Source: Octopus vulgaris | Taxonomy: Eukaryota | Length of the DNA stretch: 64,000 nt | NCBI GenBank assembly: GCA_951406725.2 | Contig: OX597825.1 | Span: forward strand, 67,580,001-67,644,000 | Direction: 5' to 3' | Shown here: positions 1-64,000 of the stretch, one piece after another | Layout of the letters: every line of letters begins with the position of its first letter | Numbering within the stretch: the stretch's first letter is position 1 | Program-made: the position numbers and the translations under genes | Notes under the pieces: model-generated | The model's database searches: none | Told to the model about the DNA's origin: nothing | Seen by the model: the letters and a program-made list of their open reading frames with translations, nothing else

Positions 1-311
1 TGAATTTCCGAATCCTTTTCTACCGGAGCAACTGGTATTTTTACTTGTAGCTCCACTTTCTTTTTACTTTCTTTCTTTGTCGGCCTTTTGTCTTCCTTCC
101 TGCTGACCTTCACAGTTTCTTTTCTCATATCTTCTCTCTTCTTTTTTCTGTTTCTCTGGCGGAGAACCATTCCCTCCACTCCTCCTTCTCTTGTTTTTTT
201 TACAACAGTCATATCATCATCTGTTTCTTTTGTCTCGACCTGTTCTACCTGGTCTCCGCTCTTAAACAGGCAATCATAGCTTCCATAAACGAATTGATTT
301 CGAGCAAGAGT
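1..311 (-). other. Stop-free charged (K/E/R-rich) reading frame running off the window edge; possible retroelement ORF1 start or exon
   Basis: Minus frame reads YGSYDCLFKSGDQVEQVETKETDDDMTVVKKTREGG...KKKVELQVKIPVAPVEKDSEI with no stop from 311 to 1; no recognisable domain. Confidence 0.25.
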
Positions 312-343
312 TTAAGGGAGCGCATCTCAAGCCGAGCAGTTAT

Positions 344-388
344 TCTGTTCTGATGAAGAGAAATAACCAGAAACCATTGGTACGCAGG
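344..388 (+). ncRNA. Type I hammerhead ribozyme-like motif, copy 1 of a direct repeat
   Basis: tctgtt-CTGATGA-agagaaataacca-GAA-ACCattGGT-A-cgcagg; stems I and II imperfect. Confidence 0.55.
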
Positions 389-696
389 TATTGCTTTGAG
401 CTAAGTGGGGACACTAAAGTCACTTGTTCGAAAATATAAGTACACAACTATTGTGTCATACAGCTAGGTGGAAACGATGTTTCCTCGGGCTAAATAACAG
501 TAACAATCATCTTGAACGGGACTTCCACATTATGTTGGCAAATAATCTTACTCTAGAGTACTGTTACTGAATGTCTCTCGTTCAGAGATTTAGAAATAAT
601 AATTTTTTATTTATTAGCTTAGTGACTGTGTGTCACTTTGAAAAATATATATTTCGAACAAGAGTCTAGTGGCACCATCTCTAGCCAAGCAGTTAT

Positions 697-742
697 TCTG
701 TGCTGATGAAGGGAACTAACCTAGAAAGCATTGGTGTGCAGA
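697..742 (+). ncRNA. Degenerate hammerhead motif, copy 2 of the direct repeat
   Basis: tctgtg-CTGATGA-agggaactaaccta-GAA-AGCattGGT-G-tgcaga; flanks duplicated with 330-420 and 562-600. Confidence 0.45.
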
Positions 743-1256
743 TATTGCTCTGAGCTGAGTGGGGACACTAAACTGTTACTGAATGTATTTCGTTCAGAGA
801 TTTAGAAATAATTATTATTGTATCTTGTCGTATACTGTCCACTGTCCACTTTTTGTTGCCAAACACTGGCCGCTTGCTTCTTGAAGTTCACAAACGTCCT
901 ACACTGGGATCTCCCGATCATATGTGCATATTGATATAGCTAGACAGATAGACAGACAGATATCACTGTAGAAAAGAAAAGACGGTAATTACACTGACTT
1001 TAGAAATGCCCCACAATTTTCAAAACTAGGCAGAATTTCTGCCAGTAATTTTTAGTCCAAATTAGTAAAATTTTATTTATCTAAGAATATAATACCTAAC
1101 CTAGTAATTGTTTCGTGACACAGATTGAAAATAGGAATCCAAATGTAGTCATGAAGGGGGAACATGAGTAGTAGTGAAAGGCAGATGTCTAAGACGCTGG
1201 AAGGATTGTAGGATGAGGGTTGAGGAAGGATTTACATTACTGTTGGTGAATAATGA

Positions 1257-1760
1257 AAGTTTTGGATGCTCGAAGTAAAAGTGTGAATGAAATGCTTTAG
1301 GACACGCACGATAAAATGAACTGAAAATAAACGACATGATTTACGATATACTTGTGTAAATGGAAATAGATTCAAATCTTTACCGTGTAGATTTTTAAAT
1401 GTTCGTGTTTGTATTTTTAGACATGTAGATATTTATTTTAACCCCTTAAACGCGTAATTTAGTTTCAAGGTTGCTACCGTACTAATATTAATTATCCCCT
1501 AAAATATACAAGGTTTGGATGCTCGAAGTAAAAGTGCGACTGAAATGCTTTAGGACACGCATGATAAGGTGAATTGAAAATAAATTACATGTTTTAAGAT
1601 ATCCTTATGTAAATGGAAATAGATTCAAATCTTTTCCGTGTAGGTTTTAAATGTTCGTGTCTGTATTTTTAGACACGTAGATATTTATCTTAACCCCTTA
1701 AAGGCGTAATTTAGTTTCATGCTGGCTCCTGTACTAATATTAATTATCCCCTAAAATATA
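1257..1760. repeat. Tandem duplication, 2 x ~253 bp
   Basis: tttggatgctcgaagtaaaagtg...taattatcccctaaaatata starts at 1261 and 1514. Confidence 0.9.
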
Positions 1761-2147
1761 GAATTGGTATTTTCTGAATGTTACGTTACCACTACTAAAC
1801 TTTACATACTTCAAGAAAATATATTTTCAAATATAACATTCCTCAATAAAAGACAGACTGATGTGTAAAACTGCTTCCCGCAATTATGTTTAATAAAATT
1901 TCGAGTGGATAAGTCTTTTTTTCCATAGTAAATAGGTTAAATATAAATTTTTAAACATAGAAAGTTCCTACATGTGACAGAAGATTAACGAGATTATTTT
2001 TCTTTTTCTACATCTTCTGGGAAGTAGGGTCGGCAGGCATATTTCATATAACGGGAAGCTTTATGAAATTAAACAAAAGACGAAGGCAGGTGGAGTACAA
2101 ACAAACAATTGTATTAGTATGGCGCTCAGGAATATAAATAAAACAAG

Positions 2148-2185
2148 TCTTTTACGTTTCGAGCCTACGCTCTTCAACAGAAAGA
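2148..2185 (-). ncRNA. Ultra-minimal HHR-like motif (CUGUUGA core) within a ~200-bp dispersed repeat (2045-2240)
   Basis: Minus strand tcttt-CTGTTGA-a-gagc gtag gctc-GAA-ACGT-A-aaaga; three other copies in the window. Confidence 0.55.
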
Positions 2186-2540
2186 TACACAGAAAAGAAA
2201 CAAGGAGAGAAAAAAAATGCGTGCAGAAGCTAGCGATTCAACATATATACACTAACTTTTCGTTGTAACCATTTCTTGCTAACGCCACATTTAGTGTGAC
2301 GCTATCAAAATTCTTTTTAATGATATACTAAGGATTTTTCTGCTAAAGATGCTTAATAAATTTCTAAATATAACAGGGGAAGGCTCGAATTTTTATAGAT
2401 ATATACGGTACCCATGTTAGTGTTTCTATAAACATAGTATTTATCCATCCTAAAATTTACAGCATGTTCAAGAAGTCTACTGTAGTTAGATTCTGGGTGA
2501 AGATAGATAGATAGATAGATAGATGGATAGATAGATAGAT

Positions 2541-3547
2541 ATGTTTCTTTATTAGCCACACAGGGCTGCACACAGATAGAACAAATTACAAGGTAGAGCT
2601 TTTCTTTTGAAGGTTTAAGAAAAAAAAAAAAAAAAAAAAAAAAGGAAGGGGGAGTTTCGATCAAAAGGGATCGTAAAAGGAGAGAAAGAGGACAAAAAAA
2701 GGGGGTTTAAAAAAAGGTGGGGAGGAAAAAAAATTGATCAATAGGGATCGTTATCACAGAAATGTCAATATGAAGTGTAAAGGGGAGGACAGGTGAGGTT
2801 TACCCGTGCAAAGAAAAGCCTACGGAAAAGACCACGGTAACCTCGGTCAATGATGTCACATTTTATATTTCTTTTTTTTTTTTTTGCAAATAAGCAACTC
2901 TCTGTTTTCGATTTCTGGGTTCATAGGACTATGCTCAAGGTGGCTTCGTCATTCATACGTACCATTCTTGCTACATTCACCCATCTTTTTTTAAAACATT
3001 CGCTAGACAAAACTTGCCTCTCTACTCTCACTTTCCTTTTCAAGTGGTACTTGAAGAAGTTGATGAGAGATTGACCAGAGAGGAAAGTGTTTGTCTCCAA
3101 TCCTTTCAGACGCGTCCACCAGATACATTCTTTCGCCATAGCCACAAGGATGATGAAAATAGCTCTTCCTTCCCGTTTGAAGGAAGGAGGCGTGACAATA
3201 TTGACGATAGACTCAGCTGATAAACCGACTCGTCCCACACGTGACAGCAGTTGTTCGACATAAGCCCACAGGTCGGAAATTGTTGGACACTGAACGAGTG
3301 CGTGCAGAACGGTTTCGTCGTTCTGACCGCATCTCGGGCAGGTCGGCCCCGTGTTTCTCGAGCCGTGTCTGTAGAGCTTATCCCGAACGGGTAGCGCTTC
3401 TCGGTAGCACTGCCAGGCCAGGGATCTCTGGAAGTTGTCCATGGGCCCTGGCCCGAAAGTCGTCCTGAACAGGCGGGTCAGGTACTCCTCGTCGACGTCC
3501 AGGTTCGCCCCGAGCTCGTCGTCGTACCTCCCTCCACTAAACCCCTA
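2541..3547 (-). mobile_element. 5'-truncated Tx1/L1-clade non-LTR retrotransposon (ORF2 C-terminus with zf-RVT plus 3' UTR)
   Basis: ORF 2921-3442 has ALPVRDKL...CPRCGQNDETVLHALVQC and ECIWWTR motifs; AATAAA near 2550 on minus; (GATA)n on both sides. Confidence 0.85.
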
Positions 3548-3615
3548 TAGATAGATAGATAGATAGATACGTAGATAGATAGATACGTAGGTAGAGAGAT
3601 AGATAGATAGACAGG

Positions 3616-3709
<94 letters not shown>

Positions 3710-3710
3710 T
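3548..3710. repeat. (GATA)n microsatellite
   Basis: Directly visible; further tracts at 2500-2540, 7363-7425 and 34382-34578. Confidence 0.95.
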
Positions 3711-4178
3711 GCATGCATACACATACCTATACATATATAGCTAGATAAGGAATGATTTGAGCAATTTAAATATTTTTGCTTATTTTACGCACACCGAACA
3801 GAAATTAATTCTAATCCACTATATTATATGTCAAGAAGTAGTGGATGGAGTTTAGGAAACCGACTGAAATCAATAGAAAAACGACAACAAATTCAATTTG
3901 TTAAAGTGACACATATCGAGTCGCACACGCCTGTGTCCATACGTTAAGTTAAAATCATACATAAAAATAACTACAATGGCAGCCAGAGTAAATCGCGCGC
4001 GCACACACGCACAAACACACACAAACAAGCGCTCACACAAATGTGCTAACAGAGGCAATTTATTAAATGTAGAAATATACGAAATCTTGTAGTGTAAAGC
4101 ATAATGGTTAGTACCTAGAAACTCGCGTATAAAGCATATGAGTGCATTCATATATTTACAAATATACATGTAGTTATA

Positions 4179-4245
<67 letters not shown>

Positions 4246-4481
4246 AAGATCTAAGGATCGAGGTGTAGGAAGGAGGTGAGGTTCAAGAAATCCGTAGAAA
4301 ATATTAAAAAAAACAACTTTCAGGATCAAAAAATGGTTTATTGGTGCGGAAGGTTGTGGATTTTTTCGCATCGAAGTACGATAAGCTAAAAAAATTGTTT
4401 TATACTTCACGATTGGCAGCCAGGTTTGCCAGGTATGCGAATAAAAATACGACAGTTAAGGAATCGAGTAGAGAAAGACAA

Positions 4482-4563
4482 GGCTACATGTTTCATAGCG
4501 AGTGGAACCTCGGAAGCGGTAAATATCCAAGCGAGGTATATACCGCAGGCAACTCGTCAGGCC
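4482..4563 (-). ncRNA. Type I HHR-like motif with long stem II
   Basis: Minus ggc-CTGACGA-gttgc..(gcggtatata/tatttaccgc hairpin)..gctat-GAA-ACATGT-A-gcc. Confidence 0.55.
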
Positions 4564-4711
4564 AAGGATATCTTCTGACCGAATCTTCCATATGTTAACA
4601 TGTACCTCATTACGACAGGTATAGAGCTCACTTGGCTATTCAAAACTTCCGGGGTTCAGCTCGCAATCGAGCATATATAACCTGGATTTTATCAACTCCA
4701 TTCTTAACTCA

Positions 4712-4850
4712 CGCGGGGGTGATGAAAATTTCTCAGCTTTAGGGTACTGTGAAAGGCCTGGTTGGAATCCCAACCTTCCGAGTTCTTTTACCGGAGTTTA
4801 GTAAACCTGAAAGAGTGCTGCAATAAACGTGTGAGAAGGGAATAATACGA
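4712..4850 (+). mobile_element. Mariner-derived MITE-like remnant
   Basis: TIR-like cgcgggggtgatgaaaatttctcagct, then [18 protein letters not shown] resembling a mariner transposase C-terminus. Confidence 0.35.
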
Positions 4851-4916
4851 ATTTTTATATCTATATATATACACCACCTGCCTTCGTCTTTTGTTTATTT
4901 TCATAAACTTTCCCTT

Positions 4917-5007
<91 letters not shown>

Positions 5008-5113
5008 CATACATACATATATATCTATGCATACATACATATATACATATATATATATGTATATATATATTTATATAATACTAAGATGGGACAAGAACGC
5101 AAAACATCCTGAC

Positions 5114-5160
<47 letters not shown>

Positions 5161-5161
<1 letters not shown>

Positions 5162-5282
5162 CGCCGTGATCACCGTGACCGAACAGGCTATCGGATGTTG
5201 CTACACATTGCTGGCCACAATGCGCTTCTCGTTGTTTTAGCGTTCAAATGACGCCACCCCGCTGACTAAGCGAGCAGGCCAA
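5161..5282 (-). mobile_element. SINE family D 3' tail fragment
   Basis: Reverse complement matches 62068-62180. Confidence 0.7.
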
Positions 5283-5299
5283 TATATATATACATTAGC

Positions 5300-5675
5300 T
5301 TCATCCAAGACTGGGACCACGGGCCATGCGTCCCCTGCCCAATTCAAGATCACAGCATATATGTACACTGCAACATAATTTCTTTTCCTCAACAGGCCCT
5401 GCCCTATTTAACATTGTCCCGAAAGAGATCAAAGAGGAAAAGGATCCCATCAACTTTAAACGGAGTCTGGATAGATTCCTTCAAGGAATACCAGATAAGC
5501 CACCCATAATTGGATACAACTCACCCAACAAAAACTCACTACTTGAATGGACCATAAACAAAACTTGCCTTAAACAGGGTTTAGATAATCCTATCAGGTG
5601 GTGCTATTAAGTTAGACATGGCCTGAACCAATCTTTGGTCGAAACATATCTAAGTTTTATCTAAGTCTAAGTTTT
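5300..5675 (+). mobile_element. 3' fragment of a CR1-group LINE, sister subfamily of the 36-40 kb element
   Basis: HPRLGPRAMRP...GPALFNIVPKEIK...FKRSLDRFLQGIPDKPP...NSLLEW aligns with the ORF2 end at 39826-40075; shared 3' UTR caggtggtgctattaagttagacatggcctg. Confidence 0.9.
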
Positions 5676-5692
5676 ATATATATATGTATATA

Positions 5693-5880
5693 TATAAAAT
5701 ATTATTAGAGACAAAACCACTATTTTGCAAAACAAACAAGGAAAGACTTAATCAATACATAAAATTTTAATAAATAGTCAAAATAGTTTTTTTGACTATT
5801 TATTAAAATGTTATGTATTGATTAAGTCTTTCCTTGTTTGTTTTGCAAAATAGTGGTTTTGTCTCTAATAATATTTTATA
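5693..5880. repeat. Fold-back inverted repeat (~91-bp arms, short loop); Penelope-like terminus
   Basis: Arms near-perfectly complementary around ~5786; arm sequence recurs at 56015-56085 beside an HHR. Confidence 0.9.
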
Positions 5881-6359
5881 ATATTTTACTATAAAATTGG
5901 ATTTAATCCTAAATCTGATTTTTTTTCCCTGTAAATTTGGATTTATTCCCTAATATTTATTATGTATATATATATATATACTTGTAGAATATATACTTGT
6001 AGAAATTCAAGTTATAACTCTTCAGCTAAATAAGCACATATTTACAAGAAATCCCACAGATGCATATCTTGATACCTTCACCCTGGAATATGTGCGTGTA
6101 TGTTGAAAGGACTCTCTTGTCTGTAATAGCAAAATCATAAATAAAAACTTAAAGAATTTAAGGATATTTAAATACAAAGAACACGTAGAGGAATTTTTTA
6201 AAATTCAAGTCTGTTGATATTTTTATACACAAATGATATGAAACTCTTTCAAAGAGCATTCACAAAATGTAAACATATGTATGCATACACAAACATATTC
6301 AAATATATATACGTAAATACACGTATATACATATATATTTACTGGTATATATATGTAAA

Positions 6360-6600
6360 GTGCTTAGTGGTTAGGGTGTTGTGTTGTGATCTTGTCTTGA
6401 GCAAAGTGCTTCGTTTCACGTTGGTCTGCGATCGTTTTGACATCTGACACGTGGCACCCAGTTGCACCTGTACAGGTAATGTCGATTTGATGGAGGGTGT
6501 TTACAAAAACATTTAATCACTATAAACAAATCATCTGTGAGGTTGTTCGGTGAGAAATTGTCGAACATTCATACGTCATTTAACGACGGGAGAGTTCGTT
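6360..6600 (+). mobile_element. Diverged tRNA-derived SINE (family C-like)
   Basis: gcttagtggttagggtgtt head and cttgagcaaagtgcttcgtttcacgttg, similar to 18290-18400. Confidence 0.5.
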
Positions 6601-6699
6601 ATATATACATACATAGATACATATGCAAAGATCTCTATTATTTTTCTGTATATATTGACATACACACGCACATACACATTGTTTTTAAATTTTTGACAC

Positions 6700-7027
6700 T
6701 AGGCTGGCAAGTTCTTGGGAGGAGTCAAGTGGAATATATCTACCCTATTGGTGTTCTTTTCACCCCGAAATGATGAAAGGCAAAGTGTTGGAATATGAAC
6801 TCTGAACGTAAAGACGGAGAGAATGCTTCTAAGCATTGCCCGTCGCTAAGTCGATTACATCGACCCCAGTGCGTAACTGGTACTTAATTTATCGACCCCT
6901 TTCATCCTTTCGGGGTCGATAAATTAAGTACCAGTTTCGCACTGGGGTCGATGTAATCGACTTAATACCTATGTCTGTCCTTGTTTGTCCCCTCTATGTT
7001 TAGCCCCTTGTGGGTAGTAAAGAAATA
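6700..7027. mobile_element. SINE family B pieces, including a 53-bp fold-back (6847-6899 vs 6912-6964)
   Basis: cctttcatcctttcggggtcgataaattaagtaccag core shared with 45201-45428. Confidence 0.8.
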
Positions 7028-7077
7028 GCTAACTACTCTACCAGCTGGCTCACCGCCTTTATTAAAACATACATGTA

Positions 7078-7142
7078 TGGTGCTATTAAGTTAGACATGG
7101 CCTGGGCCAATAATGGCCGAAACCTATCAAAGTATCAAAGTA
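7078..7142 (+). mobile_element. 65-bp extreme 3' end of the CR1-group LINE
   Basis: Matches 40115-40178 (tggtgctattaagttagacatggcctgggccaataatggccgaaacctatcaaagtatcaaagt). Confidence 0.9.
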
Positions 7143-7361
7143 TATATATGTCTGTGTGTGTGTGTGCTTGTATGAATGTATGTATACATGTGTTCATGAA
7201 TATGTGTATGTGTGTGTATATATATATATGTGTGTGTGTGTACATATGCATGTATGTATGAATGATTGAATGCATATATATATTACATATATATACATAT
7301 ACATATACACACACACAAACATATATATATATATATATTATATATATATAGAGAGAGAGAG

Positions 7362-7425
<64 letters not shown>

Positions 7426-7439
7426 GTACATATTCATTT

Positions 7440-7773
7440 ATTTTTTTATTTGTTTCAGGCGTTTGGCTGCGGCTATGCATGAGCCTTATTCTTTGTAACC
7501 CTAGTACTTATTCTATCGGTCTAAGTTGCAGGGACGTAAAGACACAAGCACCGGTTATCAAGCGATGATGGTGAGGGGACAAACATACACGCACATACGT
7601 AAATATGTACATATATACGACGGGCTTCTTTCAGTTTCCGTCTACCAAATCCTCCCACAAGGCTTTGGTCGACCCGAGGCTATAATAGAAGACACTTGCC
7701 CAAGGTTCCACGCAGTGGGACTGAACCTAACCATGTGGTTTGTAAGCAAGCTACTTACCACACAGCCACTCCT
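7440..7773 (-). mobile_element. tRNA-derived SINE family A (internally deleted)
   Basis: Matches the family consensus seen at 51092-51498. Confidence 0.85.
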
Positions 7774-7820
7774 AGACATATACATATATATATATGTACA
7801 CACACATACATATGAATATA

Positions 7821-8058
7821 TACTCTTTACTCTTTTACTCTTTTACTTGTTTCAGTCATTTTGACTGCGGCCATGCTGGAGCACCGCCTTTTAGTCGAGC
7901 AAATCGACCCCGGGACTTATTCTTTGTAAGCCCAGTACTTATTCTATCGGTTTCTTTTGCCGAACCGCTAAGTGACGGGGACGTAAATACACCAGCACCG
8001 GTTGTCAAGCAATACTAGGGGGACAAACACACACACACAAACACACAAACATACACAT

Positions 8059-8099
<41 letters not shown>

Positions 8100-8253
8100 T
8101 ACGACAGGCTTCTTTCAGTTTCCCTCTACCAAATCCACTCACAAGGCATTGGTCGGCCCGGGGCTATAGCAGAAGACACTTGCCCAAGATGCCACGCAGT
8201 GGGACTGAACCCGGAACCATGTGATTGGTTAGCAAGCTACTTACCACACAGCC
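7821..8253 (-). mobile_element. tRNA-derived SINE family A, near full length
   Basis: Head with A/B-box-like tggctgtgtggtaag...gggttcagtccc, internal (TA)/(TG) tract, (GAGTAAAA)n tail. Confidence 0.9.
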
Positions 8254-9372
8254 TACATTATATTACATTATATTATATTATAAAGATATATTAGCCAATT
8301 TGGGCTAAATACCCACTCCTTTCTTTAAACATATTACTTTAGACAACTTCATCTCTCTCCCTACATGCAGCCTTCGACTCTAATCATATATAAGAAATGA
8401 AATGATGGATTGATCAAGGATAAAACGACCTGAGACCAGTATTCTCAGACCTGTCTATCATAGCAGTAGTTTAGACGTAGTAACCATTCAGAGAAATCTT
8501 TATCGATTACCATTCTCATGGGAAAGTAGTGAGTTGTATGTCATACTAGATTTATTTTTGTAACTGATACCTCCGAGTTGAAATATCAACTTTTCATCAT
8601 ATTGCAACGGGCTATAGAAATCGTGATCATTAGAAGGAAATTTTCTTTCTTCCCTGACACATCTCGGTACGGCTTCGCTAGCTACATTGCTTTAGTTGTT
8701 TAGCATTTACTCAATAACATTGCCACAACAGTGACATTTATAAATCGTGGCCTAAATTGTATGCAGTAATTGAATGGAATTTTTAGTGGTTTAGCTTGTA
8801 ATGTGTTTCTCATGCTACACCAGGTGCAATCTGCCAAGTCATAAGTTTTCCTGCTTTCAACACAATCTATTCTTGCTATAAAAAGCAAGGATATACATTC
8901 AGCTAAATGCCATAGATGAGGCAGGTATCTGAGATGAGCTTCGTACATACCATGAGGTACGTGCCCCTTATAGCTCTCTATATAGGGTGTAGTAATCTGA
9001 TCTCCTCGTTCGGCTGATTTGATGTAAGCGCCGCTAGACTACCGTGGTAGTCAGTATATTAGTTTGCCTTTAATCAGTCTAGACAGCACAAAGATAATCT
9101 GGTTTGAGACTAACGTAGGATACAGTTTAACTTACCAATGCAGATTATAGCTACACGCGACCAGACCAAAATTAGCTGAAAAGGATCATTACGGAGTACT
9201 ATCCCATAAAACATCCAATTGTCCCATATTACAGATCTCAATTAAAGACAAGCATTTAGATAGGAAATCCGGAGATACTAACCCTCCATATTACGGAGTC
9301 TATTTATACTTACCCAAAGCAAACTCAACTCAAAAGTGTAGAGAACCATACAGCAGATGTTGATGAATACAT

Positions 9373-9443
<71 letters not shown>

Positions 9444-9491
9444 CACATATATACATACACATATATATAAATACATACACACACACACATA

Positions 9492-10503
<1,012 letters not shown>

Positions 10504-10904
10504 TAGTATGGCGATAACTATTAATATCCAGTAACGCTGCCGTAATCTCCTTTAGAGAGACTTAGTAATTTTGATATTTCTATTATTGAAAACAAGTGGA
10601 TGTATTCCACTGTAACTAAGTAAATAAAATCTTCGAACAGACGGTCAGTAGCGACACCTGTTGGTTCTGACTACGCTGCATTGATAAAGGGTAACAACTC
10701 TGAAACATGTCTGCAGATGTCTGACTAGCAAGGTGAAGCGGCTGACCTCCCTGTTCGAAGGTTGTAATGGACGCAGGTTCGTGTGTCATATAGCTAGCTA
10801 GAGGCGATGGCCTCTTGGAGCTAATCAGCGACAGCTTTAGTCTTATATTTATAGACTGCCATATTAGTATGGCGATAACTATTAATATCCAGTAACGCTG
10901 CCGT
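10504..10904 (+). mobile_element. 361-bp unit with identical 40-bp terminal direct repeats containing an HHR (Penelope pLTR or retrozyme-like)
   Basis: tagtatggcgataactattaatatccagtaacgctgccgt at 10504 and 10865; followed by (TA)n. Confidence 0.7.
10676..10716 (+). ncRNA. Type I HHR, U3-A8 core variant
   Basis: ctgca-TTGATAA-agggt aaca actct-GAA-ACATGT-C-tgcag; all three stems pair. Confidence 0.75.
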
Positions 10905-10910
10905 TATATA

Positions 10911-11043
<133 letters not shown>

Positions 11044-11244
11044 TATTACATTAAGGGCTGTTACGAATTAATGTAATAAAGTATTTATAAAAATTATATA
11101 CATTGTATTAATTTTTTACCTTAACTGGTTTTATACGCTGGCTACTTGGTAAAATCTTATATAGATTTTAAACCTAATATTTAATTCACACACACACATA
11201 CACACAAACACACACACACACACATACATATATATATATGTGTG

Positions 11245-11338
<94 letters not shown>

Positions 11339-11364
11339 CACACATATATATATATGTATGATTC

Positions 11365-11506
11365 TTAAAAAGACAACAAACATTAAGGTAAGGCAAACAT
11401 CTCAAGTCGTATACAATATTATTAGTGGAAAAAATAATATTATTATTATAATATTGTATACGACTTGAGATGTTTGCATTGTCTTAATGTTTGCTGTCTT
11501 CTTTAA
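11365..11506. repeat. Imperfect inverted repeat (~55-bp arms)
   Basis: gcaaacatctcaagtcgtatacaatatt vs aatattgtatacgacttgagatgtttgc. Confidence 0.85.
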
Positions 11507-11849
11507 CAATTACATATCCGCTGCATCGGAAATCTGCAATGGCTCCATAACTACCGTCTCGGCTATAAACTTGGAGCCCTAGTAATCTGTTACAACAGTT
11601 ACCTACCGTACCTAATCGTTTAGATCACCTGTGAACTAAACCCCATACTTTGTACACATAAATATACACATATTATAGAAACACACACACACGCGCGCAC
11701 GCATCACACCCATATATTACATTAATAAGTAACAGCCCTTAATTTAATAATTATATGCATTCATGAACTGCAACAGATCCACGGATGTTGCATGCGTAAC
11801 TACGTAGATACAAATTCATTCATATACAATTGCCTATCAGAGCATTCAT

Positions 11850-11903
<54 letters not shown>

Positions 11904-11969
11904 GGGTTAACCACAGTAAATAAGGTACTCAATACATAGCAGAGTAAAATTAATTTATTATATAGAAGG

Positions 11970-12020
11970 AGCTTCTACAGGACTAGAACTGTTTCATTCA
12001 AGAGAAATCTTCAGGAAGCT
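11970..12020 (-). ncRNA. Type I hammerhead ribozyme
   Basis: Minus agcttc-CTGAAGA-tttc tctt gaat-GAA-ACAG ttctagtc CTGT-A-gaagct; 6-bp stem I, 4-bp stem III. Confidence 0.75.
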
Positions 12021-12187
12021 AGTTAACAAGAATTGTATTGGCATTTATACATTTAGGCAGGTTTAAAGGGGTGTTGGTGGGGGACTTTTTGGGGGTAGGC
12101 ATAGCGCAAAATATCATACTTGGGGGAGTGGTCAAGGGGTCAGTGTTAAATTAGATAGAAGAATAAATAGAAAATAAAAAATAAAAA

Positions 12188-12264
<77 letters not shown>

Positions 12265-12382
12265 GATATATATCTGCGTGGATGCATATATACATAGTTG
12301 AAATTTATAGAAAAACAAAAGATGAAGACAGGTGCATGAGCAACAAGCAAGTGTATTAGTTTGACGCTGGAGAATGAAAAGC

Positions 12383-12420
12383 TCGTTTACGTTTCGAGCC
12401 TATGCTCTTCAACAGGAACA
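12383..12420 (-). ncRNA. CUGUUGA-family HHR-like motif (diverged stem I)
   Basis: tttacgtttcgagcctatgctcttcaacag, homologous to 2148-2185 together with flanks 12300-12445. Confidence 0.45.
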
Positions 12421-13139
12421 AGAGCAAATAAACAGAGAGAGAATGAAAATATATATAGAAAAGAAAAGAAGAGCCTCGAGAAGAGAAATAAAGGCTTAAT
12501 CTATTTGTATAATACAATTCTGCTGTGTAACGCTGCAGGCCGTTGAGTAAATGACTAAATTAGAAATATTAATTGGTGGGTTAATCTTTCTTTAGGGGTA
12601 ACAGGGTTTATAGAAAAAAAAAGAAAGTAAAATAAGTACTTTAGCATAACGGGATACGGCAATAGGTCTAGAAAAAAAGGGAGTGATAGTGCCATAATTT
12701 TTAGAAGTAATCATCATAGTTCTTATCATTATGTTAACAGTACTAATTAATATTTATCCAAATAACATGCCCATAAATTAATTACATTTACTTACTTACT
12801 GATATATTGTAAAGACCAACCATCTCTTGTCCATAATAGGATTTACCCAAGTCCAGCTTTTAGTATAATTGATCACTTAAATTTAAAAACAAAGGGCAAG
12901 CATTTAAGACCGTTATATATATATATATATATTGTGTGTATGTGCGATTGATCTGTAGATGCGCGTGTGAATATTGGCGTTCCTTGACTAACCAACCGTA
13001 TAATTTCTTTTGTGATTTAAATTTCAAACCAATAGCCAATCGAATTAATCTAAATTATCATTACCTAGTGGTCAGTATTTCTAAACTCATAGTTATTTCG
13101 ATCTTGAAAGGATGGACTTGGTGCAAACATAACTGTATC

Positions 13140-13188
<49 letters not shown>

Positions 13189-13282
13189 ATTAATAGTAAT
13201 TTTTATTAAGTTTTATAGCTTTATAATTTTATGAACTGAACCATGGTTTTAATTATTATTTTTCATCTCCCTATGTGTTAGG

Positions 13283-13313
<31 letters not shown>

Positions 13314-13537
13314 TATTAGCCAAATATGTATAATATCGGTGCTTATAAATATTAATATATACACTGATATATATTTTGTTTTATTTTGTTCTGTTTACCT
13401 TCCATTATAGTACCAATGAGTATTATATTATATAAGTGTAGCATTATGAAGTTTATGTATAAGTTTTTATATTTTACATTTTTATATTTTTATATTTATA
13501 TGTATATGGTTAAATAATCTTTTTCACAATTATAACA

Positions 13538-13663
13538 AATTTAATTCTCTGAAGAGGCCGTGGGGCATCCTTGTTAATGCCTCATTTATACCTGCCTTTA
13601 TGGCTTATAGGTTAAATGAGGTATGACTGCCCTCACTGCCGAAACAGCTGTCTGATTTGATTT
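13538..13663 (+). ncRNA. Type I HHR with ~85-nt nested stem II
   Basis: CTGAAGA-ggc.gtggggca..atgcctcattta..taaatgaggtat..tgccctcactgcc-GAA-ACAGCTGT-C; stem I partly decayed. Confidence 0.7.
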
Positions 13664-14619
13664 AATTACATATTATATTTGAAATTTTATACTTATATCT
13701 CTTTGTCTATTTACTCTTACTGTATATTTTGTATAATGCCTTTGCTGATATGTAATGGTGTATTAAGATATTGATTGGGTATCATCTGATAGTTGATGTT
13801 TTATTGATTTAAGTATGTTTCTCCATTCTCTAATTTTGTATATATATATATATATATATATTTATGTATGTATGTATATGTGTGTGTGTATGTATGTATG
13901 TATGTATGTATGTATGTAGGTAGGTAGGTAGGTAGGTAGGTAGGTAGGTAGGTAGGTAGGTAGGTATTTATACAACTGTATGTTTCAAAACATGTATATG
14001 TATTATGTATGTAAATGCATATGCGCACCACAGCAAAAGTACATATTTCAGTGACGTGTGCGCGCGCACATACACACACATATACATGCACACCACACAC
14101 ACAAACACACACGCACCCACACATATATTTGCATATATATATATGTATCAATTATTTATAAACTAAAAATATGCATACACAAATGCACGCATGTATGTAT
14201 ATACAGACACACTTATATGTGTATGCACATCTAGACCCACGTGTAAAAGATTGAATTGATACATCTCGAATACGAAGTTTCAGTGAGAAGATAGAAAAAG
14301 ATAGGTGGGATATTAAAAATAAGGAAAAGATCATGAAATATTTAAAAAAGTTTAAATAAGAGTGTATGAACGATAATAAAAAATGTATGAAAAAATATGA
14401 AAAAAATGAATATATAAAATATGAAAAGTATAAGTAAAAATATAAATACATATAATAAATATTATACAGTAAACTAAATATATAAAAAATTATTTGGTAT
14501 TAAATAAAAAAAAATCATATACACAAAACATGTATATATAAATATCTCAAATGGTGTTAGTAGAAATGATAAAATATATATAGATAGAGAGACACCTTAA
14601 TAACAATGATAGTAACGAT

Positions 14620-14944
14620 TCAAAATTTTGATACCAGGACATCCTTTCGTAGGGTGAAATCGATTAGATCGATCCTAGTATTTGACTGGTACCTGTTTTA
14701 TTGACCACGAAAGATAAGAAGCAAACTCTTTACTCTTTTACTTGTTTCAGTCATTTGACTGCGGCCATGCTGGAGCACCGCCTTTAGTCGAGCAACTCGA
14801 CCCCGGGACTTATTCTTTTTGTAAGCCCAGTACTTATTCTATCGGTCTCTTTTGCCGAACCGCTAAGTAACGGGGACATAAACACACCAGCATCGGTTGT
14901 CAAGCAATGCTAGGGGGATAAACACAGACACACAAACACACACA

Positions 14945-14996
<52 letters not shown>

Positions 14997-15002
14997 TACG
15001 AC
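14620..15002 (-). mobile_element. Diverged SINE B fragment abutting a SINE A 3' half (14725-15002)
   Basis: Similarity to the other copies. Confidence 0.8.
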
Positions 15003-16006
15003 GTTGACCTACGCTGAAAATGACTGATAACTTGGTTTTAATGGTTTCGAATTTTTGCACGGGGCCAGCACGCGTCAGTATTTTGGTGTATTTTTCTCAT
15101 TGTAATTTAGTGAATTCTCTCTGGAAGTGACTCCTTGTAACTTATTTAACTCAGAATATACACGCTGTACTCATATCAGTATGTGTTCTTCTTATTTTTC
15201 ATTTAATAAGTAGTTATATATTTGCATTTTGCACGTGAAGAAATGTATGTATATGGAATATGTGTGGATGTGTCCGTGGGTCTAGAACTTTCTTGTATCA
15301 CCCATTCTTGTTCTTCACATACACATGTCTGCTTTACATTTCCAGACGTATAAACTTTGCTATTAAGCACCATATCTGAAGTCTCTACAGATTTAAACTC
15401 ATGTATATTAATATAATTTCACTGATTATATCCTTGAGCAAACCATGCAAATATTAAAGCTATAAAATTAATATTGTTTCGTCATCAAAGCGATTCTTTT
15501 CAATTGTCTATACTACTGAGTCCGATTTAGCAAAATTGCATTTTTGCACTCTAAGAATTTATACCAGTGATTGAAATATTAGTCATTCGGGTAAGAAATT
15601 CTAGGTTTACACTTATTTTACTTCTAAACATTGAAATACTTCGAAATATAATGACATGAATAAAAGTGCGGTTTTTTTTGTTTGTTTTTTTTTATAGAAA
15701 GCTTTTTCCTTTTTCGAGTTCTCTCGATCAACAGATAATTTTTTTCCGGGAAATAGCTTCAGAATCGATTATTGTTTTCGTGTCGTTCAATTCCGTCCAT
15801 CTGTTAGCACCAAAATTCATGTTTATGTACTATAAAATAAATTTATTTGCTGTTGATAAGTTCATTGGATAACTGACTCGAGATTTCCTGATAAACTCCT
15901 CAGTTTTCAGATATTTTAAGAATGACTCTTGCCAAACAAGAGACGAGTAGGCTGCAACTGTGTTATAAAGGCATCCCGCTTAACTTTCTGCGTTCACGAT
16001 GTATAT

Positions 16007-16238
16007 AGGCGCAGCTGTGACTGTGTGGCAAGGGGCTTGCTTCTCAACCACGTGATTCCGGTTTCGGTCCTGCTGCGTAAAGCAGTTATGTGAAAGGTAT
16101 AGGTGATTCAAGAAAGTTCTACACCCACTGACACATCCACACAGATTCCATATACACACTTCTTCTACTATAGCCTCGGGCCGACAAAAGCCTTAGGAGT
16201 GGGTTTGTTAGACGGAAACTGAAAGAAGCTTGTTGTAA

Positions 16239-16282
<44 letters not shown>

Positions 16283-16405
16283 CATAAGATAGCTTGTGCG
16301 GCTGAAGAAGGCCACAGACACACATTATGCATTGTTATAAATCCGTCTAATAAAGGCCCGAAACATATGTACCGCTGAATCCTTGGCATCATGTTTTTAT
16401 TTTGA

Positions 16406-16473
<68 letters not shown>

Positions 16474-16605
16474 AGACCGATAGAATAAGTACTAGGCTTA
16501 CAAAGGATAATTCTTGGGGTTCATTTCTCCGACTGAAAAACCCTTTAAAGCAGTGCTCCAACATGGCCGCAGTCAAATGACTGAAAACAAGAAATAGAAT
16601 ACAAG
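16007..16605 (+). mobile_element. SINE family A interrupted at its internal (TA)n by an HHR-bearing fragment
   Basis: Head 16007-16080, middle 16154-16237, 3' part 16472-16605. Confidence 0.75.
16298..16375 (+). ncRNA. Type I hammerhead ribozyme
   Basis: gcgg-CTGAAGA-aggcc...ggccc-GAA-ACATATGT-A-ccgc; same family as 63410-63485 and 63760-63833. Confidence 0.8.
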
Positions 16606-16635
16606 ACTGAAAGAATGTATGGGCCTGATATATTC

Positions 16636-17029
16636 TTATATTCTTTCACTTGTTTCAGTCATCTGATTGCGGCCATGTTGGAGCACCGCCTTTAGTCGAG
16701 CAAATCGACCCCAAGACTTATTCTTTCTAAGTCTAGTACTTATTCTATCGGTCACTCTTGCAGAACTTCTAAATGACGGGACGTAATCACACGAGCATCG
16801 GTTGTCAAGCGATGTTGAGGGGACAAACAAACACACACACACACACACATACACACACATATATATATGACGAGCTTCTTTCAGTTTCCGTCTACAAAAT
16901 CCACTCACAAGGCTTTGGTCGGCCCGAGGCTATAGTAGAAGACACATGCCCAAGGTGCCATGCAGTGTGACTGAACCCGGAACCATGTAGTTGGTAAGCA
17001 AGCTGCTTACCACACACCCGCTCCTGCTC
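16636..17029 (-). mobile_element. SINE family A
   Basis: Full match to the family consensus. Confidence 0.9.
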
Positions 17030-17179
17030 CAATGGATAGTTTTTGTAGAGGAGGCGGAAGTAGAAGAAACTGTGAAGAACACAAGAAAGTGTTTATTTAT
17101 ATAGGTGGTGTCGGAAGAAAATGTATGTTACTAAAGAAAGACAGGATGATCGTTAACTCCAGTCGGATGAGTTGTGTAT

Positions 17180-17620
17180 GAATAGGATTTTTCACTGGGA
17201 CGAAAAATCCTGTTTGGAGAACATTTCTGGAATCTTAAATTTCATCCTAGATATTTTATTTCCCATCTCAACTTGTTTCCACTTCACTTCATCCGTTAAT
17301 TCTTTGTATTTCATGATGCTTTCCAAATTCCATTAGGTATTCTAGAATACAGGAATTGTTTACCATGTCCTTATATTTTTCGGTCGTTCACCTATCTTAG
17401 CTTACGCTAGCCTGTGACAATGACAGTTGGCAACTATACATTGTATCACCTGTTATGGGAGATTTCCTCCCATTGTCCTATGTTCCTCGAGAAATCTGTA
17501 TTCTATTTCCATAAAATATTTGATGCTATCTATTGTCAGGTGTTTTGATAAAAAGCGGTACATGTGATAAACCTATAGTTGTTACAATCAGCCACACATT
17601 TTGTTAATCTTTTTATATCA
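17180..17620 (-). pseudogene. Highly decayed C-terminus of an RLE-type (R4/NeSL-like) non-LTR retrotransposon
   Basis: Minus-strand fragments ITCTAFYQNT*Q*IASNILWK and ESIMKYKELTDEVKW resemble the zinc-knuckle-proximal and KxxKY regions; many stops. Confidence 0.3.
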
Positions 17621-17659
17621 CCGAACAAAGAGTGAGTGTACATTTCCCAATTAGCAATT

Positions 17660-18185
17660 TGGAGTGGTGGAGGGGATAAGTCGATTATATTGACCCCACT
17701 GCTCAATTTTATCGTCTTGGAATGAATGAAAGGCAAAGTCGACTACGGCAGAAGTCCAACTCTGAATATAAAAACGGATGAAATACCGCAGAGCATTTTG
17801 CCCCGCAGAGCATTTTGCCCGGTGTACTAACAGTACTGTCAACTCGCCACTTTATATTCTTTTATTCTTTTATTCTTTTACTTGTTTCAGCCATATGACT
17901 GTGGCCATGCAGGAGCACCGCCTTTAATTGAGCAAAGCCTAATATTTATTCTATCGGTCTCTTTTGCCGAAAAACACGCCAGCATCGGTTGTCAAGCGAG
18001 GTTGGAGGGACAAACACAGACACACAAACATACACACACACATATATATATACATATATACGACGGGCTTCTTTCAGTTTCCGTCTACCAAGTCTACTCA
18101 CAAGGCTTTGGTCGACCCGAGGCTATTGTAGAAGACACATGCCCAAGTGACATGCAGTGTGACTGAACCCGGAACTATGTGGTTC
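17660..18185 (-). mobile_element. SINE B (17660-17852) followed by SINE A (17856-18185)
   Basis: Similarity to family consensus copies. Confidence 0.8.
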
Positions 18186-18289
18186 GTGTGCTTGCTTAGG
18201 TTGCTTATCAGTATATCTAATTCAGTGATGACTATTTTCTTCTTTAATTGTGTAATCTTTGATAACTTGACTATTTTAAACAGAGTGTG

Positions 18290-18545
18290 GGGGCGCGTGG
18301 CTTAGTGGTTAGGGTGTCAGCATCATGATCGTAAGATTGTGGTTTCGATTCCTGGACCGGGCGATACTTTGTGTTCCTGAACAAAACACTTCATGTTGCT
18401 CCAGTCCACATAGCTGGCAAAAATGAGTAATGCTGCAATGGACTGGCGTCCCGTCCAGCTGGGGAACACATACGCCATTGAAACCGGGAAACCGGGCCCA
18501 TGAGCCTGGCTAGGCTTCAAAAGGGCACATTTATTTATTTAATTT
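18290..18545 (+). mobile_element. tRNA-derived SINE family C
   Basis: ggggcgcgtggcttagtggttagg A-box, ggtttcgattcc B-box, gatggactggcgtcccgtccag-like segment, (ATTT)n tail. Confidence 0.8.
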
Positions 18546-19369
18546 TTTAAACAGAGTAAGTATAGCTTGGAGAATATATAGCCGCAATTTCTAGCAGAAC
18601 AAATCTGCTCTCTGGCTCAAGTTTTGAATAAATACTATAAGCTATAGAATACAACTGCAGCGAAAAAGATTAATATTCAATTGACAAATATTGCCTTGTG
18701 TTCAGTCAGCGAGCTGTAAAAATACACCTGATAGTCGCCCAGAATTAATATGACATAGTCATCATAATCTTCCTATCCTTTTCCTGATTATGATAACCTC
18801 GTGACGTTTTTTGTGCAGACTGTCCAGCGTATGCGAAAACTTTAAATTAAGACATTCATCGCAAAGTCAATAGATGGAATAATTACAAGATATTCGGCGA
18901 CAGCAACGGGAAATTCCTGATATTTAAATCTAAAACTCATTTATTCTTTATAGATATATGTAAAAGATTGAAAAGAAAAAAAAAGATGATGCTTCACTAC
19001 GTCTCGAAAAAAATTAATTAAATTTTCGAAAGAATTCATCATTTTCCCTTGGGCCGACTATATCTTGATCTTGTACATTTACGTAGTTTTACATCTTTTG
19101 CTAATTCAGCTAGTACGGGGAAAATTGCGCTATTAGGGATGAAGTCAGAATAATATCGAAATATGTCCGAAGTTGTATCTGGTATTTATAGTGATAAAGT
19201 AAATTATTATCAGTTATTGACAAATGTTTTCCTTCTCTCGCAATTTCTTTCTTCCACTTCTTATGTTCCAAGAAACTAAATATGTAAACTTTGTTACATA
19301 TAGCTATCTATAGATTTTAATAGTAATCTGTCGTGAATAAGTATCACTATGTTGTACTTATAATAACAA

Positions 19370-19450
<81 letters not shown>

Positions 19451-19469
19451 CAGCAGCAACAGCAGCAGC

Positions 19470-19519
<50 letters not shown>

Positions 19520-19530
19520 CAGCAGCAGCA
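19370..19530. repeat. Compound (GTA)n/(GCA)n trinucleotide repeat
   Basis: Directly visible. Confidence 0.95.
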
Positions 19531-19963
19531 GGAGCGGCATTGGTACCAGCAGCAAAGACAAAACTAATTTGTTTTATTTTAGTTTAGTAATAGTAAAATG
19601 ATTTAGATTATGAATCCCAAGTGTACTGTTTATGCTTGGATAGGGGGAGTGCCAGTGCAGATATGGACCCTTCGATAGATCCACTGACGCTTAATCGATA
19701 GGTCGGTAGAGAAAGAGAGAGACAGGGAGAGAAGGAAAGAGGGGAAGGTAAGTACCCAGATTAACAAACAGGTGGGCAAACTGACGTAAAGACAGACAGG
19801 CAGGCAGGCAGGTAGATAGGTAGGTAGGTAGGTAGGTAGGTAGGTAGATACATAAAAAGATGGATGGATCGATGGATAGAAAGATAGATAGATAGATACA
19901 TACAAACATACATACATACATATATATGTACATACATACATATACATACACATACATGCATAT

Positions 19964-19994
<31 letters not shown>

Positions 19995-20490
19995 CGTACG
20001 TACATACATACATACATAGACAGACAGACAGACAGACAGACAGATATATACATACATACATAATACATGAATACATACATACATGAGCGGGCAAACAGAA
20101 GCACTTAACTACGTATTTAAGTATCCTATATATATATTAGACTAACAAAGATAAGCATACAAATACACGCATATGATTCAAGAAATAAGAATAAAGCATA
20201 TATCCTAAAACAAATTATATACAAACATTATATTATTGTCAAAATCTAAGAAGCCGAGTGCATCTATACGTCTTCTAATTTGTTTACGAAAATGTTTATA
20301 AAGATGAATGAAGGTAAAACCAATGCCGAAAATAAAAACAAAAAAAAACACTTATATATCCCAGTCCAGTGAGTGGATGAGAGTGCGGGTGTAGTATGTA
20401 ATTTGGTAATTATCATATATACATGCGGTGTGTGTTTGAAACAAAGTCTTAGATGTGCAAAAATAGAGATCCGGATGCGAAGAGTGTGTG

Positions 20491-20562
<72 letters not shown>

Positions 20563-21237
20563 ATATATTCATATGTGTGTGTATGTATGTATGCATGTAT
20601 GTATATAAAAGCTGCTTCGAGGATAAGTTCACCTCGTACAGCGATGGTTACATCCAAAGAAATACAGGTTTTATATTAGTATTTTTGAGAAATGAAATTT
20701 ATTTACATCAACAGTATTAAGAATAAAATTCATGTTCATTTAAATGAAGGAAAGAAAATAGAAAATGAAAGTAATAATAATTATTTATTATTTTAAAATT
20801 GGTAATCTTTACTTCTACATCCGTTTCCATTAGTGCTCAAGAGGTAAATTACAAATTTATGCTTCGGATTTGCATTTATATGTTATGAGCATAATATCAA
20901 AAGAGTAAGATATACGTTTAGATATTACATGCCGATCTGTCCTTTCATGCAAGCAGACTGAGTAAAGTATTATTTTTATTGTTATGTGTGGGTGAAGGGT
21001 TAACAGATCAGTAAGAATATATAATGGTTAATAAGGTAAAGTAAAGAATAAGATGGAATAAAATAAATAGTAAATAAAGTAAAAATGGATATAAAATTAC
21101 GGAGATGTACTCGCATAGCAAGTGATTTGATCTGAGATCGTGTGCTGAAACGAAAACAATTGCAGCGTGGAAGGTGTTTGTAAGCCATTTAAGAAACACA
21201 CAAAAGCCTTTCGATTCACTTCAACATTTAAGTTTAA

Positions 21238-21288
21238 TTTGTCAAAATATTTTCGTCGCTAAAATCCGCGACCTGTTCACTGACGAAA
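21238..21288 (-). ncRNA. HHR-like motif with G3-C8 swapped core
   Basis: Minus tttcgtca-GTGAACA-g-gtcgc ggatttta gcgac-GAA-AATATT-T-tgacaaa; host repeat 21095-21160 recurs at 23913-23980. Confidence 0.5.
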
Positions 21289-21427
21289 ATCCGTGCTGCA
21301 TATAAAATATAATGAAGGAATTTTTTTTAATAATATAAATGTAAAATAAGTAAATTACAAAATATGCAATTATGATATATATACATATATGTATATTTAT
21401 ATATATATATAAATATATATATATATA

Positions 21428-21509
21428 CAGTGCTGTTTCTACTTTGCGGATTTTCACCTATTGGAGGGGTTTTGGAACGTAACACCCGCGATAGCTGAGG
21501 GATTACTGT
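21428..21509. mobile_element. pogo/Tigger-like MITE end
   Basis: gcggattttcacctatt...cccgcgatagctgagggattactg, i.e. the reverse complement of a CAGTAATCCCTC-type TIR. Confidence 0.45.
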
Positions 21510-22162
21510 TTGTTCATAATCATTTATGTCCTTCATTGCTGTCAACCCTTGAAACCATGACAGATGCAGGAAATGCTGTATGCATAACACATGGAACTTC
21601 AAATGGTCTGCACATAACCGTCTGTCATTTTTTTCTGTTAACTTTTTGATCTTGCTGTTTAAGAGCCTTCTAGATCTGATGTAGTTATATTCTTTTGCTT
21701 TTTCCGACAAATTGACCATTCCTAATCACATAAGACTTATATCTGATGTCTTCGTGGACAACATTTCTGACTGTTCCTTCTGACACATGGAGATCTTTTG
21801 CAATTGACCTCATGAATTTTCTGGAATTGTAATCAATGGTTTGTTGACCTTGCTGGATAAATTCAGGTGTTCTGATTATTTCAGAGCGTTTAGAATGCTT
21901 TTTATGCTTTGAAACTGGGGATACGTTTCCATCGTCAGTCTCTAGCTCCTTACAAACTTTGTAGACGAAAGATCTGATAACTTTTAAAAATCGAGATATT
22001 TCTAAATCGCTATGCTCAGCCTTTATAACAAAAATAACAACATACTTCATTTCTTGATTAAGCTGAGTTTCTGCCATTATTATTTTCTGAAACAAAAAAT
22101 GTATAGATTTAGCAAAATATGCAGTAATGACCCAAAATAGGTACGTCTTCAAATATCTGACC

Positions 22163-22168
<6 letters not shown>
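21510..22168 (-). mobile_element. Tc1/mariner superfamily (maT/DD37D-like) transposase 5' fragment
   Basis: Two HTH regions (EISRFLKVIRSFVYKV; FMRSIAKDLHVSEGTVRNVVHEDIRYKSY) and decayed VMHTAFPASVMV..V.SNEGH motif. Confidence 0.75.
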
Positions 22169-22246
<78 letters not shown>

Positions 22247-23806
22247 ATGCGTGTATGTATGTATGGAAAATATCCATGCATATGTGCGTGTACATGTATG
22301 ACATGTGCTGGAGGTATGTGCGTGTGTATACAAATATGTGTTGTCCATATTAATTTATGATTGAACACTCACACACATATACACACATACACACACATAT
22401 ATACACACATATAGATAGGTAGACACATGGAGAGAGAAAGTATGTATGTGTGAGAGAGAGAAAGAGAGAACAAGTGATGCACACAAAAGCAAATTATGTA
22501 TAAGCATAAACACACAGGTAATATGTATTTATACGCATGTTTACTCATACACGCGTACATAATCAATAAGTATATTTAACCATATGTCCAGAGGCATGCG
22601 TGTATGTACACTTTAGAGGCTGGGCATATTGCTTCGCGAGATTACTATTTCGAAGGAGGTGTTGAAACAGGTAAATGAGTTATTTTTTAATTAAACATAC
22701 ATATTCCTGTAACTTTTTGATACCAGCTCGTATGTGTGCTCGTGCATATATCCTTGTACGCATCATTTATGTGAGTATGTGTATGCATGTAAGTGTATGT
22801 TTTTTCTGCGGGGACTAAGTGATGTGTACGTATATTTTTAGTATAGATAAAGACTATCTACCGCCCATACCGCAACTACTCACTCACCCACTACATACCT
22901 TACATACATGCACACTCTACCAAATATATATATATACCTTACAGTCCTTACCTTACAGTATATATATATATACCTTACAGTCCAACACGAAGTCTCTCAC
23001 CTCACACAGCCAAGAACACTTACGTCACAGATCAACCAATTTACTAATGTAATATCACTACACTAATCAATTTACTTATTGAGATTGAAATGAAAATTGC
23101 TTAAGGCATAGATTTCTATTCCACCACTGCTTAAATTCCATCTCCCAAAAATAAATCGAGATTATTTTTAAATTTTCATTGTGTCCCACTTTTATACAAA
23201 TTACATAGAAACAAAAGCTTGTCGACAACTATTTTTTATTAACAACTCTAATGTACTTCATAGTTCAAATTAACATTCACAATACCGACATATACAACCG
23301 CCCATACACACACTAATATTAAGCAAGTTATACTCTTTAGCTACCATCTGACAGAAAAATTTACCGGGACCTATATATTTTATTAGCAGCGCTAACCAGC
23401 TCCGTTGTCCAAACTAATTTACAAACAATCAAACTCACAGTCATAGGCAGCTATATAACATCCGCTTTAATGGATGAAATAAGCAAATAAACGCAACACA
23501 CAAGAAATCTAACCACTCCTTGATGTACAAAGACCATGTACCTCCAACATAAGCTGTCACTTACAAAGAGAACTATTATTTCTAAGTATTCACTGGGCTG
23601 GAGATTAGTATTTGGAATTGAATCAGTGGACACTAGGAGGAACTGCACATTATTTACAAGACATTTTTAGCAAATGATTTGTTAATCGTTTTCTTAAGAA
23701 ATAGGACCAAGCCCAACTTAGATAAATGTGTTATGTGCCTTTGTGTATGTAAGTCAAAGCACGTAGCGATTCGTGATATACTGCCAGTTCCACAGAGTCC
23801 CATACA

Positions 23807-23859
<53 letters not shown>

Positions 23860-24114
23860 TTTAAAATATTAAGGGTGAAAAATTGAATATTAATTTGATT
23901 AATATCAACTAAAACTACGGAGATGTACTTGCATAGTGAGTGACTTGATCTGAGATCATGTGCTGGAACGAAAACAATTAAAACTAGTTTGTGATTAATC
24001 TTTATATTTTGTTTCTTTTCATTTTTCTTGCTCGCTTACCTTCTGGCGTTTGCTAAAATTTTCTTGAGAACGTTCCTTTCTTAGTGGTAAGACACACACA
24101 CACACATATATATA

Positions 24115-24177
<63 letters not shown>

Positions 24178-24178
24178 T

Positions 24179-24550
24179 ACAGCACTCCGCCGGTTACAAT
24201 GACGAGTGTTCCAGTTGATCCGATCAACAGAGCAGCCTGCTCGTGAAATTAACGTGCGAGTAGCTGAGCACTCCGCAGACACGTGTACCCTTAACGTAGT
24301 TCTTGGAGAGAATCAGCGTGACACAGAGTGTGACACGGCTGGCCCTTTGTAATACAGGTACAAGAGGAACAAAGAGTGAAAGAAAGTTGTGGTCAGAGAG
24401 TACAGCAGAGTTTGCCACCACCCCCTGCTGGAGGCTCGTGGAGCTTTAAGTGTTTTCGTTCAATAAACACCCACAACGCCCGGTCTGGAAATCGAAACCG
24501 CAATCATGCAACTGCGAGTCCGCTGCCCCAACCACTGGGCTATTACGCAT
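24179..24550 (-). mobile_element. tRNA-derived SINE family D (tail variant 1)
   Basis: Head cccagtggttgggcagcggactcgc...ggtttcgatttcc shared with 61924-62065. Confidence 0.8.
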
Positions 24551-24589
24551 CACAGACACGCACGCACGCACACACACACACACACACAT

Positions 24590-24631
<42 letters not shown>

Positions 24632-24789
24632 AAGGCAAATTTTCTATATTTTTGTTTTTATGTTTTCGTTTTCTTATTGTGTCTACGTTGATGTTCCGTA
24701 TCTACATATGCATGTATATATACATATATATGTAGGTATGTACATATATGTATGTATATATGCATATATCTATATATTATTTATATAAA

Positions 24790-25340
24790 TATCTCTTATA
24801 TAAAATCCGTTCTGTCTGTCTGTCTGTGTGTCTTCTAGGATCTCGAGCATCCTCCATCCAACTGCGCTCGAATTTTATATGTAGATACCGACGGTATCAG
24901 GATGTGTATAAGTCTTGAAAAAATTACAAAAATCCATTGCAGGTGAGAATGCGATCAATAAAGCATTCTTTGTCCTGCTTTTCTTCCGTCAACCTGTACA
25001 TAACTGCACCTTCAGTTTTTGTTGTTTTTGTACTGCTTAAAGGCACGTTTCTTTCCTGCCAAGCTTACTGTTTAAACCATGTTTGTATTCACCCAGTCAA
25101 CAGCCTTATCATTACTGGTACTTTAAACTCTTCGGTTGCATATTTGTGTGAATAAAATCGTCTTTCGTTGGAATTGAAACAAAGTCTATATTTATTTCTT
25201 CTTTTGCTGGAGTCTCAAATTTAGGTTAAATAAGTGTTTCTCAAAGGAGAGACATATGGAACGGTTGGAAAGTTGTTTTGAGAAAATTTGGTTTAAATGT
25301 TTGACAACTCAGTACCGTCCATTGGACGGGGGTGTTTTCC
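24790..25340 (+). mobile_element. Non-autonomous Helitron/DINE-like element
   Basis: 5' ..tataaaatccgtt(CTGT)n, then core ctaggatctcgagcatcctccatcc..gcgctc.aattt; second copy inverted at 31185-31522. Confidence 0.6.
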
Positions 25341-26047
25341 TCGTATATATGTGTATACACGTACTCATATAGTATGTGTATATATGTGTGTGTATGTGTA
25401 TGTATATGTGTGTGTATATGTGTGTGTTTGTGTGTCTTTGCATATGTAAGAAAAAGCACATAGCTATTCGTGATATAACGTCAGTTTCGAAGAGTTACAT
25501 ATACATACATATGTGTGTGTGTGCGTGCGCGCGTGTGTGAGAGAGAGAGAAAGAGAGAGAGAGAGAAAGAAATATTAGCCAAGTACCTCTTGTAGACGTG
25601 TAGTGAACTACAACTACAATGTACCATAATGGAAATAAGCAAAACGGAGCTTAAACAGCGATATACTTGTGATAAGTTACCTGACGAGACACATCTCCAG
25701 TTATGGTGCAACGCAATTGTTTGTACAGCATCTCTTTCCCGAAGCACTGGTGCACGATGGGTCGCAACAATCGTAATGGACAATGAAGAGTTTCGTGAAT
25801 TCCATTGTACTTCTTTCATATTTTATAAAATCTACTGATATAAAGAAATTCCTGAAGTAAATCAAGTAGCATTTAAATCCACTCAGGTAAATAAATACAG
25901 GGTGCGGCTTTGAAACGGCATACTACAAGATGTATACCCAAATTTAAAATGAATAGTTAATACACATATTTTTCTATATTTATTTGATAATTAGTATAAG
26001 TTAAGATGAGTACATTTATTCTATTATTATTTTTTAATTATTATTTT

Positions 26048-26158
26048 AGACCTGATGAGTGACTATATTTTTAAATAGAACTTAATTTTAAATTGAATTG
26101 ATTTTATTATTATTATTATTATCTGTTTGAAAATATAGCCACGAAATGCGCGTAGTCT
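26048..26158 (+). ncRNA. Type I HHR with canonical CUGAUGA core and long stem II
   Basis: agac-CTGATGA-gtgactatatttttaaataga...tctgtttgaaaatatagccac-GAA-ATGCGCGT-A-gtct. Confidence 0.8.
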
Positions 26159-26298
26159 TTTTACTACTATTTACTATTTATTGTCTTTGTACTGTATTGA
26201 TTTATAGAATAAGGGTTTTATAATATATATTTTCTAAATGGTGTGAATAACATCTTTCATTATTGAATTGTTTAATAGAGGTTTTTCTCTAAATTATA

Positions 26299-26358
<60 letters not shown>

Positions 26359-27072
26359 GATATAATATAATATAATAAATGCGAAAACTAATTTCTGTGT
26401 GTCACTGTGTCACACTTTGACGCCCTATGTTACTATTCAATGCCAGTAGTACTATTGCTCATGTTGGGGTGAGAGTAATAGTAGACATAGAGACAAAGAG
26501 GGCAGTGTCGAAGACAGACACACAGAGAGGGACAGACAGAGAGAGAGAGAGAGAAAGAAAAAGAAATGGAAAGAATGAGAGACAAAGTAATTTAGGGAGA
26601 GTTGATGAAGTTTTATCAAAAGTAGTAGTGTTGATGGTGACAGTGGGAGTAATAAGAGAGACAAAGAGTGGGTATGTGAGAGGAAGAGGGACTGAACACT
26701 GAACAAGCATGCTGAAATAACGATAGTACGAGCTGTAGTTGTGATAGAGGCGATAGAGGTGATAGCGATAGTACGAGCTGTAGTTGTGATAGAGGCGGAA
26801 GCGGTGGTGATGTGATGGTGGTGGCAGCCAAGGCGATCAGGGAAGTGAAAGATGGTAGTGATGGTGGCGGAGAGGAAGGCAGCGAAATCAAAGGTATTGA
26901 TTGATGGTGGTGTTAGAAGTCCGAGTGGTGTGTGTATGGCAGATGTCGTGACGATGGTGGTGGTACTGCTGTTTATCAGGCAGCTTTGCAATAAGCTCCA
27001 AGTCGAAAAATTATATCATCATTGTTTTGCTGAAAATTCTTCATTGCAGGAGAAATATTGTTCAAGTTTAAA

Positions 27073-27292
27073 GACGGCGAGCTGGCAGAAACGTGTGTAC
27101 GCCGCGCGAAATGCTTAACGGAATTTCGTCTGTCTTAACGTTCTAAGTTCAAGTTCCGCCGAGGTCGACTTTGCCTTTCATCCTCTCAGGGTCGATAAAT
27201 TAAGCACCAGTTGTGTACTGGGGTCAATCAAACCGACTGGTACACTCCCCCAAAATTTCGAGACGTGTGCCTAGAGTAGGAACGAATATTGT
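27073..27292 (+). mobile_element. SINE family B
   Basis: gacggcgagctggcagaaacg...gttcaagttccgccgaggtcgactttgcctttcatcc. Confidence 0.85.
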
Positions 27293-27435
27293 TCAAATTT
27301 AATAAAATTTAATATATATTCAATGCACGAATTGACCTTAAAATCCACCCTATCGGGCGCATATGTACATGTGTATGTGTGTGTACATGTATATGTGTTT
27401 GCACGTGTGTGTGTGTGTGTGTGTGGAAAAGATTC

Positions 27436-27481
27436 CACGGTCTGACGAAGGTAAAACATCGGGAACTTCAAAGTCACTGTG
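27436..27481 (+). ncRNA. Degenerate type I HHR
   Basis: cacggt-CTGACGA-aggtaaaacatcg-GGA-ACTtcaaAGT-C-actgtg; GAA mutated to GGA. Confidence 0.55.
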
Positions 27482-27589
27482 AAGCTTTTCCTGGTAAAAG
27501 CTCATAACTGCGTACTCCATTGAAAGGTACTGAGTAATCTTCCAGTCTAATGCTAAATTTATATATATATATATATATGTATGTATATA

Positions 27590-27663
<74 letters not shown>

Positions 27664-27752
27664 GAGGTAAACAATATTATATATATATATGAATATATTA
27701 GAAATATATATGAATATATTTATATATATATGTATATACATATACATATATA

Positions 27753-27792
<40 letters not shown>

Positions 27793-27804
27793 AATACATA
27801 TATA

Positions 27805-27926
<122 letters not shown>

Positions 27927-28202
27927 TGTGTGTGTGTGTGTGGCTTGCATGCTTTTTAAGCGTTGCAAATAGTTATATGTTACCGATATTTTCTTCGACA
28001 GAAGTTGGTATTTTTCTCTGACGTAGATCTAAGAGGATTATAAAATGGTCAAATTGAGTCTAGATTTCCCGTTCACGGTTGTATAAAAACCTCTGATGTA
28101 ACTATTGTGTTTACATTTCACTGCGATGTTAAAAATGTTTATTACTCAAGGTATACCTTACATCATACAATATACATTTGTGTGTGTGAGTATGTATGCA
28201 GT

Positions 28203-28237
<35 letters not shown>

Positions 28238-28529
28238 ACACATATATGTGTATGTTTGTGTGTGCACACAAACGAAACATACGGTTACATATAGATAAAT
28301 ATGTACATAAAATACGTTAATATATATCTCTCTGTATATACTTATATCTATGTATGTATACACACACACACACATGTATATATATATATTTGCTTCTAAG
28401 TACGTACTCTAATATACATGTAATTAAATAATGATGCAAATATAAGAATAATGTTAATGGTAGATACGGTGTATCAGTGTTACGTATTTATACAAGTATG
28501 TGTCTTTTTATCGTATATTATGGGTGTAA

Positions 28530-28615
<86 letters not shown>

Positions 28616-28662
28616 AGACAGATAGCTTACAGCAGCGCTGCTCAAACATCACCCAACTTGCG

Positions 28663-28752
<90 letters not shown>

Positions 28753-29714
28753 CATATACTCATACATATATGTATGTATATATGCATGTGTGTATATGCT
28801 TGTATATACATATACACACACACAAGCACAACATATATATTGATATGTAGATAAACAAATAAGTTTAACTATACACATGTCTTTATACGTGTGCGTATGC
28901 ATTTTGTATATACCTCTAAACACATTACTCACATACATGTAATCACATATAGATGCGTATACGAGATGCAAAGAATAATTTTAATGGTAAGCAAGGCTGT
29001 TCAGCAATCAATGTAATGCGATATAAAGCTCTTGTCAATAAAAGAAGTTTGTAGACATTTCGGCGATAATGGCAGTACTTTATGATACAACATTATCCAA
29101 ATAACACAGAGAAAATTCAATTCAACCTTTTTTACGCTCTTTGTGCTCAGTTTTATAACTTTTTTTGTTTTGCTTTATTTTTCTCTAGTACTACCGTAAG
29201 TTAGGAACTAAGCTATATACTAAAACGTTTCATATTGTCTTGGTCTCTATTTTAACATTTTCTGGGGGGAAATTTAGAAGTTCTCGTGATATTTTGTTTA
29301 TTCTCATTACTTTTGTTCAATTTCGTATTTCCTTTTGTTTTTACTTCGAAATTTCAATTCAAATATTTTAATGCTATATAAATTCAATGTACCACTGGCC
29401 GGCCCCGATTATAATATAGTCTTTTTACGATATTCAGAAATCGCATTCTCAACTCAACTAACTTTAAGCTTTATACAGTTCTCTGATCCTGGTTTTATAA
29501 CTCTATGATACAAATGTGATATTTTATATTTTATTTACTTTCCCGTACAATGGCTGGTGGGAGTAAATTAAGATCTGAGAAATTTAACAATTTGTATATG
29601 TAGCTCTGAAGAGATTAGAAAACAAAACCTTCAAATAATTAAACTAATATACTTTATTGAAACTCATATATGCATACAGATATATTACCTTCTTCGTTGC
29701 TGAAAATCCCCAAA

Positions 29715-30115
29715 ATACACACAGTTGTAACTGCCGTCCTGGGTCCATCTATCCTCTACAAATCCATTGTAGAAGGTCTAATGTAATTTATAAATGCACC
29801 GTCCTCAACACAATTACACAATTCCACAGCAATATATATAGTGTCAAACATACACAGCAATATGCCGCTCACCTCACTTCTTTTAGATACGAGAAACATT
29901 AAATTCACAACACTCACCAGTCACATACATCTCTCAAAAATAGAAATATTCCCTACATTTTGTCATGGTCCATAATAAATTCGGAACTTCCATACCAAAA
30001 TCAACGCTTAACCTATAAGCTGTGCCTTACAAAGGTATTTCACATATTAAACCACAAATCCTCAACACTACTAAACAAATATGAGGTACTAAGTACATGC
30101 AACCACCGCTTTTTT
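29715..30115 (+). pseudogene. Penelope-like element GIY-YIG endonuclease C-terminal fragment
   Basis: CNCRPGSIYPLQIHCRRSNVIYKCTV...HLTSFR and LSWSII...PY...KLCLTKVFHIL...LLNKYEVLSTCNHR motifs; stops present. Confidence 0.8.
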
Positions 30116-30391
30116 CATACCTTCATAATTTATCACAAATCTAAATGCAACCTAAATTACCACATAGTATATATCCATAACATCCCTTAGGTAATCCCCA
30201 ACAACCCTAATTATCTCCATTTTAATTTTTAATCTTTAATTAACTCCCCTATCTTACTTTAAGAATCACAATCATTTAATACTAAAGATATGAACATACA
30301 TGCGAATACATGTGGATGTGTTAAATGTGTGTACAGGTATTTTATCTATTTATGCATTTGTATCTAGGTATATGCATATATATACATATAC

Positions 30392-30494
<103 letters not shown>

Positions 30495-30789
30495 GTACGC
30501 ATTCAATAACAAGGGGATTTCTATATGTATGTATGTATGTATGTGTGTATGTATGTGTGTATGTGTGTAGAGTTGTTTATCGCAGTCAGTAAAATGTAGA
30601 TTGTAAGAAATAATACAGAAGTGTAACTATCTATAGGCGCACTTTGATATTAACACTGAAGATTGGTTTTGCTTATTGTTTGCTGAAAGGGCAACCCAGC
30701 TGTCAGTTTCAAGATTAATTATTTAATCAGATGAAATCTGTTAGTTGACTGTAGTGGGCAATTCTTATAGTCTCGAACGACAGTAAACA

Positions 30790-30884
30790 ATGGACCCTGA
30801 AGAAGCTGCACCGACAATGAACGCGAGATGCATACTTAACTTAAGAGTTTGAAATGGTTGCAGCCGAAACGAGTGTAGAGCCAT
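30790..30884 (+). ncRNA. Type I HHR with long stem II
   Basis: atggacc-CTGAAGA-agctgca...tgcagcc-GAA-ACgagtGT-A-gagccat. Confidence 0.65.
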
Positions 30885-31133
30885 GAAGAGTGATGAAAAT
30901 TACTGTATGATAAAATATGACTATGCAAATCTATGCAAATTTACGGAAACAATGAAGTCCCTAAAAGGACATTCGGACTTAGCAAGCGATGATAATAACC
31001 GAGTCTTGTAAATTATGACTAACTTGGGTATCACTAACATTCGTTAGCCGGCATTGAGAACCGATCTGAGAGTTAACACGCTAACCGCCAAGATTATATA
31101 TCCTTTGAAAATATTTTGGGAAATATATATATA

Positions 31134-31176
<43 letters not shown>

Positions 31177-31184
31177 GAGCAATA

Positions 31185-31516
31185 TGCCCCCCGTCCATTG
31201 GAAGGTGTTGAGTTGTCAAACATTTAAACCAAATTTTCTCAAAACAACTTGTCCGACCGTCCCATAGGTCTCCCCTTTGAGAAACAGTGATTTAACCTAA
31301 ATTTGAGAAACCAGCAAAAGAAGAAATAAAGATAGACTATTTTTCTATTCCAAAGAAAGATTTATCGATCGCATTCTCACCTGGAATCGGTTTTTGTAAT
31401 TTTTTCAAGACTTATATACGCCCTGATACCGTCGGTATCTACATATTAAATTTGAGCGCAATCGGATGGAGGATGCTCGAGATCCTAGAAGACACACAGA
31501 CAGACAGAACAGATTC

Positions 31517-31522
<6 letters not shown>
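31185..31522 (-). mobile_element. Second, internally deleted copy of the Helitron/DINE-like element
   Basis: Reverse complement of 24795-24960 joined to 25165-25335. Confidence 0.7.
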
Positions 31523-31583
<61 letters not shown>

Positions 31584-32089
31584 CATATATATGTATGTAT
31601 ATGTATGTATACATACATACATGTATATATATATGTATATACATATAAGCGTGTATGTGTATAATTATTATGATAATAGGTATAATTGTGTATGCGCTCT
31701 AATGAATAATTAGTCGTCAGTGTGCTGGCCTATTAAAATTAGCATGAAAATAGTTTTCATCGTATTATATTTATTACTATCATTATTCTGAAATCTTATT
31801 AGAATTCTGTCTTCGAATTTTAAAGTTTAATATGGATAGATAGTTGACGGTTTTAAATTCAAGATCTTGCAACCAACCGGAAACTTTCTGAATGTCACGA
31901 CATTTCAAATATTTATGCTAATATCTGATATAAGAACTGTAAATCTTATATGGCTTGCGTGTTGCGGAATCTATAGCATGGGTAGATAACTTATTAGCAA
32001 GTTCATTCCTGTGAGCATAATAATTCTATGTTTATGGTAATACACACTCGCACACATACACCCACACACAAACAATCGTACACACAAGC

Positions 32090-32126
<37 letters not shown>

Positions 32127-32447
32127 TCTTTATATATATGTGTGTGTGTAGGTATGTATGTATGTATACATGTATATCTTATATGTATGTATGTATGAAT
32201 GTATACGTATATACGTAGGCGGTTTAATATGTGAACTCCATTCATTCCACCATTTATTCAATATGTTTTCAATTTAGTGCAAGTACATTTTAACAAGTAG
32301 TCAGAGAAATCGTTACATGCACGCACATGCAAATATACGTATACGTATATATGGGTGTGAGTACATATATATACAATATATATATATATATTATATATAT
32401 GTGTGTATATATATATATATATGTGTGTGTCTCTGTGTGGGGGGGGG

Positions 32448-32968
32448 GTACTGAAACCAACTTGCACTATAGGTAATAACGCGTGCTTGAAGACGTTAAA
32501 AGCGGAAAGCACTTGCGCATCATCTATAAAAGCAAAAGCCACTCACATTTTGTGAAATCTCTTCCCAAAGGTTAGAGCCTTTCGACTTTCTAAAAGGGTT
32601 CTTTTCTCAATCCTTAACTCTTTGAGAAAAAATCTTCTCTTCTCCAAACATGTATATATATATATATATATATATATTTATGACGCAACGTCAGTGAGTC
32701 TAGTGCAGCGCTGCTGCTAACTCGTTCTCTCTCACACTCTCTCTTTATATATATATATATATATATATACATGTTTGGAGAGAAGATTTTTTCTCAAAGA
32801 GTTAAGGATGGGGAAAGAACCCTTTTAGAACGTCGAAAGGCTCTAACCTTTGGGAAAAAATTTCACAAAATGTGTGTAGGCTTTTGCTTTTAAAGATGCG
32901 CAAGTGCTCTCAGTTCTTAACGTTTTAAAGCACGTGTTATGACCTACAGTGCAAGTTGTTTTCAGTAC
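32448..32968. repeat. Large inverted repeat (~205-bp arms, ~110-bp TA-flanked spacer)
   Basis: 32448-32655 is complementary to 32765-32968 with scattered mismatches. Confidence 0.9.
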
Positions 32969-32996
32969 ACACACACACACACACATATATATATAC

Positions 32997-33037
<41 letters not shown>

Positions 33038-33038
33038 C

Positions 33039-33112
<74 letters not shown>

Positions 33113-33666
33113 ATATATACATATGTGTGTGTGTGTAAATATTCATACTTACATACGTATAATTATATATATAAAAATATACGAATAATGAACACAAACT
33201 CATGGTATATATGTATGTAAGTTATTCACAATAAGTATGTGTATCCGTTTTATATGCATGTTCCCATGTTCATACACGCACGTGAACTTCCTGTAAGCGG
33301 AAAAAATTGATCGATGTACATATATGTATTCAACCATGCCTGTGTACCAATATATATGTGTGTACGTTTCTGTGTTTGTGCTAGTTTAATTTGGCTTAGT
33401 ACATGCATACATACATACATACGTAAACATGCGAGTACTTGAACTCTGTTTCGTTGACATATGGAGGCTCGATGCATTCCTTCTGTACTATTTTGATGTT
33501 TATATCTGCTTGTCTCTAGCGTTTAATCCTCTGGGATGAAACATACACTCGGATACTGGTGTGACACCCCATCCTATACTTGTATATTCAAAACAACAAA
33601 CACGCGGAAAAATACTAACATTCACACACATAAACATACATACATGCATGTACTCATACACATATC

Positions 33667-33729
<63 letters not shown>

Positions 33730-34402
33730 ATGTATATATATGTATGTAATTATTGTATATAAATATATAATTATCGACTGCACATACATTTAGTATATAC
33801 GGTCGATAATCCTTATGACACTAGCGTCGATTCATAACTGAATATATACGTGTGTGTGTATGTGTGTCAATGTGTGTGCGTGTATCTGTGTATATGCATG
33901 TATGCATATATACATATATATACAGATATTTTGCATACATATATGTATGTACCTATAAAGAGAGAGATCGATATATGTATATATATACATACATACACAT
34001 ACATATACGTGTTACTATATATATGTATGTGTGTATATATGTGTGAGCAAGTGTGTTTGTGCCGTCGTGTGTGTGTGTGCGTTTAATTGCATAACGATAT
34101 ACATACACGACAGAGTATGGCAAACGTCGAATACTTTCAGTATGCAAAAAAATCTATAAATGCTCAATGGCATCCATGCCAGTTCTCACGTGCCTGTGCA
34201 CATAACTATGTATCTACATGCATTTGTATACCAAGTACATGCGCAAGAATATATACAAATATATATATATATATATATATATATTCACGTGCTTATATAC
34301 ACACACACACATTTATATATATATATATATGCATGTGCTTATATACACACACACGTTTATATATATATGCGTACAGATATGTAGATAGATAGATAGATAG
34401 AT

Positions 34403-34578
<176 letters not shown>

Positions 34579-34634
34579 CGATGGATGGATACAAACGTGC
34601 AGAAACAAATATATGCATACAGATACGTTTTAAT

Positions 34635-34669
<35 letters not shown>

Positions 34670-34835
34670 AGTGTGTGTGCATGTGTGTATGCATGTATGT
34701 ATGAACGTATGCTACGTAAGTATATGCAGAGATGGTCACCTAAATATGTACTCACAAACACTATACATGAAATACATACACAACCACACACACATATTAA
34801 CACACAAACATACAATTATTCATATGTAAATATAC

Positions 34836-34922
<87 letters not shown>

Positions 34923-35086
34923 TATACATATACATATACATACAAACAAGCCTGATCACTCTGTTGATGTTGTCAAAATGCCAATGAACGAGTTTTGTTT
35001 CTAAGTAAGAAAATGGTTCTTTGGTATGATATCAGAAAAATCTGAAGAAAACAAAGAACCTGTGTGCTTGACCCAGTATGTGCGTT

Positions 35087-35130
<44 letters not shown>

Positions 35131-35621
35131 TGTGTGTTTGTGTTTGTGTGTGTTGTGTGTTAGTATCCTGTAACATTTTGGAACAGTTAAAAAGTATATA
35201 AATTTTATACGCGTATAGTGTGTAATAAGTGCGTGAGAGCAGTGTTATGAATCAAACAAACATTTAGATGGCTATGTCACAAACATAGTTGAGCAGCTCA
35301 TAACGTTTGTGTATTATGCAACAGTATTTTCACATGTCAACTACATAGTTTGTTTTAGCCTGGTCGGCGTCGAAAGAAATTTATTCGTAATTTATACAGA
35401 TTTTCTATGAGGAAGACTTCACTTCCAGATTCATTTCGAGGCTGTGGTTGTTGTGGCACACGACACTGATAATAGCCAAACAGCTTCAAATTCATTCATC
35501 ATTTCGTCAGATAACTCGTAGTGGCTTGACACCTAGGCCTAAACCAAGGACATTCTCCAAGGCAAACTCCAGTAAACAACGTATTTTTTATACGCCAAAT
35601 ATCTGATCTAAACACTTTATG

Positions 35622-36030
<409 letters not shown>

Positions 36031-36353
36031 GTGGATTAACTGTTGAACTGGACGGACGTCTATTTGTTTCTCTCCGAGTCAGTAGCAAGCTACACAGCTT
36101 CAAAACTAACTGACCTTAAATATATATATATTTGTAACCACGTGTTTGCCTACAAACCCGTAAGTACGTTTTCATTTAACTACAAATTGTTATATACACC
36201 TGTTTTTCTTTTAATATCCTCAAACAACCAAATAATCAAAAACTCACACCCTTAAGAGAGAACATTTATATATATATACACTTCTTTAACTCCCAAGAAA
36301 GAATATATATATTTTCAAAAATCAAAAGGAAAACAAACAAAAGAAAAACAAAC

Positions 36354-37607
36354 ATGACTAACTTGCAGGCCTGCAACAGACGAAATTGGTCTGATAACGA
36401 AATTGATGTTTTAATAAACACATGGCTCTCTCTTTCCCAAACAGAAAATCTAAATGTCTTGTGTTTGAATGAGATTGCCGAAAAAACATCACAAGTGGTC
36501 AACACACGATCCGTCAAACAGATTCGTAGCAAGTTGAAACATATCGAAGTATCTTTCAAACTGATAAGAGGCCATTATGAAAAGCTTCTACATATTTTCA
36601 CAGTTCAAGAACAACAACAGCTAGAAAATCAGCAGCCACAACAACAACAACAACAGAATGAGCCACTCCTGGTTCCTAGCACAATGGCTGACCCTGACAT
36701 CGGTCAGGCACAACAACAACAACAACAGCCACAGCAACAAGAACAACAACAGCCACAGCAACAAGAACAACAACAGCCACTCCTCAACTCTAGCTTACTA
36801 GACGATTCACTAAATGCCAGTATCTTTTCACCGCTCTCACAGCAACCACCACAATTATCATCATCATCATCACCACCGCTGCCACCATCGTCTTCTATCA
36901 CCAAAAATACCAACAGAAAACCAAATAAGAAACCACTGCCCTCTTCCCCCACATCACCACCTCAATACTACTGCAGTAACAAAAACTTAAAGAAACATAG
37001 GAAGCAGAATGCGCCCCCCACGGCACAAACAAGAAATCCCCAAATATGCCGCTATTCACTGCGCCAGAGACTCTGCACAAATAGTGACTGCATCTTCACG
37101 CATCTACCCGGCACTAGACGCACTACCGGCCAAGGCCAAAGCACGCATCCCACAATAACATCAACACCACCAAATAGTAAATCGAAATTCAAAACACACA
37201 CAACTCGGAGTCCCAAAATCTGCCGGTATTCCCAACGTGAGAGAACATGTCTACTGAGTGACTGTCCCTTCACTCATCTTCCAGGGACCCGACGCACAAA
37301 CAGAAACGGGGCCTCAAGCCAACACACAAACCTGAATAACAATAAAAATAGAAACACACCATGCTGCAGTAATGCTGGTCCAGTCTTTTCAGGAAGACAC
37401 AAAAACAACAACAACAAAAGTGGAAACTACAACCCTATCCAACAGTGCAACCACACCTCCAGCCAAAAACTGCTCCCTAAGCAGGAAAATTCTTTTTTAG
37501 CCATGTTGAACATGGCAAAAGAGATACACAAAAACATTCTAGCCATCACTCAACACCATCCTATGCTATTACCCCAGTGCACCAATTCCCCACATTGCTG
37601 CCACTAA
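36354..37607 (+). CDS. LINE ORF1: Myb/SANT(trihelix)-like N-terminus, polyQ, Pro/Ser linker, two CCCH zinc fingers
   Basis: NWSDNEIDVLINTW...EIAEK...RSVKQIRSKLKHI; CRYSLRQRLCTNSDCIFTH and CRYSQRERTCLLSDCPFTH; 417 aa intact. Confidence 0.85.
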   Translation: MTNLQACNRRNWSDNEIDVLINTWLSLSQTENLNVLCLNEIAEKTSQVVNTRSVKQIRSKLKHIEVSFKLIRGHYEKLLHIFTVQEQQQLENQQPQQQQQQNEPLLVPSTMADPDIGQAQQQQQQPQQQEQQQPQQQEQQQPLLNSSLLDDSLNASIFSPLSQQPPQLSSSSSPPLPPSSSITKNTNRKPNKKPLPSSPTSPPQYYCSNKNLKKHRKQNAPPTAQTRNPQICRYSLRQRLCTNSDCIFTHLPGTRRTTGQGQSTHPTITSTPPNSKSKFKTHTTRSPKICRYSQRERTCLLSDCPFTHLPGTRRTNRNGASSQHTNLNNNKNRNTPCCSNAGPVFSGRHKNNNNKSGNYNPIQQCNHTSSQKLLPKQENSFLAMLNMAKEIHKNILAITQHHPMLLPQCTNSPHCCH

Positions 37608-39180
37608 CACACACAAAAAATCCAAGCCCCCTGCAACAGTCAAAACCAGCCACTACACTAACCTCCACATTCCTACTCAATGCACAAGGTGTCAGCCCTT
37701 CCATCAATGCACAAAAATGGAAGGTCCAATTCATTGAAGACTGGGTTGGTAACCATTCACACCACATCCCTTTCTTCATTCTCACTGAGACCCACCTTGA
37801 CAACTCCCACTTGGAAGCCGAAGTGAGAGTGAAGAATTTCACAACCATCCGCGCGGATCGTATCGGCAGGAGGAAGGGTGGAACTGCCATTTTCCTGCAT
37901 GATTCATTTACGGCAGATGGAAATAGTATATTCTCCAACGGCTACTGTGAATCAGTCACCGTGCACAACAAAGCCAATGATCTGACAGTAATTGGGCTCT
38001 ATAGGCCGCCCCAAACACCCATACTGTGCTTTAAGGAATGCCTCAACAGCATTAAGTGCTTTATTCAACAGTGCCATTCTAGCAACATACTCATGATGGG
38101 AGACTTCAATCTACCCTGTGTTGACTGGACTACAAACTGTTTGAAACCAAGCACTCCCGCCTCAACCGCTGACAAAGAAGCAGCAGAGTCACTTTTCGAC
38201 TTTACGAATGAGTTTTTCTTGTCCCAACTTGTCCTTGCACCAACAAGACATCAGAACATTTTGGACCTAGTGTTTAGTAACCACACTAACACTATACATA
38301 ACGTTACAGTGGAAAAAACCCTTCTTTCAGACCATGACATGGTTCTCTGTAACATGAAATTCCACCAGCCGAAAGCTAATCCTAGTGACCTTCCTCCAGC
38401 CCACCCATTTGACAACATGGATCTCCATAAAGCCAACTGGGATGCAATCAGGAACGAGCTATCAAATGTTGACTGGTCCTTTACACATACACACATCTCC
38501 ACCAACCATAAAACATCTTGGCAGATCTTTGTAGACACCGTCACAGACATATGTGCAAAACACTCCCCACCAAGACCTGTGAACAAAAAGTGCAGAATCC
38601 CCCAAAACAGAAAAACCATTATCAGAAAAATAAAAAGAACAAACAAAAAAATTAACAAACTAAAGTACTGCCAACAGCAACACACACATTCGACGGCTAT
38701 CGCACTGCTTGAATCCAAAAAATATAACCTCCAACAATGCATGAAGTCCCTCATCAATAACCAAAGATCAGCTGAGGAGAAGTGGGCCATTGAAAAAATC
38801 AAACTCAACCCCAAAGTGTTCTTTTCATTTGCGAGGAAACGCAGGGTCACTATCTCCACTGTAGGCCCTCTAATTGACGAAACTGGCACTCTCCAAGATA
38901 ATGCCAAATCCATGGCCGAGATACTGCAGAAACAATACTGCTCTGTTTTCAGCAATCCTGATATGGCCGATCTGGGCTGTATCAGTGATGTCAACCCCCA
39001 ACACACTATATCGGACATAACGTTTAGTGCCCCTGATGTCTTAGCGGCGATAAACGAAATAAAACACAATTCAGCAGTAGGCCCCGATAGGTTCCCTGCT
39101 TGTGTCCTGAAGGTGTGTCGACACCAACTTGCATCTCCCCTTGCTAATCTGTGGAGAAACTCACTGGATGCTGGCTATAC
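37481..39180 (+). CDS. LINE ORF2 N-terminal part: APE endonuclease, linker and start of RT
   Basis: LNAQG, LTETHL, RADR..RKGGGT-like, GLYRPP, MGDFN, PTR..NILDLVF, SDH motifs; SAVGPD..PACVLK; frame open from 37481. Confidence 0.92.
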
Positions 39181-40095
39181 ATCATCAAGCACAGCAACAT
39201 AAAAATCTTTGCAGATGACTCCAAGCTACAGAAGGTCATAAATGAGGCGAGTGACCGGACATGCCTTCAGTCAGATCTACTGGCTGTTATCCAATGGGCA
39301 GAAAAAAACAATATGCTGCTGAACGAGGATAAATTTGAGCTAATCCACTTTGGAAAAGAGGATGCCCTGAAACTCCCATACTCCCTTCCTTCAGGTGAAA
39401 CTCTCGCGGCGTCCAACAACATCAGAGACTTGGGAGTAATTGTGGACAACAACGTAAGCTGGGCCACTCATATAAACACCAAAGTTGACATGGCCTGCAG
39501 AATGTGTTCCTGGATTCTCAGAACTTTCCAGTCGAGAGATATCCACACCATTATCCTTCTCTTCTCCACTTTTGCCCGACCCCACCTTGAATACTGTTGT
39601 CCACTGTGGTCTCCCCACACAATACAAGGTATCATAAAAGTCGAAGCACCTCAAAGGGCAATCACAAAAAAGATAGATGGCATGACAGGCCTCGACTATT
39701 GGGGTCGACTAGAAAAGCTAAAACTCTATTCTCTCCAACGTCGTCGTGAGCGCTACATCATCTGCATGATGTGGAAAATATTCCATCAGCATTGCCCAAA
39801 TGATGTTGGCATCACCTTTAAGGTACATCCAAGGCTTGGGCCCCGTGCCATCCGCCCAAAACAAAAATCGCACTCTCATCTCATAACAACAATACGGCAC
39901 AATTATTTCACCTCAATTGGCCCCGCTCTCTTTAACATTACACCAAAACACATTAAAACAGAAACTGACCCTATAGGGTTCAAGAAGTCTTTGGACAGAT
40001 TCCTTCAAGAAATCCCGGATAAACCCCCTACACCCGGATATGTCTCTGTAAACAATAACTCTCTACTTGAGTGGGCCATAGTGCCCAAATTCTGA
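39181..40095 (+). CDS. LINE ORF2 C-terminal part (RT FADD onward), frameshifted by the deletion
   Basis: IFADDSKL, LQSDL..W, RDLGV, RPHLEYCCPLWSP, LKLYSLQRRRER. Confidence 0.92.
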   Translation: MIKHSNIKIFADDSKLQKVINEASDRTCLQSDLLAVIQWAEKNNMLLNEDKFELIHFGKEDALKLPYSLPSGETLAASNNIRDLGVIVDNNVSWATHINTKVDMACRMCSWILRTFQSRDIHTIILLFSTFARPHLEYCCPLWSPHTIQGIIKVEAPQRAITKKIDGMTGLDYWGRLEKLKLYSLQRRRERYIICMMWKIFHQHCPNDVGITFKVHPRLGPRAIRPKQKSHSHLITTIRHNYFTSIGPALFNITPKHIKTETDPIGFKKSLDRFLQEIPDKPPTPGYVSVNNNSLLEWAIVPKF

Positions 40096-40181
40096 CTTGA
40101 AAGACTTCACCAGGTGGTGCTATTAAGTTAGACATGGCCTGGGCCAATAATGGCCGAAACCTATCAAAGTATCAAAGTAAG

Positions 40182-40446
<265 letters not shown>

Positions 40447-41634
40447 TTATATATATATATATGTCTGTATCTTCCACTCTCTCTCTCTCTCTCCCTCTTT
40501 AACTCACTCACACACTAACTTCTCTCTACAAATTGAATTCCGTCTATTATAATTAGTCGTGCATAAAATATCTCTGTTGTTAGGTTTTGTACTTTTCCCC
40601 TGAAAAATAATTTAGCTATTTTTAATTTTTGTTTAGCCAGTGTGTTTAGATTCAGTTTCGCTACATTTGCCTAAAATTTCACTTCAGTGTATTCCAATTT
40701 TGTCGTGCGTAAATATCTGTCTTTACGGTATTTGTGGGTACTCTTTACAACATTACTTTACTTACTTTCAATTTTTGCACTCCGTCTATTTAAATACACT
40801 GTTTACATATCTCCCTCTATCGAAGAACGTTGAGCGTCCGATCATGTATGCGAACGGATGACCGCTATGGGCTATATACAGCCGATAATATTTCAATTAC
40901 TGAGCGGGCATGCGTTAGAAAAAGCTATCCTAAAGCGGTTCAAGTTTTTACACTCAAGCTATTTTTTTCTAGAAAATGGGGTTTGTAAGTTTTGCCTACA
41001 ACTTGACTTCCATGTCTATATATATGAAATTCTTTGTCGGTCTATGTGTTCCCTATGCATTCACAAACGGTTCAACAAAATCAAATTAAATTTTACAATG
41101 TAATAGCATCAGACCCCATAAGTGTCAACATGTATTTTTTTTTCATTTGGATTAAAACAGAATACCATTGGCACTGGTTCGGTATTACGTTTCAAAATTG
41201 AAATAATAAGATGTATATTGTAATGTCTTATAATATTATTTCACTTGTATTCTTTCATTTTTCATGCTAAGCTTATATTATTTCTCAGAGCGAATTATAA
41301 TATTGTTATACTTTTAATATTGTTACACTTTTAATCTTTCACTTCTGATTCTACTGTGATAAATAAATGAATAAATTATGTCCTAATGTGAACAATATTA
41401 TGCATCGGTAACCTTTCGTCTTTATCCTCCATGGCAGCGGCTTGGTGTATCAGTGTATGTCCGTTGACTGACATAACGAACGGCTGGAGGTGAAACTCTT
41501 GACAAAAAACAATTACGTGGCAGGTCCAAGGTCTACAATAATACACATTTACCGTTCAATTACCAGTTCATAATTGTCGCAGCAGTTGCAAGGTTGCAAG
41601 TTATTTACAATTACATATTTACCCTTAAATTAAC

Positions 41635-42035
41635 GGAGTCTCAATAGAGAAGGGAGATGAGACTTTCCTGTGATCAGCAAAGGCATGCTACACCACGTCA
41701 AATTGAGTGTCAAGGGAGAAGTGGGTTGAGACATTCCCAACGTTAGCAAATGCATGCAGTAGCACATCAAATGGAGTCTGAAGACAGAAGCGATATGAGA
41801 CTTTCTCAAGATCAGCAAACATATGCTGCAGCACGTCAAATGTAGTCTGATGAGAGAAGGGTGATGAGATTTTCCCAACATCAGCAAATGCATGCTGCGG
41901 CACGTCAAATGGTTTCTCAATAGAGAAGCGAGATGAGACTTTCCCAAAATCAGCAAAGGCATGCTGCAACATGTCAGATGGAGTCTGAAGAGAGAAGTGA
42001 GATGAGACTTTCTCAAAATCAGCAAAGGCATGCCC
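41635..42035 (+). repeat. 69-bp x ~6 minisatellite encoding decayed 23-aa STPR-like repeats (Helitron Rep/Hel N-terminus-like)
   Basis: gagact-like anchor at 41659, 41728, 41797, 41866, 41935 and 42004; + frame ESEERSEMRLSQNQQRHAATCQM with stops. Confidence 0.75.
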
Positions 42036-42546
42036 ATACTGCCCACACCCACATCTCCATGACAATTTAGGGCCTGGAATATTCCAAATGGAATCATGAC
42101 ATGTTGCTTAGTGGAATTAGTCCATTATTTACCCCACAAATATTTTGTCGTTAATGCTGCACTCTCCCGTTTCACCTGTTTCAACATAACTGTAATATAT
42201 ATCGTGACGCATATGTGCCATTTGAATATGGCTAACCCCTAAGGGTGGATGCTACTGTAGTTTGTAGCCCCAGGAAGATATCTCCTCCAGCTGGCTATAG
42301 ACACACTATCTGTGTCCTCTCAGTATTTGTGAAGGGAAGTCATCTTCCCCGCCTTCAACTCATGATACACACGGACCCGAGTTTCAAGGTGTTTACCTCT
42401 CATCAGCGTGTGACAATCATGGTTGTCGACGAGAAGTCAGCTCCCTTCACAAATACATATACTTTTTCCAGTGTCGATTGACACTGATATTGAAAAAGTG
42501 AAATCAAACAATGATTGTTTATAACTCGCTCTGAGATTTATCATTG

Positions 42547-42603
<57 letters not shown>

Positions 42604-42618
42604 CTAAGCCAGTTTAAT

Positions 42619-42646
42619 CCCGAGCAACACCGGGTATCTCTGCTAG
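42619..42646 (+). mobile_element. Helitron 3' terminus
   Basis: Hairpin cccg-agcaacac-cggg, 8 nt, then CTAG followed by T. Confidence 0.7.
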
Positions 42647-43901
42647 TATTTCAATAATTACACGGTTAGTATAGATAATTAATTTGTATCAACGTGATGA
42701 GTAATCCGTGTCTTCAGGAGAAAAAATTGGTTTACGAAAATTAAAATACCAATATGGCTTAAAGCATGTGAAAGATATAAATATCTTTGTATGTAAGCAT
42801 CAATATTGAAAATATTAAAAAACGACAGAAAGAACAAAAGAAGGTGATATGCACTTATATATACTGACAAAAACATACATATATATATATGCATGTACAA
42901 ATACAAATATATAATAAATTGAGGCTTATTGCTTCAATAAATGTATATAAATACCTAAGTTGTTACATGTAAGCGTGTGTTTATGGTTCTATATATCTCT
43001 GTGTACGGAAGTTTGTGCATACCATCGTCACTATTGAACCATCACATATTATGCATCAATATTGTTTTAGATCTTGGTTAATACTATGTCTAATGACGTC
43101 GGTCGGATAGCAGGCGCATACGTTTACTTCTAAGGTCGCATGCGTGCCTAAACGAGACTTAAAATGAAACTTTAAATGCTGGGTTAAGTCAGCTGTCTAG
43201 AAAAGAATTGGGTAATTGGATATTGGCAATGTATCGCTCAAGCTGGCACAAGTATCATATAATAGAATACATGGGGAGACAGATAAAGAAGATATCTCAG
43301 GTCCATTTATGATATATTCATATTTATACAACAAACAGCCGTGGTTAAATGTTTGGAATATTTTGTTTTAAATTACAATTGTTATGCCTGCCTAACTACA
43401 ATCCGATTCAAATATATACAACGTAAAGATATAATTGCCGAATAATTGATCCAATGGCTCAATGTCTAGAAGAAAAAAATAGGCAAAATCAAAAATATAA
43501 TTCTAGATCAAATTGCTTACGTTTAATAAATAGAAGGGAGTATATCACGTATACGAAAATATGTTTCAAACTTTTGGCTGTATACAAAGAAATAAAATTA
43601 TAAAGCAGTATAAAGATCAGGAAATTAGTGTAAGTTCTACTGAGGTCTGTTCATAATACTGGTGATGAAAACAGGTAGGCGCCAAACACAGACACGTACA
43701 AACATACATACATATACATATATATATATATAATTACTTGTATATAAATAAATATATATAGACACACACACATCAACACGGGTATATAATTTCATTCTTT
43801 TAGAAGATATGTGTGATAATTTTAAATGTTAACATGCCCCTAACACGCCTCGTTACTTTCAATAAATAGCTTATGCGATTTCCTTCCTGTACTCTTTCCC
43901 A

Positions 43902-43932
<31 letters not shown>

Positions 43933-44212
43933 ACTCTCTTTCTTTCTCTCTCTATCTATCTCCCTCTAATTATTAACATATGAACCTAACTTTCTCTCTT
44001 CATCCTTCTCTTCTCGTCTGCATCTTACCTTAGTGCACATGTCCTGACCGTATCAACATTTGTCTTTCGTTTGGCTTCCGTTTTCTGTTTTAAATTTTAT
44101 TCTTTTTTTCTCTAACTCTTTCACTTCCTTCCTTTTCGTTTTTATTGTTGAAAATATGATACAGCATTTTATTAATTATCATTCTATTCAATTCTTCTTC
44201 TAAACTCATATA

Positions 44213-44277
<65 letters not shown>

Positions 44278-44347
44278 CATTTATGGATATAGATATATAT
44301 ACATATATATTTGAATACAAATATGAGTATGTATATAAGTATGTATG

Positions 44348-44381
<34 letters not shown>

Positions 44382-44768
44382 CGTACGTACGTATGTATGT
44401 ATGTATGTATGTACGTATGTATGTATGTATGTACGTATGTATGTATGTATGTATGTATGCAAATATTAATATGAATCATTTTAAGAATCGAAACGCGTAC
44501 ATAAATAAATGTAAACCGTGTTATGTGTATACGCTTGCAAGGATTTTCAGGCATACATTCGAGGAGTATGCGTGTCGTAAGCGTATATAGCTGTACACAC
44601 GCACGCACACACACACACACACACACGCATACATGCACAAACACAAACACAAACAAACACACACGCACACACTTATATATATATATATATATATATATTT
44701 AAACTTTTTGTCTGACTGCTAAATCTACAAGTTTTTTTTTTCCTTCTCTCTGTTTATTTTCTCTTATT

Positions 44769-44806
44769 TCTTTCTGTTGAAGAGCGTAGGCTCGAAAGAT
44801 AAAAGA
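44769..44806 (+). ncRNA. CUGUUGA-family HHR-like motif (stem III mutated)
   Basis: tcttt-CTGTTGA-a-gagcgtaggctc-GAA-AGAT-A-aaaga. Confidence 0.45.
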
Positions 44807-44894
44807 CGTTTTCATTTTCCCGAGCGTCAAACTAGCAAACTTGCTCCTTGTTCATACAACTGTCTTTGCCTTTTGTTTTTCTATAAATGTCAAC

Positions 44895-44912
<18 letters not shown>

Positions 44913-44956
<44 letters not shown>

Positions 44957-45428
44957 TGTGTGTGTGTTTGTGTGTCTGTGTTTGTCTCCCCAGCATCGCT
45001 TGTCAACCAATGCTGGCGTGTTTACGTCCCCATAACTTAGCGGTTCGGCAAAGGGGGCGATAGAATAAGTACTAGGCTTACAAAGAATAAGTCCTGGGGT
45101 CGATTTGCTCGACTAAAAAGGCGGTGCTTCAGCATGGCCACAGTCAAATGACTGAAACAGGTAAAAAGATAAGAGTAAAGAGTATATATAATACATACAA
45201 GGCGGCGAGCTGGCAGAAACGTTAGCATGCCGGGCGAAATGCTTAGCGGTATTTTGTCTGCCGCTACGTTCTGAGTTCAAATTCCGCCGAGGTCGACTTT
45301 GCCTTTCATCCTTTCGGGGTCGATAAATTAAGTACCAGTTCACTGGGGTCGATGTAATCGACTTAATCCGTTTGTCTGTCCTTATTTGTCCCGTCTGTGT
45401 TTAGCCCCTTGTGGGTAGTAAAGAAATA
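44913..45428 (+). mobile_element. SINE A 3' half (to 45184) followed by full-length SINE B (45201-45428)
   Basis: Consensus-like sequences; SINE B has a tRNA-like head and ttcaaattcc B-box. Confidence 0.9.
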
Positions 45429-46702
45429 TATATATAATACATACATAAATGTATGTACATGTGTATATATTCATATATTAATAAGTGCGTGCACCAGTTT
45501 CTTCCATGCATATAAACTAAAGATAGTTTGAATTTTAATATATATACAAAATTTTGTTATATAAACATGCGTGTCTATAATTGCTGGTTTGTACGTGCGT
45601 GCGTGTGTGTATATGTCTTTGCTTGTATATGCACATGAGTGTGCATACAAGCTCATTTACTTATGCCACACATTGGACTATGGTTATACTGGGGTGACTA
45701 CTTTCAAGGATTATAATAAATCCAGTTGTCTCTGCTGGACAGAGGAGAAAATGAGAGAAACTTTAAAATGTCTTAAGTCAAATAAGTCAGCATCTAAGCA
45801 GTGGTACCAAAGCAGCCGTGCCAAAATGTCTCATACTCCTGAATATAATTGTAGAAGAGTCGTTCACAGTTTATGTGACTTCTTTCCGAAGTTGAAATAG
45901 AAATTTTACAGACGCACTTCTTAAGTATATCTCGAAGAAGAAAAACTATTTAAAAAGTTTGGAAAATTATGGAATTCATTTTATCAACATTTTCCCCAAA
46001 CTGCTATATTTCGGTTGTCAAGCGGTTACAAACACAAACAGAAAAATATACCCACACATGCATTTATCTACCTACTCTTACACTCACACACACATACACA
46101 TAGACAGACACATACATACATAGACATCACACGCACACACACATATATACATTTATACATGATTATATACATGCATATATGTGTGTATATATGCAAGTTT
46201 GTGTGTAAGTATCATTCTAAAACTATAACATTGAAAGAAAGTGTTGAGTTTGATGTTATTTTTATTTTTACAATTACTATACTTCTCACTGACGTCTTTA
46301 GTTATACAGTTAAAGATTTTCTTGTTGTTATTGTTGTTATGGTTATTGTTGTTGCTGTGTTGTCGTCGTCGTCGTCGTCGTCGTTATTGTTGTTGCGTCT
46401 CTTCCATCTGAACAGACTTTGTTTAATGGCGGTATTTAATCTTTGTGTTGAGTGTGAAATAGACTCCAGGAAACAGAGACAGGCACACAGTCATTAAAAA
46501 AAAATATATTTAATACTGAATACAAACGAACTTTTGCACAATCTGTAAAAGAGAGGAAAAAAGACAATACAAAGCTAAACAATCACAAACATTTGTTAAT
46601 ATAGAATAGCGTTGAGAGCAAGAAATTTGTGATAAAGAGTAAAAGTACTTATCCTTTCTACTATGGGCACAAAGCCTGGAATTCTGGGGTAGGGGTTAGT
46701 TA

Positions 46703-46915
46703 TATGTTTGTGTGTCTGTGTTTGTCCCCCCAACATCGCTTGACAACCGATGCTGGTGTGTTTACGTCCCCGTAACTTAGTGGTTCGGCAAAAGAGACCC
46801 GATAGAATAGGTACTAGGCTTACAAAGAATACGTCCTGGGGGTCGATTTGCTCGACTAAAGGCGGTGCTCCAGCATGGCTGCAGTCATATGACGGAAACA
46901 AGTGAAAAAGTATAA
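46703..46915 (+). mobile_element. SINE A 3' half at a putative inversion breakpoint
   Basis: Begins abruptly after a 97-bp segment duplicated in inverted form at 51746-51842. Confidence 0.85.
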
Positions 46916-47427
46916 AGTGTTGTAATGTTAATTATTTAATGTATTTGAGAAACACATGAACACAACATTCCACATTCGCTCCATCTCTGTGTCAATAAAG
47001 ATCATCCTTCGTTGATAAGTCTTTGATTTGATCAGGAAAAAATCCATCAGTCAATCACTAGTACATCTCTAGAGTGTTTAATCAATACATTTCCTTTGAA
47101 GATGGCGAATTGATGGAGTCATTAGAGTATCAAACAGAAAGCTTTGCTGCATTTGTTCTAGCTCTCTAATGGCAACTCCGCACCGTGGTCGTTTCTTTTT
47201 CCTGCTGAGCTGCAAACTAATGATGGAGTAGATCCATTCTAGTTAACCTTTTCATTAAAACCGGCTTCTGTAGGAGTAAAATGCTTAATGGAATCCAAAG
47301 AAGGGGCCACAAACAGGCTAAGTAACCGCTTTTGTCATCATTTCCCTTTTACTCTTTAAAGAAGTGTGTAAAACTGAGATTTGAACTTCTGGTTTCACCA
47401 CCCGTTTTCCCATGATATACGGAACAC

Positions 47428-47682
47428 TACCTTGTGAAAGGTAGGAGAGTCCAGTTTGCTGGACATTGTTGTAGAGCTGAAAAAGAAGTAATTTCTACTC
47501 TTCTCCTCTGGAAGCCATCTACTCGCAATACCAGAGGGCGCACACTCTCCTACCCTGATGTAATCTCCAGGGATACAGGCATCCAGTAACAGGACCTCCG
47601 TAATGCTATGATGGCCGTGAAGTCTGGCGTAGCATGGTAAATTCCATTGTCTCGACCACGGTCGAACAATGATGATGATGAA
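47428..47682 (+). mobile_element. RTE-clade LINE 3' fragment
   Basis: LVKGRRVQFAGHCCRAEKEVISTLLLWKP..RGRTLSYPDVISRDTG.. and (TGA)n tail. Confidence 0.8.
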
Positions 47683-48189
47683 CACTATAAATAATCAGAG
47701 ATTGTGAAAGAAGGAAGCAACGAGAAACAAATTCATGGCTTTTTAGTTGAGAGGTCTAAAAATAAATTATAAAACCCTAACGTCGCGCCTTATTTACTGG
47801 TCATGAGGATCGGGTGGTGGTTGTAATTTGTTAATTTACAAGCAATTTCTACAGATTGGAAACGTATACAGGAGTCAATTTGATGGTTTTCTAATAATTT
47901 GAATATTGACAAATTTTATTAGATAACAAAACGATTCGACTGAAAATATTCTATTTTTGAGCTGTGACAAAAACAGAGTATTGTATTCATGAATAGCGTT
48001 ATCTGATGTAGTCTAACCCGCGGCAAAATTCCAATTTACTTCTATGAAATCAATATAGACAAATCTCCAGTGATCAGAGATGCTGATTATAATGATTAAT
48101 GACATGTTTCATACTTCATACTTCTTGAGAGTGTAACTTTCAGAAGTAAAGAAATAAATAGTTCGTCATTATTTATCCATTATAGTAAT

Positions 48190-48808
48190 AACGATTTCTA
48201 ATTCAGGCACAAAGCCAGCAATTAGAGGAAGATGGGGGATAGTCGGCGCTCACATCCCCAGTATATGACTGATACTTTATTTTTAGCGATTCCGAAAGGA
48301 TTAAAATAAAAAGTTGATCCGACGAAATTTGAGCTCAGAGAGTGAAATACTCTGCGATAGATATTGCTAAGTATTTTATCGGACTTTTGAATAATTCTGC
48401 CAGTTCGCTGCCTATCTGTTAAAGCAATAAGGATTTCAAATTTTGGCACAAATCGACCTCGGAAGGATGAAAGGCAACATCGTCTTCGGCGAAATTTGAA
48501 CTCACAACGTAAAGACGCACGAAATACCGCTAAGCATTCGGCCCAGCGTGCTAATGATCCTACCAGCGCGCCATCTTTACCTGTTATAATAATATTTTCT
48601 TCGATAGGCACAAGGCACAAAATTTGGTGGGAGGGGGCTAGTCGATTAGATCGGCCCCAGTACGAAAGTGGTACTTAATTTATTGACCTCGAAAGTATAA
48701 AAGGCGAAGTCGACCGAGGCGGAACTTGAACTCCGAAAGTAAAGATTGACGAATACCGCTAAGCATTTTGCTCGGAGTGCTAACGGTTCCGCCATCTCGC
48801 CGCCTTCC
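48190..48808 (-). mobile_element. Three tandem diverged SINE B copies
   Basis: Repeated gaatttgaactc...aataccgctaagcatt...ccagctcgcc-like units ending near 48412, 48575 and 48805. Confidence 0.75.
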
Positions 48809-51091
48809 TGTTATAGTAATAATGAATTGGAAAGGTCCTTTTGCTGTGCGGTTGCTGTTGTTATTGTTGTTTAACCCTGGCTGAATAGGACAAACCTGAA
48901 AAGCATTAAATTCATTATAAAACCACCTCTTTTAGCAGTCTGTTGGGAAACTTTATCTAATGTCTAATTCTATTTGTCAAGAGAAGACAATATGATTTGA
49001 GGGAAATTTGTGTGCTATTTCTATCTGAATAAACAACCATACAGAAGCTATTTTGCTGGATGTTCTCTAACGTCAGATTTTGTGTCATGCAGTCATTCTC
49101 GACGCCGTATATAATATATTAAATTATACAATCTATATAAAACGAAACTATATTTGTGCTACGACAACAAAGCGAAACCACATTTGGTATGTCATTAGTC
49201 AGAGAAGATAAAATTACATGCCATTCTATTAATGTTTCTAAACAGACACTAATTCTGAACAGCAATATCCTACCAAACTTTAGCGACTATCCATCAGTTG
49301 ACTCGACGCTTATGTTAAAATTTTGATTTTATTTATGTTATCATCAGAAATATTTTACTTTTTGGCGAGCTATCAATTTGTCGTGTATCGGATTTTTAGT
49401 TTAATGATTTTTGGCTTCTATATATATTTTTTTATTTTGTCTTTTTTAGTGCATTATCTTTTATATTTAACTCTTACTTCTCACTGAATTAAAATCTCAG
49501 AAGAATCAGTACAATTAATCTTCTTTTGCCTTCGGATTACCGGAAACATGAAAAGGCGCGACTAAAATAAGATTGAGCTTTATTTGCTATTGATCTTTTC
49601 TGCTTGGATGAATATGAATACATCAAATGCAAAAAAAAACAAACAAACAAATTATCGCTGATGCGAATTTCGGAGACAATAATGTATACGACCGGGAATA
49701 TATGTTACCCGGGTTATATTCAGAGTGAAGTGTCGGCAAATGTAGCAGAAACATCCAGGTATACTACTGACTGTTTATTTCCATCCGCCAATATTTTAAG
49801 AACAACATTATCGTTAAATCTTTCGCTGTAGATGGAATCGTTACGATCGATTTATGGAGCTGATTTTAACCACTCTCTGTCATTTATCAGTATAGGAAAA
49901 ATTGAATCATTTTCCTTGGTCTTGTGATGCTCACCTGTTTAATGGCGTCTAGTGTCTCTAGCAATGAAAACTATAAAACATGAAGTGAGAAATGATCTTC
50001 TGGTAAGCATATTCTGAGACCCGTTTTCTATTCCTTGTAGGATAAATTTCACTGCATTTATTTCAAGAATCATTTCAACATAGGACTATCTGCCATTTTG
50101 ATTTATTTTCCACAACTCATTTATATAAAGCTAAATCATTGTCAATTTGATGTATATTATCGTTAATTTTAATTGTAAATTTGATTAATATTAAGTTGAC
50201 TTGAAGCCTACAACTCACTAACATTGCGAGTCGCCAAAATAATCTCAGCTGCACTTCAAAGACGTTATAAAGAATTCCTATTCAAATTTCAATCTACTAG
50301 TTGGTATTGTTGGTATTGTTGTCTTATATACACATTATGAATAAGAAAAAAAAAGGCCACAGAAGTTGGGATTATTTCACCATAGTTTGCTCAAGTTTGA
50401 AGTCGCGTTTCACAACAATGATATCCACATTGTGTCTATATTATCTTTTTTGATTTCTGTAGAAAAAACAAAAGAAAAAAAAGGTAAAAAAAAATCAAGC
50501 CGAAGTAGGTATTTTCATACCTTGAAGGCAGAGGGAAGTTCTATAACGGTAATGTAGACAAAGAAGTTTGTGGAAGTAAGCGTATGAAGTACAAAGAGAA
50601 CGTGAGTTTATCTCATTACGCAAAAAATTCTTATATATATATATATCATGTTTGTTTTTTAACAATATTTCTCTAATAAGAAATTTAGAATAACATTTTT
50701 TTCAAGGTGTAGGAGCATACATATTAATGTTTTAATGATCTCAGTTATATTCCACATTTGTATACACTGCTTGTGACACCCCATTTTTGAACCACATCCA
50801 TGTGAGAACAGCCTTATCATTTTATAGGTTAGAATAGTGCACTCGTGTACATAAGATGGTTATTTCGACTCGAAAACCGGCGGTGTATCGTGATCTTGAG
50901 CAAACACCTTTATTTCACGTTGCCCAGTCCGTTCAGCTGTAAATCGGTAGCTTAGCCACTTAGCCAACAGGGTGGTACCATTGAATATGTAAAACAGTAC
51001 GTGAAAGCGCATTGTCACCAGCGGTGTATAACTAGAAGCGATAGACCGTCATTTGCATTACTACAGATAACTTATTAACTTTATATTTAAT

Positions 51092-51255
51092 AGGCGTAGG
51101 AGTGGCTGTGTGGTAAGAAGCTTGCTTATCTACCACATGGCTCCGGGTTCAGTCCCACTGCGTGGCACCTTGGGCAAGTGTCTTCTACCATAGCCTCGGG
51201 CCGACCAAAGCCTTGTGAGTGAATTTGGTAGACGGAAACTAAAAGAAGCCAGTCG

Positions 51256-51313
<58 letters not shown>

Positions 51314-51498
51314 TCCCCTCAACAAAATACACACATAGACACTACGCACTAGCGGTTCGGCAAAATAGACCGATAGAATAGGTACTAGGCTTACAAAGAA
51401 TAAGTCCTGGGGTTGATTTGCTCGACTAAAGGCGGTGCTCCAGCATGACCACAGTCAAATGACTGAAAGAAGTAAAAGAGTAAAGAGTAAAAAGAGTA
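51092..51498 (+). mobile_element. SINE family A, full length
   Basis: ggcgtaggagtggctgtgtggtaag...gggttcagtcccactgcg head; (GAGTAAA)n tail. Confidence 0.92.
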
Positions 51499-51599
51499 AT
51501 TACAGATATTTTATTTTCTTAATATTGTTTATTATAGAAAATGCTTTCATGATTTTGCAGTTTGCTGATAATTGTGGTTAGAATTACGTTTATCTTAAG

Positions 51600-51888
51600 G
51601 CAGCTTTATCTTTAGCACGCTGGACAAAATATTTAGTAGTATTTTGCCTGTCGCTCCGCTCTGAGTTCAAATTCCGCCGAGGTCGACCTTGCCTTTCACC
51701 CTTTCGGTGTCAATAAACTAAATACCAGTTGTGCACTGGGTCGATCATATAACTAACCCCTACCCCAGAATTCCAGGCTTTGTGTCCATAGTAGAAAGGA
51801 TAAGTACTTTTACTCTTTATCACAAATTTCTTGCTCTCAACGTTGTGGTTGTTAAGCAAGCTACTTACCACGCAGCTACTCCTACTCC
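51600..51888. mobile_element. SINE B (+, 51600-51800) then an isolated SINE A head (-, 51845-51888)
   Basis: Similarity to family copies. Confidence 0.75.
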
Positions 51889-52450
51889 TTTATGGATACA
51901 TTCCCTGTACATATACATCTCTATACCATTAATGATCAACCTAGGGGAAGCTCGCTCTTTCGTGCTCAACAATAAGTCATATCATATGTTTTATTTTAGA
52001 AACTTCCGCAATCGTAATAGAGGAGGCAGACCAAATTTTTAGGACTATTGCCCCCTTGACACCTAGACATATTCTTCGCGGCCCTATTCCAACTTACAAT
52101 CACAAGCATAGACCTATTTCTGAAGCAAATTCAAAGCAATTCTTGTTCACAAATTAAACTCGACCTAATAAACCCATTATCTTTCTTTCACAACCCCATT
52201 TTCGCCCCAATTTTTACATGAATCGCCTCCGGGTGTTGGGGTGGGGCAATACCGCCCACTTGGGGAATCACTGTTATAGAGTCTATCTATAATATATCTA
52301 TAATATAGACAGACACAAACAACATGAAATTGAAAATCTGGCTAAGCTAATGATGGGCAGAGATTTCTGTGGCAGTATTTTGAGACATACCTCAGTTGCA
52401 ACATATAAAAACGGTATGAAGCAAATAACTACAAGAAACGTTTAAGTGAT

Positions 52451-52521
<71 letters not shown>

Positions 52522-52525
<4 letters not shown>

Positions 52526-53536
52526 GTACATTGGAAGGTAATGTAAGAGATATGTCTTTTCTTGGCTTATCTATTTATTTAAGCTGAAGGAGAGGAAGAG
52601 TTGACAGGGAGGGGAATGATGTAGTGTCCAGGACAGTTTAAACCTATACTTGTAATCTTGACTTGTTAATTGGACAGCATTTCACTGCTGTGGTTGATAT
52701 TGTCCACCACCCCGGTCAGCCTTGAACGAGCCACTCTATGATGAAAGACATTCTACCATTATTTTGTATATCATGTGGCCTTCTTTATTGAAGACCGCTG
52801 GGTGTTACTTGAGAGAAATTTGGCTGCTATTTCCGCAAGAGTCAAATTACTCTAGAGACCTCTTCATCACTTAGTTGATAATTTATTCTTAATTTATGAA
52901 TTTGATTTTCATTAATACTGTGTAATGTTATGCCGAGATTCTCTGTTTAGTTCATTAATAATTTCATGATTTTGTCATTTTAATTTGTATTCTTATGAAC
53001 CAGCTCAATTTGTAAGGATATGGATTTTCGCTGATGTTCAAGAATCTGATGACGTTCCTTTGTTTGGTGATAGGCGTGGTGATAACGGTAACGATGATCA
53101 TGATAATGGTGATATCGCTATTACTATGCTGTTATCTTCTAAATCTCCTTGTCCATATTTTTGTTACATGTTATTTTGGCTTTGGTTATAATGCAATTTC
53201 TACTCCCTCTTTTTTATTGTTATCCATGTTCATGCATGATACAGTGCAGTTCCTATTGTTGTTATTGTTGTTGTTGCTGTTAATGTTCCTGTTGCTGTTT
53301 CCATGATAAAAGGATATCACACAACATATCTGCTGACTCTTGTACACCGCAGGGGATGCACCTGGTATACATTATACGCTACAGTAATAACGTTATAATT
53401 ATATTGTAAACAAACCACATGGAATAGATCGAACATTTTAATCAAATCCAAACTATGATTTCAGCTCTCACGTGAAAGAGTTAATTAACTGGAATCAATA
53501 AACTGAGAAATTACAATCTCAGACTTTCAGTATCTG

Positions 53537-53586
<50 letters not shown>

Positions 53587-53720
53587 TCTGTCTGTATATT
53601 GGAAGGTTATGAAAGAGACATGTCCTTTTCTTGGTTTATCTGTTTATTTAAGTTGAAAGAGAGGTAGAACCGATAGGGAGGGGAATGATGTAGTGTCCAA
53701 GACAGTTTAAACCTATACTT
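52522..53720. repeat. Dispersed direct duplication of ~130 bp (52522-52650 and 53591-53720), each preceded by (CT)n
   Basis: tctgta.attggaagg...gacagtttaaacctatactt in both copies. Confidence 0.85.
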
Positions 53721-53891
53721 CCAGACTGATGAGAGACACTTATGTAGCAGGCAATGCTTAACGTAAACATCTTCAGACCTAAAACACGAAGAAAAACATG
53801 TTATTTTTATTGGTGTGTTGCCGTTGATGTTATTGGTGTTGTTTTCTTTTTGCTTAAATTAAACGAGGCTATCTATAGTAGACGAAACACT

Positions 53892-54270
53892 GGTGGCTAT
53901 GTGGTAAAAAGTTTGCTTTCCAACCAAACGGTTTCGGGTTCAGTCCCACCGCATTGCATTTTCGGCACGTATCATCTGCTATTGTCTCGGCTCGAACAAA
54001 TCCTTGTGAATGGATTTGACAGACGGAAACTGAAAAGAAGCCCGTCGTATATATACATGTGCGTGTATCTTTGTGTCTGTGTTTGTCTCCACCACCACTA
54101 CCGCTTGACAGCCGGTGTTGCTGTTTCTACGCCGTCATAACTTGGTGGTTCAGCAAAATAGATCGATAGAATACATACCAGACTTTAAAATATAAGTATC
54201 GAGGTCATTTCGTTCGACTAAAATTCTTTAATGTGATGCCCCAGCATGGCCACAGTAGCACGTGAAACAC
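53892..54270 (+). mobile_element. Diverged SINE family A
   Basis: gtggctatgtggtaaaa...gacggaaactgaaaagaagcccgtcg...ccagcatggccacagt. Confidence 0.8.
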
Positions 54271-54327
54271 AGAAAAAATATATGTATATATATCTTTTAT
54301 CTTTATTATATACATATATATATATAT

Positions 54328-54642
54328 AATTAGAAAAAAAACCCACCTTTTATCGATTCAAAATGAACAATTAAATTGCACCATCCAGAAAATTACATAT
54401 AATAGAAAAGTTCAAATTAAAATAACAATAAAATGTAAAGATTAAGTAAATTGCAAAAATAATAATAAAAACGTATATTATAGGTATTATATTATATACG
54501 TTTTTATTATTATTTTTGCAATTTACTTAATCTTTACATTTTATTGTTATTTTAATTTTAACTTTTCTATTATATGTAATTTTCTAGATGGTGTAATTTA
54601 ATTGTTCATTTTGAATTGATAAAAGGTGGCTTTTTTCTAATT
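54328..54642. repeat. Fold-back inverted repeat (~150-bp arms), Penelope-like terminus
   Basis: Arms complementary about ~54485; followed by a tail similar to 5881-5960. Confidence 0.9.
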
Positions 54643-55550
54643 TTTTATATATATAATTATATTATGTGAAATTTAATTTAGTATTTCTAAATTGAATTTT
54701 TTCCTTTTAAGTTTGGATTTTATTCCCTCAAATAATAATAATTATTATTATTATATATATATATATATATATATATATTACCTAGCATTTATTTTAATTC
54801 AGTGTCATCTGCATATGAAATTACTAATGGCGAGTCTGTATTAATAACTGATAACCATCTTGCCTGAAATCCTGGCTATGCCTATCATATGCAACCTGGC
54901 AATGAATTTGCACTTCTGTGAAGCATTATCAAATATCTGACACGTTTATTTACAATTTAAAATTCTGAACGTAAACAGTGGCTTCATATCAATACAAGAA
55001 AAATTTTAAATCTATGTAAATTAATTGATAATTATACATAGATAACTAATTAATAATTATATCAGGAAACCAACATTATCTACTATTAATTATTAATTAA
55101 TTATCTATGACAATCTGCTGTATAATTATTTACCTCAGTATAATATATTATTTAGATTTAATATCAGTTACATTTGCTTTCCATGTATTAATTTCTGTTT
55201 ACGTAAAACTGGAAGCACTGCTTGATTCGTGGTGTGTTTAGATACAAAACACCAGCATTATGCTAATGTATTTTCATATATAAAATACATATAGATATAC
55301 ACACACCTATACAGGTATACATGTAGACCAGCACATATGTATCAGCATTTATATACACATACAGCCTACACGCATGTATGCATGCATAGTATATATGCAG
55401 ACGCACACATAAATATGTGCGTATATATGTACATCTGCATATGTATATGGACATATATATATATATATATGTGTGTATATTGTATATATGAATATATTAT
55501 GTAATTATGTATGCTATATACTATAAATATAAACCCGCAAACATATCCCT

Positions 55551-55923
55551 TTACTCTTTTACTCTTTTACTTGTTTCAGTCATTTGACTGCGGCCATGCT
55601 GGAGCACCGCCTTTAGTCGAGCAACTCGACCCCAGGACTTATTCATTGTAAGCCTAGTACTTATACTATCGAGCTCCTTTTACCGAACTGCTGTCAAGCG
55701 ATGTTGGGGCGACAAACACAGACACACAAACATATATACACACGCATACATATATACATATATACGACAGGCTTCTTTCAGTTTCCGTCTACCAAATCCA
55801 CTCACAAGGCTTTGGTCGGCCCGAGGCTAAAGTAGAAGGCACTTGCCCAAGGTGCCACGCAGTGGGACTAAACCCGGAACCATGTGGCTCGTAAGCAAGC
55901 AACTTACCACACAGCCACTCCTA
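55551..55923 (-). mobile_element. SINE family A
   Basis: Consensus-like. Confidence 0.9.
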
Positions 55924-55948
55924 CGAATATATATATATTTGTATATAT

Positions 55949-56016
<68 letters not shown>

Positions 56017-56100
56017 ATTCGAGACAAAAGCACTATTTTAAAACCAAACAAGGAAAGACTTAATCAATACATAAAATTTTAATATAAATTAAATAAACCG

Positions 56101-56143
56101 CCACTACAAATGTTTCATGTCTGCTCCGACAATCTTCAGGTGG
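56101..56143 (-). ncRNA. Minimal type I hammerhead ribozyme
   Basis: Minus ccac-CTGAAGA-t tgtc ggagca gaca t-GAA-ACatttGT-A-gtgg. Confidence 0.75.
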
Positions 56144-56227
56144 ATTTTCGATCTTCTAATCAGTATCAAATTTTGAAGTATATATATATACATACATATA
56201 TTTTTTTCTCCTTGTTTTTTCTGTGTC

Positions 56228-56265
56228 TCTTTCTGTAGAAGAGCGTAGGCTCGAAACGTAAAAGA
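56228..56265 (+). ncRNA. CUGUAGA-family HHR-like motif
   Basis: tcttt-CTGTAGA-a-gagc gtag gctc-GAA-ACGT-A-aaaga. Confidence 0.55.
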
Positions 56266-56360
56266 CTTTTTCAATTCCTGAGCGTTATACTAATACATCT
56301 GTTTGTTTTGTATACCACCTACCTTCGTGTTTCGTTTTTTTCCGTAAATTCTCTCTCTCT

Positions 56361-56396
<36 letters not shown>

Positions 56397-56426
56397 ACAC
56401 ACAGATATATATATATATATATATAT

Positions 56427-56475
<49 letters not shown>

Positions 56476-56985
56476 AAGAGAGTGAGACAGTGTTCATCTA
56501 TTACGTTACCCTCGATTGGTAAAGAACTGCAGCATGCTTTGGAATTAGGATTCGAAATCGGAATCAATGTAGCAGTGATGTCGAGGGCGATGGAATTGAA
56601 AGGAATGCAAGATAGATTTTGTGGGTGTATAGTGTGAGAAGAATAGTAGTGGCGATATGTGTGGAAGGTTGAAGATTTTTAGTGAAGAGTGGTAGATAAG
56701 TGGATATTGTTTATGGTGATGGAATTGCAGAGAAAGCTAACAGAAGTATGGAATATGAAAGTTCCATTCTTTTTCCCTGCTGCTTCTCTCGCGTTGCTTC
56801 TCCAACGACTTAATCCGTTTGTCTGACCTTGTTTGTCCCCTCTATGTTTAGAAATAAGAATCGGCGAATATTAAGAGGAGTTTTGTTAGATGCTCCTTAA
56901 CGGAGTGGTAGGATTTCGGAATGTGTTTTACATTAGATTCCACTTGTTCTGCTATTCGATTGTCAAAATACCTAGGTATCTAATG

Positions 56986-57024
<39 letters not shown>

Positions 57025-57114
57025 ATGTGTGTGTGTATGTGTGTGTGTATGTGTGTGTGTGTGTTTCGTGTGTGTGTGTTTGTGCGTGTATATTTGTGTG
57101 TGTATGTGTATGTA

Positions 57115-57264
57115 TTGTGTGGTAAGTAGCTTGCTTGCGAACCACATGGTTCTGGGTTCGGTGCCACTGTGTGGCACCTTGGGCAACTGTTTTCTACTAT
57201 AGCCTCGGACCGACCAAAGCCTCGTGAATGGATTTAGCAGACGGAAACGGAACGAAGCCCGTCG

Positions 57265-57314
<50 letters not shown>

Positions 57315-57537
57315 TGTGTGTGTGAGGGTCTGTGTTTGTGTGTCTGTGTTTGTCCCCCTTAACATCGCTTGACAACCGATGCTGGTGTGTTTACGTACCC
57401 GGTTCGGCAAAAGAGACCGATAGAATAACTACTAGGCTTACAAAGAATAAGTCCTGGGGTCGATTTACTCGACTAAAGGCGGTGTTCAAGCATGGCCACA
57501 GTCAGATGACTGAAACAAGTAAAAGAGTAAAAGAGTA
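57115..57537 (+). mobile_element. SINE family A
   Basis: Consensus-like with (GAGTAAAA)n tail. Confidence 0.9.
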
Positions 57538-57797
57538 ATATACATATATATATATGCATGTATGTATATGTAAATGTATATATATTCATAAACATATATA
57601 TTTACGCTTATATACTTATACATATACATCCATGTATATAATTACATTCATAAGTACATATTTACAAATATATATATGTATGTATGTATGAATGTATGTA
57701 TGTATGTATATATGTGAGTGTGTGTCTGTGTGTGCGAAATCTTTTTTATATATTAATATACAAACGTGGAAATATCAGTATATCTATATATATGTAA

Positions 57798-57878
<81 letters not shown>

Positions 57879-58419
57879 TATGTGGGTATGTGTGGGTATA
57901 CACATATATATGCCTACATATATATGTGTGTGTGTGTGTGTGTGTGTTTAATCCTACTTGAGAGTTAGTCTTATCATCGATGAATTCAATACATTAATTC
58001 GATGGTATTGCTGTCTTCGTATTCCAATAAAAACATTTCTATAAGCATTCTACTTTCATGTCAACTTCACTTTGCTTTATTTTCCATTACCATCCTGTGT
58101 CTCTCCCGTGTGTTTATTTATATATGCCAGAACTTTAAGCTACTTCAATAAAAAGTTGACTCACGCTATTTCCTATGAGTTTTTATATCTTTATTTCCAC
58201 TATCTGTATTTCTGCTATATAAACTTGACCACTTACAATCTATCTGATCTAGAAGTTTTCATATCCCGTTATATACGAACTTACCGCCTGAGTGTATGTG
58301 TTTGTGTGTGTGTGTGAGTGTGTGTGTCTGCATGTGTGTGTATGTGTGTGTATGTGTATATTGTCTGTGTTTGTGAGCTGTGTTATTCTCATATTTAGTA
58401 CATTACTATATCTGTATAG

Positions 58420-58467
<48 letters not shown>

Positions 58468-58623
58468 TCACAATCAAGGAACGGCCATAATAGGCCATTC
58501 ACCCACTAGAAATAACAGCCAAAAGCTTTAACCGCAAAATAACGTCAATTCCGTAAACCAGGAGAAAATAGGCCGCTGGTGGCAAAAGAATTCTACAAAA
58601 TTTTTTTTGCCACCCTATATTGA

Positions 58624-58680
<57 letters not shown>

Positions 58681-59899
58681 TACATATGTATATTTGTATA
58701 AAAATATTCTATGTATGTATATATATATATGTGCAGACACATTCACACACATACATATACATGCATATACATATATATATATATATACGTATATATATTC
58801 ATACACACCCACACATATACATGTATGTGTGTATCTATGTATGCGTTTTAGTGAATATATATAGCGTCCCTTTATGTATGTTGAATACTGAAAGCAAGAA
58901 ATGTTCAATTAAAATTTTCTTGAGTAACCAGAAACGGAATATAAATCCTACTAGTAATTATAACTGTTACTAAATCTAAATAAGAAAGATAGGGAATTAC
59001 AGCTGTTTAATAATAAAATTAAGGCTAAATTATTATGGTTAAGATAAAAGGACAAACCGTTCTTTGCTTAAATTCTTGAATAGATTTTTTTTTAAATAAA
59101 TAAAAATGCATCACATACTGAAAGCACTAGTTATTATTTGTGTAATTGTAAAGTTTCAATCAGGGCACATGTGCTACGGGTTTCGATGCAGTCATCCGTA
59201 AACATAGTTCTTCTCACTGATTCTTGCTGATGTTCACAAGTATAGATTACCTGTTTCGTGGAACAGGCGAAACAGAGATCCTATTTATGCAATGGGTTTG
59301 GTTTCGGGGAAGTTTATTCGGGTTCATATGTTAAATATGAACATTGTTTTTAGGCCGAACATCGTTCCTGTATCAGTGAGAAATTTTGTGTTCAAATTCA
59401 GCTCTTTTTCTCCATACATATCTCGAGGGTATATTTTTATATCGTCAGCAAAGAAGTTGTATGCTACATTAGTTTTTCTTGCTGTTGTAGACTGTGGATA
59501 TATCCAGTAGATTTTCGTACAAGAATGACAGCGAAAATAAACTGAAGCATAGCTAAAAAAAATAAAATAAACTCAAGCATAGACAGACTGTGACCTGGAA
59601 ATATCCCTTTAAAATATTTATAACATAAAACTTCCACTTTCCGTTACGAGTATGAAAACTAGTGACGACGCCTTCGTGAGCCTTTTAATAATATCATTTA
59701 AAGTAGCAAATACTATTGTCAGCTGCAGTGATTTCAGTAGCGAAAGCAATCAAACGCCTTTCTGAACACAAACCGTACTGTTACAAGATTTCTACGGTGT
59801 TTTCTTACAGGATAACTTAAGTTACCAAAATGTATTCGGCGCCTCCTCACACTCCTTTCTTGCAATCTGACAGTTAATCAGTTGCTACGTCGTTAGACT

Positions 59900-61500
59900 C
59901 GTGTTTGAAGGAATTGGCTCAGGCAGTTTTTTGTATAGTATTTAGATAACGCTAAGCCAGGGCCTACAGCTCTCCGCCAAGACAGTGTTTTCGTTCTTGA
60001 CAAGAAGCTGTGCTCATGCTATTGCAATTCGGTTTGGTATACAAATCTGGCTTTCCATGGTGTGTATTTTTTTATAAGTGGCTTTCTAGGAAAGTCAATG
60101 TCTTGTACCAATAGCCAACTGTAAAGTGTCTTTTGACAACTTTCCATTATGTAACTGTCCTAGAGCTTTCGTGAAAACTTCTAAGTTGACCGTATAGGAT
60201 TTACTCTTGGTATTACTACAGTATTCTTGGTTTATTTTGTGTAACCACGTTGCATTCTGATAAAAGCCTTTACTTTCGTTTGAGATCGTAGACCAGAATG
60301 ATTCTAGAGTCTTCTAACGAAAGGTTTCTTTTAACAACGATATTTTTCCCACCCACTTATCTTCCCGCATACATCTCGTAAATAAAAAGTAAATTTTTAT
60401 CTCATAATGGATCGTTGTAGTAATTTTTCCGTTGGGTGTTTTACAGTCTGGGTCTTGAGTCCATGCTTCAGAATTATAAATTTTACCTCGAGATTCAAAA
60501 CTCCGTGCTTTTTAATTAAAATCCCTAGATGTCGCCAGTGTGCAGTAAAATTAGCATGTCATCTACTTCATATAGCTTTTTACTGTCTATTCTGCGACGA
60601 AAATCCTTTATGTTTCCCGCTACTCTCGTTAGCCATTCAGATTGCTTATGATGTAATTTCATTGTAGCTTGTTCTGAGAATATTTCTTATGGGTTCCTTT
60701 AGAGCAACGGCAACTGAATACAGGCAGATTTGATATTACTGATATTGCAATACAAGTGTCAAGCCTTTCTATACAGTTTTCAGGGATATTATCAATAACT
60801 TTTTACCATGAGGAGGGTTATTTTATCTTTATTTGATTTTTTTTCAACTTTTGCCACTTTCATCAAACGATATCTATCATTAACAAGAATACAGTGGAGC
60901 TACGTAAATCATCTACAAATTGCGGTCGTATAATGTTTTCTAAATATATATAAATTCCATTGTCGTTTCTATCGGAGGAGATTACGGAGATACCTAACCG
61001 ATTGAGTTGTGAGGACCACGTCAGTTTGTTTGCATTCTTGGCGGTCTCCTAGTTGTTAGCTGGTAGTCAAGCGTTACAGGAGTCCGATATTTTCATTTGT
61101 ATGTGTAACAGACACCATTTTTCGAGAACAAAAAATGCATATCACTGCAGATATTTAGCTACAAATCGCTTAATTTTGCGTTATATTCGTTTCACTATAT
61201 TTTTATCCACTTAATATAGCCGATAGAATGAGCTCCACAAAAATTTTGCATAGCCCTGTATTACATCTTGGTCTAATTACGAAGACCAGATGAAATGAGA
61301 GGAAAAGTCAAATCTATGATATCCTACAAGTCTACAAATATAGATATCATTATTGGTGGTGCTGTTGTTATCGAATAAAACCATGAACTTTTGAGCAAAA
61401 TATCACGTCGACGAAAATATATTTTATAAAATCCGTTATGAATGACGCGAAGTTGATGAGTAAAATGTGTTTCGTTTACTTGTAAAACAAGAAAAGTGAA
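59900..61500 (+). pseudogene. Possible ancient hAT-like transposase remnant
   Basis: Microsatellite-free, coding-like stretch with KLACHLLHIA resembling the hAT CxxH motif; many stops. Confidence 0.2.
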
Positions 61501-61923
61501 CATTTGCGAACTAAGCTCCTTCAAAACACAATATATTCGACCTTTTACATCTGCATATCTGTACGTACGTATTTGCATCTGCGCCTATCTATCTTCCTCA
61601 TGTATGTATGTATGTATGTATGTATGTATGTATGTATGTATGTATGTGTGTATGTATGCATGCATGCATGCATGTATGTATGTATGTATGTATGTATGTA
61701 TGTATGTATGTATGTATGTATGTATGTATGTATGTATGTATGTATGTATGTATGTATGTATGTATGTATGTATGTATATATATATATATATATACATATA
61801 TACATATATACATATGAATATACATACAACGAAAATTTTAGGAAAGTAGAAATAAGAAATAAGGGGAAATTTTACCAGTGAGTGTGTTAAATGGCTCTCC
61901 CCAGAAACAATAGAATATATGTA

Positions 61924-62180
61924 TAGGATCGCGGTTTCGATTCCTAGACCGGGCGTTGTGAGTGTTTATATATATTGAACGAAAACACCTAAAGCTCCAC
62001 GAGACTTCGGCAGGTGGCGATCCCTGCTGTACTCTTTCGCCACAACTTTCTCTCACTCTTTCTTCTGTTGGCCTGCCCGCTTAGCCAGCGGGGTAGCGTC
62101 ATTTGAAGGCTAAAACAATGCGAAACGCATTGTGACCAGCGATTTGTAGCAACATCTGATAGCCTGGTCGGTCACGGTGA
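61924..62180 (+). mobile_element. SINE family D (tail variant 2)
   Basis: 5' half matches the reverse complement of 24370-24510; 3' half matches 5161-5282. Confidence 0.8.
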
Positions 62181-62987
62181 CGGTCAAGGCGACATACGGA
62201 ATGCGTACATACATATACAACGACCCACCGCACACACAGACACACAAACACATGTATACCTATATATACACAGATGGAGATTGTCCAGGAGATGTCAAGC
62301 GAACTCCCAAGTATTGAAGAAGAGGAAGGCATGCGTAAATAAATACATATGTAAATAAACCAAATATACACATATGTACATATGTACCTACGTATATGAA
62401 TCTCTGTTTGTGTGTGTTTGTATAAGAGCATCAGTTTGCAAACTAGTATAATTGTGTTATAATTCGTTTCGTATCATTCAGAAGTTTAATATTTGCAGCT
62501 GCCATCTAATATAATCAGCGATCATAAAAAAATCCATTTATTATTTTCCTCACAACTCTTCGTAGACATCATTCCATTGAACTTTTGTCAACATTCAATA
62601 ATTAATTGGTGTCAGCTTTGAAATGGAATGACATCATACATATACATATATATACGTATATATGTATCTGTGTATGTATGTATGTATGTATGAATGTATG
62701 TATGTATGTATGTATGTATGTATGTATGTATGTATGTATGTATGTATATATGTATGTATGTATATATTTATATGCATATATATATATATACGCATATTTA
62801 TATGTATGTATGTCTATATGTATATATGTACATATACACATACATGTAAACATATAGAAGCATGTATGCGCGTACATAGATAGATGAATGGGTATATTAA
62901 TGTTATAAATATGTACATTAATATGTTATATACAGGTCTATACAAAATATTAATGATATATAGACACACACACACATATATATATAC

Positions 62988-63030
<43 letters not shown>

Positions 63031-63375
63031 AATATATATATATATTCATAAATATATGTATGTATGTATGTACATTATATTATGTTAACTTATTTATCTC
63101 TTTACTAAACTGATAATTACAATAATATACATACATATAACATATTCTTTACATATAAGATATAAAATATAGTAATATATAAAATATACCAGTAATTATT
63201 ATAAAAACATGAATATAAATTGGGAAAATAACTTACAGCTGTTTCAGCCAATAGATAAAAATATCTCATTCTACCTTTATGATATATATATATATATATA
63301 TATATAGGAATTCGGGGTGAGTACTTGATAATTATAAGCACCTGTGTATACCGTTTGGTGGTGTAGGTGGTGGAG

Positions 63376-63871
63376 TAAATTGATCAAAATAAAATAAAAA
63401 CATGATTCAGCGGTACATATGTTTCGGGCCTTTATTAGACAGATTTATAACAATGCATAATGTATGTCTGTGGCCTCTTCAGCGGCACAACAGCTTCCGC
63501 AAGGACAGTGTTACATCAAAAATTCTTGGTTGGGGATGCAAATCCTCTCATCCACGTACGACATAATGCGGCAGCAGCATAGAATTGAAGCGTCCATCTC
63601 TTTCTTCTCTCAATGTAGAATGAGGAAAATTGTCCTCATTCTACATTGAGAGAAGAAAGAGATGGACGCTTCAATTATGCTGCTGCCGCATTATGTCGTA
63701 CGTGGATGAGAGGATTTGCATCAACCAGAATTTTGATGTAACACATGTCCTTGCGGAAGCTGCCTGAAGAGGCCACAGACTACATTATGCATTGTTATAA
63801 ATCTGTCTAATAGGCCCGAAACATATGTACCGCTGAATCCTTCGCATCATGTTTTTATTTTATTTTGATCA

Positions 63872-63876
<5 letters not shown>
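63376..63876. repeat. ~500-bp palindrome (~250-bp arms, 6-nt loop) with an HHR in each arm
   Basis: Centre tgagga-aaattg-tcctca at 63621-63638; HHRs at 63410-63485 (-) and 63760-63833 (+). Confidence 0.92.
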
Positions 63877-63937
<61 letters not shown>

Positions 63938-64000
63938 TATATATAACATGTTATACGCATACGATTACATATCACACGTTATATCCCTAAGTATATATAT

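Follow-up and report, generated by a model that had tools for sequence, protein, structure and literature searches.

LINEs have been argued to require far less ORF2p than ORF1p (passages of PMC3894237), and the portions of reviews that deal with animal LINEs list reinitiation, coupling, IRES elements and 2A sequences as routes to ORF2, with frameshifting absent. Elsewhere among non-LTR elements, the relevant section of PMC5911963 states that a -1 frameshift is needed for ORF2 in Dictyostelium TRE5-A and TRE3-A, which are of the APE type. Excerpts of PMC2718515 describe Drosophila R1B ORFs that overlap in the -1 frame by 14–59 bp, and in part of the literature HeT-A is described as having a frameshift within gag. 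TRE5-A, TRE3-A and R1B belong to other clades and carry other ORF1s, and those parts of the sources give no slippery site or test, whereas for the present element a site is specified and was checked for conservation. The original prediction for the present locus held that an ORF1-ORF2 fusion made by -1 frameshifting is atypical for non-LTR elements; this agrees with the reviews but has to be qualified by the statement already made for TRE5-A and TRE3-A. We found no description of a slippery site in CR1-group LINEs in the open-access literature, which does not extend to earlier subscription-only work on the CR1, T1/Q and TRE elements. The main text of an ORF1 survey (PMC4120745) mentions neither CCCH, Myb, frameshift nor overlap, the available sections of a vertebrate survey (PMC13343379) mention neither frameshift nor overlap, and those of PMC10294476 do not name the clade described here.

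The element lies in a 64,000-nt stretch of Octopus vulgaris DNA (the window) and belongs to a family that we call A. Its features are as follows.

36032–40184, + strand: CR1-type LINE copy, family A, within a (TA)n microsatellite
36032–36353, + strand: 5' UTR, with a 5' end common to full-length copies
36354–37607, + strand: ORF1, 417 aa in the window copy and 409 aa in copy L034
36378–36572, + strand: Myb/SANT-like domain of ORF1 (Pfam PF13837, E = 2e-5, under the curated cut-off)
37047–37103, + strand: CCCH-type zinc finger 1 (weak Pfam PF14608 match, E = 0.096; Cys/His invariant in 62 ORF1s)
37221–37277, + strand: CCCH-type zinc finger 2 (from sequence; Cys/His invariant in 62 ORF1s)
37478–37480, + strand: TAA, last stop of the -1 frame, directly after which the ORF2 frame opens
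37481–39179, + strand: ORF2 frame, with linker, APE endonuclease and start of the RT region; first ATG at 38093
37484–37490, + strand: second in-phase heptamer, G_GAA_AAU (GGA-type), not kept in other families
37493–37499, + strand: slippery heptamer U_UUU_UUA, predicted -1 shift site
37494–37550, + strand: predicted C-terminal helix of ORF1p (AlphaFold2 helix 159–177), beginning at the shift-site Phe and missing from the predicted transframe product
37500–37516, + strand: 7-bp hairpin, family-specific and without spacer; also complementary to 3' UTR positions 40118–40138
37595–37600, + strand: near-cognate TTG and CTG codons in the ORF2 frame, 10 and 7 nt upstream of the ORF1 stop
From about 37661, + strand: APE endonuclease (Pfam span 37727–38335)
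39179/39180, + strand: breakpoint of a deletion of about 515 nt private to the window copy, with most of the RT core gone and the frame shifted
39180–40095, + strand: C-terminal part of ORF2 (RT end and C-terminal region)
40096–40184, + strand: 3' UTR, with the GGYGGTG...TGGCC motif found in most relatives, a terminal hairpin and a short 8-nt tandem repeat tail

Comparison with six longer copies places full-length family A elements at about 4.65 kb, sited in (TA)n tracts. An intact 1043-codon ORF2 frame with its first Met at codon 205 is present in four of the six, and the 8-nt repeat tail in all six. The tracts flank both the start and the end of all six (L031–L036; 36032 and 40184 in the window), and targeting to microsatellites is possible. 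In the 2.8-Gb genome, 40 of 40 scored copies, the top 40 by score among 892 candidates, show 100% identity across 37250–37850, and by this sequence measure family A is a very young LINE family. The 1043-aa ORF2 frame of L034 matches Pfam APE models (PF14529/PF03372) and then RT (PF00078), with no RNase H family at E ≤ 0.1. The two CR1-group traits tested are thus both present, namely APE followed by RT without RNase H, and a short tandem-repeat 3' tail in place of poly(A). The layout is CR1-like, and the label is based on domain layout and on motifs characteristic of the group. The 64-kb window has no Rfam match. The stretch is present in assembled contigs from eight sequencing runs, which shows presence only, as the RNA status of those runs is a guess; no RNA data set is recorded as containing it. 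Elsewhere in the window, the minus strand at 2924–3544 encodes 207 aa with a C-x2-C...H...C motif that resembles the C-terminal zinc knuckle of L1/Tx1-type ORF2, and this ORF is probably a piece of a different LINE. A degenerate tandem repeat of about 60 nt with minus-strand open frames occupies 41630–42030.

The junction between the two ORFs reads much as originally described. The heptamer U_UUU_UUA lies at 37493–37499 in ORF1 phase, where the codons are TCT TTT TTA (S-F-L) and the pattern is X_XXY_YYZ, 12 nt into the -1 frame. The claims that ORF2 follows TAA 37478–37480 in the -1 frame without an ATG until deep in the endonuclease (38093, codon 205, in ILMMGDFN downstream of the ETHL motif), and that the transframe peptide would be ENSF[L/F]SHVEHGK, match the sequence as well. 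ORF1 stops at 37605–37607, giving an overlap of 127 nt. Throughout the 417 codons of ORF1 only two in-phase heptamers occur, U_UUU_UUA and, 9 nt upstream, G_GAA_AAU. When the overlap is shuffled, a strict in-phase heptamer arises by chance in 12% of cases, and within its first 30 nt in 3.5%. The heptamer in one copy alone is weak evidence, and it is strong only through relatives.

A search of the same genome with a degenerate endonuclease pattern gave 2,221 matches (4 for the control), from which families A2, B, C, D, E and F were taken (endonuclease identity 27–67%); a marine metagenome search added 14 loci, 13 of them at 36–50% endonuclease identity. Many genomic copies are 5'-truncated and were left out of the junction comparison, which covers 19 junctions, one per subfamily, picked from copies with an intact site. 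The heptamer is in phase in 18 of these 19 chosen junctions, the exception (L069) having a private indel; in its subfamily, A2, the exact heptamer is found in 17 of 20 copies and the open -1 frame in 16 of 20. In every family with a preserved junction, a -1 ORF2 and an in-phase heptamer are both retained, as the prediction would have it, in relatives at 35–66% endonuclease identity from this genome and from marine metagenomes. The heptamer sits 0–63 nt after the -1 frame opens and 112–301 nt upstream of the ORF1 stop. Its type is U_UUU_UUA or U_UUU_UUG in A–E and metagenome family M6, A_AAU_UUU in F and G_GAU_UUU in M1–M5, and all 12 metagenome junctions have one (11 G_GAU_UUU, 1 U_UUU_UUA). 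With duplicate loci removed, an intact site remains in 3 of 4 copies of B, 18 of 22 of C/D/E, about 8 of 10 of F, 17 of 20 of A2 and 12 of 12 from the metagenome. Missing sites are single-copy substitutions or gains or losses of T, and occur in single old copies (for example L058, L060, L063, L099, L106, L112 and L193). An extra T in the run is found in single copies L060, L198 and L207, and in L060 it places ORF1 and ORF2 in one frame. No ATG precedes the endonuclease in the -1 frame of A, F or M1–M6, and linker ATGs occur in B–E and A2. A quick endonuclease tree, built from unnamed relatives only and without reference elements, resolves four deep lineages: A/A2/B, M1–M5, M6 and C–F.

At greater distance, the junction signature is absent in 16 LINE fragments from prokaryote bins (22–38% identity, many of them short or broken), two of which (L138 and L144) have an ORF2 that starts with ATG. 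Such endonuclease/RT fragments in bacterial and archaeal bins (L135–L157) are most likely eukaryotic contamination, and the viral contigs searched contain no relative. We considered the N-terminal Met of database ORF2 entries as evidence of an AUG start and rejected it, as the 'M' of P0001 is GTG in the matching locus L082. A further CR1-type family, G (L161, L181–L183, L208–L210; 284 pattern matches in the genome), is unrelated and has a different ORF1. Its ORF2 overlaps ORF1 by about 230 nt in the -1 frame with a first Met at codon 302, and two in-phase heptamers, G_GGU_UUU and G_GGU_UUA, lie 90 nt apart in the three copies read.

Two tests bear on whether the constraint acts on the RNA. Given the amino acids and the element's own codon usage, the probability of a slippery heptamer is 0.003–0.31 per junction across the 19 junctions, and the product for one member from each of the four deep lineages is about 4e-6. 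A control motif in the same copies, G-D-F-N, uses GAT in 8 of 17, TTT in 6 of 16 and GAT-TTT together in 4 of 17, and therefore synonymous sites have turned over. The switches between heptamer types are compensated: N-F follows a codon ending in A, D-F follows a codon ending in G (E, Q or K), and S/T-F-L is written NNT TTT TTR. In the second test, the protein of the ORF1 tail was held fixed and its codons resampled, which predicts 22.5 stops across the -1 frames of 12 families against zero observed (product P = 3e-12 for the 12 families, 2e-4 for the four deep lineages and 0.23 for family A alone). Both tests point to RNA-level constraint on the heptamer and the overlap. On this evidence, the junction is a real and conserved recoding signature, and the original prediction appears right about the frameshift.

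The protein encoded at the shift site is itself conserved. A search with the single ORF1 sequence found no relatives, and a profile search was needed, which returned 1,571 proteins at E ≤ 1e-10 (50%-identity representatives). When family A is aligned to 61 of the 150 relatives listed, the shift-site Phe is invariant in 62 of 62 ORF1s at 16–25% identity; at least two other relatives (P0211 and P0234) do not have it. Directly before this Phe, a residue whose codons cannot end in U (E, Q, K, M or W) occurs in only 5 of 113 tails (out of 118 usable ones), compared with 26% in the linker. Because the site also encodes a conserved helix start, this count is confounded by helix capping, and we therefore take it as consistent with the proposal, not as proof. 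The distance from Phe to the helix differs by one residue among proteins (7 in 21 proteins, 8 in 20).

The ORF1 type of family A, Myb/SANT plus CCCH, falls outside the CR1 types described (esterase, PHD-RRM, RRM-CCHC and transposase-22), and relatives have PHD plus CCCH; it could belong to the 'type V, unclassified' of the ORF1 survey (PMC4120745). A Myb/SANT-like N-terminus occurs in both A (L034) and F (L128), though these are in different endonuclease lineages, and metagenome families (L087, L090) have PHD fingers N-terminal to the CCCH fingers. This distribution suggests exchange of ORF1 modules between lineages. The database relative P0020 (a cluster of five), known as a protein sequence only, carries CCCH fingers, APE and RT in a single ORF, which indicates that a fused ORF1-ORF2 architecture is present in the database. 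Long in-frame N-terminal extensions on ORF2 are seen in P0020 (CCCH fingers), P0042 (OTU-family match) and P0048 (PF00645 match), and also in P0043 and P0038.

Several other explanations for this arrangement have to be weighed. Under the main rival, termination-reinitiation, ribosomes would stop at the ORF1 TAA at 37605 and restart at TTG 37595 or CTG 37598 to yield a free ORF2p, a process that could coexist with frameshifting and is the one given for SART1 and L1 in the relevant parts of reviews (PMC5972666, PMC10275272). In 19 of 19 junctions the ORF1 stop does lie close to the first strand of the endonuclease, at a distance of -7 to 74 nt from its conserved Asn. Families A–F have either a near-cognate codon or an ATG (the latter in C1 and C3) at -10, and A2 has an ATG at -7. 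However, in C–F the -10 codon merely corresponds to a hydrophobic residue of the endonuclease strand, no near-cognate codon lies within 20 nt of the ORF1 stop in the metagenome junctions M1b, M3 and M4, and a UAAUG-type stop-start is absent, as is any AUG near the ORF1 stop of family A. Reinitiation also leaves unexplained both the in-phase heptamer with its compensated switches and a -1 frame that is free of stops over the 112–301 nt upstream of the ORF1 stop, and we regard it as unlikely. The idea of a copy-specific indel in the T-run, with one fused ORF in the master element, draws on the T gained or lost in single copies of other families (L060, L106, L058, L198, L207) and on P0020 as a one-ORF relative. 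Yet 40 of 40 family A copies are identical, without a fused ORF or an ORF2 ATG, and the offset is the same in every family examined; the idea is refuted for family A, and we assign it a practically negligible probability.

If x-F-L were kept solely as a helix cap or start, ORF2 could begin by internal or non-AUG initiation within the overlap. The predicted helix indeed begins exactly at the Phe, and the residues found before it (S, D, T and N) are typical helix N-caps. IRES-like initiation has been discussed for LINE ORF2 (a passage of PMC3894237). Protein constraint cannot fix synonymous bases, however, and slippery sites make up 18–19 of the 19 chosen, whereas the control motif reads GAT-TTT in 4 of 17. 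The one-residue variation in the Phe-to-helix distance would be unexpected for a purely structural residue, and the overlap shows no conserved RNA structure, so that we consider this account highly improbable. Splicing, in which the ORF2 frame would be attached to an upstream exon through a 3' splice site formed by the pyrimidine run and AG at 37490–37500, is more improbable still: the U-rich tract and AG are found in A, A2 and M6, but the AG is missing after the tract in B, C, D, E, F and M1–M5. Moreover, no joint ending at 37500 appears in contigs of the eight runs, whose RNA status is guessed and which drop rare forms. The -1 shift at the heptamer, fusing ORF1 to an AUG-less ORF2, is the reading favored by the layout, by its recurrence in four deep lineages and by the changes of heptamer type.

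The part of the original prediction that finds no support is the role given to the hairpin as an HIV-like stimulator. The structure is present (-10 kcal/mol; z = -3.4 for the 18-mer), but it starts at +1, has no spacer and is not conserved, the norm between heptamer and structure being 5–9 nt (as given in part of PMC5009743). The sister subfamily A2 retains five of the seven pairs, two through changes on both sides, and the hairpin is missing in all other families (B–F, M); the claim made for it is probably wrong. Outside family A, local folds downstream of the heptamer are unremarkable, and consensus folds of the 100 nt downstream reach -0.2, -3.0 and 0 kcal/mol without two-sided changes. An alternative family A fold starting at +5/+6 (-10.8 to -11.3 kcal/mol, z = -0.8 to -1.9) was set aside as unremarkable. 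No H-type pseudoknot is shared: matches occur in 2 of 19 junctions, and for each of these, 2 of 30 shuffles do equally well.

Pairing with the 3' end was also considered. In family A, 37500–37517 can pair with 40118–40138 over 17 bp (-19.7 kcal/mol, in the top 0.1% of windows), starting at +1 and in one of 56 settings. A 14 × 14 matrix shows no cognate advantage for 3' UTR pairing, other families give no such signal, none was found between the family G junction and its own 3' end, and A, A2 and B share one 3' UTR core but differ in the sequence behind the heptamer. Pairing with the element's own 3' end is strong in family A only and seems not to be a general stimulator. The 3' UTR motif GGYGGTG...TGGCC and a terminal hairpin are kept across families at 35–50% protein identity (window 40113–40177; L077, L081, L084, L085, L115–L134, L212–L217), and the tails beyond differ among families (8-mer, 4-mer or A-run, the last in family E). 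The unrelated family G likewise ends in TGGCC, which makes this motif more likely a 3'-end signal for reverse transcription. No conserved frameshift stimulator is visible.

Because the heptamer is in frame and the -1 ORF2 mostly lacks a start codon, the copying enzyme is likely made by ribosome slippage. We judge it very probable, from sequence comparison, that low-level -1 frameshifting at the heptamer yields an ORF1-ORF2 fusion with a predicted length of about 1,410 aa. Most ribosomes would finish ORF1 and produce an ORF1p with the C-terminal helix and a Q/P-rich tail, and a minority would slip by -1 after 374 residues and read 1,037 more (numbered on L034). The slip would be a tandem one, by tRNA-Phe and tRNA-Leu on U_UUU_UUA and by the Asn/Phe or Asp/Phe tRNAs in relatives. 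The fusion would be ordered as Myb/SANT, CCCH fingers, a flexible linker of about 55 residues, APE and RT. As the C-terminal helix begins at the very residue where the shift would take place, the fusion would lose that helix; shifted ribosomes would exchange it for linker, APE and RT, and ORF2p would therefore carry Myb/SANT (or PHD) and CCCH fingers. The shift is probably of low efficiency and driven mostly by the heptamer, since a conserved 3' structure was not found, and low efficiency would suit a LINE that needs many ORF1p and very few ORF2p.

How far this extends is a more tentative matter. We see an even chance that a large invertebrate clade of the CR1 group with CCCH-finger ORF1s makes its RT as a Gag-Pol-like fusion, by a structure-free -1 shift at interchangeable heptamers, so positioned that the enzyme takes the place of the C-terminal helix of ORF1. 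With family G included, -1 frameshifting may be a major route to ORF2p across the CR1 group. If so, ORF2p of this clade would be a fusion bearing its own RNA-binding fingers, annotations that begin ORF2 at an internal Met or GTG would be wrong, and the elements would not be 'broken by a frameshift'. Animal cells would also harbor a large repertoire of natural -1 shift sites that seemingly work without 3' structure. A defined 7-nt site makes translation of a LINE ORF2 addressable with one reporter.

Set against known systems, family A shares with the CR1-group LINEs of the Jockey superfamily an ORF2 of APE and RT, no RNase H match and a short tandem-repeat tail, and the clade differs from them in an ORF1 built of Myb/SANT or PHD, CCCH fingers and a C-terminal helix. 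Like SART1, which uses UAAUG coupling, and mammalian L1, with its unconventional reinitiation, it would express ORF2 at a low level from a bicistronic RNA; unlike them, in the accounts excerpted from PMC5972666, it has neither a stop-start nor an inter-ORF spacer, and instead a long open overlap with a conserved heptamer. Measured by the features of canonical -1 frameshifting, an in-phase heptamer in the overlap is present and ORF2 has no usable AUG, and a conserved stem-loop or pseudoknot at 5–9 nt is absent. Low-efficiency shifts seemingly without 3' structure that still make an essential protein are described for tailed phages, influenza A and closteroviruses in sections of PMC5009743, with sites and hosts different from those of family A. 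According to the same sections, the G_GAU_UUU of its relatives is the shift site of pea enation mosaic umbravirus. Compared with HIV-1 gag-pol, family A is a non-LTR element that lacks the 5–9-nt spacer with its conserved stem-loop and lacks a protease to process the fusion, and the heptamer type varies across its clade. What it has in common with gag-pol, as that is set out in part of PMC5009743, is the same U_UUU_UUA in the same phase, a -1 overlap with the polymerase and, as predicted here, F/L heterogeneity at the shift.
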